A stretch of 64,000 nucleotides of DNA, taken from the IMG/VR virus record IMGVR_UViG_3300042351_000809; one strand, given 5' to 3'. The notes beneath the pieces were generated by a model, which was given only the letters and a program-made list of their open reading frames with translations, had not been told where the DNA came from and ran no database searches. Below, one piece after another: positions 1-64,000 of the stretch (its first letter is position 1; every line of letters begins with the position of its first letter). Made by a program: the position numbers and the translations under genes. Source of the stretch: a virus.

Positions 1-95
1 TCAAGAAGTTTCATCGTCGCTGCGATTTCCTTCTTTAACCAAACAGAAGTTTTCTTAATCATAAGGCACTGATTTTTTGCTTCTCTTTCAGTCAT
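1..95 (-). CDS. 5' part of a hypothetical protein running off the window (MTEREAKNQCLMIKKTSVWLKKEIAATMKLL...)
   Basis: ATG at 95-93 overlaps the TGA of the 92..544 gene (ATGA coupling); frame is open to the window edge. Confidence 0.6.
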   Translation of the reverse strand, partial: MTEREAKNQCLMIKKTSVWLKKEIAATMKLL

Positions 96-544
96 TTTTC
101 AGCCTTTATCTCTTCTAGGATAGCAAGCAGATCATTATCATAATTACTAATCCAACCACTATTAAATCCAGCTTGATCTTTGCAAAGAGTTTTAATCCAA
201 CCTTTTGAATTGATTCCTACAGTTTCGTTAAAAACTCCACTCTCCTCGCAAATGAAACAGCTTAAAGATTCTGCCGCAGATACATGATTAAAAATTTCTT
301 CGTTGTCAGTTCCAGTGTGGTAAACTCTAAGAGATCCAAATTTTTCTTTAACTTGCAGAACGATGAAAGAATCTTTTTCCTCTGGCGGCTTGTCTTTGTT
401 TATGTAATTGAGAGAGTTTTCAACTCGCAAAAACATCCAATTTAAGATAAAAAACCACCCATCAGAGCAATCAAATGAAAGTCCTTTAGAGTCAAAGAAC
501 GAGGAGAAACGATTGCAAAGATAATTTTCTAGTTTTGCGTTCAT
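92..544 (-). CDS. conserved phage hypothetical protein
   Basis: 150 aa; DGWF...QVKEKFGSLRVY...ICEESG...GWIKTLC pattern typical of a widespread phage family; ATGA-coupled on both sides. Confidence 0.75.
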   Translation of the reverse strand: MNAKLENYLCNRFSSFFDSKGLSFDCSDGWFFILNWMFLRVENSLNYINKDKPPEEKDSFIVLQVKEKFGSLRVYHTGTDNEEIFNHVSAAESLSCFICEESGVFNETVGINSKGWIKTLCKDQAGFNSGWISNYDNDLLAILEEIKAEK

Positions 545-840
545 ACCTTTTCAGATAAGTCTTCGATTACAGTATTTGATGTATCCCATTTAAGATACTT
601 AGCTAAACCCATTATATCAAATAATTCATCTTTTGCCCAAAGAATTTCTTTGTATGCACCAAGGTTAGACTCTCTTTCGCTTATAGATCCCATTGCAGCA
701 CAAGAAGAATAATTGTAAGCGAAGTCAACAGAGAAATATTCGTTCTCTGTTTCTCCCTTCCATATCTCAACTAAAAGTTCTAAATCAGTATTAAAAAATT
801 TCTCCATCAAAGTCAGGCGGCTAATTTTTAATTGCCTCAT
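541..840 (-). CDS. hypothetical protein
   Basis: Start moved from 894 to the ATG at 840-838, which overlaps the stop of the upstream glycosyltransferase (ATGA). Confidence 0.65.
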   Translation of the reverse strand: MRQLKISRLTLMEKFFNTDLELLVEIWKGETENEYFSVDFAYNYSSCAAMGSISERESNLGAYKEILWAKDELFDIMGLAKYLKWDTSNTVIEDLSEKV

Positions 841-1502
841 GTACTTAGAAGGATTTTCTTTTCGTGCTTCACTATTACTTGTGGATGTATCCATACTTTA
901 TGACCTTTTTCTTTAGCTTTGAGGCAGAAGCCTACGTCTTCCATGCAGAAGTCGTGAGCGTTGCCAATATTAAAAAAGATCGGCTGGAACCAAGGATAAT
1001 CCAAACTCTCAAAAACGCCTTTCTTAATTAAGATAAAACCAAATCCAGTGTAGTCAGCTACAAAGGGTTCCGTTTTACCCACTACATCTTCTCTCTGAAC
1101 GAACTTAAAGTAACCATTTTTTTCAAAAAACTTTTCGTCCCAATCGACCACAGTGGCAAATTGATTTGGCTCTCTTGAACCATTAGTCATTAAGTATAAA
1201 CCAGAAGCAATATCCTTCTCCATTTGAAGAAGTCTAATAAAGTCTTGAGGTTTGAAGACAATATCAGAATCTATCCAAAGTATATAATCATAATCAAAAG
1301 AACCTCCCCAAGGTTTTTGGCTCTTGCCAGCTTGGACATTGCCGCCAAGGCACATATTTCTTACATAGTAAATATTACAAGATTCCTTTCTTGAAAGAAA
1401 TACCTTGATGTTGTTGTGAAGACACCAATGATAAAATTCTAGAAAAGAATCAAAAAAAGACCCGGAAAAGTTATTTCCGGGGATGCAAATAACTAACTTC
1501 AT
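837..1502 (-). CDS. GT-A fold (GT2-like) glycosyltransferase
   Basis: YILWIDSD DxD motif, TGFGFILIKKGVFE, EDVGFC...H.K C-terminal pattern. Confidence 0.8.
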   Translation of the reverse strand: MKLVICIPGNNFSGSFFDSFLEFYHWCLHNNIKVFLSRKESCNIYYVRNMCLGGNVQAGKSQKPWGGSFDYDYILWIDSDIVFKPQDFIRLLQMEKDIASGLYLMTNGSREPNQFATVVDWDEKFFEKNGYFKFVQREDVVGKTEPFVADYTGFGFILIKKGVFESLDYPWFQPIFFNIGNAHDFCMEDVGFCLKAKEKGHKVWIHPQVIVKHEKKILLST

Positions 1503-1510
1503 AATAAGAA

Positions 1511-1657
1511 TTACTTCTTCGGCTTCTTCTTATCTTGATTCAGGCAAATCGCAACACGTTGCTTTGGATTTGGATATTCGTCCTTTGGAATGTCGGTCAT
1601 ACAACGTCCCATGAACTTTTTTGAGTCTTCACCTTTACGTTTATTTGGTACTGGCAT
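1511..1657 (-). CDS. 48-aa small phage protein (MPVPNKRKGEDSKKFMGRCM...EYPNPKQRVAICLNQ...)
   Basis: Below the ORF-track cutoff, translated by hand; fills the gap exactly; MP.P...F..RCM...EYP..KQR.AIC pattern is familiar from phage small proteins. Confidence 0.7.
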   Translation of the reverse strand: MPVPNKRKGEDSKKFMGRCMTDIPKDEYPNPKQRVAICLNQDKKKPKK

Positions 1658-1658
1658 A

Positions 1659-1820
1659 TTATTTAATTTTAATTTTTAACTGCAAATTTTTATTGGATTT
1701 TTCTTCGATGTAATTTTTAGCTGCTGCCTTTCCTTCTTTTGTATGAGGGAAAGCACCATAAGTGTAATTATTTTTCTTTGAAATTACAATATAAAATTTT
1801 TCACGTTTTAGTTTTGGCAT
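1659..1820 (-). CDS. 53-aa basic hypothetical protein (MPKLKREKFYIVISKKNNYTYGAFPHTKEG...)
   Basis: Below the ORF-track cutoff, translated by hand; same strand as neighbours; stop ends 1 nt before the next ATG. Confidence 0.6.
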   Translation of the reverse strand: MPKLKREKFYIVISKKNNYTYGAFPHTKEGKAAAKNYIEEKSNKNLQLKIKIK

Positions 1821-2082
1821 TTTTTTCCTTTTCCTTTTTTTCTACCTTGTCGATCTTAATGAGAAGATCTTCGATTTTCTTTTCCTCTATTTTTTTACGA
1901 GCCAAAAAAGTACCAAGTTTATGACGAAGGCTCTCTAGTTCAGTTTCATTTTCTAAAGAGAAGTCTTCTTTTTCAAGATCATCTATTTTTTGAATAATTT
2001 TAGCAGTCTCTTTAATCCACCAATTAGTACTTTTCTGAAGTAAGAGAGCTTCTTCAAAAATTTGATTCTCTTCAATAGTCAT
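1801..2082 (-). CDS. hypothetical coiled-coil protein
   Basis: 93 aa, K/E-rich helical; preceded by the GTGTAA motif. Confidence 0.65.
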   Translation of the reverse strand: MTIEENQIFEEALLLQKSTNWWIKETAKIIQKIDDLEKEDFSLENETELESLRHKLGTFLARKKIEEKKIEDLLIKIDKVEKKEKEKNAKTKT

Positions 2083-2100
2083 ATTCAGCTATATCTTATA

Positions 2101-2106
2101 TTACAC
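2101..2106 (-). promoter_or_regulatory. GTGTAA motif (candidate phage-sigma promoter)
   Basis: GTGTAATATAAG, 18 nt before ATG 2082, in an intergenic gap. Confidence 0.5.
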
Positions 2107-2123
2107 ATTTTATTTTATCGTGT

Positions 2124-2783
2124 TTATTTGGCTAACTCTGGCTCATTCTTGAACTCATAATACATAAGTTCCTCATCTCCAGCAGTCCACTTGTGAGCAA
2201 GACCTTCGCAAGAAAATTCGTGGCTAAAAGGTTTCCATGTTTTTGATTCTGCGGGTAATGAAGACCCAATGAATGCTCCTGAATCGCGCCAAATGATTCT
2301 ATTGTTTGGTTGAGCAAACATTTGACCTCCTTCTCCCCAAAATACATGAGCGCACTTATGTCCGCTTGAGATTTCAGAATACCCTAAATTATAATCTTCT
2401 CCATTACACCAATCAATTGTAAACGCATACTTAGCTGTATGCTTAGACTTATCTTTCATCAGCATATAGGCTGAAGCGTTTTTAAGATAATCGAATCTTT
2501 GGACTGAAAAATAATAACCGAAACAATCCCAAAGTTGAATCCAATGTAACTCAAAATTTGTTTGAGGCTCAGGAATTTTTGACAAGTAATGAATTGGAAC
2601 TCTAGCAAATTGCGCCCCGAATTCGCTCATTACGTTAAATAGCAAACACCTTCTGGAAATTGAAACTACTGAGAATATCTCTACAGGAATCCATTTTCCA
2701 CTTGTTCTTGGTAAAGAGTCATTAAGAAACGAAGTATCAAGGTATGCTGTTTGAGTTGGTATTGATGTAGTTAAATAAGCCAT
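2124..2783 (-). CDS. conserved phage hypothetical protein
   Basis: 219 aa; QLWDCF, Y.FTIDW, HKCAH, AQPNNRI.W motifs recurrent in aquatic phage proteins. Confidence 0.75.
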   Translation of the reverse strand: MAYLTTSIPTQTAYLDTSFLNDSLPRTSGKWIPVEIFSVVSISRRCLLFNVMSEFGAQFARVPIHYLSKIPEPQTNFELHWIQLWDCFGYYFSVQRFDYLKNASAYMLMKDKSKHTAKYAFTIDWCNGEDYNLGYSEISSGHKCAHVFWGEGGQMFAQPNNRIIWRDSGAFIGSSLPAESKTWKPFSHEFSCEGLAHKWTAGDEELMYYEFKNEPELAK

Positions 2784-2790
2784 AAAAATG

Positions 2791-2814
2791 AAAAACCCCG
2801 CACATAGGCGGGGA
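2791..2814 (-). terminator. intrinsic terminator after hsp20
   Basis: Minus strand CCCCGC-loop-GCGGGG followed by TTTTT, just after the hsp20 stop. Confidence 0.75.
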
Positions 2815-2819
2815 GTAAC

Positions 2820-3137
2820 TTAAGTTACTTTTATTTTTTTCGGTTGATGTTCGCCCTTTAGGGGAATTGTCAGAGTAAGCAATCCGTTTTCAGCGGATGC
2901 TTTTAGTTGAGAAGAATCTGCGGCAGACGGAATCCACAAAGATGCTTCTGCCTTCTTCTTTCCATTAGAAGCTTTAACGGTAACAAGATCTCCTTCATTT
3001 TCAGTCTTGATCGTTACATCCAAGTTTTCTTTAGAAAAACCCGGAACTTCAATCTCAGTAGTATATTGATTACTAAGCTTGTCTAGAGTGAATAAGTTTT
3101 TATTATTTGTTGGAGTATTAGAATATATGTATATCAT
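2820..3137 (-). CDS. small heat shock protein (Hsp20/alpha-crystallin domain)
   Basis: EVPGFSKENLDV and A.AENGLLTLTIP signature. Confidence 0.85.
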   Translation of the reverse strand: MIYIYSNTPTNNKNLFTLDKLSNQYTTEIEVPGFSKENLDVTIKTENEGDLVTVKASNGKKKAEASLWIPSAADSSQLKASAENGLLTLTIPLKGEHQPKKIKVT

Positions 3138-3152
3138 AGACGATTATCTTCT

Positions 3153-3169
3153 AGCAAGAATTGTGCCAA
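3153..3169 (-). promoter_or_regulatory. sigma54 (RpoN)-type -24/-12 promoter
   Basis: Minus strand TTGGCACAATTCTTGCT: GG-N10-GC with TGGCAC and TTGC boxes, 15 nt before the hsp20 ATG. Confidence 0.7.
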
Positions 3170-3239
3170 CCTTAAAACCCGCTTTTTTACTGCTTATTTG
3201 AGACATTCTGAGACAAAATTGGCTGTCACAGTGACAGAG

Positions 3240-3725
3240 TTACACTCCTGTACTTCCAAATCCGCCCGTTCTTTCGGTTGTAGACAAAGATTCAACCTGC
3301 TGCCAATCAACAGCATGATACTTTTCAATAATTAATTGAGCAATTCGGTCTCCAGCTTTAATATTAAAATCAAAACTTGAACCAGCGATATTTGGAGTAA
3401 GTCCCATCATGCTTGCAAGATCGATGCTTAGATTCATCAAGACAACTTTAACTTCTCCACGATAGCTAGAGTCTACAACGCCAGCAAGGACATCAATACC
3501 ATTCTTAACTGCCAAGCCGCTGCGAGGAGCAATTCTAGCGTAGTAACCTTGAGGCACTTCAACCGAAAGCCCAGTGCTAACGAGAGCGCGACTCATAGGC
3601 TTAATTCTTACATTCTCGGTTGCGTAAAGATCGTAGCCAGCATCTCCAGTCTTTTGACGAGACGGGACAATTGCTAGATTGTTTAGTTTAACGAATTTAA
3701 CTGTGACTATTGTTTCTATATCCAT
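3240..3725 (-). CDS. dut: dUTPase (trimeric)
   Basis: AGYDL, PRSGLA, GVVDSSYRGE, RIAQL, R.GGFGSTG motifs. Confidence 0.95.
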   Translation of the reverse strand: MDIETIVTVKFVKLNNLAIVPSRQKTGDAGYDLYATENVRIKPMSRALVSTGLSVEVPQGYYARIAPRSGLAVKNGIDVLAGVVDSSYRGEVKVVLMNLSIDLASMMGLTPNIAGSSFDFNIKAGDRIAQLIIEKYHAVDWQQVESLSTTERTGGFGSTGV

Positions 3726-4174
3726 AATTGTAAATGAGATTTGATTTTAGAAAGGCTTTCAGGATTTAATTCCTTATAGTAAATTTTGTAATATTCAAAT
3801 ATTTCTTTGAACTTGTTACATTGATCGTATTCCTTAATATAAAATACTCTTTGAATTTCATGAGAAACTATATCCTTCGCGCAAGCGAAGCAAGGCGATA
3901 TCGTCAAACATATAGTATCTGCATCTCCTTTTCTTATCAAAGACAAGGCGTTGGTTTCTGCGTGGAGCATTATTTCGCGCTTCTTAGGGCGATTTTTCTC
4001 CTCCTTCATCCAATCTTTAACAGGGAAGCCTTTTTTAAGACCATTGTACCCTGTTGAAATTATTCTGCCTTCTTTATTTAAGATGCAAGCTCCAACCTTG
4101 GTGTGCGGATCTTCACTTCTAGACGAAGCAGCAAGAGCCATCATGCACCCGTACTCATGCCAAGAAAGTCTCAT
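3716..4174 (-). CDS. dCMP deaminase
   Basis: SEDPHTKVGAC, TGYNG, HAETNAL, SPCFAC zinc motifs; start MRLSW at 4174 preferred over 4246 because a promoter lies just upstream. Confidence 0.9.
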   Translation of the reverse strand: MRLSWHEYGCMMALAASSRSEDPHTKVGACILNKEGRIISTGYNGLKKGFPVKDWMKEEKNRPKKREIMLHAETNALSLIRKGDADTICLTISPCFACAKDIVSHEIQRVFYIKEYDQCNKFKEIFEYYKIYYKELNPESLSKIKSHLQLWI

Positions 4175-4181
4175 GGAAAGT

Positions 4182-4246
4182 ATTCTCGCTGGAGCAAAAC
4201 AAAAGATCAAGTTTATTTGGACCTTTTTCTGGCATTCTTGTATCAT
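4182..4246. promoter_or_regulatory. back-to-back divergent sigma70-type promoters
   Basis: Minus: TTGATC(4210-4205)-N17-GAGAAT(4187-4182), 7 nt before ATG 4174. Plus: TGGACC(4218-4223)-N17-TATCAT(4241-4246), 5 nt before ATG 4252. Confidence 0.5.
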
Positions 4247-4251
4247 TGATT

Positions 4252-4671
4252 ATGACAATCGCTGACGCTTCAATTAAGTTATACCAATGGTATTTTAAAA
4301 ATGATAGTTTTTGTGAAAATGATTTTATAAAGATTCTTGAGATTTCTGAACAACCCGAATCTGAAAGAGCTTGCATTTTGTGCGCTCTTGAAGAATTTGA
4401 GAAAAATGGAGTCGTAAAGAAGGCTCTCTTTAATGAAAATAATTATTGGATTCTTTCTAAGAAGTTTGATGCCTATGAGCAGAATGTCATAATTTCTCCT
4501 AAAACTGCTTTCATAATCGCAGAAATTATTAATTCTTACTGCGCTTTAATTGAAAACGAATCTGAAAGATGCAACCCTGCTTCAGTCAGCGAGAAGGACA
4601 TCAAGAACCTTCTGGTCATCTTCAACGAGATGCGCGAAAAGATTTTTGACAAAACCAAAAACCCTGAATAG
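4252..4671 (+). CDS. hypothetical protein, possible winged-helix
   Basis: ~139 aa; AL..FEKNGVVKK helix-wing-like segment; ATG 4252 preferred. Confidence 0.6.
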   Translation: MTIADASIKLYQWYFKNDSFCENDFIKILEISEQPESERACILCALEEFEKNGVVKKALFNENNYWILSKKFDAYEQNVIISPKTAFIIAEIINSYCALIENESERCNPASVSEKDIKNLLVIFNEMREKIFDKTKNPE

Positions 4672-4674
4672 GAT
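4646..4674 (+). promoter_or_regulatory. sigma70-type promoter driving the non-coding region
   Basis: TTGACA(4646-4651)-N17-TAGGAT(4669-4674); predicted start ~4681. Confidence 0.75.
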
Positions 4675-4680
4675 GAGCTA

Positions 4681-5000
4681 GTTCTTTGTCTGGGTGAATA
4701 GCCTACTGGGGAGATCCCAGTTTGAACGCATCAGAGACATCAGGCCCGTAAAAAGACCCTAGTCAACTGGATCTAAGAAATCCAACGCCATTTCGGGAAA
4801 AGGCGACGTTCCGCAAGGAGAAGACTTTGAAAAAGCTGAAACCTCATTTTTCTCAAAAGAAAAAGCTGGCAGTTCGTCCTAAAATAAATCCCACCCGTGA
4901 AGACAAAGAACTTAAACAAAGAGTTAGTCATTAGCTAGGCTTTCTTGAGAAGGCCGAAGACCTGCGAAACAGGCTGCGAAGGATTGAAATGGGTAGCTCT
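4681..5000 (+). ncRNA. candidate structured non-coding RNA, family unknown
   Basis: No ORF; GC-richer than flanks; GTTCTTTGTCT(4681-4691) pairs with AGACAAAGAAC(4901-4911) and GGGTG with CACCC; several internal hairpins including a GCAA tetraloop; second domain closed by 4920-4932/4988-5000. Confidence 0.65.
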
Positions 5001-5087
5001 TGATTATTTTAAAACTCTATAATTATTTTTAGAGATGACAGCCTTTTCCTATTTTAACTCAAAGAAAAATCATAAAGCTGGCAGTTC
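4862..5087 (+). repeat. 14-bp direct repeat AAAGCTGGCAGTTC (4862-4875 and 5074-5087)
   Basis: Two exact copies, each preceded by CTCAAA(A)GAAAAA. Confidence 0.8.
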
Positions 5088-5089
5088 TC

Positions 5090-5118
5090 TTTACAAACAC
5101 ATCTCTTCTAGATACTAT
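5090..5118 (+). promoter_or_regulatory. sigma70-type promoter
   Basis: TTTACA-N17-TACTAT, 8 nt before ATG 5127. Confidence 0.65.
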
Positions 5119-5126
5119 GTTTTACT

Positions 5127-5759
5127 ATGTCTAACTTATTCCTAGGAATTGCTGGTGCTGCAACTGTAGGTAAGGATACTTACTATAGATTACTAAAGCA
5201 GATTTGCTCAGAAGAGTTTGGAGTGAATGTAATAAGATTTGCTCTTGCTGATTCGTTAAAGAGTGATTTGTATTCTTTGATCTTATATAAATACGGAGTT
5301 GACATTTTTAATTGCTCAACTGAGGATAAGAACAAGGTAAGGCATTTATTAGTAAGTCACGCTAGAGTAATGCGTCAAAATACTAAAGGCAGGTATTGGA
5401 TAGAAAAGCTTCAGTCTGAAATTGATGAGTACAAGAAATCTGAAAATTTTAAGCCTTCAGATATTTTTTGTGTAACAGATATTAGACACTTCGAATATTT
5501 AAAAGACGAAGTTGTTTGGATAAAGGAAGAAAATAAAGGAGTTTTAATTTATGTTGAAAAATATTTTTCAGACGGTTCAATTTGCAATCCTGCAAACGAT
5601 GACGAAAGCAGAAACGATCCCGCTCTTAGAGAACATTGCGATTATTTGCTTCGTTGGATGCATGGATCTGATGAACAAGCTTTGAAAATTTCCGTCAAAG
5701 AAAGTATTGACAACTTGATAAAACAAGGTAAGCTTTACGCACATGATAGACTCAACTGA
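5127..5759 (+). CDS. deoxynucleoside monophosphate kinase-like P-loop protein
   Basis: GIAGAATVGKDT Walker A, FALADSLK, VTDIRH..E as in T4 gp1-type kinases. Confidence 0.75.
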   Translation: MSNLFLGIAGAATVGKDTYYRLLKQICSEEFGVNVIRFALADSLKSDLYSLILYKYGVDIFNCSTEDKNKVRHLLVSHARVMRQNTKGRYWIEKLQSEIDEYKKSENFKPSDIFCVTDIRHFEYLKDEVVWIKEENKGVLIYVEKYFSDGSICNPANDDESRNDPALREHCDYLLRWMHGSDEQALKISVKESIDNLIKQGKLYAHDRLN

Positions 5760-6330
5760 CAATGAACTTGTAACGAAGGTAAAACTTCATCAATGCAACC
5801 AATCATTAAAGACTCTGATAGATAGGCATTCTCCTCTCTGTTTTGATATCTTTAAAAAATATAATAAGATTCTTCAAGAAAGAGGCGTAAGCCCAGAAGA
5901 TCTTGCTAATGAAAAAGATTACATTATTTACAAGTGTACTCTTAATTTTGATGAAACTCAAAATAGCAAATTCTCAACTTGGCTTGCTAACCACGTTAAA
6001 TACAAATGCTTAACAAACATTACTAAACATAAGTGGACGCTTTCCATAGATGATGAAAATCAAAAGAATCTTGTAGCAAATCTTAGTCAAGATACTAATG
6101 ATTTTGAAGAGAAGAAGGAGTACATTTTTAATCTCCTTTCTCAAATGAAAGATAAACGACTAGAGAAGATTATCATGTTGAGATACTATGGAGATAAGCC
6201 TTCTCGTAAGTGGAAAAATATTTCAAAAGAACTAGGCGTAACTTATCAGACAGCAATCACTTTACACAAAAAAGCTCTTGAGTTCTTGAAGACCAAAATA
6301 GAGAGTAAAGAAATGCAAGATTTCGTGTAA
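5743..6330 (+). CDS. phage-encoded RNA polymerase sigma factor (sigma70 family, regions 2 and 4)
   Basis: DNELV, FD....KFSTWL region 2; IIMLRY...ISKELGVT......HKKAL..LK region 4 HTH. Confidence 0.8.
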   Translation: MIDSTDNELVTKVKLHQCNQSLKTLIDRHSPLCFDIFKKYNKILQERGVSPEDLANEKDYIIYKCTLNFDETQNSKFSTWLANHVKYKCLTNITKHKWTLSIDDENQKNLVANLSQDTNDFEEKKEYIFNLLSQMKDKRLEKIIMLRYYGDKPSRKWKNISKELGVTYQTAITLHKKALEFLKTKIESKEMQDFV

Positions 6331-6336
6331 AAACAC

Positions 6337-6365
6337 TTTACTTTTTTTGTCAGGACAGGTAGTAT
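6337..6365 (+). promoter_or_regulatory. sigma70-type promoter
   Basis: TTTACT-N17-TAGTAT, 15 nt before ATG 6381. Confidence 0.55.
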
Positions 6366-6380
6366 TTACTTGCATATCTT

Positions 6381-6731
6381 ATGCCTACTCCTAATACTAA
6401 CAATACTGACAGTAATTCAATTCGACGCGAACTTGGCGCACTTTGGAGCCGCAAAGGCTCTAGTGGTTCTGAGTATCTAACTGGTAAGTTCCGACTTAAG
6501 GACATCAAGGATAACTTTGATGAAGTTAAGATCATTGTGTTCCCAAACAACAAGAAGAAGAACGACGGGTCTCCCGATTTTCAGATCTTCATGGAAAAGG
6601 CTCAGTACGAGACTTTAACTGGAACTCAAGTTCCATCAAACAACAACACGACCCGCCTAGCATCCAAGCCTACCGCAAAGCCAGCGAAGGCCGCTGTCAG
6701 TCAAGTTAATTCAGATGATGATTTGATCTAA
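6381..6731 (+). CDS. DUF736-like putative ssDNA-binding protein
   Basis: LGALW...YLTG...N.KK....PDF pattern, low-complexity linker, acidic tail DDDLI. Confidence 0.6.
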   Translation: MPTPNTNNTDSNSIRRELGALWSRKGSSGSEYLTGKFRLKDIKDNFDEVKIIVFPNNKKKNDGSPDFQIFMEKAQYETLTGTQVPSNNNTTRLASKPTAKPAKAAVSQVNSDDDLI

Positions 6732-6732
6732 C

Positions 6733-7812
6733 ATGAAATTTGCCCTACATCTTCCGGTAAACACGACCAGTTTTGGTCAGGTCTCAATTCAACTTCTTAA
6801 AGAGATTTATTCTTTGAAGTTGGAGCCATCTCTATTTATGATTGGCAATCCTGATTTCGGTCAGGAAGAGATTACGGAAGATTTTAAGAATTGGTTTAAT
6901 TCTTGTTTGAAGAAGGGTCTCCGATACCATTCAAGAAAAGATCCAGTTTTTAAACTGTGGCATATTAATGGCTCACTTGAGTCTTATAGTGATCGGCAGT
7001 TTTTACTTACTTTCCATGAACTTGATGCCCTCACTCAGACTGAAATTAATATCTTAAAGAATAATGACAAGGTATTAGTTTCTTCCCCTTATTCAGTGAA
7101 GGTATTCAGTGAACATGGGGTAGGTAATGTAAGTTATTTACCCCTGTTCTTTGACGCAAAGAATTTCAAAGCTACAAACAAGACTTACTTTAATGACGGC
7201 AGAATCACTTTTAATCTTTGTGGCAAGTTTGAAAAGCGTAAGCATCATGTAAAGGCAATCCGTGCATGGATCAATAAGTACGCTAACAATAGCAGCTACT
7301 CTTTACAGTGCGCTCTTTATAATAATTTTCTATCTCAAGAAGATAACACTAAATTGATTAACATGGCAGTTGAAGGCAAGAAATTCTTCAATGTCAGCTT
7401 TTTTGGGCACATGGCTCAAGTTAATCTTTATAATGAATTTCTAAATTCAGCAGACGTTGTTCTTGGAGCTTCAGGAGGCGAAGGTTGGGCATTACCAGAA
7501 TTTCAATCAGTTGCAATCGGAAAACATTCTGTAATTATTAATGCTCATGCTTATTCAGCTTGGGCTAATGATAAGAATTCAGTTCTAGTAAACCCATCAA
7601 GCAAAATTCCTGCTTATGACAATATGTTCTTTCACCAAGGGCAAGAATTTAATCAGGGAAATATTTTTGACTGGTCAGAAGATGCTTTTATTGAAGGCTG
7701 CGAAAAGGCAATCGCAAGAGTAAAGCAAAGCAAAATAAATCAAGAAGGTTTGAATCTTCAAGAGCAGTTCACCGTCAGAAAGACAACTGAACAGATCCTT
7801 TCTCTTTTTTAA
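6733..7812 (+). CDS. GT-B fold (GT4-like) glycosyltransferase
   Basis: GKFEKRK and SGGEGWALPEFQSVAIG (EG.GLP..E-like) motifs. Confidence 0.8.
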   Translation: MKFALHLPVNTTSFGQVSIQLLKEIYSLKLEPSLFMIGNPDFGQEEITEDFKNWFNSCLKKGLRYHSRKDPVFKLWHINGSLESYSDRQFLLTFHELDALTQTEINILKNNDKVLVSSPYSVKVFSEHGVGNVSYLPLFFDAKNFKATNKTYFNDGRITFNLCGKFEKRKHHVKAIRAWINKYANNSSYSLQCALYNNFLSQEDNTKLINMAVEGKKFFNVSFFGHMAQVNLYNEFLNSADVVLGASGGEGWALPEFQSVAIGKHSVIINAHAYSAWANDKNSVLVNPSSKIPAYDNMFFHQGQEFNQGNIFDWSEDAFIEGCEKAIARVKQSKINQEGLNLQEQFTVRKTTEQILSLF

Positions 7813-7813
7813 T

Positions 7814-8158
7814 ATGCCAGTTTATATTTTTCAAAATCCTAAAACTAAAGAATACAAAGAAGTTTTTCTTTCGATTGACGCAGAGAAAGTGTATTCTGAA
7901 GGAGGAGTAAAATGGCAAAGAATTTTCATCTCTCCTAATGTAAGTGTAGATACACAGATAGATGCGAACTCTGAGCGAGATTTTATTGAAAAAACTAAGA
8001 GAAAAAATTATAATCTTGGTGAAATGTGGGATGCTTCAAAAGATCTTTCTGAAAAACGAGAAAAAGAAAGAGGAGTAGACCCTGTTAAAGAAAAGTCTTT
8101 AAAAGAATACTCTAAAAAACGTCGCGGCGCAAAGCACACGAACAGAGTATCTCTTTAA
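7814..8158 (+). CDS. FmdB-like small protein lacking the Zn cysteines
   Basis: MPVY.F...T....EV....W.RIF..P N-terminus. Confidence 0.5.
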   Translation: MPVYIFQNPKTKEYKEVFLSIDAEKVYSEGGVKWQRIFISPNVSVDTQIDANSERDFIEKTKRKNYNLGEMWDASKDLSEKREKERGVDPVKEKSLKEYSKKRRGAKHTNRVSL

Positions 8159-8189
8159 TTTTTTAGTTTCCCAAATCGGTTTTTCTTCG

Positions 8190-8195
8190 GTGTAA
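8190..8195 (+). promoter_or_regulatory. GTGTAA motif (candidate phage-sigma promoter)
   Basis: GTGTAATTATTA, 13 nt before the RNR ATG. Confidence 0.5.
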
Positions 8196-8208
8196 TTATT
8201 ATCCCTAT

Positions 8209-10176
8209 ATGAGCAAAGCTATTAACTTCCTAGACGAAATGGCGAACTTTACGTTCGTAACAAAATACGCAAAATATGACGAAAAGAAGAAGCGCAGAGA
8301 GACATGGGACGAGACTGTTACAAGAGTCGAGACCATGCACTTGAAGAGATTCAAGCATCTACCAAAAGAAGACAAGTATGAAATTTCAAGAGCTTTCGAC
8401 TTGGTTAGAGAAAGGAAGGTTACTCCTTCAATGCGTAGTATGCAATTCGGCGGTAAAGCGGTTGAAGCGCATAATGGAAGGATCTTTAATTGCGCTGTAC
8501 GTCATATTGATTCTATTCGTTCTTTTGCTGAATCTTTTTATACTTTGCTTTGTGGTACTGGCGTTGGATTTGGTATCACTGATAAGTTCCTCAATCGCTT
8601 ACCTGATCTCGTCAACGCTAAAGATAAGACTGGGACGGTAATCACCTATACAGTTAATGATAGCATTGAAGGGTGGGGCGACTCAATTGAAGCTTTGCTA
8701 AACTGCTATTTTAAGAATACCGCTTATTCTGGCCGCAAGATTGTATTTGATTACAGCAAAATTCGCCCAAAGGGAGCGAAGCTTAAGACTGGTGGAGGAA
8801 AGGCTCCCGGCTATAAAGGTCTCAAGAATTGCCATTTCAAGGTTAAGTTGCTGCTTGATACCATCATTGAAGATAGTAATCAAACCCGCCTTAAGACTGT
8901 CAATGCTTATGATATTTTGATGCATTGTGCTGATGCCGTATTGTCTGGAGGTATTCGCCGTTCTGCTTGCAGCGTTATCTTTGACGCTCAAGATAAGGAC
9001 ATGATGAATGCCAAGACTGGCAACTGGTTCCTTGATAACCCTCAGAGAGCTAGATCAAATAACTCTGCAATTATTATTCGCGGCAAGACTTCTTATGACG
9101 AGTTTGAAACTCTAATTAATAAGACTAAGGAATTTGGTGAGCCGGGATTCTTGTATGTTGTTGATGAGAATCAGCTTTTGAATCCTTGCTTTGAGATTTC
9201 TTTTATTCCAATTACTAAAGATGGACGTTGCGGATTCCAGTTCTGCAATCTCACTTCTATCAATGGAGCGAAAGTTAAGTCACTAGAAGATTTTAAAAAT
9301 GCTTCTTGGGCTGCGTCATTGATTGGAACGTTACAAGCTGCATATACGACCTTCCCTTATCTCGGTCATACTTCCGAAGAGTTGACCGAAGAGGAAGCTC
9401 TGCTTGGAGTTTCTATTACTGGAATGATGGATAATCCAGACATCCTTTTTAACCCAGAATACCAAAGAGAAGCAGCCAAGGTTTCAGTAAATACTAATAT
9501 TGAATGGGCTAAGAAGATTGGAATCAATCAGGCTTCTAGAGTTACTTGCATCAAGCCAGAGGGAACTAATTCCATTGTATTGTCTGCTGCTTCTGGAATT
9601 CATCCTCACCACGCTCGTAAGTACTTCCGCCGCATTCAGGTCAATAAGGAAGATAATGTCTATAAGTTCTTCAAGATGTTTAATGAACACGCTTGCGAAG
9701 AGAGCGTTTGGAGCGCAAATAAGGTTGATGATGTTATTACATTCCCTATTGAAGTAAGTGAGAATGTCAAGATTAAGTCTGAACTAAATGCAATTGAGCA
9801 TTTGGAACTTATTAAATTGACACAAACTAACTGGGTTAATTGCGGCACAACCGCTTCAAACAAGAAGCCATTGAACCATTCAGTTAGCTGCACCGTTATT
9901 GTTAAAGACGACGAGTGGAAGACCGTTACAGAGTACCTTTATAACAATCAAGAGTACTTTACTGCTGTTTCTTTGCTTCCTTATTCTGGAGACAAGATCT
10001 ATCAACAGGCTCCAATGGAAGCAATTGTAACGCCTGAAGATGAAGTTAAATTTAATAAGCTTCAAGAAGAGTGGTCAAAGGTTGACTTTACTAAACTTAT
10101 TGAAGATGAGGATGAAACTAGTCATACTCAGGAAGCTGCTTGTGCTGGCGGAAAATGTGAGCCAGTAAGTCTATAA
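8209..10176 (+). CDS. nrdJ: class II (adenosylcobalamin-dependent) ribonucleotide reductase
   Basis: FNCA, GTGVGF, GGIRRSA, NPCFEI, FCNL, IKPEGT, SGIHPHHA..Y.RR, C-terminal ACAGGKCE; no nrdB partner in the window. Confidence 0.9.
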   Translation: MSKAINFLDEMANFTFVTKYAKYDEKKKRRETWDETVTRVETMHLKRFKHLPKEDKYEISRAFDLVRERKVTPSMRSMQFGGKAVEAHNGRIFNCAVRHIDSIRSFAESFYTLLCGTGVGFGITDKFLNRLPDLVNAKDKTGTVITYTVNDSIEGWGDSIEALLNCYFKNTAYSGRKIVFDYSKIRPKGAKLKTGGGKAPGYKGLKNCHFKVKLLLDTIIEDSNQTRLKTVNAYDILMHCADAVLSGGIRRSACSVIFDAQDKDMMNAKTGNWFLDNPQRARSNNSAIIIRGKTSYDEFETLINKTKEFGEPGFLYVVDENQLLNPCFEISFIPITKDGRCGFQFCNLTSINGAKVKSLEDFKNASWAASLIGTLQAAYTTFPYLGHTSEELTEEEALLGVSITGMMDNPDILFNPEYQREAAKVSVNTNIEWAKKIGINQASRVTCIKPEGTNSIVLSAASGIHPHHARKYFRRIQVNKEDNVYKFFKMFNEHACEESVWSANKVDDVITFPIEVSENVKIKSELNAIEHLELIKLTQTNWVNCGTTASNKKPLNHSVSCTVIVKDDEWKTVTEYLYNNQEYFTAVSLLPYSGDKIYQQAPMEAIVTPEDEVKFNKLQEEWSKVDFTKLIEDEDETSHTQEAACAGGKCEPVSL

Positions 10177-10227
10177 AATTTTTAGACTTTTTTGTGCTAT
10201 AGTATTTTACAGAGTGTAGAATACTAT

Positions 10228-10521
10228 ATGCACATTATTGTTGATTTCTCTAAAGAAATCGAAGCAGCACAAAAGCAATACGGCGGTAAAAAACGCAGTG
10301 AGCTAAAGGACAGCGACTTTCTGTTTCCAGAGAGTCGCTCTTTTCCTATTGTAACGCCTCAAGATGTAAAAGATGCTATCAGTAATTTTGGAAGATATGG
10401 CGGCAAAATGTCTTATCAAGCATTTCTAAAAAGACTATATTCATTTGTAAAGAAAAAAGGATCAGAGTTCGTTTCCGCACTTCCAGAAGCAAGCAAAGAA
10501 AAACTTGGACTAAAGAAGTAA
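10228..10521 (+). CDS. small phage protein (tentatively DUF6582-like)
   Basis: RSELKDSDFLFPESRSFPI...DV..A...FGR; ATG 10228 lies 8 nt after GTGTAG(10214-10219). Confidence 0.6.
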   Translation: MHIIVDFSKEIEAAQKQYGGKKRSELKDSDFLFPESRSFPIVTPQDVKDAISNFGRYGGKMSYQAFLKRLYSFVKKKGSEFVSALPEASKEKLGLKK

Positions 10522-10524
10522 ATT

Positions 10525-10812
10525 ATGAACCCAACAACAGGAGGAGCTATGGATTGGCAAACTTTATTTAATATCGCATTATCTATTCTTAGTTTCTTAG
10601 CTGCATGGGTTTTTAAAAGAAACTTTGATATCATAGATAAACAAGAAGACAAGATATCGGATCTTGAGAAGAAAATCTATGGCATTGAAATATCTCTTCC
10701 TAAAGAATACGTTAATAAAGAAGATCTTAATAAATTCTCAGAGCATATTAATGCTAGATTTGATAAACTGGAAGCTAAACTTGATAATATCATTGAGAGA
10801 AGCAAAACATGA
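10525..10812 (+). CDS. small membrane-anchored coiled-coil protein (holin-like?)
   Basis: One hydrophobic helix then coiled coil and LPKEYV.KED; alternative start at 10549 after AGGAG. Confidence 0.55.
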   Translation: MNPTTGGAMDWQTLFNIALSILSFLAAWVFKRNFDIIDKQEDKISDLEKKIYGIEISLPKEYVNKEDLNKFSEHINARFDKLEAKLDNIIERSKT

Positions 10813-11612
10813 TTTCATTTCTAGTTTTAAATTACAACAGACCTAAAGAAACAGAACTTTGTTTAAAATCAATAAAAAAATTTACGACCTTCTCTCACGA
10901 AATAGTTTTGCTAAATAATGGCGGACAAGATCATGATGCCATTTTTCAGTTTTTCAAAGACGGCTTGATTGACAAGTTAACTCTAAGATCAAAAAATTCA
11001 GGGTGTGGGCTTGGAACAAGAGAGCTATTTAATGACTTCAATTTAAGCAATGAATACGTTATTTACGTTCAGTGCGATCAGTTCATGATCCGCGAATTCT
11101 CAGAACAGGAAATTGTTAGTTATATAAATGTTTTAAAGTCAGATGAATCAGTGAGCCATATTGATCTTTCTGGAAACCAAGGAAACGGCAACTATTCCGA
11201 AAGAGCGCACCTAATAAACAAAAAGTTTTATAATATTATCCCAAATACAATTGGTGGCCCCGGTCCATACGCAAATGAGATGTGGACTGAAGAGAGCCTT
11301 CAGAAATTCTTGAAAGCTAACAATAAGAAATTTCTCATTTCAAAGAATCTTTTATTTGCAGATAATGGTAAAGTGTCTATTCGTGAATACCCTTGCGGCG
11401 GAGAATTGATACAATATACAGATACTAAGGAAGTATTCATTACCAAACCAATTAAGACAAGAGTAGACTTTCCAAATATCCATTTAACTGATAAAGAATG
11501 GAATATGATTTTATCTAATACATGGGTTGATGGAACTATTCCTCATAAGCATAGGGAAAACTCTTTTTTATTTTGGAAAAAACCATTCTCTTCTGATATA
11601 ATGAATGGATGA
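10809..11612 (+). CDS. GT2-like glycosyltransferase
   Basis: ISFLVLNYNRP..T..CL.SI, EIVLLNNG, YVQCD. Confidence 0.75.
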   Translation: MISFLVLNYNRPKETELCLKSIKKFTTFSHEIVLLNNGGQDHDAIFQFFKDGLIDKLTLRSKNSGCGLGTRELFNDFNLSNEYVIYVQCDQFMIREFSEQEIVSYINVLKSDESVSHIDLSGNQGNGNYSERAHLINKKFYNIIPNTIGGPGPYANEMWTEESLQKFLKANNKKFLISKNLLFADNGKVSIREYPCGGELIQYTDTKEVFITKPIKTRVDFPNIHLTDKEWNMILSNTWVDGTIPHKHRENSFLFWKKPFSSDIMNG

Positions 11613-12451
11613 AGGTCTACCTTTGCGGCATAACGCAAAATCAACTTAAAAACATAGATGACCTAACCAAAAATTGCTATCAAGCTTTTGATGGTTTAAT
11701 TTATGTTGATGGCGGATCTACAGATGGCACAAAAGAGCTTCTAGAAGAGAGAAAAGGTTGCGGCCAAGTCATTTATCGCAAGTGGACTAATGACCACGAC
11801 TTTCAGATGAATGAATTTTTGCGTCAAGGACCAATGAAAATTGGCGACTGGTTTGTGCTTAGAGATTCTAGAGAAAGATTTAATACTGAATGGATTGCCG
11901 ATATCAAGAATCTCATTTCCAAAGCTAAGAACTCAGGAATTAGATCAATATATAATTACGGCAAAGGATTCGCTTTTGAATACTATGACGATATGTTCTT
12001 TCATGGTTCTCCTCATTGGGGATTAGTTGGAGCCAGAAATCAAGCAGTAGACTTAAGTCAATTCTTTGATGAAAATAAGAAAGAGCATACTTGGAGGTTA
12101 AGAGATGGAGAAGATGACCCAGAACGAGATGAGTCTTACTATATTGATCATTTCTTTAAATATTACTATGTATACGGAAGAAGCAACCATCTCCTTTTAG
12201 GTCGAGAGAACGATAGAGAAGGTTTTCAGAAAGCTGAAGCCAGAAGAGTAGAGTTTAGAATGTATTGTCATTCTATCGGTTTGGAATTTACGGCAGACTC
12301 TTTCTTAAACTATGCAAGAAACTCTGGAATAGGCGATGCCAAATTTAAGAACTTCATTAACTCAGAAGACATTCTTAAAGATTTCTATAGAAAGAAAATT
12401 CTAAATGAGTCTTTAAAAAGCATTAAAGAAAATAGATTAGTTTTCGTATGA
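11609..12451 (+). CDS. GT2-like glycosyltransferase
   Basis: YVDGGSTDGT, W...DS.ER motifs. Confidence 0.75.
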   Translation: MKVYLCGITQNQLKNIDDLTKNCYQAFDGLIYVDGGSTDGTKELLEERKGCGQVIYRKWTNDHDFQMNEFLRQGPMKIGDWFVLRDSRERFNTEWIADIKNLISKAKNSGIRSIYNYGKGFAFEYYDDMFFHGSPHWGLVGARNQAVDLSQFFDENKKEHTWRLRDGEDDPERDESYYIDHFFKYYYVYGRSNHLLLGRENDREGFQKAEARRVEFRMYCHSIGLEFTADSFLNYARNSGIGDAKFKNFINSEDILKDFYRKKILNESLKSIKENRLVFV

Positions 12452-13086
12452 ATAAAAAAACAGCAATCCTTCCTCAAGAATATGCTAACCACAGCGTTGA
12501 AGGAAAGAGTATCCGTTCAATGCAGAGCTACTCTGAATGGGCAACAGTTCTAAAAGATATTATTCAGCTTTGTGATCCTAAAAACATTTTAGAAATTGGA
12601 TTTTTTGAAGGAGGGTCTAGCTTAAATTGGTTGCTACACACAAGTGCAAACGTAACATCTGTAGATCCAGTTTACCATAGAAGCGATTTAATTCATTGTC
12701 AAATACATGGCACACCATATCCAGACAAGTCTTGGACATTTAAAGCCGTTGACCATTTAAAAAATTCATTTGGCGAAAGATTTAATTTTATAAATGAAGA
12801 CAGTAGAAAAGTAAAAGACAAGATCAAAGATCAAAAGTTCGATTTTATTTTTATAGATGGAGATCACTGGGAAGACTGTGTTAGAAATGATATTCAGTTA
12901 GCACTTGATCTTGAAATAGATTATATGCTCCTAGATGATTGGGGAAGAGATGTAGAAAGAGTATATCAACAAGAATTCTCTAATCACTTTTTACCATTAC
13001 GTTTTTATCACGATCACGATCCGAAACAACTGCTTTGCAAAAGAATCAATAACAAACTAGGCAACGTTCCTATTGTATTCCAATGA
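12448..13086 (+). CDS. class I SAM-dependent methyltransferase (Methyltransf_24-like)
   Basis: ILEIGFFEGGS, SVD, FDFIFIDGDH. Confidence 0.85.
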   Translation: MNKKTAILPQEYANHSVEGKSIRSMQSYSEWATVLKDIIQLCDPKNILEIGFFEGGSSLNWLLHTSANVTSVDPVYHRSDLIHCQIHGTPYPDKSWTFKAVDHLKNSFGERFNFINEDSRKVKDKIKDQKFDFIFIDGDHWEDCVRNDIQLALDLEIDYMLLDDWGRDVERVYQQEFSNHFLPLRFYHDHDPKQLLCKRINNKLGNVPIVFQ

Positions 13087-13844
13087 AATTTTCTTCATAT
13101 ACTTCTGCATTTAATCTCATAAAAATGGGATTCGATTGGCAGAACTCTCTCCTAAACTATTCTCAGTTTATGGACGAGGTGGTCTTAGCTATAAATAAAT
13201 CAGAAGACAATACTTATGAAATTGTTAATCAGTTTATAATTGACAGAGGCATTTTAAACATTACGCTTTGTCAATGCAATTTTGATTATAATGATTTGGC
13301 GTTTGATGGCAAAATAAAGAACTTCGCTCTCCAGCACACTATTGGAGATATAAAAATTTCTTGCGATATTGATGAAAGGTTCCCTCTCTATCAAAGAGAT
13401 CTTTGGAGGAGAGCCGCCGAATATCTACTTTCACAAAATCAAGCTTCTGCATTTTTAATTCCAAGCATTAACTTGTGTGGTGATATTTACCATTATAAGG
13501 ACATAGGCTATAAATGGTATATGCACAAAGACGGATTGTATCGTGGAATAGTTAATTTTGCTAAAAAGCAAGACGGGAAGATAGACACAGATAAAAGCGA
13601 TACCTGTGAACTAATCGACGCAAATGGAAATCTTGTTCAAACCCTTATGTTTAATAATTCAATAGAAAAACTTAGAGAAGGAGAAACTCCTTATGTTTTT
13701 CATTATTGGGCTGTAGATAAAGAGCAGAGAGAAAGACAAAACGAATTCTGGCAACCTGTCTGGTCTAATCGCGCAGGAAAAGAAATAAATACTAAAACTG
13801 ATTTTTCAAAAATAGAAATCAAAGCTCATAATTTAAAAATATGA
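13083..13844 (+). CDS. GT2-like glycosyltransferase
   Basis: DEVV.....SEDNT, KNFALQ, DIDE motif, VFHY. Confidence 0.7.
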   Translation: MKFSSYTSAFNLIKMGFDWQNSLLNYSQFMDEVVLAINKSEDNTYEIVNQFIIDRGILNITLCQCNFDYNDLAFDGKIKNFALQHTIGDIKISCDIDERFPLYQRDLWRRAAEYLLSQNQASAFLIPSINLCGDIYHYKDIGYKWYMHKDGLYRGIVNFAKKQDGKIDTDKSDTCELIDANGNLVQTLMFNNSIEKLREGETPYVFHYWAVDKEQRERQNEFWQPVWSNRAGKEINTKTDFSKIEIKAHNLKI

Positions 13845-14518
13845 CAGAACAAGAACAAAAGTGCATAAGTAATATGCATCTTCCATTTTTTGGATGCTTC
13901 ATGCAGCAGCACCCAAATGCGCCAAGAGCAATTAACCAGCTTCTGCTTGAAAATAATTTTACTAATATCATAGAGCTTGGAACCCATGATGGAGGACTTT
14001 CTGTATTTTTAGCTCTATACTGTTATTTGAGCAAAAATGTAGCCACATCGCAAAATTCAAATGAGCCAGTTCTTTACAAGAACAGAACTCATCATAAATC
14101 TCCAAAGTCATTTTATACGTTCGATAATGTTATTAGAGATCAAAGCATTGTTAATCTTATTGAAGCATTAGGCGGGAAATTTCATGAGTTTGATATTCTA
14201 ACAAATGAGATGTGCGTTTCTTATGTAGGCAAGCTGATTCAAAATGAAGGCAGGACTCTTTTGCTTTGCGACAATGGAGACAAGGTAAAAGAATTTAATA
14301 TCTATTCTAAATTCTTAAAGCCGGGAGACGTAATAATGTCTCACGATTTCTTTAAAAATGAAAATGACTTTGAGGATGCTAAAAGAGCTAATAAATGGTT
14401 CTCATGGGAAACAAAGCCTCACGAAATAAATCAAGCGTGTTTAGATAACAAAATAAAGCAATGCTATCAAGAAATTTTTGATGAATGTTTTTGGTTTTGC
14501 GGCACAAAGACTAATTAA
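13841..14518 (+). CDS. CmcI/Methyltransf_24-like methyltransferase
   Basis: IIELGTHDGG, LKPGDVIMSHD. Confidence 0.75.
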   Translation: MTEQEQKCISNMHLPFFGCFMQQHPNAPRAINQLLLENNFTNIIELGTHDGGLSVFLALYCYLSKNVATSQNSNEPVLYKNRTHHKSPKSFYTFDNVIRDQSIVNLIEALGGKFHEFDILTNEMCVSYVGKLIQNEGRTLLLCDNGDKVKEFNIYSKFLKPGDVIMSHDFFKNENDFEDAKRANKWFSWETKPHEINQACLDNKIKQCYQEIFDECFWFCGTKTN

Positions 14519-14519
14519 T

Positions 14520-15236
14520 ATGTTTAACATCGTTTTTTTAACTAGCACAAGGCAGCACTATGGACTTAACGACGTAGATATCGTAAGCCTAAAAGACTTG
14601 TTTAAAAAGTCTCAACTAGCCGCCAAAGTAGACAAGTTAGCTCATATAAAAATAATACCCGGAGATGAGAAGATAGCTTTTGAAAAACAAGAGTTCTTTA
14701 AGTCTTTAGGTTTTGAAGTCATTCATACTACAGAGCATTGGAAAAACGACCATGAGAGTCACGCTTTGGGTCTAATTAAAGACATGGCAAAGTGCTACAA
14801 CCATCCAATGACAAAAGCTCACCAGTTTACTTTTCATCTAGAAAACGACTGGGTATTTTATTCTAATGAATTAGACCGCTTGCTTGATAATTCCGTTCGT
14901 ATTCTTGAAGAGAACTCTAATCTTATCTATCACAGATATTCAAGAGTAGACCAGCCAGACATAGTTCAAAGGCTAAAAGGTCAGCCTAAAGACGACTTCT
15001 TTATTGCAAAAACTGAATGGAGCTTCAATCCAGCAATGCTTCGCTCTAGAGACATGATCCATATTTCTAACTTTGTGCTTAAAAATTTCCAAAGGATTCA
15101 TCCTCATGTAGAAATGGCTTATGAACTTGCTGCTAAATATTTATTAAATCAAGAAGACATTTTTAGTTTTACTGACAATAAAATAGTAGAGCATATTGGT
15201 TGGGAAAAGGAATATAATAATTTTATAAATAAATAA
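14520..15236 (+). CDS. GT-A-like glycosyltransferase
   Basis: FHLENDW, WSFNP, VEHIG motifs; ATG 14520 preferred. Confidence 0.65.
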   Translation: MFNIVFLTSTRQHYGLNDVDIVSLKDLFKKSQLAAKVDKLAHIKIIPGDEKIAFEKQEFFKSLGFEVIHTTEHWKNDHESHALGLIKDMAKCYNHPMTKAHQFTFHLENDWVFYSNELDRLLDNSVRILEENSNLIYHRYSRVDQPDIVQRLKGQPKDDFFIAKTEWSFNPAMLRSRDMIHISNFVLKNFQRIHPHVEMAYELAAKYLLNQEDIFSFTDNKIVEHIGWEKEYNNFINK

Positions 15237-15237
15237 T

Positions 15238-15864
15238 ATGTGGTTTCAAAAAGGCGTAGATAATCCAGAACACGATTTTCATGATATTCAACAGATGGCA
15301 ATAGACTCTGCTTCTGAAGGAGACCTATTGGTAGAAGTTGGATCTTTTTTAGGAGAATCAATGCATTCTTTAATAGACAAAGGCAAGAAAAGTAATAAAA
15401 AATTGAAATATATAACAGTTGATTATTTCGATTTAGATGTAATGTGTAGAGATAACGACGAAGGAGGCTCCTACCATCAAGAAATGGATAAGCCAATGCC
15501 AGACGGTACTATTCCAAATGAATGGATAAAAAAATATGGCCCAAGATGTATGCTTGTAGAATATTTTAATTATCTACATTTGGCTAAAAAAAATAATGAT
15601 ATGCACTCTGTTATTGTTGCAAAGAGTTATGACGCTGCTGATTATTTCAAAGATGGGTCAGTGCATTTTTGTTTTATAGATGCTGGACATTCATATGGGA
15701 ACGTAACAAAAGATTTGAATGCTTGGTTTCCAAAAATTAAGTATAACGGATATCTATGTGGACATGATTGGCATGGAGAAGGAGTTAGAAACGCTGTAAT
15801 AGATTTCGCAAAAGATAAAAAAATGAAAATTTATACTACGGCCTCTAGCTGGATTTTAAAATAA
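15238..15864 (+). CDS. class I SAM-dependent methyltransferase (Methyltransf_24-like)
   Basis: VEVGSFLGES, FIDAGHSY..V..D...W.PK...GYLCGHD. Confidence 0.88.
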   Translation: MWFQKGVDNPEHDFHDIQQMAIDSASEGDLLVEVGSFLGESMHSLIDKGKKSNKKLKYITVDYFDLDVMCRDNDEGGSYHQEMDKPMPDGTIPNEWIKKYGPRCMLVEYFNYLHLAKKNNDMHSVIVAKSYDAADYFKDGSVHFCFIDAGHSYGNVTKDLNAWFPKIKYNGYLCGHDWHGEGVRNAVIDFAKDKKMKIYTTASSWILK

Positions 15865-16742
15865 TGGATAAAAAAATTAAAATCTTTGCTGGCAGAGGTT
15901 CTTTAATAGGGGACACAGTAATGTTTCTCCCTGCCTTAACTATTCTAGAAAAGTATTTTCCTGATTCGTATAAAATATTTCCAATTTCACAAAAGACATC
16001 TTACTCTTCTGTATTTTTCTTAAATCACCCATTGATAGATAAAATTCATATCGTCGAGCAGCACGAAGGTTTAGGTCATCAAGATGCCGAGATAATAAAA
16101 AAGTGTGATTATTTTATTCATCCATTTCCACAACACCCTCCTTGTCCCGGCTTAACTGTTGGTATAGATAATTTTTGGTACAATCATTATACTTGCGTAG
16201 AAGAGACCATGAGAATGGCATCTATTTCAATGGACGCATTTAAGTGTCTAGAGGAGCAAGAAAAGAAGCCAAAGCTTTATCAATGGTTTAATTCAGAAAG
16301 GAAAAGCAAGTCTATCGCAATCCACGCAAGGGCTGGCTATAATGATGCCCCAATAAGAAACCCTTCTACCGCTTATTGGAAAGAGTTAACAAAGAAGATT
16401 CAAGACAAAGGCTATAAAATATACCATTGTGGAGTAGAGAAAGAAGAAGATATAGGAGAAAACATAACAAGAATTACTCATTTATCTTTGTTTGACCAGA
16501 TCAAGGTTTGTCTTGGTTGCGACTTAGTTATAGGTACAGATAGCGGATTTAACTGGCTTATAGGTGCTTATGGACACCCAATGATTAGCCTACTGTGCTG
16601 TTCTGCTCCCAATCATAATCAAAATCTTTTTGCTTTCGCTCCTGACAACTATAAAAATAACAACATAAATTTATTAGCTCACGGATCTTGCGACAATATT
16701 AAGCAAGAAGAAATTCTTGATGCTATTGATAAATTAATTTAG
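15864..16742 (+). CDS. GT9 (heptosyltransferase-like) glycosyltransferase
   Basis: IGDTVM.LPAL, HPLIDKI, IAIHA, IGTDSG..W...AYG.P. Confidence 0.8.
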   Translation: MDKKIKIFAGRGSLIGDTVMFLPALTILEKYFPDSYKIFPISQKTSYSSVFFLNHPLIDKIHIVEQHEGLGHQDAEIIKKCDYFIHPFPQHPPCPGLTVGIDNFWYNHYTCVEETMRMASISMDAFKCLEEQEKKPKLYQWFNSERKSKSIAIHARAGYNDAPIRNPSTAYWKELTKKIQDKGYKIYHCGVEKEEDIGENITRITHLSLFDQIKVCLGCDLVIGTDSGFNWLIGAYGHPMISLLCCSAPNHNQNLFAFAPDNYKNNNINLLAHGSCDNIKQEEILDAIDKLI

Positions 16743-16758
16743 TATTAATGATATAAAT

Positions 16759-17934
16759 ATGAAAATGAGATATCCATTACAAACAGATAATTTTACTTTA
16801 TGGGATAGAATCAAGGCTGCATTTTTCGTTTTAAATAAAAACAACAGGCTAACTACTGGCCCTAAAGTCATAGAATTAGAAAGAAAGTGGGAACAGATTT
16901 CTGGCCCAGATACTAAATGTGTAGCTGTCTCTTCAGGTTCTACAGCTAATCATCTTTTGGTAGAGACTTTTATTCAGAGCCTTAATCTTAATCCAAAAGA
17001 TATAACTGTTTTTGTCCCTTCTACAACGTGGGCATCATCTATAAGCCCTTGGATAATGAGAGGGTGTAAAATTGTTTTTGTAGATATTAATCTTACTGAT
17101 TTTAGCTTTGACTATAAAGAACTAGAAAAGAAACTAGAAAGCGCAAAAAACTCTAAAAAAGTAAAAGTAATTTGGCCTACTGCTTTAATTGGCTTTATAC
17201 CTGATATCGAAAAGCTAAATGAATTAAAAGAAAAACACAACGCTTATCTGTTTGCTGATCTTTGTGAAACAACGATGGGAGAATATCTCGGCAAGAACAT
17301 TCTTCGTTGTTTTGACATGGCAACAACTTCTTTCTTTTGGGCGCATCAAATTTGCGGCATTGAAATGGGAATGCTTTTCATGCAAGAGAGCTTTATTAAG
17401 AATAGTGAATTCTATATCAATGCTCAAATGATTCGAAGTCACGGATTGACTAGAGTTCTTCCAAAGGAAAACAATGTTAGACAATACATAGAGAAGAATA
17501 ACCCAGATGTTGATCCTGAGTTCTTATTTTATAAAGTTGGCACAAATTATAGAACGACAGACTTAAATGCTTTTTTTGCTTTGATGGATACTGAAAGATA
17601 TTATAAATATATAAATCAAAGAAAAGAAACATGGCAATACTTTGTTTCAAGTCTTCCATGTGATTATATAAAACCCAATATTAATATCGTACCTTTTTGC
17701 TTGCCAATTATTAATGCAAACAAAGACATCAAAGAATTAAAGAGAAATCTAAATAAAAACGGTTGGGAAACGCGACCAATTATATGCTTTTTGCCAATAA
17801 ACCCTGCGTTTAAAGAATATGCAGGAAACGACACTTTCCCCAATAGTTCATTTTTAAATAAAAATGGTTTCTATGTTGGATTAAATAAAGATATTTCTAA
17901 AGCAGAAATCGACCAGTTGATTTCATTACTATGA
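16759..17934 (+). CDS. PLP-dependent DegT/DnrJ-family enzyme with His at the Schiff-base Lys position (ColD-like 3-dehydratase)
   Basis: SSGSTAN, D.CE..G, SFFWAH (His where aminotransferases have Lys), RSHG, G.NYR, ETRPI. Confidence 0.8.
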   Translation: MKMRYPLQTDNFTLWDRIKAAFFVLNKNNRLTTGPKVIELERKWEQISGPDTKCVAVSSGSTANHLLVETFIQSLNLNPKDITVFVPSTTWASSISPWIMRGCKIVFVDINLTDFSFDYKELEKKLESAKNSKKVKVIWPTALIGFIPDIEKLNELKEKHNAYLFADLCETTMGEYLGKNILRCFDMATTSFFWAHQICGIEMGMLFMQESFIKNSEFYINAQMIRSHGLTRVLPKENNVRQYIEKNNPDVDPEFLFYKVGTNYRTTDLNAFFALMDTERYYKYINQRKETWQYFVSSLPCDYIKPNINIVPFCLPIINANKDIKELKRNLNKNGWETRPIICFLPINPAFKEYAGNDTFPNSSFLNKNGFYVGLNKDISKAEIDQLISLL

Positions 17935-18851
17935 AAATAGCCACATTTGGAGCAAGATTTTTTGGAGGTCAAATATCTAGAATAGAAGATGGCTTTCATC
18001 AACTAGGACATGAGATAAATTTTGAATCTCCTGATGTAATTTTTAGCAATGATCCCGGTTTTTACGAAGAAGCTTATAATCTAAAACAAAAGAATCCAAA
18101 AGCCAAACTAATATTTAATGTATTAGATTTGCCTCCTCATTATATCGATGGATCAAAATATGACATTTCAAGATACGCTCATATACACAATCCAAACAGA
18201 GATTTTAATCCAGAAAAAATAACTAACTGGCTTAAAAAAGCAGACATTATCACCTGCATTTGTGCAGAGGTTCAATGGCAAATAAAAAACTGGTGCGGCT
18301 TTGACAGTATTGTCATTCACAATCCAATCAAAGATGTATCTTATAAAAATATTTCTTATCAAGAAAAAATAAGAAACAAAGAAGGCAGACCTTATAAATA
18401 CCTATATGTAGGTAGAGCTTGTGACATGAATAAAAGATTCAGACTTGTTTATGAAGCTATTGTAAAACTTGGAGGGAATTCAAACTCTTTAGCAATCGTA
18501 GGCTCAGAAAATCCGGGCTGGGGAGATTACTATGGTGTGCTTGAGGATGATATCCTTAATTATTTTTATAACTCTGTAGAGTATTTAATGTTTCCTTCTG
18601 CTTTTAAATCTATCGGATTACCTGCTCTTGAAGCTGTGGTATGTCAAACTATTCCAATTGTAACAAATGACGATCCAGTAACAAAAGAGTTCTGGTCAGA
18701 AATAGGAGTAGATACAGATAAAATTGCAGAAAGTATCGCTGATCCGATTTGGAACAATAAAGCAAAAGAGTTTGTTAAAAAGAATAGCGAAGCATATAAA
18801 CAAAAATTTGATAAAGCCACCATTGCTAATAATATATTAAATCTAGTATGA
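17931..18851 (+). CDS. GT4-like glycosyltransferase
   Basis: YVGR....KR, FPSAFKSIGLPALEA. Confidence 0.75.
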   Translation: MKIATFGARFFGGQISRIEDGFHQLGHEINFESPDVIFSNDPGFYEEAYNLKQKNPKAKLIFNVLDLPPHYIDGSKYDISRYAHIHNPNRDFNPEKITNWLKKADIITCICAEVQWQIKNWCGFDSIVIHNPIKDVSYKNISYQEKIRNKEGRPYKYLYVGRACDMNKRFRLVYEAIVKLGGNSNSLAIVGSENPGWGDYYGVLEDDILNYFYNSVEYLMFPSAFKSIGLPALEAVVCQTIPIVTNDDPVTKEFWSEIGVDTDKIAESIADPIWNNKAKEFVKKNSEAYKQKFDKATIANNILNLV

Positions 18852-19609
18852 AAATAGGAATTTTGGGTTGTGGATATGACTGCGTTAATGATTTAGACCA
18901 GAGGCTAAAACCTTGGTTTGAAGCAGCGAAAGAATTTAATATTGTATTTTCTTTTGTATCTTGTATGTTTAAAGAATACAAAGATTTAAATGTTAATATA
19001 GACAATTCAAAGACGATTGAATATTTTAATGTTCTAAAAAATAATGGTACTATACAGCATTTTAATACCTCTTCAGAAGCTCTGCTTGAATCTGACGCAA
19101 GAAACTTAGCCTTATTTCCCCTATTGTCTGACAATGTTGACTGCGTTTGGTTGCTGGATCTAAGCGATGAGTATTATTCTTTGAACGACATTAAATCGAT
19201 TATTTCTTATATTAAGAACGATAAGTTCAATCAATGGTATGGGATTAATTTTAAGAACTATATCTTAGATGGCAAACAATGGATTGATGACTTCTGTCCA
19301 CCAAGAATATTCTTTAATTCAAGAGGCTTAAAGGTTGTTAAATTTTATTGGGATAATGACCTCATTTATTCTAATGGTCGTGACGAATTAAATTATAAGT
19401 ATCTAGTCAATCAAAAAATACCTAAACACTTTGCCCATGTCCGTCATATGACTTGGCTTCATTCTAATGGTAAACTAAAGGTGGAATACCAGAATAAACA
19501 TTTTGGTCATTGTTCTTATAAGTGGAATTATTCTACTAATGAATTAGAAATCGACAGAAGTTTTTTTGTAAAAAACAATATCCCGCAACCTATAATACAT
19601 TTAGATTAA
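18848..19609 (+). CDS. GT-A-like glycosyltransferase
   Basis: E...RN.AL, WLLDLSDE, PPRIF, V.H.TW. Confidence 0.6.
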   Translation: MKIGILGCGYDCVNDLDQRLKPWFEAAKEFNIVFSFVSCMFKEYKDLNVNIDNSKTIEYFNVLKNNGTIQHFNTSSEALLESDARNLALFPLLSDNVDCVWLLDLSDEYYSLNDIKSIISYIKNDKFNQWYGINFKNYILDGKQWIDDFCPPRIFFNSRGLKVVKFYWDNDLIYSNGRDELNYKYLVNQKIPKHFAHVRHMTWLHSNGKLKVEYQNKHFGHCSYKWNYSTNELEIDRSFFVKNNIPQPIIHLD

Positions 19610-19948
19610 ATGATTAATCTTTGCGTAGATGAAGCTTATGCTTTTGATTATTTAAGCATACTACAGATAAAAAGTGGTCGATCAGAACAAGCTAAACAAG
19701 CTTGGCAAAACTGCTATAATTATCTAAAAGCGCAATTGCCAAATGACTTGTTTATCCAAATTATTAACTCACAAGAATATGAAAATGTGCTATCAGTTAA
19801 TAAGAAAACTTTTGATGCTGTTGAGCTTGCTAGATATGGTAATATCTCAGCAAAAGAAGTTGATAGCGCGAACATGGAACGTCATTACGCGAAAATAGCA
19901 TTACAAAAAAGATTTTTTCTCACTAATCTAACGGAACAAAAAACATGA
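19610..19948 (+). CDS. hypothetical protein (DUF6165-like helical protein)
   Basis: D.LSILQIK...N...FD..E...N.ER...K pattern. Confidence 0.55.
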   Translation: MINLCVDEAYAFDYLSILQIKSGRSEQAKQAWQNCYNYLKAQLPNDLFIQIINSQEYENVLSVNKKTFDAVELARYGNISAKEVDSANMERHYAKIALQKRFFLTNLTEQKT

Positions 19949-20994
19949 AAAACGTAATAATTACAGGAATTTCTGGTCAAGATGGTTCTTACATGGTAGA
20001 CTATCTTATTGAGAATACTGATCTTAATATATTCGGAGCCGTTAGGAGGCTTTCTAAACCAAACTATTCTAATTTTCAACAGCATCTTAATAACAAAAGA
20101 TTTAACTTGGTAACTCTTGATCTTTCTGATTCTCAATCTATTGATAATGTTGTAAGAGAAGTTAAGCCTGATTATTTTATCAATTTCGCTGCCCAATCTT
20201 TCGTTGGTTCAAGCTGGCAAATTCCAGAACAAACGTTTGACGCAGGAGCTATGGGCGTGATAAGATGTCTTGAGGCGATTCATAAGCACTCTCCTTCTTG
20301 CAGATTTTATAATGCTGGAAGCTCTGAAGAGTTTGGAGATGTAAAGTATGCTCCTCAAGATGAAAAACATCCTCTTTCGCCAAGATCTCCTTATGGTGCT
20401 GCAAAATGTGCCGCAAGACATATTGTTAAAGTGTATCGTGAGTCTTATAATCTTTTTGCAATTCAAGGATATCTTTTTAATCACGAATCTCCAAGAAGAG
20501 GAGAAGAGTTTGTAACTAGAAAAGTTACTAAAGGCGTAGCAAGAATCATTAAAGCTATCAACAAAGGAGAATCATTTGAACCAATTCGTCTTGGAAATGT
20601 TGACGCAAAGAGAGACTGGAGCCATGCTTTTGATTTCGTAGACGGTGTTTGGAAGATGTTAAATCAAGAAAAGCCAAACGAATACGTTCTCTCTAGCAAT
20701 GAAACTCATACAATTAGAGAATTTATTGAGCTTGCTTTTAAAGAAGTAGGAGTAGAAGGTTTTTGGCATGGACAAGGAACCAACGAAGAATACTCTATTT
20801 CGACTGAATACGCCATCAGGAACGAAGTCAACTCATCTGTACTGGTCAAAATCGATCCAAAGTTCTTTCGCCCAGCAGAAGTTGAGCTTTTGCTTGGTGA
20901 CTCAAATAGAGCTAGACAAGAACTTGGCTGGAATCCAAAATGGTCCTTCCGCCAATTAGTAAAGGATATGGTCGCTTCTGATTTGAACTCTTAA
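19945..20994 (+). CDS. gmd: GDP-mannose 4,6-dehydratase
   Basis: ITGISGQDGSY, AAQSFV..S, SSEEFG, PRSPYGAAK, FNHESPRRGEEFVTRK, LGN.DAKRDW, RPAEVELLLGD. Confidence 0.95.
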   Translation: MKNVIITGISGQDGSYMVDYLIENTDLNIFGAVRRLSKPNYSNFQQHLNNKRFNLVTLDLSDSQSIDNVVREVKPDYFINFAAQSFVGSSWQIPEQTFDAGAMGVIRCLEAIHKHSPSCRFYNAGSSEEFGDVKYAPQDEKHPLSPRSPYGAAKCAARHIVKVYRESYNLFAIQGYLFNHESPRRGEEFVTRKVTKGVARIIKAINKGESFEPIRLGNVDAKRDWSHAFDFVDGVWKMLNQEKPNEYVLSSNETHTIREFIELAFKEVGVEGFWHGQGTNEEYSISTEYAIRNEVNSSVLVKIDPKFFRPAEVELLLGDSNRARQELGWNPKWSFRQLVKDMVASDLNS

Positions 20995-20995
20995 A

Positions 20996-21388
20996 ATGGC
21001 AAATTGTAAAGACATTGTTGTAAAATTTGTAAAAGAAGGACATATAGACTGGTCTAGGGATATGAAAGCCGCTTCAAGGCTTTTGAAAAAATTCCCTAAT
21101 AAGGATTTTTGGGATTGGGTCGAGCCTTATCCCTTGGTTCCTAATCTTCACTTTTTACAGTCCAAAGAGAGTTTAGAAATACTAAACAATAGATATAAGC
21201 TTTTTCTTCAACAAAAAGACCTCAAGGAGTCTAAAGAAAAGCTCAAAGAAAGCTTTGACTCAAAGCTTGCGGTAGGCTATAATGAACTAAGCGGCAAAGT
21301 GGGCGAAGATATTCCCATTGTAAAAAAGCCCAAAACTTTAAAAGAATTCCTGAATTATGGCAAGACCTCCGAAACAGCAGCAAGCTGA
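20996..21388 (+). CDS. hypothetical protein
   Basis: 130-aa ORF, tightly packed between gmd and the recombinase. Confidence 0.65.
   Translation: MANCKDIVVKFVKEGHIDWSRDMKAASRLLKKFPNKDFWDWVEPYPLVPNLHFLQSKESLEILNNRYKLFLQQKDLKESKEKLKESFDSKLAVGYNELSGKVGEDIPIVKKPKTLKEFLNYGKTSETAAS
21255..21283 (+). promoter_or_regulatory. sigma70-type promoter inside the upstream gene, facing the recombinase
   Basis: TTGACT-N17-TATAAT. Confidence 0.65.
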
Positions 21389-22508
21389 AGAAAAAGTATC
21401 AACAGTTGGAGCTTCAAGCAGACTCCAAGCGATTTTAAATAATAAAGATCATAAAGATGATCATTTTAATTTTGAAGAAGCAGTTACTTGGAAGATCTCG
21501 ACTGGCAGTCTTCTCTTGGATGCAGCAGTTGGTGGAGGCATCACTCCTTCTCTAATTCGTCTTTGCGGACCAAATAACGAAGGCAAAACTCCGCAAGCTC
21601 TAGAAATTTGCAGAAATTTCCTTGCAGAAATCCCCAAGAGCAGAGTAGTTTGGGTGTTGGCAGAAGGACGTTTGTCCAAGGAGAACAGAGAGCGTTGCGG
21701 GATGAAGTTCGTTACCGACGCTTCTGAATGGACTGACGGCTCTGTCTTCATTCTAGAATCAAATGTCTATGATTTAGTAATTGACGTTATTAAAGATCTT
21801 GTTCTTAATAATGCAGAAGATCATCGTTATTGTTTTGTGATTGATTCTATGGACGGTCTTATCTTGAAGAGGGACAAGGACACCAGCCCAGCAGACGCAA
21901 GCAAAGTTGCAGGAACTCAAGTTATCAGCAAAAAGCTTTTGCAGTCACTAAGTATTGGAATGTTCAAGCATGGTCACTTGATGATTGCTATTAGTCAGAT
22001 TACTTCTGAAATTAAGATCGATCCTTATGCCAAGAATGCTCCAAGAGGAGGAATGTTTAGCGGCGGAAACGCGCTCTTGCATTGGGCAGACTTTATCCTA
22101 GAGTACAGCCCAACAGCAATGGGAGACTATATCCTTGACAATCCATCAGGCAAAATGAATGATGGCAAGACTAAATCAATTGGAAAATATTCCAAAGTAA
22201 TGATTCAGAAGTCTACCAGTGAAGCCACGCGCAAGAACATTATTCAGTATCCAATTAAATTCGGTAAAAAGCCCTCCGGTATTTGGGTCGAGTATGAGAT
22301 TCTTGATTGCTTGTTGATGTGGGATCTTGTTGTCGCAAAGGGCGCATGGATTACCGTTGATAATTCTTTAATTGAAGAATTGAAAACTGTTGGAATTGAT
22401 ATGCCAAAGCAACATCAAGGAAGAGAGAATTTCAGAAAATGGCTTGAAGAAAATGCTGACGCTACTAAGCATTTGTTCAACAAGCTTAAAGCTGTTCAAT
22501 CAAAATGA
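21357..22508 (+). CDS. RecA/UvsX-like recombinase
   Basis: ISTGSLLLD...GGG, GPNNEGKT Walker A, VIDS Walker B, ISQI, GGNAL.H. Confidence 0.85.
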   Translation: MARPPKQQQAEEKVSTVGASSRLQAILNNKDHKDDHFNFEEAVTWKISTGSLLLDAAVGGGITPSLIRLCGPNNEGKTPQALEICRNFLAEIPKSRVVWVLAEGRLSKENRERCGMKFVTDASEWTDGSVFILESNVYDLVIDVIKDLVLNNAEDHRYCFVIDSMDGLILKRDKDTSPADASKVAGTQVISKKLLQSLSIGMFKHGHLMIAISQITSEIKIDPYAKNAPRGGMFSGGNALLHWADFILEYSPTAMGDYILDNPSGKMNDGKTKSIGKYSKVMIQKSTSEATRKNIIQYPIKFGKKPSGIWVEYEILDCLLMWDLVVAKGAWITVDNSLIEELKTVGIDMPKQHQGRENFRKWLEENADATKHLFNKLKAVQSK

Positions 22509-22924
22509 AGCTTTATTCTGTAACCGGCAGAATAATTAACAAAAATGTTTCTCAATTTTTAATAGATTGGGAAAAAGAGTCTCGTTCTAAAATTCAATTT
22601 CAAGTAAAGCAATTCTTGAAACCGTTTTGGAAGACTCACGTTTGTTATGAAGAGTTTCCGGTTTTCGGAAGCAGAATGAAGGTTGATTTTATTAACGCCT
22701 CTCGCAAAATTGCGATAGAAGTAAATGGCGACCAACATTCTTCTTTTAATAAATTCTTTCATAATAATTCAAGATTAAATTACCTTAATTCTATTAAGAG
22801 AGATTACAAAAAGTCTGTGTGGCTAGAGAAGAACGGTTTTCAATTAATAGAATTAGAGACTAGCGATTTAAATAAATTAAGCTATGATTACATAAATCAT
22901 ACATTTAATATATCGTTGGTGTAA
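22505..22924 (+). CDS. DUF559/Vsr-like endonuclease
   Basis: VDF......AIEVNG.QH...RD..K...LE.NG. Confidence 0.75.
   Translation: MKLYSVTGRIINKNVSQFLIDWEKESRSKIQFQVKQFLKPFWKTHVCYEEFPVFGSRMKVDFINASRKIAIEVNGDQHSSFNKFFHNNSRLNYLNSIKRDYKKSVWLEKNGFQLIELETSDLNKLSYDYINHTFNISLV
22919..22924 (+). promoter_or_regulatory. GTGTAA motif (candidate phage-sigma promoter)
   Basis: GTGTAATATACT, 8 nt before GTG 22933; overlaps the upstream stop. Confidence 0.45.
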
Positions 22925-22932
22925 TATACTGT

Positions 22933-23214
22933 GTGGCAAAAAATAAAGAATTTCATTTCCCAGAAAGCATTCTATCACAGATAGATGAATGTTCGCAGGG
23001 AGGATTTTTGCTCTTTACCTTTGACAAAAAAGGTATGCCTGAAGTAAGGTCTAAATTCGATAATGCACAAAACGCAATGGCGATGCATTATTATATCAAT
23101 AATTGGCTTAGTGCTGTTGAGCAGATTAACTTAGAAAACACTATTCACAACATTATTGCCTCTGATCAAGAAGATGAAGACGGTGAAGATGAAGACGGTC
23201 CTGCTAGTAAGTAA
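22933..23214 (+). CDS. hypothetical protein with acidic tail
   Basis: 93 aa, GTG start. Confidence 0.65.
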   Translation: MAKNKEFHFPESILSQIDECSQGGFLLFTFDKKGMPEVRSKFDNAQNAMAMHYYINNWLSAVEQINLENTIHNIIASDQEDEDGEDEDGPASK

Positions 23215-23230
23215 CTCTTTTTTTAGTTAA

Positions 23231-24715
23231 ATGAAGCTTTCCTCTATTAAAGTAGAGCAGCACTTGCTTGGTGCGCTCATTAAAAACCCAGAAGCATTCT
23301 ACGATTTAGATCATTTTATATCAGAAATTGATTTTACAAATGATGTAAATGGAACAGTTTATTCTGTAATTCGACAACTTTGTAATTCCAAAGAGAAAAT
23401 TGACAAAGTAATATTAGCTCAAAAGATTCAGAATCTCGGAATCTCATTTCAAGAAGATCTTGATATATATGACTATATTGACTGTATTTCTTTGCCAGTA
23501 TCAAATAAAGAATCTGCTCTTAAATACGCTCAAGAGTTAAAGCAGTTTTCTATTCGCCGTGATATAAAAGGAATGGCGCAAAGAATCATAGAAACTGTTT
23601 CTACCAATCCTGATAAAAATGTTAATCAATTAATAGCTGAAGTAGATTCTATATATGGCGAAAAGATTAATTCTTTTGATGCTACTGAAGAGATAAGAAA
23701 CATCTTTGATGACATAGAGGCGTTCATAGAAGAAAAAGGTAACAACCCTCAAGATGAAGCAGGAATAGAATTACATTATCCAGAGTTTGCAAGACTCTAT
23801 GGCGGTTTAAGAAATGGAAATGTCTACGCTATCGTAAGCCGCCCCGGTCAAGGTAAAAGCTCTTTCTTAGTTGAGATGTCTCTCGGAGCTTATTTAAAGA
23901 ACAAAAAAGTTAGCGTTCTTTATCTTGATACGGAAATGTTTTCAGAAGATGTCAAGCTTCGCATTGCAGCAGCAAAGACTGGAGTTCCTTTCTGGTATAT
24001 TGACACAGGAAACTGGCGCAAGAATCCTGAAATGGTAACTAAAGTCAGAGGCTTTTTAAAAGAATTTAGTAAATATAATTATACTCATCATTGTGTTGGT
24101 AATAAAGGTATTGATGAGATTGTTTCTTTTATTCGTAGATGGTATTATAGCAAGGTTGGAAGAGGAAATCCCGCTCTTATTTGCTATGATTATGTTAAAC
24201 TTACCGGAGAAAAGGTAGGCCAAAACTGGGCAGAGCATCAAGCTATCGGTGAAAAGATCGATAAACTTAAAAAGATTTCAGAAGAAATTAATGCCCCGCT
24301 ATTCACTGCAATGCAAATGAATAGGTCTGGCGAGAATTTTAATAGGAATGCTGGAGATGTAACTGACGATAGCTCCGCAATCGCTCTATCTGATCGACTC
24401 CAATGGTTTTCGAGCTTTGTTGGAATTTTCCGAAGAAAAACTCTTGACGAAATAGAGCGCGATACGCCAGACTTTGGAACGCACAAGCTAATAACCTTGA
24501 AAAGCCGTTTCCAAGGTAAAGATGCTGCTGGACACCAAGACCTTCTTAGGAGAAGGAATGAACATGGCGATGAAAAATATGTTCAGAATTTTATCAACTT
24601 TCAGATCAACAATTTCAGTGTAGAAGAGAGAGGTTCCTTGGGCGATATTATTGAGAGAGAGCGTCAAACATTCTCGTTGAATGACGCTAATCCCAATGAT
24701 GGCACTTTGTTATGA
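23231..24715 (+). CDS. dnaB: replicative DNA helicase
   Basis: E..LLGAL N-domain, RPGQGKS, LDTEM, DYVKL, Q.NR, KSR. Confidence 0.9.
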   Translation: MKLSSIKVEQHLLGALIKNPEAFYDLDHFISEIDFTNDVNGTVYSVIRQLCNSKEKIDKVILAQKIQNLGISFQEDLDIYDYIDCISLPVSNKESALKYAQELKQFSIRRDIKGMAQRIIETVSTNPDKNVNQLIAEVDSIYGEKINSFDATEEIRNIFDDIEAFIEEKGNNPQDEAGIELHYPEFARLYGGLRNGNVYAIVSRPGQGKSSFLVEMSLGAYLKNKKVSVLYLDTEMFSEDVKLRIAAAKTGVPFWYIDTGNWRKNPEMVTKVRGFLKEFSKYNYTHHCVGNKGIDEIVSFIRRWYYSKVGRGNPALICYDYVKLTGEKVGQNWAEHQAIGEKIDKLKKISEEINAPLFTAMQMNRSGENFNRNAGDVTDDSSAIALSDRLQWFSSFVGIFRRKTLDEIERDTPDFGTHKLITLKSRFQGKDAAGHQDLLRRRNEHGDEKYVQNFINFQINNFSVEERGSLGDIIERERQTFSLNDANPNDGTLL

Positions 24716-25629
24716 GCGATATAAAAGAAATACTTCAAAACATCGGTTATCAAAATCTTAAAGACTTCGGCGGTTGGTACAGAACTAGACCAATCTACAG
24801 GAGTTCGGATAATGATACAGTTCTAGCAATCAATAAAAATACTGGTTATTGGTATGATTATAAACTTTGCCGAGGGGGTAAGTTAAGCGAATTAGTTCAA
24901 ATCACACTTAATCTAAACGATTTAGATTATGCGGATAAGATGCTCGCCGAGAAGTTTAACTTCACGGGAATTGTCGTAAATCAAGAAAAAAATACAATCA
25001 ATCAAGTAAAGATTTATGACGAATCAATGCTCGTCAGCCTTGAAAAGAATCATGGATACTGGCTTAATAGAGGAGTTAAAGAAGAAGTCGTAGCAGAGTT
25101 TAAAGGTGGAATAGCTAAAAAAGGAAACATGATTAATCGTTATGTGTTTCCTATTTATAATCCATCTGGAAAAATTGTAGGATTTAGTGGCAGGTCACTG
25201 GTTGATTCAAAAAGACCTGATTTCATTAAATGGAAACACCTTGGAACTAAGAAGGAATGGGTCTATCCAGCCTTCTTTAGTAAAAATGCTATATCTGAAA
25301 GTGGCAGAGTTTTCTTGATTGAAAGCATTGGAGATATGCTGGCTTTATGGCAAGCTGGCTATAAGAACGTAATCATTACTTTTGGATTAGCAATCTCTCC
25401 CAAGATCACAAAATTTCTATTAGAGAACTCTGTCCAAGAAGTGGTTATTGCTTTTAATAATGATTCTTTTAATAATTCTGCTGGTAATGAAGCGGCGAAA
25501 AAAGCAAAGTCTAAGCTCTTGATGTTCTTTGACGAGAATCAGGTTAAGATAAAACTGCCTTCTCAAAAAGATTTTGGATTAATGAGCAAAAATGAGATAG
25601 ACTTATATATGAAGGAATTCAATGGATAA
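24712..25629 (+). CDS. DNA primase (Toprim), divergent
   Basis: RYVFPI....GKIVGFSGR, LIESIGD, AFNND, KDFG; follows the helicase. Confidence 0.8.
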   Translation: MSDIKEILQNIGYQNLKDFGGWYRTRPIYRSSDNDTVLAINKNTGYWYDYKLCRGGKLSELVQITLNLNDLDYADKMLAEKFNFTGIVVNQEKNTINQVKIYDESMLVSLEKNHGYWLNRGVKEEVVAEFKGGIAKKGNMINRYVFPIYNPSGKIVGFSGRSLVDSKRPDFIKWKHLGTKKEWVYPAFFSKNAISESGRVFLIESIGDMLALWQAGYKNVIITFGLAISPKITKFLLENSVQEVVIAFNNDSFNNSAGNEAAKKAKSKLLMFFDENQVKIKLPSQKDFGLMSKNEIDLYMKEFNG

Positions 25630-26548
25630 AAAAGAAGTCTACCTATCTGCCTCGCGTATTAAAGCTCTTGAGACTTGTTCATGGTCTTACTATTGCAAGT
25701 ACCATTTAAATATTCCTGAGAAGTCTAATTCAGGAGCGAAGCGCGGCACAATTTGCCATTTAGTATTTGAGGTACTTCTTAATCCTCGTCATAAAGATAT
25801 CTATAAGCAGATTATCTCTTCTGGCGATACTCTTTCTTGCCCACCAATATCCAGATTAGTAAATAAACACGCAACAAAGGAAGGTATTAATAACCCTGAA
25901 GACATGGCATTAATCAATAAAATGATTCTTGTCGGTCTTAAAAGCGACTTCTTTCCAAAGGGCGGAAACATTCAAAACCCAGAGTTTGAATTTAAAATTG
26001 AAAGAGAAGGTTACAAAGCTAGAGGATTTATTGATCTTCCTATCCTTTATAAGAAAGAAAAGAAGAGTAAGATTAGAGATTACAAGTCTAGCAAAGCGAA
26101 ATTCAAGGGAGAAGAGTTGACAGCCAATGTACAGGCTATGCTATACTCTATTGCTTCTAAGATCTATTGGCCTGACTATGACCCAGAAGTAGAATTCGTA
26201 TTTCTCAGGTTTCCTAAAGAACCAGTTCAGCCGGTAAAATTCTCTGATGATGAATTGTCTGGATTTGAAACTTATCTTAAGTATGTTTATGAAAAGGTAA
26301 CCAATTTCACCGAGCAAGATGCAAAGCAAAATTTTGCCGCAGATGACGTAAAGAGCAAATGGCTTTGTCAAGCAGGAGCTACTTGGGTGTGCCCATTTAA
26401 GAATGAGATGTGGTTTTATTCTATTTACGATAAGGATGATAATTTTGTAAAGAGCTACTTTACCGCAGAAGAAGCTAAAGCCGCAAAGAAAGATGACACT
26501 CAAGTCATTAAAAAGTTTAAATATGAAGGTTGCCCCAGATGGAAATAA
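25622..26548 (+). CDS. PD-(D/E)XK exonuclease, Cas4/AddB-like
   Basis: LSASRI....C, GTICH, RGFID, DYKSS, Q..LY, C-terminal cysteines. Confidence 0.8.
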   Translation: MDKKEVYLSASRIKALETCSWSYYCKYHLNIPEKSNSGAKRGTICHLVFEVLLNPRHKDIYKQIISSGDTLSCPPISRLVNKHATKEGINNPEDMALINKMILVGLKSDFFPKGGNIQNPEFEFKIEREGYKARGFIDLPILYKKEKKSKIRDYKSSKAKFKGEELTANVQAMLYSIASKIYWPDYDPEVEFVFLRFPKEPVQPVKFSDDELSGFETYLKYVYEKVTNFTEQDAKQNFAADDVKSKWLCQAGATWVCPFKNEMWFYSIYDKDDNFVKSYFTAEEAKAAKKDDTQVIKKFKYEGCPRWK

Positions 26549-26557
26549 CTCTTAATC

Positions 26558-27310
26558 ATGAAAATATTACCGCTTTTTAAAAGCCATTACAGTATAGGTA
26601 AGTCAATCTTAACTCTAGACAAAGCAGGGACTTCATCCAAAGAAGGATCTTCTTCAATCGTAGACATAGCTAAAGATAATAAACTAGAGCAAATATTCTT
26701 AGTAGAAGAGAATATGAGTTCTTTTCTTGATGCTTTTAAGAACTTTAAGATTCCATTCTATTATGGCTTGAGACTTGAACTTTGTCCTGATATCAACGAC
26801 AAGACAGAAGAATCTCTTAAAAAATCTAGTAAAATTATAGTCTTTGCAAAAAATGGAAGTGGCTACAAGAAACTAATTAAAATATTTAGTATTGCTGCCA
26901 CAAATGGTTTTTATTACACCCCAAGAATAGACGAAAAGACCTTGACTCAAGAGTGGGATGAGTCTAGCCTGAAGTTGTGTGTACCGTTCTATGATTCATT
27001 CTTGTTTAATAACACAATGTCTTATTCCTTGTGCTGCCCAGAATTAAAGTTCACTAAACCTACGTTTCTGGTAGAAGATAATGGCCTTCCATTTGATCAC
27101 ATTGTAAAACAGAAAGTAATTAACTTCTGTAAAGATGAGTACGAGATGGTTCCTGCAAAAAGTATTTACTATAACACAAGAGAAGATTTTAAATCGTATC
27201 TGACGTTTAGATGCATCAATAATAGAACAACTCTTAATAAGCCAAACTTAGAACATATGTGTAGCGCAGAATTTAGCTTTGAAAGCTGGAAGGAGGCAAA
27301 TGCTGTATGA
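26558..27310 (+). CDS. stand-alone PHP domain of DNA polymerase III alpha
   Basis: KSHYSIGKS (HS.YS-like), VFAKNGSGYKKLIKI.S, FYY.PRID. Confidence 0.75.
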   Translation: MKILPLFKSHYSIGKSILTLDKAGTSSKEGSSSIVDIAKDNKLEQIFLVEENMSSFLDAFKNFKIPFYYGLRLELCPDINDKTEESLKKSSKIIVFAKNGSGYKKLIKIFSIAATNGFYYTPRIDEKTLTQEWDESSLKLCVPFYDSFLFNNTMSYSLCCPELKFTKPTFLVEDNGLPFDHIVKQKVINFCKDEYEMVPAKSIYYNTREDFKSYLTFRCINNRTTLNKPNLEHMCSAEFSFESWKEANAV

Positions 27311-27945
27311 TGGAAGATCTGCTTCGTTACGATAAGGATAAAGTTTATACTTTTATAGACCTAGAAACAGAGAATCTCTGCCTAAGTTTTATTAATAATC
27401 GCCCTTGGCAGTGCGGCATGATTAGAGTCAAGGGAAATGAAATTTTAGAGACTTCAGATATCTATATCAAATGGGATAAGCCTATTAATGTCAGCAAAGA
27501 GGCGGCAGTAATCACCCGTTTTGATCAGTATAAATATAATAAAATTGCAGTACACTCAAGCGAAGCAATCAAGACGATTGATCAGTGGCTAGAGAAGTGT
27601 GATTATATTGTGGGTCATAATGTCCTTAATTTTGATATTTATCTAATCAAGGACTATTACGAAACATATGGAAAAGAATGGAAGCATTTGGTTAATAAAG
27701 TCATTGACACAAACTGCCTAGCTAAAGGTATTAAATACGAGATTCCTTATTCTAAGGATATCAGCTTAATTGAATATCAGTATAGAATATTGAACGAAAG
27801 ACGCAAAGGAGTAAAAACTAATTTAACTGCACTTGGAAAAGAATACGATATTGATCACGATTACGAAACCTTGCACGACGCACTTAACGACTTACATTTA
27901 AACATCAAAGTATGGAACAAGCTCAAATTCCAGATCGCAATATGA
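27307..27945 (+). CDS. DEDDh 3'-5' exonuclease (epsilon-like)
   Basis: IDLETE, VGHNVLNFD, IDT, LHDALND. Confidence 0.88.
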   Translation: MMEDLLRYDKDKVYTFIDLETENLCLSFINNRPWQCGMIRVKGNEILETSDIYIKWDKPINVSKEAAVITRFDQYKYNKIAVHSSEAIKTIDQWLEKCDYIVGHNVLNFDIYLIKDYYETYGKEWKHLVNKVIDTNCLAKGIKYEIPYSKDISLIEYQYRILNERRKGVKTNLTALGKEYDIDHDYETLHDALNDLHLNIKVWNKLKFQIAI

Positions 27946-30500
27946 ATTTTACTAAAGACTTTCAAAAATACGACCTTGGCTTGCACGGTCTTAGAATGCC
28001 TGTCTTTGAAATTGATCAAAGGCATAAGTCTAGACTTAATCTAGTCGCTGCTACTTCTAATTATGACTTCTTAAGAAGCCTAGCTAGAGAAGGGTTTTAT
28101 AAGCTTAATCTTGAAAAAGGAAGTGAGCTTTATAAGAGGTATGTTGATCGCGTTAATTATGAATTGCAAATTCTGCAAGAACTAGAGTTCATTGATTATA
28201 TTATCCTAATTTGGGATGTAATTAACTATTGCAGAGAGAATAACATTCCCACTGGACCGGGAAGAGGATCTTGCGCTGGTTCACTTCTCTTATTTCTCAT
28301 TGACGTAACCAAAATTGACCCCATTAAGTATGAACTGTTCTTTGAGCGTTTCATCTCTAAAGCTAGAGCAAAGAAAACTGTGATAGAAGGAGTTACATAT
28401 TTCGATGGCTCCCTATTCCCTGACGTTGACCTAGATATCTGTTATTATAATCGCCATAAAGTTATTACTTATCTTGAAGAAAAGTTCAAGGGCAAGACTT
28501 CTAAAATCTTAACTCTTAATACTTTAAGTTCAAAACTCTGCATTAAGGAATCAGGAAAAGTAGTGGCGGAAAAGCAGGAAAGCGAGATGAATGATGTCTC
28601 GTCTTATATTCCAAAGCTCTTCGGACAAGTTAAGAGTCTTGAGGATGCAATTACGGAAAGCGAAAAGTTCGCTGAGTGGGCAGGAGATAATGAAGAGGTT
28701 TACAAAATCGCCTTAAAACTTCAAAATCTTAATAAGAATAAAGGTGTTCATCCTTCTGGTCTTTTGCTGGCTCATTCTCCTCTTGAAGAGTCTTGTCCTG
28801 TAGAGCTTTCTTCTGATAAGCAGATTGTATCTAGCTATGACATGAATAATGTTACGGCATACAATATCAAACTTGATTTGCTAGGTTTAAGAGGCGTTTC
28901 GGTTGTTGATGACGTTTGTAAATCTCTTGGTATTAGATATGAGGACATTGATGTAAATGATGTTTTCATATATCAGCAACTGCAAGATTTTAAACTTCCT
29001 CATGGGTTATTCCAAATTGAGGCAGAAACGAACTTCAAAGTCTGCCAAAAGGTAAAACCAAAAAACCTTGAGCAACTAAGCGGTGTATTGGCTCTTGCTC
29101 GCCCCGGCGCACTTCAGTTCATTGATAAGTATGCCAACTATACTAACAATGATCATTATGAAAGTATCCATCCTTTCTTTGATGACATCTTAGGTGTAAC
29201 TGGAGGCGTTTGCTTGTATCAAGAGCAGTTAATGAAGATGGTGAGCAAAGTTGGCTTTTCTCTTGATGAAGCAGAAATCGTTCGACGCTGTGTAGGCAAA
29301 AAGAAGGTCGAAGAGATGAAAGAATGGGAGCAGAAGATCAAAGACAAAATCTCTGAACAAAAGCTTGATCCTAAGATTGGTGAAGTCCTCTGGAGAATTG
29401 CTAATGACTCTGCTAATTACCAATTTAATAAATCTCATTCTGTGGCTTATGCTGCTCTTGCCGCAATCTCAATTTATCTAAAATTCAAATATCCCCAGCA
29501 ATTCTTCTTGTCTCTCCTCAAGATGAGCAAGCACGAACCAGATCCAATTGGAGAAATTTCTAAAATTGAAAAGGAACTTGTGTATTTCAATATTAAACTT
29601 CTTCCACCTCATCTATTAAAATCAAAAGAAGAGTTCTGTATTGAAGGCGAGAACATCCGCTTTGGACTTCTGTCTGTTAAAGGAATCAGCGAGAAGACTG
29701 TCAAAGCTGTTAATGAGTTCAGAAAAGAATTTCAAAACAAGTTCGACATCTTTGAGACCGCATCCCAAGCCAACCTGAATATCGGAGTTCTTTGCGCCTT
29801 GATTCAAGCTGGTGCTTTGGACGGTGACTTCAAGCAGTCTAGAAGCAAAATAGTATATGAAGCCCAGCTTTGGAACGTCTTAACTAATAAGGAGAAGATT
29901 AATGCAAAGCTATTTGGCGAGACTTTTGATTATGACTTAGTTAAAATCCTTATGCATATGAAGGACAATAAGGATGTTCAAGGCAAACCTTATATTAAAG
30001 AATCAAGACTTCAGACCTTGCGAACCAAAGCAGATCCCTATAAAAAGATCTATGAAATCAATAGTAAGTCAGAGAGTTTTGCTAATTGGTTTTATGAGAA
30101 TTCTATTATTGGATATAGCGTTAGGAATAAACTGAGGGAAGTTTTTATTTCAAAGAAAGATGATCTAGTTTATATTAAAGACATTGCGGACTTTGCCGAG
30201 AAAGATGAAGTCTCATTTATTGGAGTTATTCAAGAGTGCAAGTCAGGAGTTTCAAGAGAGAAGAAAACTAGATATTTCAAGATGCAAATCTCAGATGAAA
30301 CTGCATCAGTTAACGTCATGATCTTCTCTGATAAGATCGATGATATGCAGAACCTAAACAACAGGATGCCAAAAGAAGAAGACATTGTTATCGTTACTGG
30401 ACAGAAGTTTGGAGACTCTGTATTTGCTAGACTTGTAGCCATTCAAACTCATACAGTTTACACTAAACTTTCCCAATTAAAAGCCGAAAAAAATAATTGA
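27942..30500 (+). CDS. dnaE: DNA polymerase III alpha core (palm/fingers/HhH/OB), no PHP domain
   Basis: GPGRGSCAGSL, LFFERF, PDVDLD, GVHPSG, KLDLLGL, YQEQLM, FNKSHSVAYA, IRFGL..VKG; ATG 27942 coupled to the exonuclease stop. Confidence 0.92.
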   Translation: MNFTKDFQKYDLGLHGLRMPVFEIDQRHKSRLNLVAATSNYDFLRSLAREGFYKLNLEKGSELYKRYVDRVNYELQILQELEFIDYIILIWDVINYCRENNIPTGPGRGSCAGSLLLFLIDVTKIDPIKYELFFERFISKARAKKTVIEGVTYFDGSLFPDVDLDICYYNRHKVITYLEEKFKGKTSKILTLNTLSSKLCIKESGKVVAEKQESEMNDVSSYIPKLFGQVKSLEDAITESEKFAEWAGDNEEVYKIALKLQNLNKNKGVHPSGLLLAHSPLEESCPVELSSDKQIVSSYDMNNVTAYNIKLDLLGLRGVSVVDDVCKSLGIRYEDIDVNDVFIYQQLQDFKLPHGLFQIEAETNFKVCQKVKPKNLEQLSGVLALARPGALQFIDKYANYTNNDHYESIHPFFDDILGVTGGVCLYQEQLMKMVSKVGFSLDEAEIVRRCVGKKKVEEMKEWEQKIKDKISEQKLDPKIGEVLWRIANDSANYQFNKSHSVAYAALAAISIYLKFKYPQQFFLSLLKMSKHEPDPIGEISKIEKELVYFNIKLLPPHLLKSKEEFCIEGENIRFGLLSVKGISEKTVKAVNEFRKEFQNKFDIFETASQANLNIGVLCALIQAGALDGDFKQSRSKIVYEAQLWNVLTNKEKINAKLFGETFDYDLVKILMHMKDNKDVQGKPYIKESRLQTLRTKADPYKKIYEINSKSESFANWFYENSIIGYSVRNKLREVFISKKDDLVYIKDIADFAEKDEVSFIGVIQECKSGVSREKKTRYFKMQISDETASVNVMIFSDKIDDMQNLNNRMPKEEDIVIVTGQKFGDSVFARLVAIQTHTVYTKLSQLKAEKNN

Positions 30501-30525
30501 TAAATCACGTTTTTTCAGGCAAAAT
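30497..30525 (+). promoter_or_regulatory. sigma70-type promoter
   Basis: TTGATA-N17-CAAAAT, 9 nt before ATG 30535. Confidence 0.5.
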
Positions 30526-30534
30526 AATGTCTGA

Positions 30535-31119
30535 ATGAACCTACAATTTTATAAGGGAAATGCAAAAGTAACTGGAACCGCTTGCTCTTTTCAAACGAAG
30601 GATACCTCTTTGTTTGTTAATTTTATCAAGCAGCACTCTTGGAACGAAGCCAAGAAGCTTGGGTCTTTTCGTGAGAACGCAAAGAACCCAGAGAAGACTA
30701 CTGTATTAAAGTTTAATGCAGTCGAAGCAGCAGGTATCGTAGATGCAATCAACAGAAATGCTGAGTATAAGTTCTATCATACCGCTCCTAACTCAAATGC
30801 AATGGGCAAATTCTGCCCGTATCTCAGAGACAATAATCAGATTGGATTTTCTTTCAACGCCTCAAAGGAACAAAAGGGGGATTCAGTTAATAAGGTTAGC
30901 TTTTTGATTGGCTTCACTTTCGCAGAAGCAATTCTCGTCAAAGAGTTCTTGCAAGAGTTTATCAGAAACTCTTTCTATGCTCAAGACAAGGCCGCTTCAG
31001 CCCCAAAGGAGACTCAAGAGGAGGAAGCCCCAAAGAAGCCAGCTTATAATAAAATTCAACTAAATCAAACTGCTGCCCAAACTGAAGCAGAGGCTCAAGC
31101 AGAAGAACTCGTATTCTAA
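30535..31119 (+). CDS. hypothetical protein, possible PC4/Whirly-like ssDNA-binding protein
   Basis: Two beta-rich-plus-helix units and an acidic tail EELVF; sits next to dnaE; fold is a guess. Confidence 0.45.
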   Translation: MNLQFYKGNAKVTGTACSFQTKDTSLFVNFIKQHSWNEAKKLGSFRENAKNPEKTTVLKFNAVEAAGIVDAINRNAEYKFYHTAPNSNAMGKFCPYLRDNNQIGFSFNASKEQKGDSVNKVSFLIGFTFAEAILVKEFLQEFIRNSFYAQDKAASAPKETQEEEAPKKPAYNKIQLNQTAAQTEAEAQAEELVF

Positions 31120-33026
31120 TGCGAAAGAAAAAGATAGTAATTCAAACGGATTGGTGCCTCGCTAAAACTGGATTCGGTAGGGCAGCGAAGGAACTAGTCT
31201 CTTACCTGTACAACACGGGCAAGTATGATATTATCCATTACTGCGGGGGAACCCAAGTGGGTTCTCCCGCTTTATCCAAGACTCCTTGGAAGAGTCTTGG
31301 AAGTGTCCCTACCGATCCCAATGAGATTAATAGGATCAATGCCGATCCCGCCCTCGCTAGAGATGTATCCTATGGATCTTATTACATTGATCAAGTAATC
31401 AAGGAAGAGAAGCCTGATATTTGGATTGGAGCGCAAGATCCTTGGGCTTTCACTCAATACTATAATAAACACTGGTATAAGAATATCACTTCTCTTCTTT
31501 GGGTTACCCTTGATTCTCTTCCGATCTATGATGAAGCAATAAATCAAGCAAAGAAGTCTTCTCAATACTGGATCTGGAGTGAGTTTGCTACAAAAGAAAT
31601 GCATAAAATTGGCATCAATAATGCCAGAACCATGCATGGTCCAGTAAATCATTCTAAATTTAGTTATTTGGGAGCCGAGAAAAAGAAGCAGCTTAAGGCG
31701 CGTTTTGGTCTTGGTGATTCTTTTATTGTCGGTTTCGTATTTAGAAATCAACTTCGCAAGTCTGTACCTAACCTGCTAGAAGGTTTTAGAGACTTTACTA
31801 AAAACTATCCCGATGTAAAAAATGCAAAGTTATTGCTCCATACTCATTGGGGCGAAGGCTGGGATATTCATAAGCTTGCAGACGAATATCAAATAGATAG
31901 AAAAGACATTTATACAACTTACGTTTGCAATAAATGTAAAAATTACTTCATTACGCCTTTTCAAGGTCAAGAATTAAAGTGCCCATCTTGTAATTCTGAT
32001 AAAAGCTGCTCTACAACAAATACTGGATTTGGCGTAAGTGAAGAGCAGTTGTGTGAGGTTTATAATTTGATGGATGTTTATTGTCATCCATTTACTAGCG
32101 GTGGACAAGAGATTCCAATCCAAGAAGCAAAATATTGTGAGCTTGTAACTTTAGTAACTAACTATAGTTGCGGAGAAGATATGTGTCATCCTGATGCTGC
32201 TTCTATTGCTCTTGAATGGTCAGAATACAGAGAGCATGGTACTCAGTTTAGAAAAGCTTCTACTTATCCTCAGTCTATAGCAAAACAGTTGTATCATGTC
32301 TACAAGATGCCAGAGTCTGAAAAGAGACAAATGGGTCAAAAGGCTAGAAAATGGGCTATAGAAAACTATTCTGTTCCTGTTATTGGAAAGATGTTCGAAC
32401 AGTATATCGACTCTATTCCTTTTACATCTTATGACTTCTCCTTGAAGGAAGAAGAAAAAGACCCTAATGCCAGCGTCCCAAATATTACTGACAATGGAGA
32501 ATGGCTAATCTTCATGTATCATAATATTCTGAAGATGAAGCAGGTCAATCAGAATGATGATGGATACAAGCATTGGATGAAAAAGCTTTCTGAAGGAGAA
32601 AGTCGCCAGAATGTTGAAAACTATTTCCGCCAAGTAGCCGCACAAGAAAATCAAAAAAATAGGAAAATTGATTTTGAAGAAATTCTAGATCCTAATGACA
32701 AAGGAAAGAGAATTCTTTTTGTAATGCCAGAAAGCATTGGAGATATTTATCTCTGCACTGCTCTTCTTGAGTCAATAAAAGAAACCTATCCTGACCATAA
32801 TCTATACTTCGCCACTAAGAAAGATTATTTCTCTATCGTCGAAGGTAATCCTTATGTCCATAGAATTATAGAATATATTCCCCAAATGGATAGCTTGCTG
32901 TGGCTAGAAGGCTATGGAGACCATCAGGGGTATTTTGAGATAGCTTTCTTGCCTCATATAGGCACTCAAAAAATGCTAAATTATCTTCATAACGGCAAAG
33001 ACAAGATCGCATTCGATATTAAATAA
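31119..33026 (+). CDS. GT4 glycosyltransferase with Zn-ribbon insert, fused to the N-terminal half of a GT9
   Basis: KTGFGR, RNQLRK, CNKC...CPSC, SGGQEIPIQEA; C-terminal RILFV.PESIGD...YPD...NPYV..I. Confidence 0.8.
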   Translation: MRKKKIVIQTDWCLAKTGFGRAAKELVSYLYNTGKYDIIHYCGGTQVGSPALSKTPWKSLGSVPTDPNEINRINADPALARDVSYGSYYIDQVIKEEKPDIWIGAQDPWAFTQYYNKHWYKNITSLLWVTLDSLPIYDEAINQAKKSSQYWIWSEFATKEMHKIGINNARTMHGPVNHSKFSYLGAEKKKQLKARFGLGDSFIVGFVFRNQLRKSVPNLLEGFRDFTKNYPDVKNAKLLLHTHWGEGWDIHKLADEYQIDRKDIYTTYVCNKCKNYFITPFQGQELKCPSCNSDKSCSTTNTGFGVSEEQLCEVYNLMDVYCHPFTSGGQEIPIQEAKYCELVTLVTNYSCGEDMCHPDAASIALEWSEYREHGTQFRKASTYPQSIAKQLYHVYKMPESEKRQMGQKARKWAIENYSVPVIGKMFEQYIDSIPFTSYDFSLKEEEKDPNASVPNITDNGEWLIFMYHNILKMKQVNQNDDGYKHWMKKLSEGESRQNVENYFRQVAAQENQKNRKIDFEEILDPNDKGKRILFVMPESIGDIYLCTALLESIKETYPDHNLYFATKKDYFSIVEGNPYVHRIIEYIPQMDSLLWLEGYGDHQGYFEIAFLPHIGTQKMLNYLHNGKDKIAFDIK

Positions 33027-33027
33027 T

Positions 33028-34200
33028 ATGCACCTTTTAGAGCAATACTCTCTAGCTTCTGGAGTTAAGATTAAGAAGCCTTATATTTACGAAAAATTTT
33101 TTCCTGTTACCGCTGACAAGTATGTTACTTTCCATCCAAGCTCTAAGCCTTCAAAGACTTATGATTATTGGCAGGAAGTAGTTAATCTTATTTCTCCTAT
33201 TTTAAATGAAAAAGGAATAAAGATTATTCAGCTTGGGCAAGAGAAAGAAAAAGTTTATAGCGACGTTCTAAGCTTTGTTGGGTTAACAAATATTAATCAA
33301 ACAGCTTTCGTTCTAAAAAACTCGCTTCTTCATTTTGGAGCAGATAGTTTCCCTACTCATATCGCATCTGGCTATGGCAAAAAGATTGTAGCATTATATT
33401 CTAATAATTACATCAATTGCGTAAAGCCTTTTTTTGGAGACCCCAAAGACCATATTTTGCTTGAACCAAAGAGGACCAACAAGCCAACATTTTCTTTTGA
33501 GGAGAATCCCAAAACAATCAATTCAATAAAGCCAGAGCATATTGCTAACAGTATTCTAAAATTGCTAGGCATTCCTCATAGCAACTCTATCCAAACCCTT
33601 TATTTTGGCACCGAATACAATAACATGAGATTAGAAATGGTGCCTAATCAAATTGTAAATCCAAAACAGTTTAATTCTAATAATATTGTTGTTAGAATGG
33701 ACTTGGAGCATAACGAGAAATTCCTCAATGAACAGCTTCAAGTTTGTCAATGCTTTATAATAACAGATAAACCCATCGATCCAAATATTATCATCAACAA
33801 TAAAAATAATATTGGAAGAATTTTTTACGAAATCAAAGAAAACAACAACATAGGATTTGCAGACTTTTTAGCATCTAGTAATATTTCTTATCAATTGTTT
33901 ACTTATTTAGAAGGCAAGGAATTAGAAGAAATTAAACTTAAATACCTTGAACAAGAGTACATTACTCAAATGCCAATTAATCTAAAAAAGAAAACTGGCA
34001 TCGAATATACTTCCAACGCTTTCTATAAATCAAACAAGAGATTAATTAGTAATGGCAAAGTTTACTTGAGTGAATCTTCTTTAAAAAATGGAATTGAAGC
34101 AAAGCAGCTTGCTGAACCCGTTATCGACTGTCCAGAGTTCTGGAAAGAGGTTGAGAATTTCTGGATTTTTAGAGTTGATAAGTCCGCAGCTTCGGCATAG
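33028..34200 (+). CDS. C-terminal half of a GT9 plus an unknown C-terminal domain
   Basis: HLLEQY, YVTFHP, YW.EVV, IIQLG, G.DSFPTHIA...GK..VALY. Confidence 0.7.
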   Translation: MHLLEQYSLASGVKIKKPYIYEKFFPVTADKYVTFHPSSKPSKTYDYWQEVVNLISPILNEKGIKIIQLGQEKEKVYSDVLSFVGLTNINQTAFVLKNSLLHFGADSFPTHIASGYGKKIVALYSNNYINCVKPFFGDPKDHILLEPKRTNKPTFSFEENPKTINSIKPEHIANSILKLLGIPHSNSIQTLYFGTEYNNMRLEMVPNQIVNPKQFNSNNIVVRMDLEHNEKFLNEQLQVCQCFIITDKPIDPNIIINNKNNIGRIFYEIKENNNIGFADFLASSNISYQLFTYLEGKELEEIKLKYLEQEYITQMPINLKKKTGIEYTSNAFYKSNKRLISNGKVYLSESSLKNGIEAKQLAEPVIDCPEFWKEVENFWIFRVDKSAASA

Positions 34201-34203
34201 TAT
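34175..34203 (+). promoter_or_regulatory. sigma70-type promoter, likely leaderless transcript
   Basis: TTGATA-N17-TAGTAT, 6 nt before GTG 34210. Confidence 0.65.
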
Positions 34204-34209
34204 ATCTAT

Positions 34210-34908
34210 GTGAATACTGTAAAGAAACTTGTTCGTTCCTCTGAAGGTCTCATTGAAGGTGTAGAATATCACTTTAATGATGACGGTTCTATTAACTGGC
34301 GAAAAATGATCAAGCCAGAATTCCTTGTTCCAAACAGGGATAAGACCAATGAAACTGATGTTACTAAGCTAGAAGATAAAGATCTACTCATTCTTCTAGC
34401 TGGAATTAAATATGTAGCACAACTTAGAGGATTTCACTCTGTTGATTACACCGTAACCTCTCCAAGTTCAGACTATGTAGTAGCAGTTTGTAAAATAGAC
34501 TGGATTTCAAACTACGAAACAGAAGGAAATTGTATTACATTTTCTTCTATTGGAGATGCTTCTCCCGGTAACACTAAGGACTTTGCTCGTCATTTCTTGG
34601 GTCCAATTGCCGAAAATAGAGCGTTTATTCGCTGCGTCCGAAACTTCTTAAAGATTAACATCGTTGGTCAAGATGAAATTGGCAAGTCGAAGAATAATGT
34701 TGTTGATGATTCCGCCGAGTCTTCAGCAATCTTTGAGCCTCATGCTATTCTTGAAAAAGTAATGAAAGAGAAGAGCGTTACTTTCACGAAGCTTAAAGAA
34801 AAATTGATTAAAGAAAACTATACTAACGCTGATTCTCTTATGTCAATAGCTGACATTCCAAAGATTAAAATCTTTGAATTGATTGAAAGAATTCAAAAGC
34901 TTAAGTAA
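34210..34908 (+). CDS. Rad52/Sak-like single-strand annealing protein (putative)
   Basis: GDA...N.......IAENRAFIRCVR..L.I..V..DEI helix motif. Confidence 0.55.
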   Translation: MNTVKKLVRSSEGLIEGVEYHFNDDGSINWRKMIKPEFLVPNRDKTNETDVTKLEDKDLLILLAGIKYVAQLRGFHSVDYTVTSPSSDYVVAVCKIDWISNYETEGNCITFSSIGDASPGNTKDFARHFLGPIAENRAFIRCVRNFLKINIVGQDEIGKSKNNVVDDSAESSAIFEPHAILEKVMKEKSVTFTKLKEKLIKENYTNADSLMSIADIPKIKIFELIERIQKLK

Positions 34909-37900
34909 CTAAGAAGTCCCTATTCCGGGGGAGCTTGAACCTGCTCCTACTGAACCTGCAAATATTTTATTTGAAGAGCTAACTGTTCCTAACCCTTTAA
35001 ATAGAGAAGCTTGCGAATTAATTGTTTCAATTCTTAGTTTCAAATATTTAGAATCAATTGGATCATTTGGATTTACATAATCTCCTGTTGCAGGGATCTT
35101 CGTAGAAAAGTCTACTCTTAAATACCTTCCATTCTTGGAAGGCTTTGTTGTAGTAAGCATAAACCTCTTTCCGTTATACCCAGTGGGATAAAGGATTGAG
35201 GTTTTTAGCTGTACGTCAATATCATTGAAATCTGCATCATTATTAGAATAAATTTCATCGTATCCAACTGTTAAGTTATTCTCTCCAACGTATTGGCTAC
35301 CAGTTAAGATGATGTCAGCTATTCTTGCGAAGTTATTTGGATTTTGAATAGTTAAAAATGGTTGATCATTTGTTTCATAAACTGCTCCATAGTTAGCTAA
35401 TCTCATGTCTAGTTTTTCACCAACTACGAAACCGTTATCCAATGGGAATGTAACTGATGGGCTATAATAAGCATAGTATTTAGAACCATCTCCACTTTGT
35501 GTAGCGAAGTTATCTCCAGAAAAAATTAAGTTTGAAGGAGGATTTCTTAGTATAAATCCAGAACTTGGCAAAGGGACAATAGCGTTGTTTCCGGTCCAAA
35601 AATCTTGAGTTGGCGCAGTTGGATTAAACAATATATCTATTCCTGTAACTTGACCTACATAAGGAGGCATAAAAGAAACTATTGCATTTATAGTTGGAGT
35701 TCCACCTGCGCTAGTAGCGAGATTCATTCCTATCGAAGTCGCCGTGTATCCTGCGCCTCCGCTAATAATAGAGTATCCTGTAATGATTCCTCCGGGAGCG
35801 TTGTAAAAGTCTATCTTTGCACGTTTTTTATTAAACTGGAAAACTGTTGGGAAATTTTCTACTATTACTCCATTGACTTTTGTAAAGAAATTAACGCCAG
35901 TTAAATACCTAACTCCTTCACCATTGAAAGTAATAACAGAGCCGTCCCATCCGCTAACCTGAGTTGTTCCATCTAGTCTATATGTTAAGTTATTATTTAG
36001 ATAAGCGTCATTAATTGAGATAAATGGAATATAGTTAAAATTACCAGTAACAGGATACTCTTCTCCTAAATAAGTTTGGAGATAAAACATTCCAGAGATT
36101 GGCCTTATGTCTTCTACGTCTTTACCATGCAAATTCTTTCCTGCCATTGATGGAGGATAGAATTTTAACTGACCATAATCTTTATAAATGACGCTACTAT
36201 TTAAGTCTCTAGAATCAGTTACAACTGTTATTCCTGATTTATAATTGGCTGCTAAATAAGGAAAAGACGTAGCTATTGCTCCAGAAGCTCCTCTAGCAAG
36301 AGTGCCAACTCCCTCAAATTTAATTCCTGTTACATAATTAAGATTTTCGCCAGTTAAAGTAATTAGTGATCTATATGTACCTGTTAGAATATTTAAAGGC
36401 GAAGTAGAAATAGATGGAGCTTTAATTGTGATAGTTTTGTACATATTATCTGCATCAAAACTATTCCTTTGGAAGAATATCTGACCACTTCCAACGTATC
36501 CATCTAAAGTTATGTAACTATTTGAACTTACTGTGGTTCCAATGCCAATAGTATCTGAACCACTGAGTAGCAATCCTAAGTCAGGTATTTGAGAAGAAAC
36601 ATCTGATACAATATTTAAATTTCCAGAAAGAATAGAGTATCCAGTATAAGGTTGAGCTAATCCAGAAAGGGTAGAGATGTCAGCAACTGACATTGCTTGA
36701 GAAATTAAATACTGACCTGTTTTATTTGTTAGATTATTAAATCCACTAATATAAAGATCTCTTGTTTGAAAATTATGAGCATTGATTCCTGTAACTAATA
36801 TAATATCTCTAGTTCTATAAGTATCAGCGTTTGAACCAGAAACAGTTGTGCTTGGATTAAACGAAGGAGAAAATCCTTTTATTTCGGCAGTAGTTCCAGA
36901 AGTAAAGAATCTAAAAACTCCTTTCTTTACGTCTCTTGGTACTCTTATCAAAGCCCCAGTTGAAGAAGGAGCAATAACGTGAGGATATTTTATTATTTCA
37001 TTATTAAATCCAATACCATAAAAATCAAGATTGCTTAAATTGCTACCAGACAGAGTTATCGAATCATTAAAATAAGCAGAAGTAGGAATAATTTTTGAAA
37101 TGATAGGATTAACAAAAGTTAAAGAATCTGTTGTTGTTACTCTTGCGCTACCATTCACAACCATTGGCCCATCAGCAATATCATAAACTTGAGGGATATA
37201 AAAGCTTAATCCGCTAATACTTTGTCTTCTAAAAGCCGTAATTACCTTGTAAGCACCGTCTTGTCTACCTAGTTCTATAGAAGTAACTGTATTTAAGAAT
37301 TTTCCAGATAGAGTAATTAAAGTATTCGTGGCTCCAGTTATTGGAGAAAATCCATCTACAACAAGAGTCCCGCTTGCTATAGGCAAACCGCTTGGATAAG
37401 TATAATTATAGTAATTAGAATTGATAGAAAGAGAATCGCCGCTTTGAGCAAAATCAGGAACAGTAAACACTATTCTTTGGGAAAACTCTGAACCATCTTG
37501 AGATATAGTATAATTGCTAACAGGATAGCTTCCTATGTTAATTGAGCCTACATAATATATGTCGCTTCCGTATCCAGTTGCTGGTTGACCTTGGGTTAAT
37601 AATGCGGGATATATTCCTGTTATTGTTGGAGTTTTAAGGAATGTGAATTGTTTATCAAACCCACCAGTAATTCTAGAATATGTGTTATCTAATACTAAAT
37701 TAGTTTTTCTAGTTGAAGATAAGTTAGGAGTATTAAGGCTTAAATAACCAAAAGTTCTAACATTGTCGTCTATCAAACCAGCATTCGCATGAATTAAAAC
37801 TTCTGTATTTGAATTATTTCTAGCTCTCCTAATAGGAGCAAAATTAGAATATTGATAAGGATTTTCTCTTACGACTCTAACTTCATCTATATAACCACTC

Positions 37901-40419
37901 CAGTAATTAGCAGAAGTATTTGCGTAATCTCTTCCAATATAAATATCAAAAACTGTATTACTTAAACTCTTATCGGCATTTAAACTAAAATCAAGATTAG
38001 AAGTAGCAAAGTTCAAATTATAACTACTTCCAGATAAATTAATTGGTGCCCCATTCAATAATATCTTTCCACTAATACTGCTTCTATTAAAGTAACTCTT
38101 GCAAATGGAAAGTCGATTCCAGTCGTTTGTATTTATTTGTCCAGAAAAGCTTGAATTAAATCCATCCCAATCAATACCAGATACGACTAATTGATTAGAA
38201 GTGACAAAGACATTTAATCCACTTTGACTACCTATCAAGAATTTTTTATCTGAAGAAGAAAAACTAGCCAATGGTCTAAAGTCTAATTCCACTGCGAAAG
38301 TGTTTCCATAACTTAAAGGAATGTTTGGAGATCGACCAGTAATAGAAAACTTAATGTATGGTCCGGGGCTTCCAGAAAACAAGAAGCTTCTGTCATCATA
38401 TTTTGATGTGTTATTACTTATCCTTACGGAGTTAGAAATAGTTAAATCTTTTGTATTTCTAAAAGTTGATTGATAAGAGTAACTATTTGAATTTTCAGTG
38501 GCTTCAATTAGTGAATTAGCGTCTCCAGTGTCTTGAAAAAGAATTTGCGTTTCTGGATACATATTGTGACCAATGATTTCTACTGAACCGCCAATGTAAT
38601 TTTCAAATGTAGAAACATTTTTTATCATTGGATCTGCTTTTATTATTTCAAAATTCTTAAACAAGAAGTCTCTTCCTCCAGAATTTTTTATCGTAATATC
38701 GTAGCATCCAGCATCAGCATTTGTACCAGTGAAAGTTAAACTAGAACCAACAGAGTTTTTTACAAAAGCAGAAATTGAGAAGACCTTGTTGTAAAGCCCA
38801 TAATTGTAGTCTTCTACATAACCAGATATTTCTCTAATCTTAGATAATTGAGTCCTATCTCCTCTATAATCATAATCAGAATAATTACCTTGCAGCAATA
38901 TAACTGTATTTTGAGTATCAAATAATCCAGAACCAGTCATTACTTGACCAATAGAACTATATAATCCAGCACCTTTAATAATTCTGAAATCTTCTATATA
39001 TCCAGAAAATGGATTTACTCCATAAGCTCCATAAGAACCCGTATTATGAGTTCCAATAAATAAACCACTACCCGCTGTTATTGCATAAGGAGTTCCAGTA
39101 GAAACAGTAGAATAAGATTGTCTATTAGTGCCACTTATTGCCACAAATGTATCACCATTTGCAGAAGTTCTAGATATTATTACTTTTGTCCATTGATTTG
39201 CTGGTATCAAAGAAGTTGCAATATTTGCTTTAGCTGCATTACTAGCGTAAAATGTCCAATTAGTACTTCCAGCAGCTTTATAAAAATAAAAACCATTTCC
39301 ATCCCATCCCATATCTTGGAACATATCAATTCTTGGGGTTGAAGTGTATGGCAATGGATTAACTGAAAATTCTATAGTAAATGGATTTACTCCAAAACTA
39401 AAATCACCACCAGAAGGAGAAGGAATTTGTAAATAAGAATTCCCACTAAACAACAAAGATCTACCAAAAAGCCCAACTTGAGAACTTCTAACTCCGCTAT
39501 TTAATATAGTTTTTGGTTGTCTATAGTTTAGTCCGCTTAGAGTAATCCCAGTAGCGTAATTAAAGTTTTTACCGATAGCAACATTAGATTGTCCAGAATT
39601 TAAATAGTAATTTAAAGCATTAAATACAACAGGAGCTTTAAGAACAGTTATTTGACTTCTGGAAGTGAAAGTAGTATCATCTTTTGAATTTATTGTTACA
39701 AATCCAGCATTAGCATTTACAGGAACAACGCCCGAAATAATATCTCCACCTCCAGTAAAAGGAGCAGTCACAAATCCAGTAACTCCATTGTCTACAGAAG
39801 TAGTAAAGTTGACAGGGAAGTAGCTTTGATTTACATAAGACAAGTTAAAATTATTTCCAGATATTCTAAGTACGTCTCCTTCATATGGCAGATTATCGCT
39901 AAATCCACTTATATAAATGCGACCATAGAAATTAAAATCACTAGCTGCGGAAACTATTCCAGTATTATTGTAACCGCTAACTCTAATTGGACCTGTTGTA
40001 TAACCACTTGGAACCTTAACTAATAGAACGCCACTATCTGGTTGATAAGAGATATTTGTTCCAGTGATATTATTAAAGGATACATATTGTACGCCACTTA
40101 ATGATTTTCCACTTACTGCAACAAATTGACCAACCTCTTGTGTTTGTGGTATTATGGCATCTAATCTTGGTATTGGAAAAAAGTCTACTCCACTTACATA
40201 CATTGGAGAAGAAACTGAAGTTCCAGTAATAAAATAAAATTTAGCCTGACCAAAGGCTATGTTTTCTGGAACGTTAAATTCGATATACTCTGGCGAAGCA
40301 TCGTAATAAGAAAAATCAATGAAGCCAGCACCGGGAAGCTGCAATCCGCTTACTGCATAAAGACCCGCGCCCGTGACGCGCATCTTTTGATTTATTAAAC
40401 CTGTATTGTAGCTTGGCAT
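34909..40419 (-). CDS. large virion fibre/adhesin with IPT/TIG repeats and two LamG-like domains
   Basis: 1836 aa, S/G/T/N-rich; repeated P....G..ITL.G.N units; FTIEF...FSGYIEDFRI and FAVEL...WSGYIDEVRV LamG signatures. Confidence 0.75.
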   Translation of the reverse strand: MPSYNTGLINQKMRVTGAGLYAVSGLQLPGAGFIDFSYYDASPEYIEFNVPENIAFGQAKFYFITGTSVSSPMYVSGVDFFPIPRLDAIIPQTQEVGQFVAVSGKSLSGVQYVSFNNITGTNISYQPDSGVLLVKVPSGYTTGPIRVSGYNNTGIVSAASDFNFYGRIYISGFSDNLPYEGDVLRISGNNFNLSYVNQSYFPVNFTTSVDNGVTGFVTAPFTGGGDIISGVVPVNANAGFVTINSKDDTTFTSRSQITVLKAPVVFNALNYYLNSGQSNVAIGKNFNYATGITLSGLNYRQPKTILNSGVRSSQVGLFGRSLLFSGNSYLQIPSPSGGDFSFGVNPFTIEFSVNPLPYTSTPRIDMFQDMGWDGNGFYFYKAAGSTNWTFYASNAAKANIATSLIPANQWTKVIISRTSANGDTFVAISGTNRQSYSTVSTGTPYAITAGSGLFIGTHNTGSYGAYGVNPFSGYIEDFRIIKGAGLYSSIGQVMTGSGLFDTQNTVILLQGNYSDYDYRGDRTQLSKIREISGYVEDYNYGLYNKVFSISAFVKNSVGSSLTFTGTNADAGCYDITIKNSGGRDFLFKNFEIIKADPMIKNVSTFENYIGGSVEIIGHNMYPETQILFQDTGDANSLIEATENSNSYSYQSTFRNTKDLTISNSVRISNNTSKYDDRSFLFSGSPGPYIKFSITGRSPNIPLSYGNTFAVELDFRPLASFSSSDKKFLIGSQSGLNVFVTSNQLVVSGIDWDGFNSSFSGQINTNDWNRLSICKSYFNRSSISGKILLNGAPINLSGSSYNLNFATSNLDFSLNADKSLSNTVFDIYIGRDYANTSANYWSGYIDEVRVVRENPYQYSNFAPIRRARNNSNTEVLIHANAGLIDDNVRTFGYLSLNTPNLSSTRKTNLVLDNTYSRITGGFDKQFTFLKTPTITGIYPALLTQGQPATGYGSDIYYVGSINIGSYPVSNYTISQDGSEFSQRIVFTVPDFAQSGDSLSINSNYYNYTYPSGLPIASGTLVVDGFSPITGATNTLITLSGKFLNTVTSIELGRQDGAYKVITAFRRQSISGLSFYIPQVYDIADGPMVVNGSARVTTTDSLTFVNPIISKIIPTSAYFNDSITLSGSNLSNLDFYGIGFNNEIIKYPHVIAPSSTGALIRVPRDVKKGVFRFFTSGTTAEIKGFSPSFNPSTTVSGSNADTYRTRDIILVTGINAHNFQTRDLYISGFNNLTNKTGQYLISQAMSVADISTLSGLAQPYTGYSILSGNLNIVSDVSSQIPDLGLLLSGSDTIGIGTTVSSNSYITLDGYVGSGQIFFQRNSFDADNMYKTITIKAPSISTSPLNILTGTYRSLITLTGENLNYVTGIKFEGVGTLARGASGAIATSFPYLAANYKSGITVVTDSRDLNSSVIYKDYGQLKFYPPSMAGKNLHGKDVEDIRPISGMFYLQTYLGEEYPVTGNFNYIPFISINDAYLNNNLTYRLDGTTQVSGWDGSVITFNGEGVRYLTGVNFFTKVNGVIVENFPTVFQFNKKRAKIDFYNAPGGIITGYSIISGGAGYTATSIGMNLATSAGGTPTINAIVSFMPPYVGQVTGIDILFNPTAPTQDFWTGNNAIVPLPSSGFILRNPPSNLIFSGDNFATQSGDGSKYYAYYSPSVTFPLDNGFVVGEKLDMRLANYGAVYETNDQPFLTIQNPNNFARIADIILTGSQYVGENNLTVGYDEIYSNNDADFNDIDVQLKTSILYPTGYNGKRFMLTTTKPSKNGRYLRVDFSTKIPATGDYVNPNDPIDSKYLKLRIETINSQASLFKGLGTVSSSNKIFAGSVGAGSSSPGIGTS

Positions 40420-40420
40420 A

Positions 40421-41500
40421 TTATAATCCTTGAAACTGCGTAGATAATCTTATATCATTAACAGATACACTTGTTTTAAAGTTAAAAATAGAAGAAGAAG
40501 TCGTCTCTTCTGTCTCTATGAAAATAGCAGCAGCACCTTTTAATGATGTGGGCGCAACTGCCGTAAGTGAAGAAGTAGAAACTGGAGTAAAAGAAGCTGC
40601 CTCTACATTTCCAAAAAGAATCCTTTTAACGTTTATAAAATTACTTCCATTTATTGTAACGGTAGCTCCGGGCAATATAACTCTTGGAGTGAAATCAGTT
40701 ATTGCTGGCCTAAAATGTGAGAAGTCTTGTTTTAAAGAGAACTCAGATCTTATGTATCCTTGAGACTCAACAGAAGATCTTTTAGAGGAAATTATTCCCG
40801 CAAAAGACAATGTATCAAGAGGAACTGCTCCTGTTTGAAGCGAAATATAAAAGTCGCAAGGAACTCCAGAATATGGGAGAGAAACGTTAAAGTTATCTAT
40901 CTCAAAAGAAACCGATTGAGACCTCTTTCCAAGATAAGCTCTGCCGCTTTGGTCAAAAGTAGAAGCTCCTTCTTTATTGTACTTCTGAACCTCTCTTTGG
41001 TATTGATAGCTAAAATTTGTAAAATTATAACCGTTAGAATCAAAAGCAGTACCATCTAGATTTCCAGACAGATAAAAATTTGAAAAATTTAACGGCGTAA
41101 TTTCTGGCAGATTGGCCGGGGTAGTAGGAGAAAAAGAGCCTTTTAATGTTTCAAAAACTTTAAGCTCAAGATCTACTTTAGCTAAAGAATCTGGAGACCC
41201 TTTTATAGAATAGCTTGTAACGTAACCACTTTGGAAATATAGGCCACAAAAATTTCCAGAAATACCCTGTTCAGAATTTGCGCCTAAAAGATATTCCTTA
41301 ACGAAATCTTTCCCAGTTAAATAATAAGAAATAGAAAAACTTGTATCTACTGTATCTTCTGGAGAATATGTATAAGAGTTCTTTTTAAATTCTTCATTAT
41401 AAACAGGAGTGTTACTTGAATCAAGAGACATATTTACATTAGTGGCTAGTATGTCTACGCCACTTAGCTTAAATGTGCAATTTTTATAGTTGAAAAACAT
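40421..41500 (-). CDS. tail tube-like protein with C-terminal IPT/TIG domain
   Basis: Beta-rich, similar pattern to the next two genes; ITDFTP....GATVTINGSNF Ig-like end. Confidence 0.5.
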   Translation of the reverse strand: MFFNYKNCTFKLSGVDILATNVNMSLDSSNTPVYNEEFKKNSYTYSPEDTVDTSFSISYYLTGKDFVKEYLLGANSEQGISGNFCGLYFQSGYVTSYSIKGSPDSLAKVDLELKVFETLKGSFSPTTPANLPEITPLNFSNFYLSGNLDGTAFDSNGYNFTNFSYQYQREVQKYNKEGASTFDQSGRAYLGKRSQSVSFEIDNFNVSLPYSGVPCDFYISLQTGAVPLDTLSFAGIISSKRSSVESQGYIRSEFSLKQDFSHFRPAITDFTPRVILPGATVTINGSNFINVKRILFGNVEAASFTPVSTSSLTAVAPTSLKGAAAIFIETEETTSSSIFNFKTSVSVNDIRLSTQFQGL

Positions 41501-42304
41501 TTAGAAACTCCTTTTTAATGATATTTTATTTTTAGCGAAATCGTCAATATTAATTGATAGATTAGAAGAGTCAATCTTGCTTCCTGAAGTGTTGATAATC
41601 ATTATTGATTGACCGCCAAAAGTAGTTATGTTTATCTTAGCATTTTCTGCTGTTGATAAGTCTGCATTAGAGAAATTTGAATTAAAATTTTCTACAGTAA
41701 AATCAAACGTTTCTTCTCCAGCGGACAAATCAACTTGTCTTGGCCTTTGTTGACCGACTGAATAAATTGGATTCCAGTTGATAGAGATGCCGTAGTTGAA
41801 GTCTAAAACATTATAAAGAGCGGCTGTTCCTGAGACTTTAGCATTCCACGAATGAGCTATGCCTGATCCACTGGCTAAATTATTAATTGCAGTTTTGTCA
41901 TTAAGACTTCCAGAAAGATTAGAAAAACTAGAAAGAGAAACAGAAGCTTGCACTTTTGAATTAGGATTTACTGTTAATGAATACCTAGAAGGATAAAAAG
42001 ACCCACTTACCCCTGCCAAAACAACCTGAACAGGAACAACTGCTTCAGGAAAGCTGCCAGTAAAAATCCCTGTTTTTATATAATCAAAGCATTTATATAT
42101 AGGATCAGAGATATTTGGAAAATAAGTAAACTCAACATTAGTCTCATCTGCTTTAGTTTTAAACATCTGAGATGAGTTTTGTCTTCCGATTACATAAGTA
42201 GAATTTATACTTCTATTTACTCCAATAGAAGTATTCTGAGCCAGAACTAGTCCTGACCCAAAACGCGAATTAAATACTACTTCACACTCATTAAAATATT
42301 TCAT
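41501..42304 (-). CDS. tail tube-like virion protein
   Basis: Beta-rich with internal duplication (INSTYVIG / WNPIYSVG). Confidence 0.45.
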   Translation of the reverse strand: MKYFNECEVVFNSRFGSGLVLAQNTSIGVNRSINSTYVIGRQNSSQMFKTKADETNVEFTYFPNISDPIYKCFDYIKTGIFTGSFPEAVVPVQVVLAGVSGSFYPSRYSLTVNPNSKVQASVSLSSFSNLSGSLNDKTAINNLASGSGIAHSWNAKVSGTAALYNVLDFNYGISINWNPIYSVGQQRPRQVDLSAGEETFDFTVENFNSNFSNADLSTAENAKINITTFGGQSIMIINTSGSKIDSSNLSINIDDFAKNKISLKRSF

Positions 42305-42313
42305 CCTTTTGCC

Positions 42314-43132
42314 TTATTTCAGATAACCTCTATACCTTACCGTTATTCCTACAGGAGAATTTACACTAGCGGAGAAGTCTTCGGAAACATCAATGAAATA
42401 ACATAATGAATTTCCAAAATTAAAATTTACTGAATTACCATTAAAATCTTTAGTGTTAATGTAAAAATTACTTATATTTTTTAAGTTATAAGATAAATCA
42501 GACAGCTTTTGAAGCACATAATTGTCCTGAGCTATATTAAAATCACAACTCACTTCAAGAGGATAAATGCTTTTAACGGAAAAAGGAGTAGAAGAGCCTA
42601 GGTAATAACTTGGATTTCTATTAATTCCAATACTTAGATTAAAAGAATTAACTCTATTCGTTGCGAAATCATTTATTCCTATATCAATAGTGTTTGAGTT
42701 CACCAAGGCTGTTGAGCTAGTTTGATTAAAAGAACCCGCCGAAGAAATTGAACCAGCATCATTAAAAATTTGAAAATCTGCTCTAACAGTAGGAACTTCT
42801 CCGATTTGGGCACCACAAGTATAAGAAGTTAAATATCCACTTTGAAATCCAAATAATATATTAGAACTAGGATTAGTCTTCTTAGTTACGAAGCCATAAT
42901 TTCCAGCCTCACCTGTGCAACCAAGAAAATCATTAGACGTTGTTAATAAACTAGTTACAGACAAATTGGCAGTCTTTGCTCCTTCTGGAGTGTAAAAGCT
43001 GCTATTCATACCAAGATATTTGGTATGTTGAACTGGCATTTGATAGGAAGCCTGAATGTCCTGAACGCCATGAACTTGGCTTTGATTCAAGTAAAAATCC
43101 AAGTTCTGCTTATTTAGTCGAGATAATGCCAT
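42314..43132 (-). CDS. tail tube-like virion protein
   Basis: GVQ.I..SY, FQSGYLTSY (shared with 40421..41500), NRNPSYYLG. Confidence 0.45.
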   Translation of the reverse strand: MALSRLNKQNLDFYLNQSQVHGVQDIQASYQMPVQHTKYLGMNSSFYTPEGAKTANLSVTSLLTTSNDFLGCTGEAGNYGFVTKKTNPSSNILFGFQSGYLTSYTCGAQIGEVPTVRADFQIFNDAGSISSAGSFNQTSSTALVNSNTIDIGINDFATNRVNSFNLSIGINRNPSYYLGSSTPFSVKSIYPLEVSCDFNIAQDNYVLQKLSDLSYNLKNISNFYINTKDFNGNSVNFNFGNSLCYFIDVSEDFSASVNSPVGITVRYRGYLK

Positions 43133-43145
43133 CTTATTTTATTAT

Positions 43146-43163
43146 TTACACAAAAAAGTGTAA
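43146..43163. promoter_or_regulatory. divergent pair of GTGTAA motifs between the two tail operons
   Basis: TTACAC(43146-43151)-AAAAAA-GTGTAA(43158-43163), each facing its gene cluster. Confidence 0.6.
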
Positions 43164-43189
43164 TAATAAGTTGGTAAAAGGTAAAAGGT

Positions 43190-43744
43190 ATGTCTAGTTC
43201 AATTTTTAATATTAGCTCATGGAGCAATTCTGTCGCATACAATAAGCATGACATTATTGTGTATACAGATAATCGATACTATTATGCCAAAGCTGGCGTA
43301 CCCACAAATAATCCTCCAGTCTATTCTAACGTAATCTCTAATACTGATGCTTACTGGGGAGGATATTTTCAACACCCAGTCGTCAAGAAAGACTACCCTT
43401 TGTTTATTTGGAAGCCTTCTTATCAAACTCAAGCAAATTTTGATCCCAAAGTTAATGTAATAAAATACGGAGATGGATACGAAAAGAGAGTTAGCGATCA
43501 AATAAACTTTAATCTTCTTAATTTTGAATTGAACTTTGATGGATTAACTCTAGATGAATGTACTGCGATACTGCACTTTTTAAGTGCTAGATCTGCGAAA
43601 ACAGCTTTCATTTACTACCCATCTGCGCCTTATTCGGTTGCGTCAACCGATGCCAAACTATTTGTTTGTAGAAGATGGAGTTCATCTAATCCATTTTTTA
43701 ATAACTTTTCCATAAAGGCTACGTTCGAAGAAGTACCAGCATAA
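43190..43744 (+). CDS. minor tail protein, lambda gpM-like (distal tail)
   Basis: F.WKPSY...KYGDGYE.R....IN, I..FL, ATFEEV. Confidence 0.85.
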   Translation: MSSSIFNISSWSNSVAYNKHDIIVYTDNRYYYAKAGVPTNNPPVYSNVISNTDAYWGGYFQHPVVKKDYPLFIWKPSYQTQANFDPKVNVIKYGDGYEKRVSDQINFNLLNFELNFDGLTLDECTAILHFLSARSAKTAFIYYPSAPYSVASTDAKLFVCRRWSSSNPFFNNFSIKATFEEVPA

Positions 43745-43748
43745 TCCT

Positions 43749-44870
43749 ATGGCTACTCAACAAGACAAAGATTCATCTTTAAAAGTAAACAGAGAGTTCT
43801 TTTCTCTTGAGCCTTCTTCGATAATTTCTTTATTTGAAGTGGACTTAACTGAAATTGGATTTGATACTGCTTCTCAGTTTGTAGTTAATATTAAGAATTT
43901 TCAAATATCATTGCCGGGAGCAGAAACTGGTGTTTTTAATTATAGGGTAATTCGCCTCCACAATAATTTAAAGCTTGGAAGGAATATTATTTATTGGAAA
44001 GGAAATGCGTATCTACCCGCTCCACTTTCTACAGAGGGTTTTGAAATAGCTTCAAGAGGCGTATTTCCTAAGCCTAAAGTTCAGATCAGTTTTTCTGATG
44101 ATATGCTTGATGTGTTTAGCTTATTTAGAGGAACTGTTAATTTTGGAGATTTAATTGGAGCTAAGTTTACTAGAATTAGAACATTTGCTAAATTTCTTGA
44201 CAGATCAAATTTCTATCAAAACGACGGAACCTCTCCCCTGTCGCCAGATAGACTTATAATACCAGAAGGATTTGATCCTGATCCTAATTGCGAATTTCCT
44301 AGAGATATTTATTATTTTGACAGAAAATCTTCTGAAAACAAAAATAGTATTCAATTTGAGCTATCAAGTGCTATAGATCTAGACAGAGCCAAACTTCCTA
44401 AACGAAGAGTATTAAGTTATATTTGTCCTTGGCAATATAGAGGAGAAGGCTGTCTCTATGAATATAAAGAAAAACTAACTGAAGATACTCATGGCACTAT
44501 AACTCCAATACCAAATAAAAGCGATTCTACTGGAGAAAAAGCTCCTGTTTGCGCCACTGAAGACGACCAAATAATCTCAAAGATGCCAATTTTTTCTGGC
44601 ACAACTGTAGGAACCAATAAAATAGAATCTTGGAAACTCTCAACAACTTATAACAAAGGCGACGTAGTAGTTATTAATAAGAAAAATATTAATTTCTATT
44701 TTGTTGCCAAGACAAACGTTCCCATGAATATCCCTCCTCCAAATGGACAATACTGGATAGCTGACCAATGCTCTAAGAGTATAAAAGGATGTAAGATTAG
44801 ATTTGGAGAAAATGCTTTACCTTTTGGCGGATTCTATGGAGTATCTAATTACAATAGAGGAGCATTGTAA
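43749..44870 (+). CDS. minor tail protein, lambda gpL-like
   Basis: ISLFEVDL, RIRTFAKFLD, FELSS..D, CPWQYRGEGC, D.CSK...GCK.RF, PFGGF. Confidence 0.9.
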   Translation: MATQQDKDSSLKVNREFFSLEPSSIISLFEVDLTEIGFDTASQFVVNIKNFQISLPGAETGVFNYRVIRLHNNLKLGRNIIYWKGNAYLPAPLSTEGFEIASRGVFPKPKVQISFSDDMLDVFSLFRGTVNFGDLIGAKFTRIRTFAKFLDRSNFYQNDGTSPLSPDRLIIPEGFDPDPNCEFPRDIYYFDRKSSENKNSIQFELSSAIDLDRAKLPKRRVLSYICPWQYRGEGCLYEYKEKLTEDTHGTITPIPNKSDSTGEKAPVCATEDDQIISKMPIFSGTTVGTNKIESWKLSTTYNKGDVVVINKKNINFYFVAKTNVPMNIPPPNGQYWIADQCSKSIKGCKIRFGENALPFGGFYGVSNYNRGAL

Positions 44871-45628
44871 TGGTTTCGGATGAAATAAAAGCAAAAATAA
44901 AAGAACACGCGCTAAAGGAAAATCCTGAAGAATGCTGCGGTCTTTTAGTGCTGAATAGAAAAAATATCCTAGAAGCATTTCCATGCAGGAATGTCGCTCA
45001 AGATAAAGAAAATGAATTCATTGTATGTCAAATGGATTACTTGAAAGCAACGATGAATGGCAGAATTACTGGAATTTATCATTCACATTGCATACAAAAT
45101 AACTCTTTTTCAGAATTAGACAAACAAATAAGTCATAAGCTTAATCTAAAGAATGTAGTCTATATACTAAAAAAAGACTCTTTTGAAGAATATTCTCCAG
45201 AAAACTACTATAATAAATACATAAATAAAAACTTTGTTATAAATCAATCTGACTGTTTATCAATAGTAGAAAATTACTATAATGAAGAATTTGGAGTTAA
45301 GATTTTTCATTACGAAAGAGGTGCAGATTGGGACAAAAACTATCCAGAATTTGTTAAAAACAAGTTGACTGCGTTTTGTGAATCAGATGACTTTGATAAG
45401 TTTTTTGAAAAAGAAAACTTTATTAAAATAGAAGGCATAGAAAACGCTAAAAAACATGATATTATTGTATTCAAGTATTTAGACAACTATCCTTCTCATT
45501 TTGGTATTTACCTTGAACAAGGTTATATCCTACATCAACCAAGAAATAAAAAGTCAGTAATAGAAAAACTAACAGACGCAGAGAAGAGAAGAATCTATTG
45601 TTTTGCAAGGAGTAAACAATTATGCTAA
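44870..45628 (+). CDS. tail assembly protein gpK-like (JAB + NlpC/P60), copy 1
   Basis: PEECCG, YHSH....FS..D; DCL..V..YY, HFGIYL, ILH. Confidence 0.85.
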   Translation: MVSDEIKAKIKEHALKENPEECCGLLVLNRKNILEAFPCRNVAQDKENEFIVCQMDYLKATMNGRITGIYHSHCIQNNSFSELDKQISHKLNLKNVVYILKKDSFEEYSPENYYNKYINKNFVINQSDCLSIVENYYNEEFGVKIFHYERGADWDKNYPEFVKNKLTAFCESDDFDKFFEKENFIKIEGIENAKKHDIIVFKYLDNYPSHFGIYLEQGYILHQPRNKKSVIEKLTDAEKRRIYCFARSKQLC

Positions 45629-46368
45629 CAGAAGAGCTTAAAAATAAAATCATAGAACACGCTAATACTTCTAATAATGAAGTATGTGGCGTTTTAGTAC
45701 ATACAGATAATGGACTAGAGGTACAAAAGAAAGATAATCTCATTAATTCAGCTACTGAATTTGCGATGGATATTTATAGCCAGTCTAATTTTGCGGCTTA
45801 TTATCATTCCCATATTAATTTTGATTCTATTTCTGACGCAGATATAATTGTTTCGGAAAGACTAGGTTTGCCTTGTATAGTTTATAATAAACAGAGCGGG
45901 ACTTTCCATATCTATTATCCCAATGGATACAAAATTCAATACACTAAAAGACCTTTTCTTTTAGGATTTGCTGATTGCCTTTGGTTAGTAAAAGATTATT
46001 TCTGCCATGATTTAAATATCCATCTATGCCCAGAATTAGAAGTTCTAAAAGAGTCTGTATCTGAAGAAGAATACAATGAAATGGCGACCAAGAGGTTTAT
46101 AGATGAAGCTGATGCGTTAAAAGAAAAAGATGATTACTTAAAGAGGTATTTTGAATACAACGGATTTAAAGAAGTTTTTAATTTTAAAAAGAATGACGTT
46201 CTAATAATGAAAACAAAAGCTTGTAATTTTCCAATACATTGTGCTGTTTATCTTGGAGAAGACACTATTTTGCATCACCCCGGAAATAAGTATTCTCTTG
46301 TCGAAAAGCTTTCTAACCAACACAAAAAATGGGTAATTCATATAATGAGGCATCACCTTTATGACTAG
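45622..46368 (+). CDS. tail assembly protein gpK-like (JAB + NlpC/P60), copy 2
   Basis: EVCG, YHSH....S.AD; RPFLLG..DC..LVKDYF, HCAVYLG, ILHH. Confidence 0.85.
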   Translation: MLTEELKNKIIEHANTSNNEVCGVLVHTDNGLEVQKKDNLINSATEFAMDIYSQSNFAAYYHSHINFDSISDADIIVSERLGLPCIVYNKQSGTFHIYYPNGYKIQYTKRPFLLGFADCLWLVKDYFCHDLNIHLCPELEVLKESVSEEEYNEMATKRFIDEADALKEKDDYLKRYFEYNGFKEVFNFKKNDVLIMKTKACNFPIHCAVYLGEDTILHHPGNKYSLVEKLSNQHKKWVIHIMRHHLYD

Positions 46369-47083
46369 TATTACCTTACACGGAGAAATAGCAGAACAAG
46401 TAGGAAGAGAAAGTTGGAATTTAAAAGTAAATTCCATAAAGGAAGCATTGCGAGCTATTCAGGTCTTGTCTAAAGGTAAGCTCTTAAAATATCTAATAGG
46501 AGCAGCAGAAAAAAGCGTAGAATATAAAGTCATTGTTAACAAAAGAGAAATAATGAATCCAGAAAGCATTTCTCTAGAGAAGCCAGATTCTATTATTAAT
46601 TCTGAATTAGTGATGATTAATGAAAAGCTAGAAACTTTAGATATCGTTCCAATTATTAGGGGTGCTGGTGGCGGTGGAAATAACACAACAAAAGGAGTCT
46701 TAGCTTTAGTTCTTGGCGTTTTATTAATAGCTACAGGCGTTTTTGCGCCAGTTGGATTTGGGCTTGGATTATCTGCTACAGCAAGCGCAACTTTGTCAGG
46801 AGCATTAATTGGAGCAGGTATAGGATTAGCCGTAACAGGTGTTACGTTATTAATGATGTCACCTCCAAAATTTGATGATTTTAGAAAAATCCAAGAAGAT
46901 GGCAGCAAGCCAAACTACTTATTTGATGGACCTTCTAACATTCTTGGAGAAGGCGGTCCAGTTCCAATTGGTTATGGCAGAATGAAAATAGGATCTCAGA
47001 CAGTTGAAATATCTGTCAATAATATTGAACTAGATAATAAATCAACGGCAGCAGACGTAAAAGACCAAATAAATAATATATAA
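46361..47083 (+). CDS. tail assembly protein gpI-like (ubiquitin-like N-domain)
   Basis: ITLHGEI, EALRAI, IVPIIRGAGGGG, hydrophobic Gly-rich segment, YLFDGP.N...G.PVP.GYG. Confidence 0.88.
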   Translation: MTSITLHGEIAEQVGRESWNLKVNSIKEALRAIQVLSKGKLLKYLIGAAEKSVEYKVIVNKREIMNPESISLEKPDSIINSELVMINEKLETLDIVPIIRGAGGGGNNTTKGVLALVLGVLLIATGVFAPVGFGLGLSATASATLSGALIGAGIGLAVTGVTLLMMSPPKFDDFRKIQEDGSKPNYLFDGPSNILGEGGPVPIGYGRMKIGSQTVEISVNNIELDNKSTAADVKDQINNI

Positions 47084-47084
47084 A

Positions 47085-50000
47085 ATGAACAATCTTGAAG
47101 ATTTTAAATACATAAAAGGTTTTGGTGGAGGTGGAGCAAGTACAGCCCCAGCACCAACTGCTGCATTTGAAGATGCCGAGGGATTTGTATATGATGGACT
47201 TACTTATAACGTATATCAATTCGCTAAAGTAAAAGACCTTTTGTCAGAAGGACCAATTGGAGGTCTTCTTGAGGGGCAATATAGCTTTTCGGGTCAAGTT
47301 GGAGACCTAGGATTTAAAAAAGTTACTTATAATGAATACCCATCAGTTGTGGGCAGCGATGGAGAATCAAAATATTTAAGATCAGTTCAATGGAATCAAA
47401 CCCCTCTTTTAGACAGCCAAGATAAATACAACTTCCAGCAAATAAACATTCAAACAACCAATGGAACCCCAGAAGGGACTTCATCTGGAGGAGAGTTTGA
47501 CAATGTTTCTTATATTCGTTCAATAGGAGAGAGGCTTAGAGGTCCAAATTTACTGGCTTCAACTGAAGACGAAGCTCTTGACTATCAAAGAACTTATCGC
47601 ATTTTAAATAGGGAATGCAAAAAGATTTCTCTTAACTTTAGAATTTCTTCTCTTTATGTCAGTTTAAAATATCAGGATTTAAAACCAATATCAGAAGGCA
47701 CTTTAAAAATAGAAGGAGTAACAAGTGCTAATCAAAGCAGCAGTACATTTACATTAGATCCAACAAGTAGAGATGTTGAATTAACTAATGGAAAAACGTT
47801 AGATGCTGGCGTAGGTTCTGTAATCCGCCATAACTTTAAAATAAGAATTAGAATTTCTCCAATTTATAAAGAAGGCTATAATAGCAACTCCGCAGTGCTT
47901 GATCTAATTTCAGACAAAGCCAAAGTAATTGACGATTCTAAAGACTTAACTGTCACAGTAGACACTTTCCCTCAAATATTCGAACTAGAGTCGAAAGGAA
48001 AAATCACTCAAGGATATTCTAAACAAATTATTTTTGATACCTCTTCCAAGTTTCTCTCATTGAGCGAAAATGAAAATTGGCTAGGTTGGGATATATCAGT
48101 ATTAAAGATTACTCCAGAAGATACTTATTCTTCAAGAGCTTCTTTTATAAATCTAGAAAGCATTACTGAAATATACTCTTCTTCGTTTAGATATACAAAT
48201 TCTGCTATTGTAACTTCTAAGTTTAATGCTGCGTATTTCTCAAAGATTCCAGAAAGATCTTATGATGTTAAACTATTAAAGGTTAAGGTTCCTGCTAATT
48301 ATGATCCAATAACAAAAACCTATGGAAATACAACTCCACTTTCAATTACAGCCACTAATTCATTCGCTAAAACTGATAAAGTAATCACAACAGATTTCTT
48401 TATTGGAGAAAACAATGTATATACAAATTCAGACAATGTTAATCCTCCAATTACAGATGGACTAATTGCTCAGTTTGACGCAAGTAACGCTTCTTTAACT
48501 GCTTCAACAGGATCAGTAACTAATTGGCCCAATACTGTAGCTGGATCAACTATAAAATGCGTTTTAGGAAATGGAACTTACGCATCTCCAAATGGAAGTG
48601 CTAACAAGCCAACATATGGATCAACATATTCAGAGCAAAGCCCGAATGGAACTTATGGTGTTTCATTTACGACCACTCAGAAAGCAAGATTCGTTTACCA
48701 AACTGAAACAAGCCCATTAGCTGACGCTAGTAATAACTATACTGTATTTGCTGTCTGTAAATGGCACGACAGCGCAACTAACACAGAAAGGAATAGGATA
48801 ATTTCTTCTTATAGTTTGGAAAATACTTTTGTTTTGGGGTTTGATGGTAAATTTAATAATGCTTTTACCGTAGGTAGTCAAATCTATGGAGTAATGCCTG
48901 TTAATTTTTATCAATTTAATCGTTCTAATTATTGGAATGATGCCAATGATACAAATACCTATATCGTAGGAACAAGCGTAAGTAATTTAAAAGATGTAAA
49001 TATTTTCTGGCAAAATACTAACTACTTTGTAAGACCTATAAATGCAGTAGCTGCGCCAAAAGGTTTAGCTATTAATTCTTCAGCGAGTACAAGTAGATGC
49101 ACTGTTTTTGAAATATTGGTTTACAATAAAGCTTTATCAAAATCAGATGGAATCAAGATAAGAAATTGGCTAAATAAAAAATGGAATCTAATTTCTAGCA
49201 ATCTATCTTACTCTACATCTGTAGCTGGATCATATAATACAAACGTTCTTAATGTAGCATCAAACACTTATTTGAAGATGCCTCTTAAAACTCTATGCGC
49301 CAATGGACAAAGAACAAAGGCTTATAGTTATGCTGGAGGCAGTTTGGCTACTTCGGATTATTATGAATTTGATTTAATGCCTCAGAGATATTGGAAAAAT
49401 TGGAAAACCCCACAAAACTTTTCTTTAAAAGATCAAGGATTTTGCAGTTTTTATTGCGATTTCTTTATTAAACTAGGAAGCATTGGAGACGGAAATTATA
49501 CTCTAATTCATAGAAGTAATCAGTTTAATCTTTCTATGACTATATCTGGAGAAAATGTAAGTCTAATACTTACAGTTATTTCTCCAAATGAAAGCAAAAA
49601 TTACACCATAACAAAAGCCCTAGATCCAGCGAAATATTCAACAACCAAACTTAAAGAAAATTTCACAAGAATTAGTTTCTATATACTTCCAAAAGTAGTA
49701 AAACCAAGCATATCGTACACCACAAATGCAAGTAGAGTAAATAACATAAATATATCAGATAGGACTTGGACTAATGACTACATCACAGTCAGAAGAGCAA
49801 CGGCTGATGGAAACGAAAAAGCATTAGCACAAGAATTAAAAGATTTTTATTTAGTAAAAGCAGTAAGCTTTAAAGAAGACACTTCCTATAGTAGCGATAT
49901 TAATAACTTGCCAGAAACTTGTTATAAATATATATACTGCAATTTTAATTCAGCCACACAACAGACAGGAGGAAGGTCTTCAACTTTTGTTCCTGTTATT

Positions 50001-53000
50001 GAAAGAAGGCTTACTAAAGAATACTTCCCAGACATATTAAATGCAGAGATAGATGTTCTAGTTAACCTAGAAAAACAGATTCAATGCAATATAAATATTT
50101 CAAATTATGCTGCTTATCAAACTCTTTGTGTTGGAGCTTTATATAGACCCGCTACAGATCCTGTTTGGCAAAATGAAATAAATCAAAGGGCACAGATAGC
50201 TCCACTTGCTCAAGAAGCCTTAAATACCTACAATAAACAGGAATACCATAAAACATTCGACGGCTCTTCTACTTCAGTAAGTTTAAGCTCTTCTCAGAGT
50301 GAAGTTAAAGTGCTTATCCCTCTTGCTGCTGGACAAATTTACGACGCAGTAAATACAAAAACTGGACCTTTTATTCCTTCTTATTTCATAACTAATAATA
50401 ATCAAATAGAAATCTTTACATCACCCGCTGGTTTCGGCGGCAAAATAGAAGGCTATGCTGATTCTATTAGAGTAAATCAAATTGATTTTGATAGACTTTC
50501 TTTGTCTAAAGCATTTGCAAGAAATCTTTTCTCAGAAGGTCTTTCTAGGAAAACCACTGTTTATGATGTAGTAGGAGTTTTACCTTATTCTACATCAAAT
50601 GATTATTGGGATGGAGAATTTAAAACTGAAAAAGAATGGACGGATAATCCAGCTTGGTGCTTCTACGATCTTTTAACAAATAAAAGATATGGAGTAGGCA
50701 ACTATGTTACAGAAAATGACGTAGACAAATGGTCTCTTTATCAGATAGCTAAATACTGCGATGAGCTTGTCTCAGATGGATTTGGAGGAGTAGAACCAAG
50801 ATTTACATGTAATGTCTATTTGCAAACACAAGACGATGCTCTTAAAGTGTTGTCTGATATGGCTTCTGTATTTAGAGGAATGTTCTATTATTCAAATGGA
50901 TTCATTTACGCTATAAATGATATGCCAGAAGATACCCCTATTTATTCTTTCACTAATTCAAATGTATCTGATGGTAATTTTACTTACGAATCCACATCAT
51001 TAAAAGACAGAAATTCTGTAGTCTATATTAGATACATTGATAAAAATAATTTCTATAAACCAGCAGTAGAATATGTAGAGAATATTGAGGCTGTTAGAAA
51101 ATTTGGATTTAAAGAAACTGAATTAACGGCCTTCGGATGCACAAGCAGAGGACAAGCTCAAAGACTTGGCAGATGGTTATTGGCTTCAGAATACAATGAA
51201 ACAGAAACAGTTTCTTTTGAAGCTGGTCCAGAGTGCGTATACTTAAAACCCGGAGACGTAATTAAAGTTTACGATTACAATAGAAAATACAAAACAGTAG
51301 GCGGAAGATTAAATAATATTAACATTTCTGGAGACACAAATGTAACTACTGGAATACTAACTCTAGATAGAAAACTTGATTTTAACTTTTCTGGAAATCA
51401 AAATTATAAGCTAACCATACTTTCTCCCAAGTATAATCTAGATCCTAGTTTTAAAGACGCAGCAGGAAACAGTATCGTTACCAGTAACCTTGATTATAAT
51501 GACTACAGAAAGCCTCTTACTAATTCATTCATAGTAGGAAGCGGCAACTTAATTACTGGTCAATATTATGATTCAATTAGAATTACGGGTCTAGCACCAG
51601 TAATGGCTTCTGGATTAAACGTAACTGGACTATCTTATTTTACTGGAGCGTCTGGAATGTCTCCTAAATCAATAACTTGGGCTTTAGAAAACTCTGGAAA
51701 TCTTAATGGATCTACTGATAGCGATTATGATTTCTATAGAGTATTTAGAATACAAGAGTCTACGGAAGGAACTAACTATACAGTAATTGGTTCACAGATG
51801 TATCACTTAAAATATGCTCAAATAGAGTCTGGATTAAATATCACGCCAGCAAAACCACCAGCACCAGAAGCTTCTGCCCCTTCAAGAGCATTATTTACTC
51901 TTGGCGTTGCAGAGGCTAATGGAGTAATAGATCAAAGCAAAGTATTGATTGAAATCTTTTATGACTCTTCTATAAAAGACACTACGATAGGCTTCAAAAT
52001 ATTTAACAAAGCCTTTTATGGATCAGACTTTAACCCAAATAGCTCTAGTGATTTTAAATTTGTTCCAATCGATATTTATGAATCTTATGTAAACACTGTT
52101 CTAGACAAGAGCAACATCAAAGGTTCTATAAGAATTTATGGAGCAAATATTAATAATAGCTCTCCATTAACTTATGTTGAAGCTTCAAATTCTCAAAACT
52201 CAAATGAATTATTCGTCTCTCCAGTTGTTGCGATTACTTATGACGATGTAAACATAAACTCATCTATCACTTTGAATAATAAAGTTTACGGTTTTACTTC
52301 TCCGATTGATTTAACGAAAGCACAATACTTTCAGTCAACAACACCTTCTCAAATTCAATCTATTAAAGCTCCAGAGTCTTTGTCGTTCAACATCCCCTTG
52401 CAATTCATAAAGAATCCAAATAAATTCAACAATCTTGATTACCCTTATAGAATAGCAATAATACCAGAGAAAGTAGATACAAAAGATGCTTTTGGCACTG
52501 TTTACAACAAGTACCTTAATGTTTCAAACTGGGAAGACTATTTAACGTTTGATGAAGATCAAACTAGTGATAATATATATAACTACAAAACTTCAAATGT
52601 TTTTGCTAAGTACAGGAATTTCTCTTTGGCAATTGATAAAATGACATTTACAGATGTTGGAATGAAATCTACTTCTAATGATTTTAAGAATGTAGATGGA
52701 TTTTTACTAGTAACTTACGACAATCAAGACGCTGATTTAAAAACGTCTTTAAATGCAATTTTAAAAGATACAAGAGCGACTTACTCTATTGTCACAAGTC
52801 AAGGATCAAATAGATTAAAATTCACCATTCAGCAAGATACAGCGAGTTCTTTTATTAACGCTTTTTATCTATTACTAATCCCTAGTGAAAATATATTTGA
52901 ATTTGGAAAGAATTCAATAAATCACAATCCTGATGGAAGCCCATTGTCTGTTAACGATAATACTGGAAAAGAAATCGTTGACTCTCACTTTATAACAATA

Positions 53001-54449
53001 CCAAATAACCAATCTATATTTAATTTCAATGACTTAAGCGATGACAATGGTAAGGGATTTGATTCTACTCAATACAATGCTTATTTGATAGCTGTAGATT
53101 CATTCATGTTCGCTTGGCAGTTTAACTCAAATGCAGCAACAGCAAGAAATATCTTAGACTATTATTCTTCTTTCATTGATAAAGATAATAACATAGGTAA
53201 AATTTACCCTCAAATTAGTGACCCAATTGTTATAAAACAAGAATCATCTACTCCATTATCTTTCTCGTTAGAGTCTGTGTTGAAAGATGCTGATACTAGA
53301 TATCTGCATTTTACAATTAATAAGACTATACTAACTGAAAACATATTTGATACTAGCGTAAATACTCTCCCTTCGCCAGCTTATGCAATTTCTAGAAAGA
53401 GCGTAATTTATAAGCCTACTACAAACGCAAACTTAGCAGCAGGAGCTAAAGATGATAGAGTATTATCTTCAGATCCAGACGACACTATGGCTTATTATAA
53501 ACTCTCTTTACAAAATAGAGACAATATACCAAATGCGTCATTATCACCGAAAATACCCACTGGCAAGAGAGCTTATGTTTTAAATGGTAATAAAATTTTT
53601 ACAAGAGCTTTAGTTGCTGACGCGAACGCTACTTCTTTAAGAGCAGTAGAATCAGAAACAGCCAATGGCTTTAAGTCTAAAGCTAAAATAACCAATAGCT
53701 CTTTTGGCGAAGGAAACGAAGAGTTTTTTGACATCTCTATAACAAGATTAACTAACAGCACGTTTACTGGAAATATAAAGAGTTTAATTCCTGATTATAC
53801 AAATACTTATCTAATTCCTATAAATGCCTCAAATTCGAATACTGAAGAAAATGCGAAAAGCAATTTTAATAGTTTATTAAATGACGGATTGCTCAATTCA
53901 TCTTTTAATGCTGTAAACGTTACTCCTGAAAATAATTTTTCTGAACTTGGAGTCAATACTAAAAATGTTCAAATGCTGATAAATGCAGAACCAAACAATT
54001 TCACTGTTTATACTATAAATCAGCAAACAGCTAATTCGTTTAATTTTGGTATAGCAAATTCTTCTTTCTATGCTGGAGTTCCAGTATTAGAAAATGAATC
54101 TTTGTCTATTTTCTTTACAATTGGAAACGTTAACAAGACAAAAGCTATAAAGGTATATTGCTTTATTGGAGAAGATTTTGTGGCTAGTGAAGTAGATAAA
54201 ACACAAATAATACCGGGAGACGATAACGTAATTAGGGTTACATTAAAAAATGTTCCTTATGCAAATTATTACACCAACGCTTCTTCTTATTCTGCTAATG
54301 CATCAATAACTAATCCAACTTTCTGGAAATTCAAGAGTGCCAAAAATTTAGCCTTCGCACATTTGTCCGCAAGATCTAACGGTAGATTATTTCCATTATA
54401 CAATTTCCATATCCAAGCACTAGAACTATCAATAGTAATAACTTACTAA
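47085..54449 (+). CDS. central tail fibre / tip attachment protein gpJ-like
   Basis: DLLSEGPI.G, KVPANYDP, WDGEFK..WTDNPAWCFYDLLTNKRYG, YCDELV.DG.GG.EPRF, AFGCTSRGQA.RLG.W. Confidence 0.92.
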   Translation: MNNLEDFKYIKGFGGGGASTAPAPTAAFEDAEGFVYDGLTYNVYQFAKVKDLLSEGPIGGLLEGQYSFSGQVGDLGFKKVTYNEYPSVVGSDGESKYLRSVQWNQTPLLDSQDKYNFQQINIQTTNGTPEGTSSGGEFDNVSYIRSIGERLRGPNLLASTEDEALDYQRTYRILNRECKKISLNFRISSLYVSLKYQDLKPISEGTLKIEGVTSANQSSSTFTLDPTSRDVELTNGKTLDAGVGSVIRHNFKIRIRISPIYKEGYNSNSAVLDLISDKAKVIDDSKDLTVTVDTFPQIFELESKGKITQGYSKQIIFDTSSKFLSLSENENWLGWDISVLKITPEDTYSSRASFINLESITEIYSSSFRYTNSAIVTSKFNAAYFSKIPERSYDVKLLKVKVPANYDPITKTYGNTTPLSITATNSFAKTDKVITTDFFIGENNVYTNSDNVNPPITDGLIAQFDASNASLTASTGSVTNWPNTVAGSTIKCVLGNGTYASPNGSANKPTYGSTYSEQSPNGTYGVSFTTTQKARFVYQTETSPLADASNNYTVFAVCKWHDSATNTERNRIISSYSLENTFVLGFDGKFNNAFTVGSQIYGVMPVNFYQFNRSNYWNDANDTNTYIVGTSVSNLKDVNIFWQNTNYFVRPINAVAAPKGLAINSSASTSRCTVFEILVYNKALSKSDGIKIRNWLNKKWNLISSNLSYSTSVAGSYNTNVLNVASNTYLKMPLKTLCANGQRTKAYSYAGGSLATSDYYEFDLMPQRYWKNWKTPQNFSLKDQGFCSFYCDFFIKLGSIGDGNYTLIHRSNQFNLSMTISGENVSLILTVISPNESKNYTITKALDPAKYSTTKLKENFTRISFYILPKVVKPSISYTTNASRVNNINISDRTWTNDYITVRRATADGNEKALAQELKDFYLVKAVSFKEDTSYSSDINNLPETCYKYIYCNFNSATQQTGGRSSTFVPVIERRLTKEYFPDILNAEIDVLVNLEKQIQCNINISNYAAYQTLCVGALYRPATDPVWQNEINQRAQIAPLAQEALNTYNKQEYHKTFDGSSTSVSLSSSQSEVKVLIPLAAGQIYDAVNTKTGPFIPSYFITNNNQIEIFTSPAGFGGKIEGYADSIRVNQIDFDRLSLSKAFARNLFSEGLSRKTTVYDVVGVLPYSTSNDYWDGEFKTEKEWTDNPAWCFYDLLTNKRYGVGNYVTENDVDKWSLYQIAKYCDELVSDGFGGVEPRFTCNVYLQTQDDALKVLSDMASVFRGMFYYSNGFIYAINDMPEDTPIYSFTNSNVSDGNFTYESTSLKDRNSVVYIRYIDKNNFYKPAVEYVENIEAVRKFGFKETELTAFGCTSRGQAQRLGRWLLASEYNETETVSFEAGPECVYLKPGDVIKVYDYNRKYKTVGGRLNNINISGDTNVTTGILTLDRKLDFNFSGNQNYKLTILSPKYNLDPSFKDAAGNSIVTSNLDYNDYRKPLTNSFIVGSGNLITGQYYDSIRITGLAPVMASGLNVTGLSYFTGASGMSPKSITWALENSGNLNGSTDSDYDFYRVFRIQESTEGTNYTVIGSQMYHLKYAQIESGLNITPAKPPAPEASAPSRALFTLGVAEANGVIDQSKVLIEIFYDSSIKDTTIGFKIFNKAFYGSDFNPNSSSDFKFVPIDIYESYVNTVLDKSNIKGSIRIYGANINNSSPLTYVEASNSQNSNELFVSPVVAITYDDVNINSSITLNNKVYGFTSPIDLTKAQYFQSTTPSQIQSIKAPESLSFNIPLQFIKNPNKFNNLDYPYRIAIIPEKVDTKDAFGTVYNKYLNVSNWEDYLTFDEDQTSDNIYNYKTSNVFAKYRNFSLAIDKMTFTDVGMKSTSNDFKNVDGFLLVTYDNQDADLKTSLNAILKDTRATYSIVTSQGSNRLKFTIQQDTASSFINAFYLLLIPSENIFEFGKNSINHNPDGSPLSVNDNTGKEIVDSHFITIPNNQSIFNFNDLSDDNGKGFDSTQYNAYLIAVDSFMFAWQFNSNAATARNILDYYSSFIDKDNNIGKIYPQISDPIVIKQESSTPLSFSLESVLKDADTRYLHFTINKTILTENIFDTSVNTLPSPAYAISRKSVIYKPTTNANLAAGAKDDRVLSSDPDDTMAYYKLSLQNRDNIPNASLSPKIPTGKRAYVLNGNKIFTRALVADANATSLRAVESETANGFKSKAKITNSSFGEGNEEFFDISITRLTNSTFTGNIKSLIPDYTNTYLIPINASNSNTEENAKSNFNSLLNDGLLNSSFNAVNVTPENNFSELGVNTKNVQMLINAEPNNFTVYTINQQTANSFNFGIANSSFYAGVPVLENESLSIFFTIGNVNKTKAIKVYCFIGEDFVASEVDKTQIIPGDDNVIRVTLKNVPYANYYTNASSYSANASITNPTFWKFKSAKNLAFAHLSARSNGRLFPLYNFHIQALELSIVITY

Positions 54450-54450
54450 A

Positions 54451-55149
54451 ATGAAACACTATATCGTATATTTTATAAATGGCAGTCATAAATATCTCCA
54501 ATCTTCTCTCGACTTGATGGAAAATTTAGATCGCCTAAAGCTTGTAGGAATAGAGTATGAAGTTGTAGACTATATTGTACCTTTAGAAAAGCACATTGAC
54601 CAAAGCATATTAGAGCATAGAAAATTCCTTCCTGATGGAAACTCTATATGGAAAAAAGAAAATCTCATCGATAAAAAAGTTAAAGAAATGACTGCAAAAA
54701 GAAATGCTTTATTGCAGAAGCTTGATATTGACTTCATTATCTCTCTAGAGACCCCCAACAATAAACAAACAGAAGTCATTAAAAATAACAAAAAGTTTCT
54801 AAGAGAACTCTCTTGTAGAACTGAAATGCAACACATTCATGATTGCGAAAAGATAAACAAGTTTAACGCCTTTTGTAATATTATTGATATACAAATTATT
54901 GACCCCGGATATGGATGCTCAGAACCAGTTCCTTGCGTCACCATCTCTCCTCCTGAAGAAACCGAATACAACTACGGCTTAACCGCTTCTGCTCATGCTG
55001 TTAGAGGCTCAAAAGGAGAATTGCTTTCTTTAACAATGGAGAAATTAGGTTGTGGTTATATTTCAGATCCAGAGATTAAAATAAGCGGATATGAGTCAGA
55101 AAGCGCAAAACATCCTATTGTAAAAGCAGTGATTGGCAATATAATGTAA
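54451..55149 (+). CDS. tail fibre assembly-like protein with C-terminal GxGY repeats
   Basis: KRNALL..LD...KKFLREL chaperone-like segment; DPGYG and LGCGY..P units. Confidence 0.45.
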   Translation: MKHYIVYFINGSHKYLQSSLDLMENLDRLKLVGIEYEVVDYIVPLEKHIDQSILEHRKFLPDGNSIWKKENLIDKKVKEMTAKRNALLQKLDIDFIISLETPNNKQTEVIKNNKKFLRELSCRTEMQHIHDCEKINKFNAFCNIIDIQIIDPGYGCSEPVPCVTISPPEETEYNYGLTASAHAVRGSKGELLSLTMEKLGCGYISDPEIKISGYESESAKHPIVKAVIGNIM

Positions 55150-55152
55150 CAT

Positions 55153-55980
55153 ATGACGGATGTATTATTTTCTTTTGGCGACGAATACATATATTCTAAC
55201 AACCTAGCAAACTGGTCCACAATAGAACCCAGTAAAGAAATAGAAATTATTGGCAACCCAGAGAAGTTCTCCGTTGTGCGAACTGCTGTCATTAATTACA
55301 GCAAGCCTTTTACTGTAGAGTCAAATTCTTTAATTAAATTTAGCGGTACAATTAAAGATCTAATTTTAGATGGAGATACTATTGATTGTTATTTTACTCT
55401 TTACTATGCTGCATTAATTAATGATATTACTGAATCTGGATCTGGATATAAAGTAAATGAATATGTAACTATTGGTAAAAATTCTTACTTTGAATCGTCT
55501 ATAGATAAAAACCAAAAAGCTGTCCTTCAAATTAAAGCTGTCAATAGTGATGGTGGTATTACTGAACTCCATTTAATTAACAATGGAAAATTTACTCAAA
55601 ATTTTACTGAAGCAGAATTAGAAGGCGGATCTGGTAAAGGCGCAAAAGTAAGCTTGATTTTGGGCAAAGACAACAAGAAGGCTCTCAAGTTTTTTTCTGT
55701 ATTAGACGTAAAGCGAGAAAACGCTTCTACTCTTGTAATGTTAAATGAAAAGATTAAAGACGACTTCCTTACAGGAGAAGTCTATATAAAACGATACCGC
55801 ATTACATTAAATAAGGCTACGGGTAAAGAATACTTGAATCAAGCATTTATTGTAAAGGTAGAGAAAACTCCTTTCCTTAATCTACCATTAGCCAAAGACA
55901 ATAATATAGAGCAAATCTATAATCAGGCTATACTAACTATAGACTCTAAGATTAAAGAATTATCTGCTGGCGTAAAGTAA
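55153..55980 (+). CDS. putative virion structural protein with GSGY repeat
   Basis: SGSGY.VNE, GGSGKGA units. Confidence 0.5.
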   Translation: MTDVLFSFGDEYIYSNNLANWSTIEPSKEIEIIGNPEKFSVVRTAVINYSKPFTVESNSLIKFSGTIKDLILDGDTIDCYFTLYYAALINDITESGSGYKVNEYVTIGKNSYFESSIDKNQKAVLQIKAVNSDGGITELHLINNGKFTQNFTEAELEGGSGKGAKVSLILGKDNKKALKFFSVLDVKRENASTLVMLNEKIKDDFLTGEVYIKRYRITLNKATGKEYLNQAFIVKVEKTPFLNLPLAKDNNIEQIYNQAILTIDSKIKELSAGVK

Positions 55981-58900
55981 TCCTCCGGGTCTCTTCTGCT
56001 CGACCAATACTTCAACGACTTTGCTTCTGAGCAGTTCAGCAAGTTTAGCATTGTTTTGAATATTGTTCTGATCTTTGTTTGTATTAGAGCCGCCATTTTG
56101 AGTGGTAGCATTAGCTTCAGAAGTGACTTCGCCAGTCTGAGCAACATTAATTGAAATGTTATTAACTACAGACATTCCAGATTCTTGATTTGCTCCAGCA
56201 GCAGAAATTTTACCTGACTCAGCTTGGGTGATGTCATTGCCCTTGGAAAGGTTTTCATTCAATGTATTAAGAGCAGCGACTAGTTCGGTCACGCTAGATT
56301 CAGGCGTATTTTGACCTGCTGTATAGCTTGTGCCAACCATTCCGCCACTGGCATACTTAGGCAATGTGCCAGTATTTAATTGATTCATGAAGTCTCTGCC
56401 GTACATATCTACAGCTTTCTTGTTCATGACATATTCACCACCCATTAATAAAGCAGGAATATTATCTTTGCCTGTTGATCCACCACCAGCAAATCTAGCT
56501 ATATAGCCGCCATTTGATCTAAGATTTCTTGCATATTGAGCATTTAATTGAGCTTGAGTTAAGTTACCTCCGGGTTCTAGACCTCTTGCAGCAGACGCTG
56601 CTGCACTAGTTCTCATATTAGCTGCTCCGACTGTAAGACCAGCAGCACCCAATTGAACAGCAGCAGCAGTTAGACCTGAATAGAAAGTGCTATTTACTTG
56701 ATTTTTATAATTTTTAATAGCTTGTTGTTTGTCTTTCTCATACTGCGATCTGTCTTGCAAGTATTGATCAAGTTTTTCATAGCGATCTTGTCTTAGTCTA
56801 TTTTGAGGATTATTCTCGTCAGTTAAAGCTGCGGCTGATAGTCTAGAATCAACAGCAAACTCTCCAGAAGTTGGACGATCAGGATTGTCATATAAGAACT
56901 CATTTTGCAATGGCCCCATTGAGAACCCGCCTACTGCATATTTGGGAACAAGTCCGCCATTCAAGGCTCTTAAATAATCAGAACCGTATTTTTTAACAGA
57001 AGACTTTTTGATGACGAACTCACCGCCACTCATCATAGCAGGTACATCATCTTTCATTCCAGAGCCGCCAACGACCATACCTCCAGAATTATAGCCCCTG
57101 ATTAAGCCACCGTCTTTTCTGCCAGTTGCAGCAGCTTTGCCAAAAGCGAATAAAGCATCAACTCCCATCTCTAAAGACTTATCAAGCATTCTATTCAAGA
57201 TGCCTTGGAACATATCTCTAAATGCATCCTTAAGTGTCTTAGTTCCTTTGATGGCTTCACCAAATGCACTAGCAATTCCTGATTTAAAATCAGTTTGAAA
57301 AGTATCAATTAATTGACCAGTATCTCTGGCAAAATCAGCTCTATTATAAGTAGTATTCTTTTCAGTAATACCTCCAAAATCAATATTACCAAGTCGAGCT
57401 TGATCTTCTATGCGCCTATTCATTACGGCGGCTCTTTCTTCTTTAAAGAATGTGTTGCTATAAGCTGAATCGTAGAATCTCTTTACTTCTTCATTAGTCT
57501 TTTTTAAGCGTTCGGTTATTTTTTCTCTCTCATCAGCTATTTGCATTTCTAATAACAATTGATCAGCAAGATCTTTGTCGCCTTCTCCATAAATTCTATT
57601 AATCTCTTCTATCTTTTTATTCTTTTGAATTTGAATGTTTTCTTGCGTTTTAGCTAAAGCTTTTTCAGCATCAATTAAGCTTTGAGGCTTTATAGGCGTG
57701 ATTGAAGAGGTATTTTTATTCGAAGCATTAAATTCATAAAATCTAAAACCGGAAGCAGCGGCAGGAGCATTAGTCTTATTAGAAATATTAAGGGCGGTAG
57801 ATGTTTGAGATTGATAAAGCTTGGCCAAAATAGAGTTTAAATTCTCAAGAGGTATATTTATCTTAGAAGCCAACCTTTCTCTACCCGTCTGTTCAGCTTG
57901 ACTAAAAGGCCCAGTATCATTTGCGCCTAATGGTAAACCTGAGCCACTAGGGCTATAGCCTCCAAAAAGAATATCTGGATTTACCATTTGTGACTTTATC
58001 TCTGTCAAAGCTTTTTCTCTTTCAATAACCGAAGCAATTGGTAATAAATTCCTAATCTCTTTTTCTAATTCTACTCTATTTTGAGTGGCAACTATTTCTT
58101 TTAATGCTGCGCTTAGTGAAGAATTCAATGCATCTAATTTTGCGCCTACTTGTTGAGTAGTTATTCTTTCGAAATTTGCATTAATATCAGGAGCTTGTTT
58201 GGCTAAAATCTCTGTTTGAGTTTTTGCTAATTCATTTGCATACTTACTTTCTTGAGCTAATAAATCAAAATAAGTACCAATATTCTCCAGCTTTAACTGA
58301 GAGGTTACTTGGTCGATTGCTATACTTACCGCATCTTCATTTAACTTATTAAAAGCTTCATCTAAAGCTCCACCAGCTTGAATACCTGTTCCTGTTTGAG
58401 ATATTAAACTAATGTTCGTTAGTTTTCTAAGTCTTTCATTTTCTTTTCTAATTTGTCCTGCCCTTGCAGATATAGAAGCATTTTCTAAAGGAGCTAATTC
58501 TGCGCCGACTCCTCCACCTCTAATTCCATATTGATTAGAAAGAGTATCTAGTAATTTAAAGAAACCTGATCCTGTTTCTATTGGATTTCCAACCCTAACA
58601 TTTTGCCCTAAGCTAGAAGTCAATTCAGTTAATTTATCAAACAAATCAGAAACTCCAACTTGACCAGTGCTTCCTAAAGATGCTGCGCCACCAGCTAAAG
58701 AAATCTTTTCGTTTAACTGTAAAGATCTTCTTTGATAATCAGAATTTATCTTTTGAATAGCTAAATCAAATTTTCCTTGCTCAGTAATTTTAGTTAATTC
58801 ATTTAGAACTCCTTCAAAAGTATTTTGTAGCTCTCCTGCGATTAATTCAGCTTCTGGTTTTTTGAAAAGACCTGTCTCAGAAATTCCTTGAATTAGTTTA

Positions 58901-61900
58901 TTTTTTACTTCTTCTATATTGCCGCCAGAACTTAATTCCTTTAGAGAAGTCGAGATAAGAGGCGAAATACCTTGTATATTTTTATTGAAAGTATTTAATT
59001 CTTTTGTGATATCATCTGGGCCTTTTGATGTATCTGTTATTGCTGGCAAAGCTTTTGATCTTATATCTTCGGCCTTCTTTGTAATAACATCTGTTAAAGA
59101 AGACAAACCTTTATCTAAAGCATTTCTTACTTCAGAATTTTGCTTATTTTGTATTTCAGTAATTGCTAAATTAGCTTCTTGTTCTGCCCTTCCTCTTTCG
59201 CTCATAAAAGGAGAAGCCAAACTTAAAGCACCTCTTACTCTTGCAGTAGCTAATTGCACAGAGCCTTCTGCCTGTATCTTATTTAAATCTCTAAGAGTAG
59301 ATGCTCTATTTTTCTCAGCTTCAATCTGAGAAGAAAGAGATAGATTTAAACTTTCATAAGCTTGATTTAAATCTTTTATTGTCTCTGCATTTTTTCTTGC
59401 TATTTCAATATTTTGTTTCTGAACTGCCAAAAGGTTATCTGAAGCTTGCTTTGAACTAAAAATACCTTTTCCAAATTCGTCAATTGCATCAAATAAAGCA
59501 TTTACGTTTTCAGGACTAATTTTCTTAGAAACCTCTTCGAATTTAGCAGCTAACTCTGGTCCGAAAATTCCTTTAGCCTCTAATTGAGATCTTATTCCTT
59601 TTAAAGCTTGCTCATTAATGACTGTTTGAGTCACCATCCTTGGGGCTGATTCTAAGTCTATGCTTTCGGGGCTACTAGTGTAATCTACATAGTTACTAGT
59701 TTTAAAAACTTGGCTTCTTAGACCGCTAACAAAACTTCCGAATTCTCCTGCGCCACCCTTAAAGCCAGAGAGAATATTTTGAGGGTTTACAGATTGAGTA
59801 AATAATCTAGACAACTGCTCTTGATCAGATTTCTTCAAAGTACTTCCAGCAAAAAAGCCCGTCTTATCATTTACTAACTGAGTAATTGCCAATTGTCTTT
59901 CTAAATTCTTTTGAGAATCTGCCATTTCTTTATTAACCTTAGCAATCGCTTCAGATACCTTGCCAATATCTGTTCCTGCGGCCAAAATCTTAGCTCTGAA
60001 TTCTTCTGGAATTGAAGCAAGAGAATCAGTAATGCTTGTTTGGAATTTTAATAAAGCTTGAGGTTGAGTTTTAGGATCATTCAAAGCGTTTTGCAAATTC
60101 TCTAAAGAAGTTGCATAGGTTTGCGATGCTCCAGAAAATTTAGAAGAAGACTCCTTAACTCTATCCAAACTTGTAGAAATATCAAAAATAGCTTGTTCAG
60201 CTTTTGAATCTACTATTTTTTTAGAAGCAACTCCAATTCCAACCAAAGCACCAGCAGCAAGACCAATTGGCCCAAATGCAGCACCTAAACCCGCATATTG
60301 ACCGACATCTGCAATACCTGAAAGCGCCGCTCTACCTGTTTTATTTGATTCTGGAACAAATTGTTCTGCAATATTAGCTACCCCTGCAATTGCTAATCCA
60401 GCACCAGTACCAGAAGTCCTAATCAAGGAATTTAATCTCCCTCCCTCTCTTAAACTTAAAGGATTAAGATAACCTGCTGACGCAATTCTTTGCTCTCTGG
60501 AAGCTCTTGAAGCTATAGCTCTTTGTTCTTCTACTCTGGCTCTTATGCTTTCAAATTCTGCAATTTGTTTTGGATTGGCAAATCTTCCTCCAGTAGTTCT
60601 AAGCCTTCCAGTAACATTTAAATCAGCATCTATATTAGAGAAACTAAACTTCGATTGAGCCTCTTTTCTTAGTTTCTTAATAGAGTTTGCGCTTTCAGCA
60701 ACCTCAGTTCTCTTGTTCTTTATTAGGTTTTGACTTTGAGCATTTATCTCTTTAAAGCTTCCAGCTAAAGATTTTAATTGCCCTCCTAAAGCTATAAGTG
60801 AAAATGTTACCATTGAAATATCAAACTTATCAGCAAAATTAGGAATAAAACCCTCTGCCATCCCTTTAGTTTGAGGATTAACTCCAGCTTTCCTTGCCAA
60901 AGAAATTCCATTTTCTAGAGTCCCTTCGGTTGTGTTATAAACTCCTAGGCCAATTGGATTAAATGATGATTTTAATTGACCACTTTGTCCTACTCTAATT
61001 TGAGAAGCAGAATAACCTGCCGCCATTTCGTTATTTATTGCATTTGATAAAGCATTAAAATTAGGAATAAAGCCAAGAGCCTTTTTGCTACCGGGAGCAA
61101 TACTTTTAACGATTTCTGTGACTTTAGCTCCAGAAGCTTTTAGTTTAGAAGCTTCGGCTGCGATATCTACTGAACCAGCTTTTGCTCTTGCCTCATCTTC
61201 AAATATTTTAATAAATCCTCCAAATTCAGATTCAATCTTTTTTACAAAACTAGCTTCACTATAGTCATCGTATCTGAGTTTGTAGTCTCCTAATGGACTA
61301 GTAAATCCGGGAAATAAATCACGAAGTTTAGCAATATTTTCTCCTCTTCTAATGTCAAAATCTCCTCTAGCTTGACCTTGTGGCTCTCTAACATAATCTC
61401 TTGAAAGATTAACTCCAGCTTCAAATATTTTTCCTGCAAATTGTGCTGCTGGATTTTGAACGGCATTAAGATATTTTTTTCTTGATTCTTCAGTAGCCTT
61501 TTGTCCTCCGGGTAAACTATTGGCAAATTCACTTAATAATTGATTAGCGAAAGAATCAGATCTTGATCTTAAATCTACTTGAGAATTTTGCAAAGCTTCT
61601 TTGCTAAGATTAACAACTTTAAAAGCAATAGGAACATTTCCAGCACCTCTTCCTCTTTGTACTATTTTCCCAGACATTTCTGGGCTTTCTAAAGTTAACA
61701 TGTCTGCCTGAGCCATATATGGAGGCAGTTGAGTGACCTGTCTTCCTACTTCTCTTTCTAAAGCAGCTTGTTTTGGTAACCAGTCTGGTTTTTTAGAAAT
61801 TCTTCTAATTTCTTCAATAGGAACTCCGCTATCATAAGCTCCATTTAAAGTAGCATTAGTCCATTTACCGCCAAGAGTACCATCTGGATTTAATACAGCA

Positions 61901-63852
61901 GTTTTATATTGACCTCTTGCTTGACCAGCAGTAAGCCACTGTTCAACTGTAGGAGCAAAGTTAGGTACATAACCAGTAGCCATATAAGGATTAATTCCTG
62001 TTTGACTCATTGAGCGAGAAGCTAATGAAGAAGCTGCTTTTGAACCTGCTGGAGGGAGAATAAATGGCTGACTAAATCCGGGAACATATTTTACTGTTTC
62101 GGCAGTATTCATTATTCCACCAATAGAAGCAGGAGCATTAACTACATTACCAGCGACATAACCACCTTTAGTAGCAGTCATGATTTCTGACATTCTATCT
62201 TGAGGAGGAATATAGCCTCCAGCAGATCTTCTAGTTACTGATCCTGAACGAGAAACACCCAATCCTCCTGTAATCAAAGATTTGGAAATAGAAGTAGAAG
62301 AAACAGCTATTTGTTGAGACAAAGCAGATTGCTCAACCAGTATTTGTTTAATTTCTTTTTCTACTTGAAGACGAGTTTTTGAACCGGCAATAATCGCAGA
62401 TATTAGATCAGGATTGCGAGATAATATTTGAGATACTTCTCCTTGTACAACGGCTTGTTGTTGAGCTACAGTATTTAATCCTAATAAGTTTTTAGCAGCA
62501 TCTCCAGTAAACTTACCAAAGTTAGCAAAAAGCTTTCCTAATACTGAAGCTCCAATTATCAAACCGGGGCCAGTAATAAAATTAGTAATACCAGTTAAAA
62601 TTCCTGTTCCAATTTTAGCTCCAACGCTCTCTGAGTCTTTTTCATTAATAGAAGATAGCTCTTCATTTATATATCCCAATATTTTTCTAATACCGGGAGC
62701 AACGCTTACAGATCCTACTTTAGTTGCAAATTGGGTTACATTAGCAGTGGTTTCGCTTAGAAGAGCAGATAAACTTTCATTTAAAGCTTTATTTTTTACG
62801 ATAGCTTCATCAACGGCTCTTGAAGAAGCATTTGTCGCACCTGCAAATATAGAGTTTTCTTTAGAAAGATCCGCCAAAGAAGCTTTTAAAATGTTAATCT
62901 GATAAACGCCACCAACTAATTCAGCGACTTGAGATTTAACAACTGGACTCAAGCCTTGGAAAGATTGAGCTAAATTTTCAATAACTTTTATTGCTGGAAG
63001 TGCATTACCAGAGATATCGGTTACAGTAACTCCAAAATCTCTTAAATCATTAATAACTTGAGGTCTCTCTATTCTTGTGAAAATTGTTTTTAAAGCGTTA
63101 CCGATAACAGCACCACCACGGGCAGTTGTCTGTTGAACAGCGGTAACAATACCTAGTAGTTCATCGAAGCTAACTCCTGCCTCGCTTGCAGAAGAACCTA
63201 CACGTTGAATAGCTTCAGAAAGGTCTCTTGAACTAACAGCAAATCTAGCGTCAACAGCAGCTAATTTATTAACAACTTCAGTAGTTGTAAGAGCTTCTTT
63301 TGTAAAAGAGTTTACAGCGGAAGTCAAGGCTTCAGTACTAGAAACGACATCAAGACCAGATAGACGAGTAAGAATTAGAGCGTCTCTTGTTCTTTTTAAA
63401 GTCTCTTGCAAACCCAAGCCCTGTCTTGAGAATTCCGTAGCGGCAGTTGCTACGTCTTTAAAGGAAGAGCCTGTTTGTTTCGCTACAACGAATAACTGAT
63501 CACCAAACTGCTTAATTCCTTTACTAGAAGTGTTTAGAACAATATTTATATCTGTCAGCGATTTTTCTACCTCAATAGTAGAGTTTACTAATGCGCTAAA
63601 AGCCTTCTGTACGTTATAAATAATGCCAGCAGAAGCACCGAATGCGACTACACGGGCATTGGAAGCTTCTAATGACTTTTGGAACTCGTTAGCTAGACCA
63701 GTAATTTTGCCAAGCGGTTGAGAGAAATTTCTCGTATTTAGGTTAAGAGCGCTTTTGCTCTGGATACGAGTTAACGCTGCCAACACATCTTTTTCAAGCT
63801 GGGCAGAGTTAAACGTCGCTGAAATGGGAATATTTCCTGCTGATGTAGCCAT
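55960..63852 (-). CDS. tape measure protein (TP901-like core) with extra domains
   Basis: 2630 aa; EFSRQG, GNALKTIF.RI TP901-type core; long helical region; two C-terminal GG...D.VPA...GE.V units. Confidence 0.9.
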   Translation of the reverse strand: MATSAGNIPISATFNSAQLEKDVLAALTRIQSKSALNLNTRNFSQPLGKITGLANEFQKSLEASNARVVAFGASAGIIYNVQKAFSALVNSTIEVEKSLTDINIVLNTSSKGIKQFGDQLFVVAKQTGSSFKDVATAATEFSRQGLGLQETLKRTRDALILTRLSGLDVVSSTEALTSAVNSFTKEALTTTEVVNKLAAVDARFAVSSRDLSEAIQRVGSSASEAGVSFDELLGIVTAVQQTTARGGAVIGNALKTIFTRIERPQVINDLRDFGVTVTDISGNALPAIKVIENLAQSFQGLSPVVKSQVAELVGGVYQINILKASLADLSKENSIFAGATNASSRAVDEAIVKNKALNESLSALLSETTANVTQFATKVGSVSVAPGIRKILGYINEELSSINEKDSESVGAKIGTGILTGITNFITGPGLIIGASVLGKLFANFGKFTGDAAKNLLGLNTVAQQQAVVQGEVSQILSRNPDLISAIIAGSKTRLQVEKEIKQILVEQSALSQQIAVSSTSISKSLITGGLGVSRSGSVTRRSAGGYIPPQDRMSEIMTATKGGYVAGNVVNAPASIGGIMNTAETVKYVPGFSQPFILPPAGSKAASSLASRSMSQTGINPYMATGYVPNFAPTVEQWLTAGQARGQYKTAVLNPDGTLGGKWTNATLNGAYDSGVPIEEIRRISKKPDWLPKQAALEREVGRQVTQLPPYMAQADMLTLESPEMSGKIVQRGRGAGNVPIAFKVVNLSKEALQNSQVDLRSRSDSFANQLLSEFANSLPGGQKATEESRKKYLNAVQNPAAQFAGKIFEAGVNLSRDYVREPQGQARGDFDIRRGENIAKLRDLFPGFTSPLGDYKLRYDDYSEASFVKKIESEFGGFIKIFEDEARAKAGSVDIAAEASKLKASGAKVTEIVKSIAPGSKKALGFIPNFNALSNAINNEMAAGYSASQIRVGQSGQLKSSFNPIGLGVYNTTEGTLENGISLARKAGVNPQTKGMAEGFIPNFADKFDISMVTFSLIALGGQLKSLAGSFKEINAQSQNLIKNKRTEVAESANSIKKLRKEAQSKFSFSNIDADLNVTGRLRTTGGRFANPKQIAEFESIRARVEEQRAIASRASREQRIASAGYLNPLSLREGGRLNSLIRTSGTGAGLAIAGVANIAEQFVPESNKTGRAALSGIADVGQYAGLGAAFGPIGLAAGALVGIGVASKKIVDSKAEQAIFDISTSLDRVKESSSKFSGASQTYATSLENLQNALNDPKTQPQALLKFQTSITDSLASIPEEFRAKILAAGTDIGKVSEAIAKVNKEMADSQKNLERQLAITQLVNDKTGFFAGSTLKKSDQEQLSRLFTQSVNPQNILSGFKGGAGEFGSFVSGLRSQVFKTSNYVDYTSSPESIDLESAPRMVTQTVINEQALKGIRSQLEAKGIFGPELAAKFEEVSKKISPENVNALFDAIDEFGKGIFSSKQASDNLLAVQKQNIEIARKNAETIKDLNQAYESLNLSLSSQIEAEKNRASTLRDLNKIQAEGSVQLATARVRGALSLASPFMSERGRAEQEANLAITEIQNKQNSEVRNALDKGLSSLTDVITKKAEDIRSKALPAITDTSKGPDDITKELNTFNKNIQGISPLISTSLKELSSGGNIEEVKNKLIQGISETGLFKKPEAELIAGELQNTFEGVLNELTKITEQGKFDLAIQKINSDYQRRSLQLNEKISLAGGAASLGSTGQVGVSDLFDKLTELTSSLGQNVRVGNPIETGSGFFKLLDTLSNQYGIRGGGVGAELAPLENASISARAGQIRKENERLRKLTNISLISQTGTGIQAGGALDEAFNKLNEDAVSIAIDQVTSQLKLENIGTYFDLLAQESKYANELAKTQTEILAKQAPDINANFERITTQQVGAKLDALNSSLSAALKEIVATQNRVELEKEIRNLLPIASVIEREKALTEIKSQMVNPDILFGGYSPSGSGLPLGANDTGPFSQAEQTGRERLASKINIPLENLNSILAKLYQSQTSTALNISNKTNAPAAASGFRFYEFNASNKNTSSITPIKPQSLIDAEKALAKTQENIQIQKNKKIEEINRIYGEGDKDLADQLLLEMQIADEREKITERLKKTNEEVKRFYDSAYSNTFFKEERAAVMNRRIEDQARLGNIDFGGITEKNTTYNRADFARDTGQLIDTFQTDFKSGIASAFGEAIKGTKTLKDAFRDMFQGILNRMLDKSLEMGVDALFAFGKAAATGRKDGGLIRGYNSGGMVVGGSGMKDDVPAMMSGGEFVIKKSSVKKYGSDYLRALNGGLVPKYAVGGFSMGPLQNEFLYDNPDRPTSGEFAVDSRLSAAALTDENNPQNRLRQDRYEKLDQYLQDRSQYEKDKQQAIKNYKNQVNSTFYSGLTAAAVQLGAAGLTVGAANMRTSAAASAARGLEPGGNLTQAQLNAQYARNLRSNGGYIARFAGGGSTGKDNIPALLMGGEYVMNKKAVDMYGRDFMNQLNTGTLPKYASGGMVGTSYTAGQNTPESSVTELVAALNTLNENLSKGNDITQAESGKISAAGANQESGMSVVNNISINVAQTGEVTSEANATTQNGGSNTNKDQNNIQNNAKLAELLRSKVVEVLVEQKRPGGLLYASR

Positions 63853-63874
63853 ATGTCCTTAAACCTAAGAATAA

Positions 63875-63880
63875 TTACAC
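63875..63880 (-). promoter_or_regulatory. GTGTAA motif upstream of tape measure
   Basis: GTGTAATTATTC, 22 nt before ATG 63852. Confidence 0.5.
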
Positions 63881-64000
63881 TTAAACGCCGTGTAATTTAA
63901 TTAAATCTTCAAAGCTTAATGAACCACCTTTTTTCTTCGCCGCTTCATCTAAAGAGATGCTTCCAGTGTTGTCCTGCTTTAATTTCTTTAGGTCTTCCTT
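63881..64000 (-). CDS. 3' end of a gene upstream of the tape measure (possible tail assembly chaperone)
   Basis: Open frame ...KEDLKKLKQDNTGSISLDEAAKKKGGSLSFEDLIKLHGV-stop; function inferred from position only. Confidence 0.55.
   Translation of the reverse strand, partial: KEDLKKLKQDNTGSISLDEAAKKKGGSLSFEDLIKLHGV

What the first reader, a model, noticed from the sequence alone, without database searches (positions are those of the whole stretch)
4646..5000. Promoter-driven ~320-nt structured ncRNA of unrecognised family
Seen: this is the only long ORF-free gap in the window. A near-consensus TTGACA-N17-TAGGAT promoter places +1 at ~4681, exactly where an 11-bp helix begins (4681-4691 with 4901-4911, extended by GGGTG/CACCC). 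It encloses a multibranch domain: ACTGGG/CCCAGT at 4705-4721 inside GCCT/AGGC, TGGAT/ATCCA, CGCC/GGCG, TCC-GCAA-GGA and TTTTTCT/AGAAAAA. A second domain (4920-5000) holds GGCTTTC/GAAGGCC and CCTG/CAGG hairpins with several G-U pairs. I do not recognise tRNA, tmRNA, RNase P, SRP or intron hallmarks. Inference: a host-polymerase-transcribed early phage RNA, lying between a possible winged-helix gene and the kinase/sigma-factor operon. It could be a regulatory or decoy RNA, an RNP component or an origin primer RNA.
Basis: partly seen in the sequence, partly recalled or inferred. Interest (0 to 1): 0.8.

Follow-up and report, generated by a model that had tools for sequence, protein, structure and literature searches.

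The report
Uncatalogued 410-base folded phage RNA
The gene-free gap is a real gene for an intricately folded non-coding RNA of about 410 bases that a group of uncultured aquatic phages keeps almost unchanged; it matches no catalogued RNA family and its job is still unknown.

Summary
Window 4681 to about 5087 (+) encodes a structured non-coding RNA. Its TTGACA-N17-TAGGAT promoter (4646-4674) keeps its position in four sequence lineages, always 5-6 nt before the first base of closing helix P1.

Across 22 distinct versions, 93 proposed pairs are 96% paired. Thirty-one pairs changed on both sides, against 15 +/- 2 in shuffles (0/500) and 1-8 in slid controls. G-U pairs place the RNA on the + strand, and 1-nt indels exclude coding. 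The single-sequence folding energy is not special (z = -1.2), so covariation carries the case.

After Domain 1 (4681-4911) and Domain 2 (4919-5001) come hairpin P11 and module P7', a diverged copy of P7. Each module ends in GCUGG plus 6 nt, and the two 6-mers changed together in two other lineages.

Rfam 15, ARAGORN and phage-genome searches find nothing, and no paper holds four strings taken from it. This scan found the same family before on other DNA (e1-5645226, 'new four-pseudoknot phage RNA family').

Function is unknown. My best guess (0.35) is a protein-read regulatory RNA coupled to the adjacent dNMP-kinase/sigma-factor operon.

The parts
4252..4671 (+). Upstream gene for a winged-helix protein of about 139 aa (listed ORF starts at TTG 4246). 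Its last codons carry the -35 box and its stop codon lies inside the promoter spacer.
   Evidence: AlphaFold2 model with pLDDT 79. Best Foldseek matches are MarR/SlyA/MecI/BlaI winged-helix proteins at E about 5e-3. No Pfam or PHROG hit. The family has 651 representatives. The alignment shows the true start at the third residue of the listed ORF.
4646..4674 (+). Sigma-70-type promoter TTGACA-N17-TAGGAT of the RNA gene.
   Evidence: Found by the consensus scan. Kept as TTGACA or TTGATA, then N17, then a TAG-initial -10 hexamer (TAGTAT, TAGCAT, TAGATT or TAGCGT), at the same distance from P1 in L016, L048, L066, L062, L065 and L053, with different spacers.
4681..5087 (+). The whole non-coding RNA, about 407 nt. 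The 5' end is inferred from the promoter geometry. The 3' end is inferred from where conservation and the P7' module end.
   Evidence: Alignments A1, A4 and A6. Covariation counts.
4681..4696 (+). P1 5' strand. P1a is 4681-4691 and P1b is 4692-4696. It pairs with 4892-4911.
   Evidence: G-C to A-U in the L008 group. GGGUG/CACCC becomes GGGCG/CGCCC in L035.
4705..4721 (+). Hairpin P2, ACUGGG/CCCAGU.
   Evidence: Three of six pairs changed on both sides.
4722..4725 (+). Tentative P3 5' strand, pairing with 4827-4830.
   Evidence: Two G-U pairs become C-G and A-U in the L008 group. The helix is not kept in the L062 lineage; 90% of cells pair.
4745..4748 (+). CCCG, candidate pseudoknot partner of loop L5 CGGG (4794-4797).
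   Evidence: CCCG/CGGG becomes UCCG/CGGA in L048 and L066. All cells pair.
4761..4764 (+). P3' 5' strand AGUC, pairing with GACU at 4823-4826. It encloses the P4-P5-P6 junction.
   Evidence: AGUC/GACU becomes AACC/GGUU in L035 and CGUUC/GAGCG in L053.
4768..4784 (+). Hairpin P4.
   Evidence: All five pairs changed on both sides. The variants are UGGAU/AUCCA, UGAGC/GCUCA, UAAG/CUUA and CAGAC/GUCUG.
4786..4805 (+). Hairpin P5, CGCC/GGCG, with the conserved loop AUUUCGGGAAAA.
   Evidence: The helix is invariant or shifts C-G to U-G only, so it is not tested by covariation.
4809..4820 (+). Hairpin P6.
   Evidence: The stem is kept while the loop changes among GCAA, GAAA, UCAC and A7.
4842..4875 (+). 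Module P7 (CC 4842-4843 with GG 4868-4869; inner hairpin 4847-4864), ending in box 1, GCUGG + CAGUUC, at 4865-4875.
   Evidence: The inner stem loses one pair on both sides together in five relatives. The repeat family was found by the repeat finder.
4892..4911 (+). P1 3' strand.
4919..5001 (+). Domain 2, a three-way junction. P8a is 4920-4926/4994-5000, P8b is 4928-4932/4988-4992, P9 is 4938-4955 and P10 is 4961-4973. The junction strand CUGCGAAGGAUUGA is conserved.
   Evidence: Pairs changed on both sides: 7 of 12 in P8, 4 of 7 in P9 and 2 of 4 in P10. Covariance model R1 scores this site at 107.7 bits, E 1e-23.
5014..5035 (+). Hairpin P11, (U)CUCUA/UAGAG(A).
   Evidence: The stem is kept while the loop varies from 4 to about 22 nt in both sequence and length.
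5048..5087 (+). Module P7', a diverged copy of P7 (CC 5048-5049 with GG 5080-5081; inner AUUUU/AAAAU at 5051-5055/5066-5070), ending in box 2, GCUGG + CAGUUC, at 5077-5087.
   Evidence: A 21-nt direct repeat, 4855-4875 and 5067-5087, 212 nt apart. Both boxes read CAAUUC in L048 and L066, and UAAACG in L062 and L065.
5090..5118 (+). Second promoter, TTTACA-N17-TACTAT, 8 nt before the kinase ATG. The kinase mRNA would be nearly leaderless.
   Evidence: Found by the scan. The hexamers are conserved and the spacer varies. A comparable -10 box lies 7-11 nt before the start codon in L048, L066 and L053, but not in L062 or L065.
5127..6330 (+). Downstream genes: dNMP kinase (5127-5759) and a phage sigma factor (5743-6330).
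   Evidence: PHROG 139 at 1.7e-11; PHROG 351 and Pfam Sigma70_r2.

Best explanation
Shown: window 4681 to about 5087 (+) is the gene of a non-coding RNA of about 410 nt. It belongs to an uncatalogued family carried by one clade of uncultured aquatic phages with large genomes (contigs up to 149 kb). A conserved sigma-70-type promoter sits so that transcription should begin at the first base of closing helix P1.

The fold has four parts:
- Domain 1: P1 closes 231 nt that hold P2, a P3/P3' stack carrying the P4-P5-P6 junction, module P7, and at least one pseudoknot.
- Domain 2: a three-way junction.
- Hairpin P11.
- Module P7', a diverged copy of P7.

Each P7 module ends in GCUGG plus a 6-mer, and the two 6-mers have changed together in two other lineages.

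Inferred, not shown: one sequence-specific reader, most likely a protein, recognises both modules. The adjacent winged-helix protein is the obvious candidate. Box 2 lies 2 nt before the -35 box of the kinase/sigma-factor promoter in this window. It lies inside that promoter's spacer in the L048 lineage and 6 nt before the kinase start codon in the L062 lineage. Binding there would therefore couple the amount of free RNA or reader to expression of the phage sigma factor, and so to the early-to-late switch. On this view the large conserved core is the high-affinity platform and P7' is the regulatory copy.
For: Structure and strand:
- 93 pairs are 96.2% paired. Thirty-one pairs and 102 cells changed on both sides, against 14.8 +/- 2.2 and 23 +/- 3.8 in shuffles (0/500) and 1-8 pairs in slid controls (earlier sets).
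- G-U pairs form only on the + strand. One-nt indels lie inside the only small ORF.

Conservation and promoter:
- The gap is about 95% identical where the kinase protein is 72-78% identical.
- The promoter geometry is kept in four lineages.

Modules and boxes:
- The repeat is confirmed.
- The boxes changed together twice: CAGUUC, CAAUUC and UAAACG, identical in both copies within each lineage.
- No complementary 6-mer lies nearby in any lineage, which argues against a simple cis RNA partner.
- Box 2 sits against the promoter or start codon in three lineages.

Context:
- The neighbouring gene encodes a winged-helix protein with MarR/MecI-like folds.
- That gene precedes the RNA in every lineage seen.
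Against: - No expression data, so the 5' and 3' ends are inferred only.
- The concerted box changes rest on two events.
- L053 keeps only a partial second box.
- Relatives L056 and L057 have the winged-helix, kinase and sigma genes but no RNA. The protein therefore does not need the RNA, and the operon does not need the leader.
- Other relatives (L013, L058) carry an unrelated RNA at the same place with its own terminator, which points to a free-standing product.
- A core of about 320 nt with pseudoknots is much more than a protein operator needs.
Confidence: 0.35

Rival explanations
1. A free-standing, trans-acting 'ornate' RNA. It would be an abundant early product acting as an RNP scaffold, a decoy for a host factor or an RNA-only assembly, with no role in controlling its neighbours. 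The duplicated P7 modules would then serve binding of two copies of a partner, or self-association.
For: - It has its own near-consensus promoter in all lineages.
- Long invariant single-stranded junctions and pseudoknots are typical of RNAs with tertiary folds.
- A separate kinase promoter lies downstream in this window.
- Positional analogues in L013 and L058 end in a clear intrinsic terminator, followed in L013 (where the sequence continues) by a separate kinase promoter.
- Sequence diverges fast between lineages at a fixed locus.
Against: - No terminator lies between the RNA and the kinase gene in the window type.
- In L062 and L065 the kinase ATG follows box 2 by 6-7 nt with no visible promoter, so there the RNA is physically the leader.
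- No partner is identified.
Confidence: 0.3
2. A cis-acting leader of the long rightward operon. It would be either a ligand-sensing riboswitch or a promoter-proximal RNA that modifies RNA polymerase for processive antitermination, working like HK022 put or EAR.
For: - It has the same orientation as the operon and lies directly upstream of it. All ORFs of 250 aa or more between about 20 and 34 kb, and the genes annotated from 5.1 to 10.2 kb, lie on the + strand.
- No terminator follows it.
- In L062 and L065 it abuts the kinase start.
- Extreme sequence conservation would fit contact with a conserved host machine.
Against: - No Rfam riboswitch or leader family matches, even at E up to 10.
- The only alternative pairing found (4984-4993 with 5048-5057) is not kept in L048.
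- The kinase has its own conserved promoter here.
- Relatives lack the RNA, or have a terminated one.
- It is several times larger than put or EAR (from my own knowledge).
Confidence: 0.12
3. The two boxes are DNA operators for the winged-helix protein that control the kinase/sigma promoter. Their presence inside the RNA gene would be incidental to what the RNA does.
For: - Box 2 lies next to or inside the kinase promoter.
- The neighbouring protein has a MarR/BlaI/MecI-like fold.
- The boxes co-vary, as expected for sites read by one evolving protein.
- No RNA partner was found.
Against: - The repeat covers a whole P7-like module of about 35-40 nt, including the paired CC/GG, not just an operator-sized site.
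- The box is a poor palindrome and loses its symmetry in L048 and L062.
- The spacing varies from 212 to 217 bp.
- Only two copies exist in the 64-kb window.
Confidence: 0.12
4. An origin-associated or primer RNA, working like ColE1 RNA II or the T4 origin transcripts. The transcript would prime or open the replication origin at the strand-switch point.
For: - The RNA gene lies within 500 bp of the divergent gene switch at about 4.2 kb.
- This is also where cumulative GC skew in the window reaches its minimum.
- The promoter is strong.
Against: - GC skew follows transcription direction in phages, so the minimum is expected here anyway.
- No iterons or AT-rich unwinding element were found in the gap.
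- Relatives with the same gene order lack the RNA.
- Conservation has the pattern of an RNA tertiary fold rather than of a DNA site.
Confidence: 0.05
5. A self-processing RNA, that is a ribozyme, that acts at the two identical boxes.
For: - Two identical sites co-vary at a nearly fixed spacing of 212-217 nt.
- The core is complex and pseudoknotted.
- An earlier scan note on another phage RNA family raised the same idea.
Against: - No known ribozyme family matches.
- No internal guide complementary to the boxes was found.
- Cleavage at box 1 would cut inside Domain 1.
Confidence: 0.05

Closest known systems
Large 'ornate' RNAs of unknown function: GOLLD, ROOL, OLE and the raiA motif (PMC12286853, listed)
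   Same: They are long, multi-junction, pseudoknotted non-coding RNAs kept by strong selection. GOLLD and ROOL are often phage- or prophage-borne. Their function is unknown or only partly known.
   Different: No sequence or structure match: their Rfam models do not hit the window or its relatives. This RNA is shorter, at about 410 nt. It has a fixed place between a winged-helix gene and a dNMP kinase gene, its own sigma-70 promoter, and a duplicated terminal module.
phi29 pRNA, the packaging RNA (from my own knowledge)
   Same: It is a phage-encoded RNA driven by an early promoter. Its 5' and 3' ends pair in a closing helix and it has a two-domain layout. Its sequence diverges fast between related phages while its place and architecture are kept.
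   Different: pRNA is about 174 nt and confined to small phi29-like phages with protein-primed DNA. The phages here are large and have long tails with a tape-measure protein. No homology was detected.
Immunity RNAs of P1/P7 (c4) and P4 (CI) (from my own knowledge; Rfam C4 family)
   Same: They are small regulatory RNAs made from the leader of an operon, in which short repeated sequences upstream and downstream are read by one element.
   Different: Those work by base pairing between the RNA and its repeated targets. Here no complement of the boxes exists nearby. The RNA is about five times larger, and the Rfam C4 model does not match.
HK022 put and EAR processive antitermination RNAs (from my own knowledge)
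   Same: They are promoter-proximal, conserved, structured RNAs at the head of a long operon. They could explain strong conservation through contact with RNA polymerase.
   Different: put is about 70 nt with two hairpins and EAR is about 120 nt. The EAR model (and put, if Rfam holds one) would have been covered by the all-family Rfam scan, which found nothing. The next gene has its own promoter here.
The unrelated structured RNAs at the same locus in sister phages: the L013/L058/L054 type and the L059 type
   Same: They occupy the same slot, winged-helix gene then RNA then dNMP kinase. They are of similar size (330-450 nt) and have a sigma-70 promoter and a long closing helix. L013 also repeats an internal 10-mer beside the kinase promoter.
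   Different: No detectable homology: nhmmer and the Domain 2 covariance model find nothing. The L013 type ends in an intrinsic terminator.

Membership tests
Any Rfam 15 family (4227 models, including RNase P, 6S, SRP, group I/II introns, riboswitches, GOLLD, ROOL, C4) | A covariance-model score at or above the family's gathering threshold. | tested here: not met
   No match in the whole window at gathering thresholds. Over 4500-5250 the best match is snoR41 at E 0.22, which is chance. Nothing at E up to 1 in the relatives L048, L053, L058, L059 and L054.
tRNA / tmRNA | A tRNA-like acceptor and T arm, plus a tag reading frame for tmRNA. | tested here: not met
   ARAGORN finds no gene in the window.
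Protein-coding small gene | A reading frame kept open in relatives. | tested here: not met
   The only candidate is a UUG start at 4827 with 35 codons after an AAGGAG. It is frameshifted by a 1-nt deletion in the L002 group and a 1-nt insertion in the L008 group.
Structured non-coding RNA (generic) | Base pairs kept through compensatory changes, above controls. | tested here: met
   Thirty-one of 93 pairs changed on both sides, against 14.8 +/- 2.2 in shuffles (0/500) and 1-8 when slid. 96.2% of cells pair.
Structured non-coding RNA (generic) | Folding energy below dinucleotide shuffles. | tested here: not met
   z is -1.24, and 13 of 100 shuffles fold as well.
Independent transcription unit | A promoter conserved in position, with a mapped 5' end and 3' end. 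| tested here: inconclusive
   The promoter is conserved in four lineages. No terminator was found.
Riboswitch or attenuator leader | Mutually exclusive pairings conserved between an aptamer and an expression platform. | tested here: not met
   The one alternative helix (4984-4993 with 5048-5057) shows no compensatory change and has three mismatches in L048.
Scan-internal 'four-pseudoknot phage RNA family' (e1-5645226) | Shared sequence, a length of about 410 nt, the same slot, and unrelated RNAs in sister phages. | tested here: met
   Fifty-five of 94 short words are shared. I reach the same length and the same finding about sister phages independently. I could support only one pseudoknot by a compensatory change, not four.

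The most novel reading that the evidence does not exclude
The RNA is a two-site device. Its duplicated P7 and P7' modules present the same programmable 6-mer to one reader, and it uses them either to time the phage's sigma-factor switch or to carry out a two-step RNA reaction or self-assembly. That would make it a new functional class of phage RNA rather than one more orphan fold.
Probability: 0.15. Interest if true: 0.8.

Novelty: new member of a known kind. Interest (0 to 1): 0.55.

Why it matters
Large phages of lakes and oceans are known almost only from metagenomes, and annotation skips their non-coding genes. This one is kept more strictly than the proteins around it. It sits at the head of the operon that encodes the phage's own sigma factor. 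It also has a built-in pair of co-evolving recognition sites, which gives a concrete handle for experiments. Sister phages carry unrelated folded RNAs in the same slot, which suggests that the slot itself demands an RNA whose role is not yet understood. If the coupling to the sigma operon holds, this would be an RNA-based timer of phage development. If it does not, the RNA adds a well-defined family to the short list of large orphan RNAs suitable for structural study.

Tried and rejected
Searches that found nothing:
- Rfam at gathering and at E-value thresholds, on the window and on all relatives.
- ARAGORN.
- blastn of the locus, and tblastn of the winged-helix and kinase proteins, against 50,697 phage genomes.
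- Four 14-16-nt strings from the RNA, searched in papers.

Tests that were uninformative or failed:
- Single-sequence folding energy is not significant.
- Of the metagenome motif hits, L027, L036 (an rpmH gene) and L047 were chance matches and were dropped.
- The MFE helix GAACG/CGUUC is broken in the L008 group.
- RNAalifold's long-range pairings 264-269/423-428 and 315-326/395-407 (A1 columns) are not supported. L048 and L053 instead support the local helices P8a and P8b.
- The P7 outer helix AGCUG/CAGUU fails in L048 and L062.
- A box 1 with box 2 duplex fails in L048 and L062.
- J-strand AACUG with box CAGUU co-varies in L048 but fails in L062 and L053, and it overlaps the well-supported P4.
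- No cis complement of the 6-mers exists.
- The small ORF is rejected by indels.
- nhmmer and the Domain 2 covariance model find no homology to the L013, L058, L054 or L059 RNAs.

- The search for related loci with the 53-protein alignment failed because no stretch was conserved enough. One earlier call got no answer.
- The genome search holds no genome for this window and none of the viral contigs.
Full report
**What is there.**
The window is part of an uncultured phage. The finding is flanked by dUTPase and dCMP deaminase on the minus strand. On the plus strand lie a 141-aa protein, then the gap, then a dNMP kinase, a sigma factor, a glycosyltransferase and a class II ribonucleotide reductase. 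The gap 4672-5126 is the longest stretch of the window without an ORF of 70 aa or more. Its G+C is 0.44-0.46 against about 0.32 beside it. The promoter scan finds TTGACA-N17-TAGGAT at 4646-4674.

**Is it a known RNA?**
- Rfam 15 gives nothing for the whole window at gathering thresholds.
- Over 4500-5250 it gives only chance-level matches.
- ARAGORN finds no tRNA or tmRNA.
- Rfam scans of five relatives that carry this RNA or the unrelated same-slot RNAs also found no match at E up to 1.
- No isolated phage shares the locus at the DNA or protein level.
- Four 14-16-nt strings from the RNA occur in no paper searched.

**Is the fold more than chance?**
For the single sequence it is not: the MFE is -86.3 kcal/mol with z = -1.24, and the other strand folds about as well. 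The comparative evidence is decisive.

Relatives came from four routes:
- the kinase protein;
- motif scans of viral, metagenome and genome collections;
- the contigs encoding homologues of the upstream protein;
- three metagenome hits were chance matches and were excluded.

In contigs whose kinase is only 72-78% identical in protein, the gap is about 95% identical in DNA.

Twenty-two distinct versions in four lineages were aligned as A6. The lineages are the window type, L048/L066, L062-L065 and L053. On my refined structure:
- 93 pairs are 96.2% paired;
- 31 pairs and 102 cells changed on both sides, against 14.8 +/- 2.2 and 23 +/- 3.8 in column shuffles (0 of 500 reach the observed values);
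- structures slid by 1-3 columns give 1-8 such pairs (smaller sets).

P4 changed on both sides at all five pairs, P8 at seven of twelve, and P9 at four of seven. G-U pairs such as U-G in P9 and P1 would be A-C mismatches on the minus strand, so the RNA is read from the plus strand. A 35-codon UUG frame behind an AAGGAG (4827-4934) is broken by 1-nt indels in two groups of relatives, so the region is not coding.

**Anatomy.**
- *Promoter.* TTGACA or TTGATA, N17, and a TAG-initial -10 hexamer (TAGTAT, TAGCAT, TAGATT, TAGCGT) recur in every lineage with different spacers. The first G of GUUCUUUG always lies 5-6 nt after the -10 box. I therefore place +1 at about 4681, the first base of P1.
- *Domain 1 (4681-4911).* P1a and P1b close the domain. 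Inside are hairpin P2 and a short helix P3' (AGUC 4761-4764 with GACU 4823-4826). P3' is AACC/GGUU in L035 and CGUUC/GAGCG in L053, and it encloses hairpins P4, P5 and P6. A tentative P3 pairs 4722-4725 with 4827-4830. Module P7 follows.
- *Pseudoknots.* Loop L5 CGGG (4794-4797) can pair with CCCG (4745-4748). L048 and L066 have CGGA/UCCG, a compensatory change. GCC/GGC (4702-4704 with 4742-4744) would be a second pseudoknot, but it never varies.
- *Domain 2 (4919-5001).* This is a three-way junction, well supported by covariation.
- *Hairpin P11.* The stem is constant while the loop varies from 4 to about 22 nt.
- *The 3' tail.* The tail is conserved as far as 5087. It is a diverged copy of P7, which I call P7'. 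In both modules a CC pairs with the GG of GCUGG around an A/U hairpin.

The RNA is thus about 410 nt, not 320.

**The two boxes.**
The repeat finder reports 4855-4875 and 5067-5087 as a 21-nt repeat, 212 nt apart. The 13-mer AAGCTGGCAGTTC occurs only twice in the 64-kb window. The 6-mer after GCUGG is CAGUUC in both copies in the window type, CAAUUC in both in L048/L066, and UAAACG in both in L062-L065. L053 keeps only part of the second copy. That makes two concerted changes.

I looked for an RNA partner and found none that holds in all lineages:
- box-to-box pairing fails;
- the P7 outer helix fails;
- the J-strand AACUG fails;
- no complementary 6-mer lies in the neighbouring kilobases.

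Box 2 lies 2 nt upstream of the -35 box of a second promoter, TTTACA-N17-TACTAT at 5090-5118. The hexamers of that promoter are conserved while its spacer varies. In L048/L066 box 2 lies inside the promoter spacer. In L062/L065 it lies 6-7 nt before the kinase ATG, with no promoter visible.

**Surroundings.**
The upstream protein folds as a winged helix. Its pLDDT is 79, and its best PDB matches are MarR, SlyA, MecI and BlaI at weak E-values. It belongs to a large family of 651 representatives.

Its gene precedes an RNA gene in most relatives, but the RNA is not always the same:
- L013, L058 and L054 carry a different structured RNA, which in L013 and L058 ends in its own terminator; L054 is cut by the contig end;
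- L059 carries a third kind;
- L056 and L057 have no gap at all.

Neither nhmmer nor a covariance model of Domain 2 links these RNAs to the window's family.

The host is unknown. The best reductase match is Microcystis phage Mel-JY01 at 41%. One hit lies in a Planctomycetia MAG contig that is probably a mis-binned phage contig.

**How it most likely works.**
Shown: a conserved, pseudoknotted, plus-strand RNA with its own conserved promoter, and a duplicated, co-varying terminal module. What follows is inference.

I favour, at 0.35, a protein-read regulatory RNA. One sequence-specific reader binds both P7 modules, and the copy at the kinase/sigma promoter or start codon ties RNA or reader levels to expression of the phage sigma factor.

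The rivals are:
- a free-standing trans-acting ornate RNA (0.30);
- a riboswitch or antitermination leader (0.12);
- boxes that are DNA operators unrelated to the RNA's role (0.12);
- an origin RNA (0.05), given that the cumulative GC-skew minimum and the strand switch lie at about 4 kb;
- a self-processing RNA (0.05).

**Relation to earlier scan notes.**
A look-up by sequence shows that this scan met the same family in another genome. A follow-up agent there called it a new four-pseudoknot phage RNA family of about 410 nt, with unrelated RNAs in the same place in other relatives. I reached the same length and the same picture of sister phages independently. I could support only one pseudoknot by a compensatory change. 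Other first-reader notes on this genome had seen the repeat and proposed an origin.

**Limits.**
The 3' end is inferred from conservation only. The divergent lineages are few, so P3, the pseudoknots and the concerted box changes rest on one or two events each.

Noticed in passing
L013:3539-3991; L058:940-1293; L054:1927-2276: Sister phages have a different structured RNA in the same slot between the winged-helix gene and the kinase gene. L013 and L058 show a TTGACA-N17 promoter and an intrinsic terminator, and L013 a 13-bp closing helix; L054 is cut by the contig end before any terminator. Three sequences already show 23 pairs changed on both sides. No Rfam match.
   Followed up: partly
L059:1912-2379: A third kind of promoter-driven non-coding stretch, about 450 nt, occupies the same slot in another relative. 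It shares only an AGUCAAY-plus-hairpin element with the window RNA.
   Followed up: no
L056:1501-2561; L057:136-1082: In two relatives, one on a 218-kb contig, the next gene (the kinase in L056) follows the winged-helix gene directly. No RNA gene lies between them.
   Followed up: no
window 5113-5129: The kinase start codon lies 8 nt after a -10 box and has no Shine-Dalgarno sequence. L048, L066 and L053 show the same arrangement, 7-11 nt. The mRNA looks leaderless or nearly so.
   Followed up: partly
window 4815-4934: AAGGAG followed by a UUG start and a 35-codon, very basic frame lies inside the RNA. It is broken by 1-nt indels in relatives, so it is probably not a gene.
   Followed up: yes
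window 3716-4252: The listed dCMP deaminase ORF (176 aa) abuts the winged-helix ORF. Relatives have a deaminase of 153-165 aa (153-155 aa in most) and a 40-80-nt divergent intergenic region. The true start here is probably about 60 nt further in.
   Followed up: no
window 1-6000: Cumulative GC skew reaches its minimum in the window at about 4 kb. This is where gene orientation switches from minus to plus.
   Followed up: partly
L052 (RGDT01000092.1): A 13-kb contig binned into a Planctomycetia MAG carries the RNA. It is probably a phage contig and gives no safe host assignment.
   Followed up: no
window 8209-10176: The class II (B12-dependent) ribonucleotide reductase is closest to that of Microcystis phage Mel-JY01 (41% identity, 190-kb genome). 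That phage lacks the winged-helix and kinase homologues.
   Followed up: no
L013:3860-3869 and 3917-3926: The unrelated L013 RNA also repeats an internal 10-mer, AAAAGGAAGT, just before the -35 box of the kinase promoter. This echoes the box 1 and box 2 arrangement.
   Followed up: no
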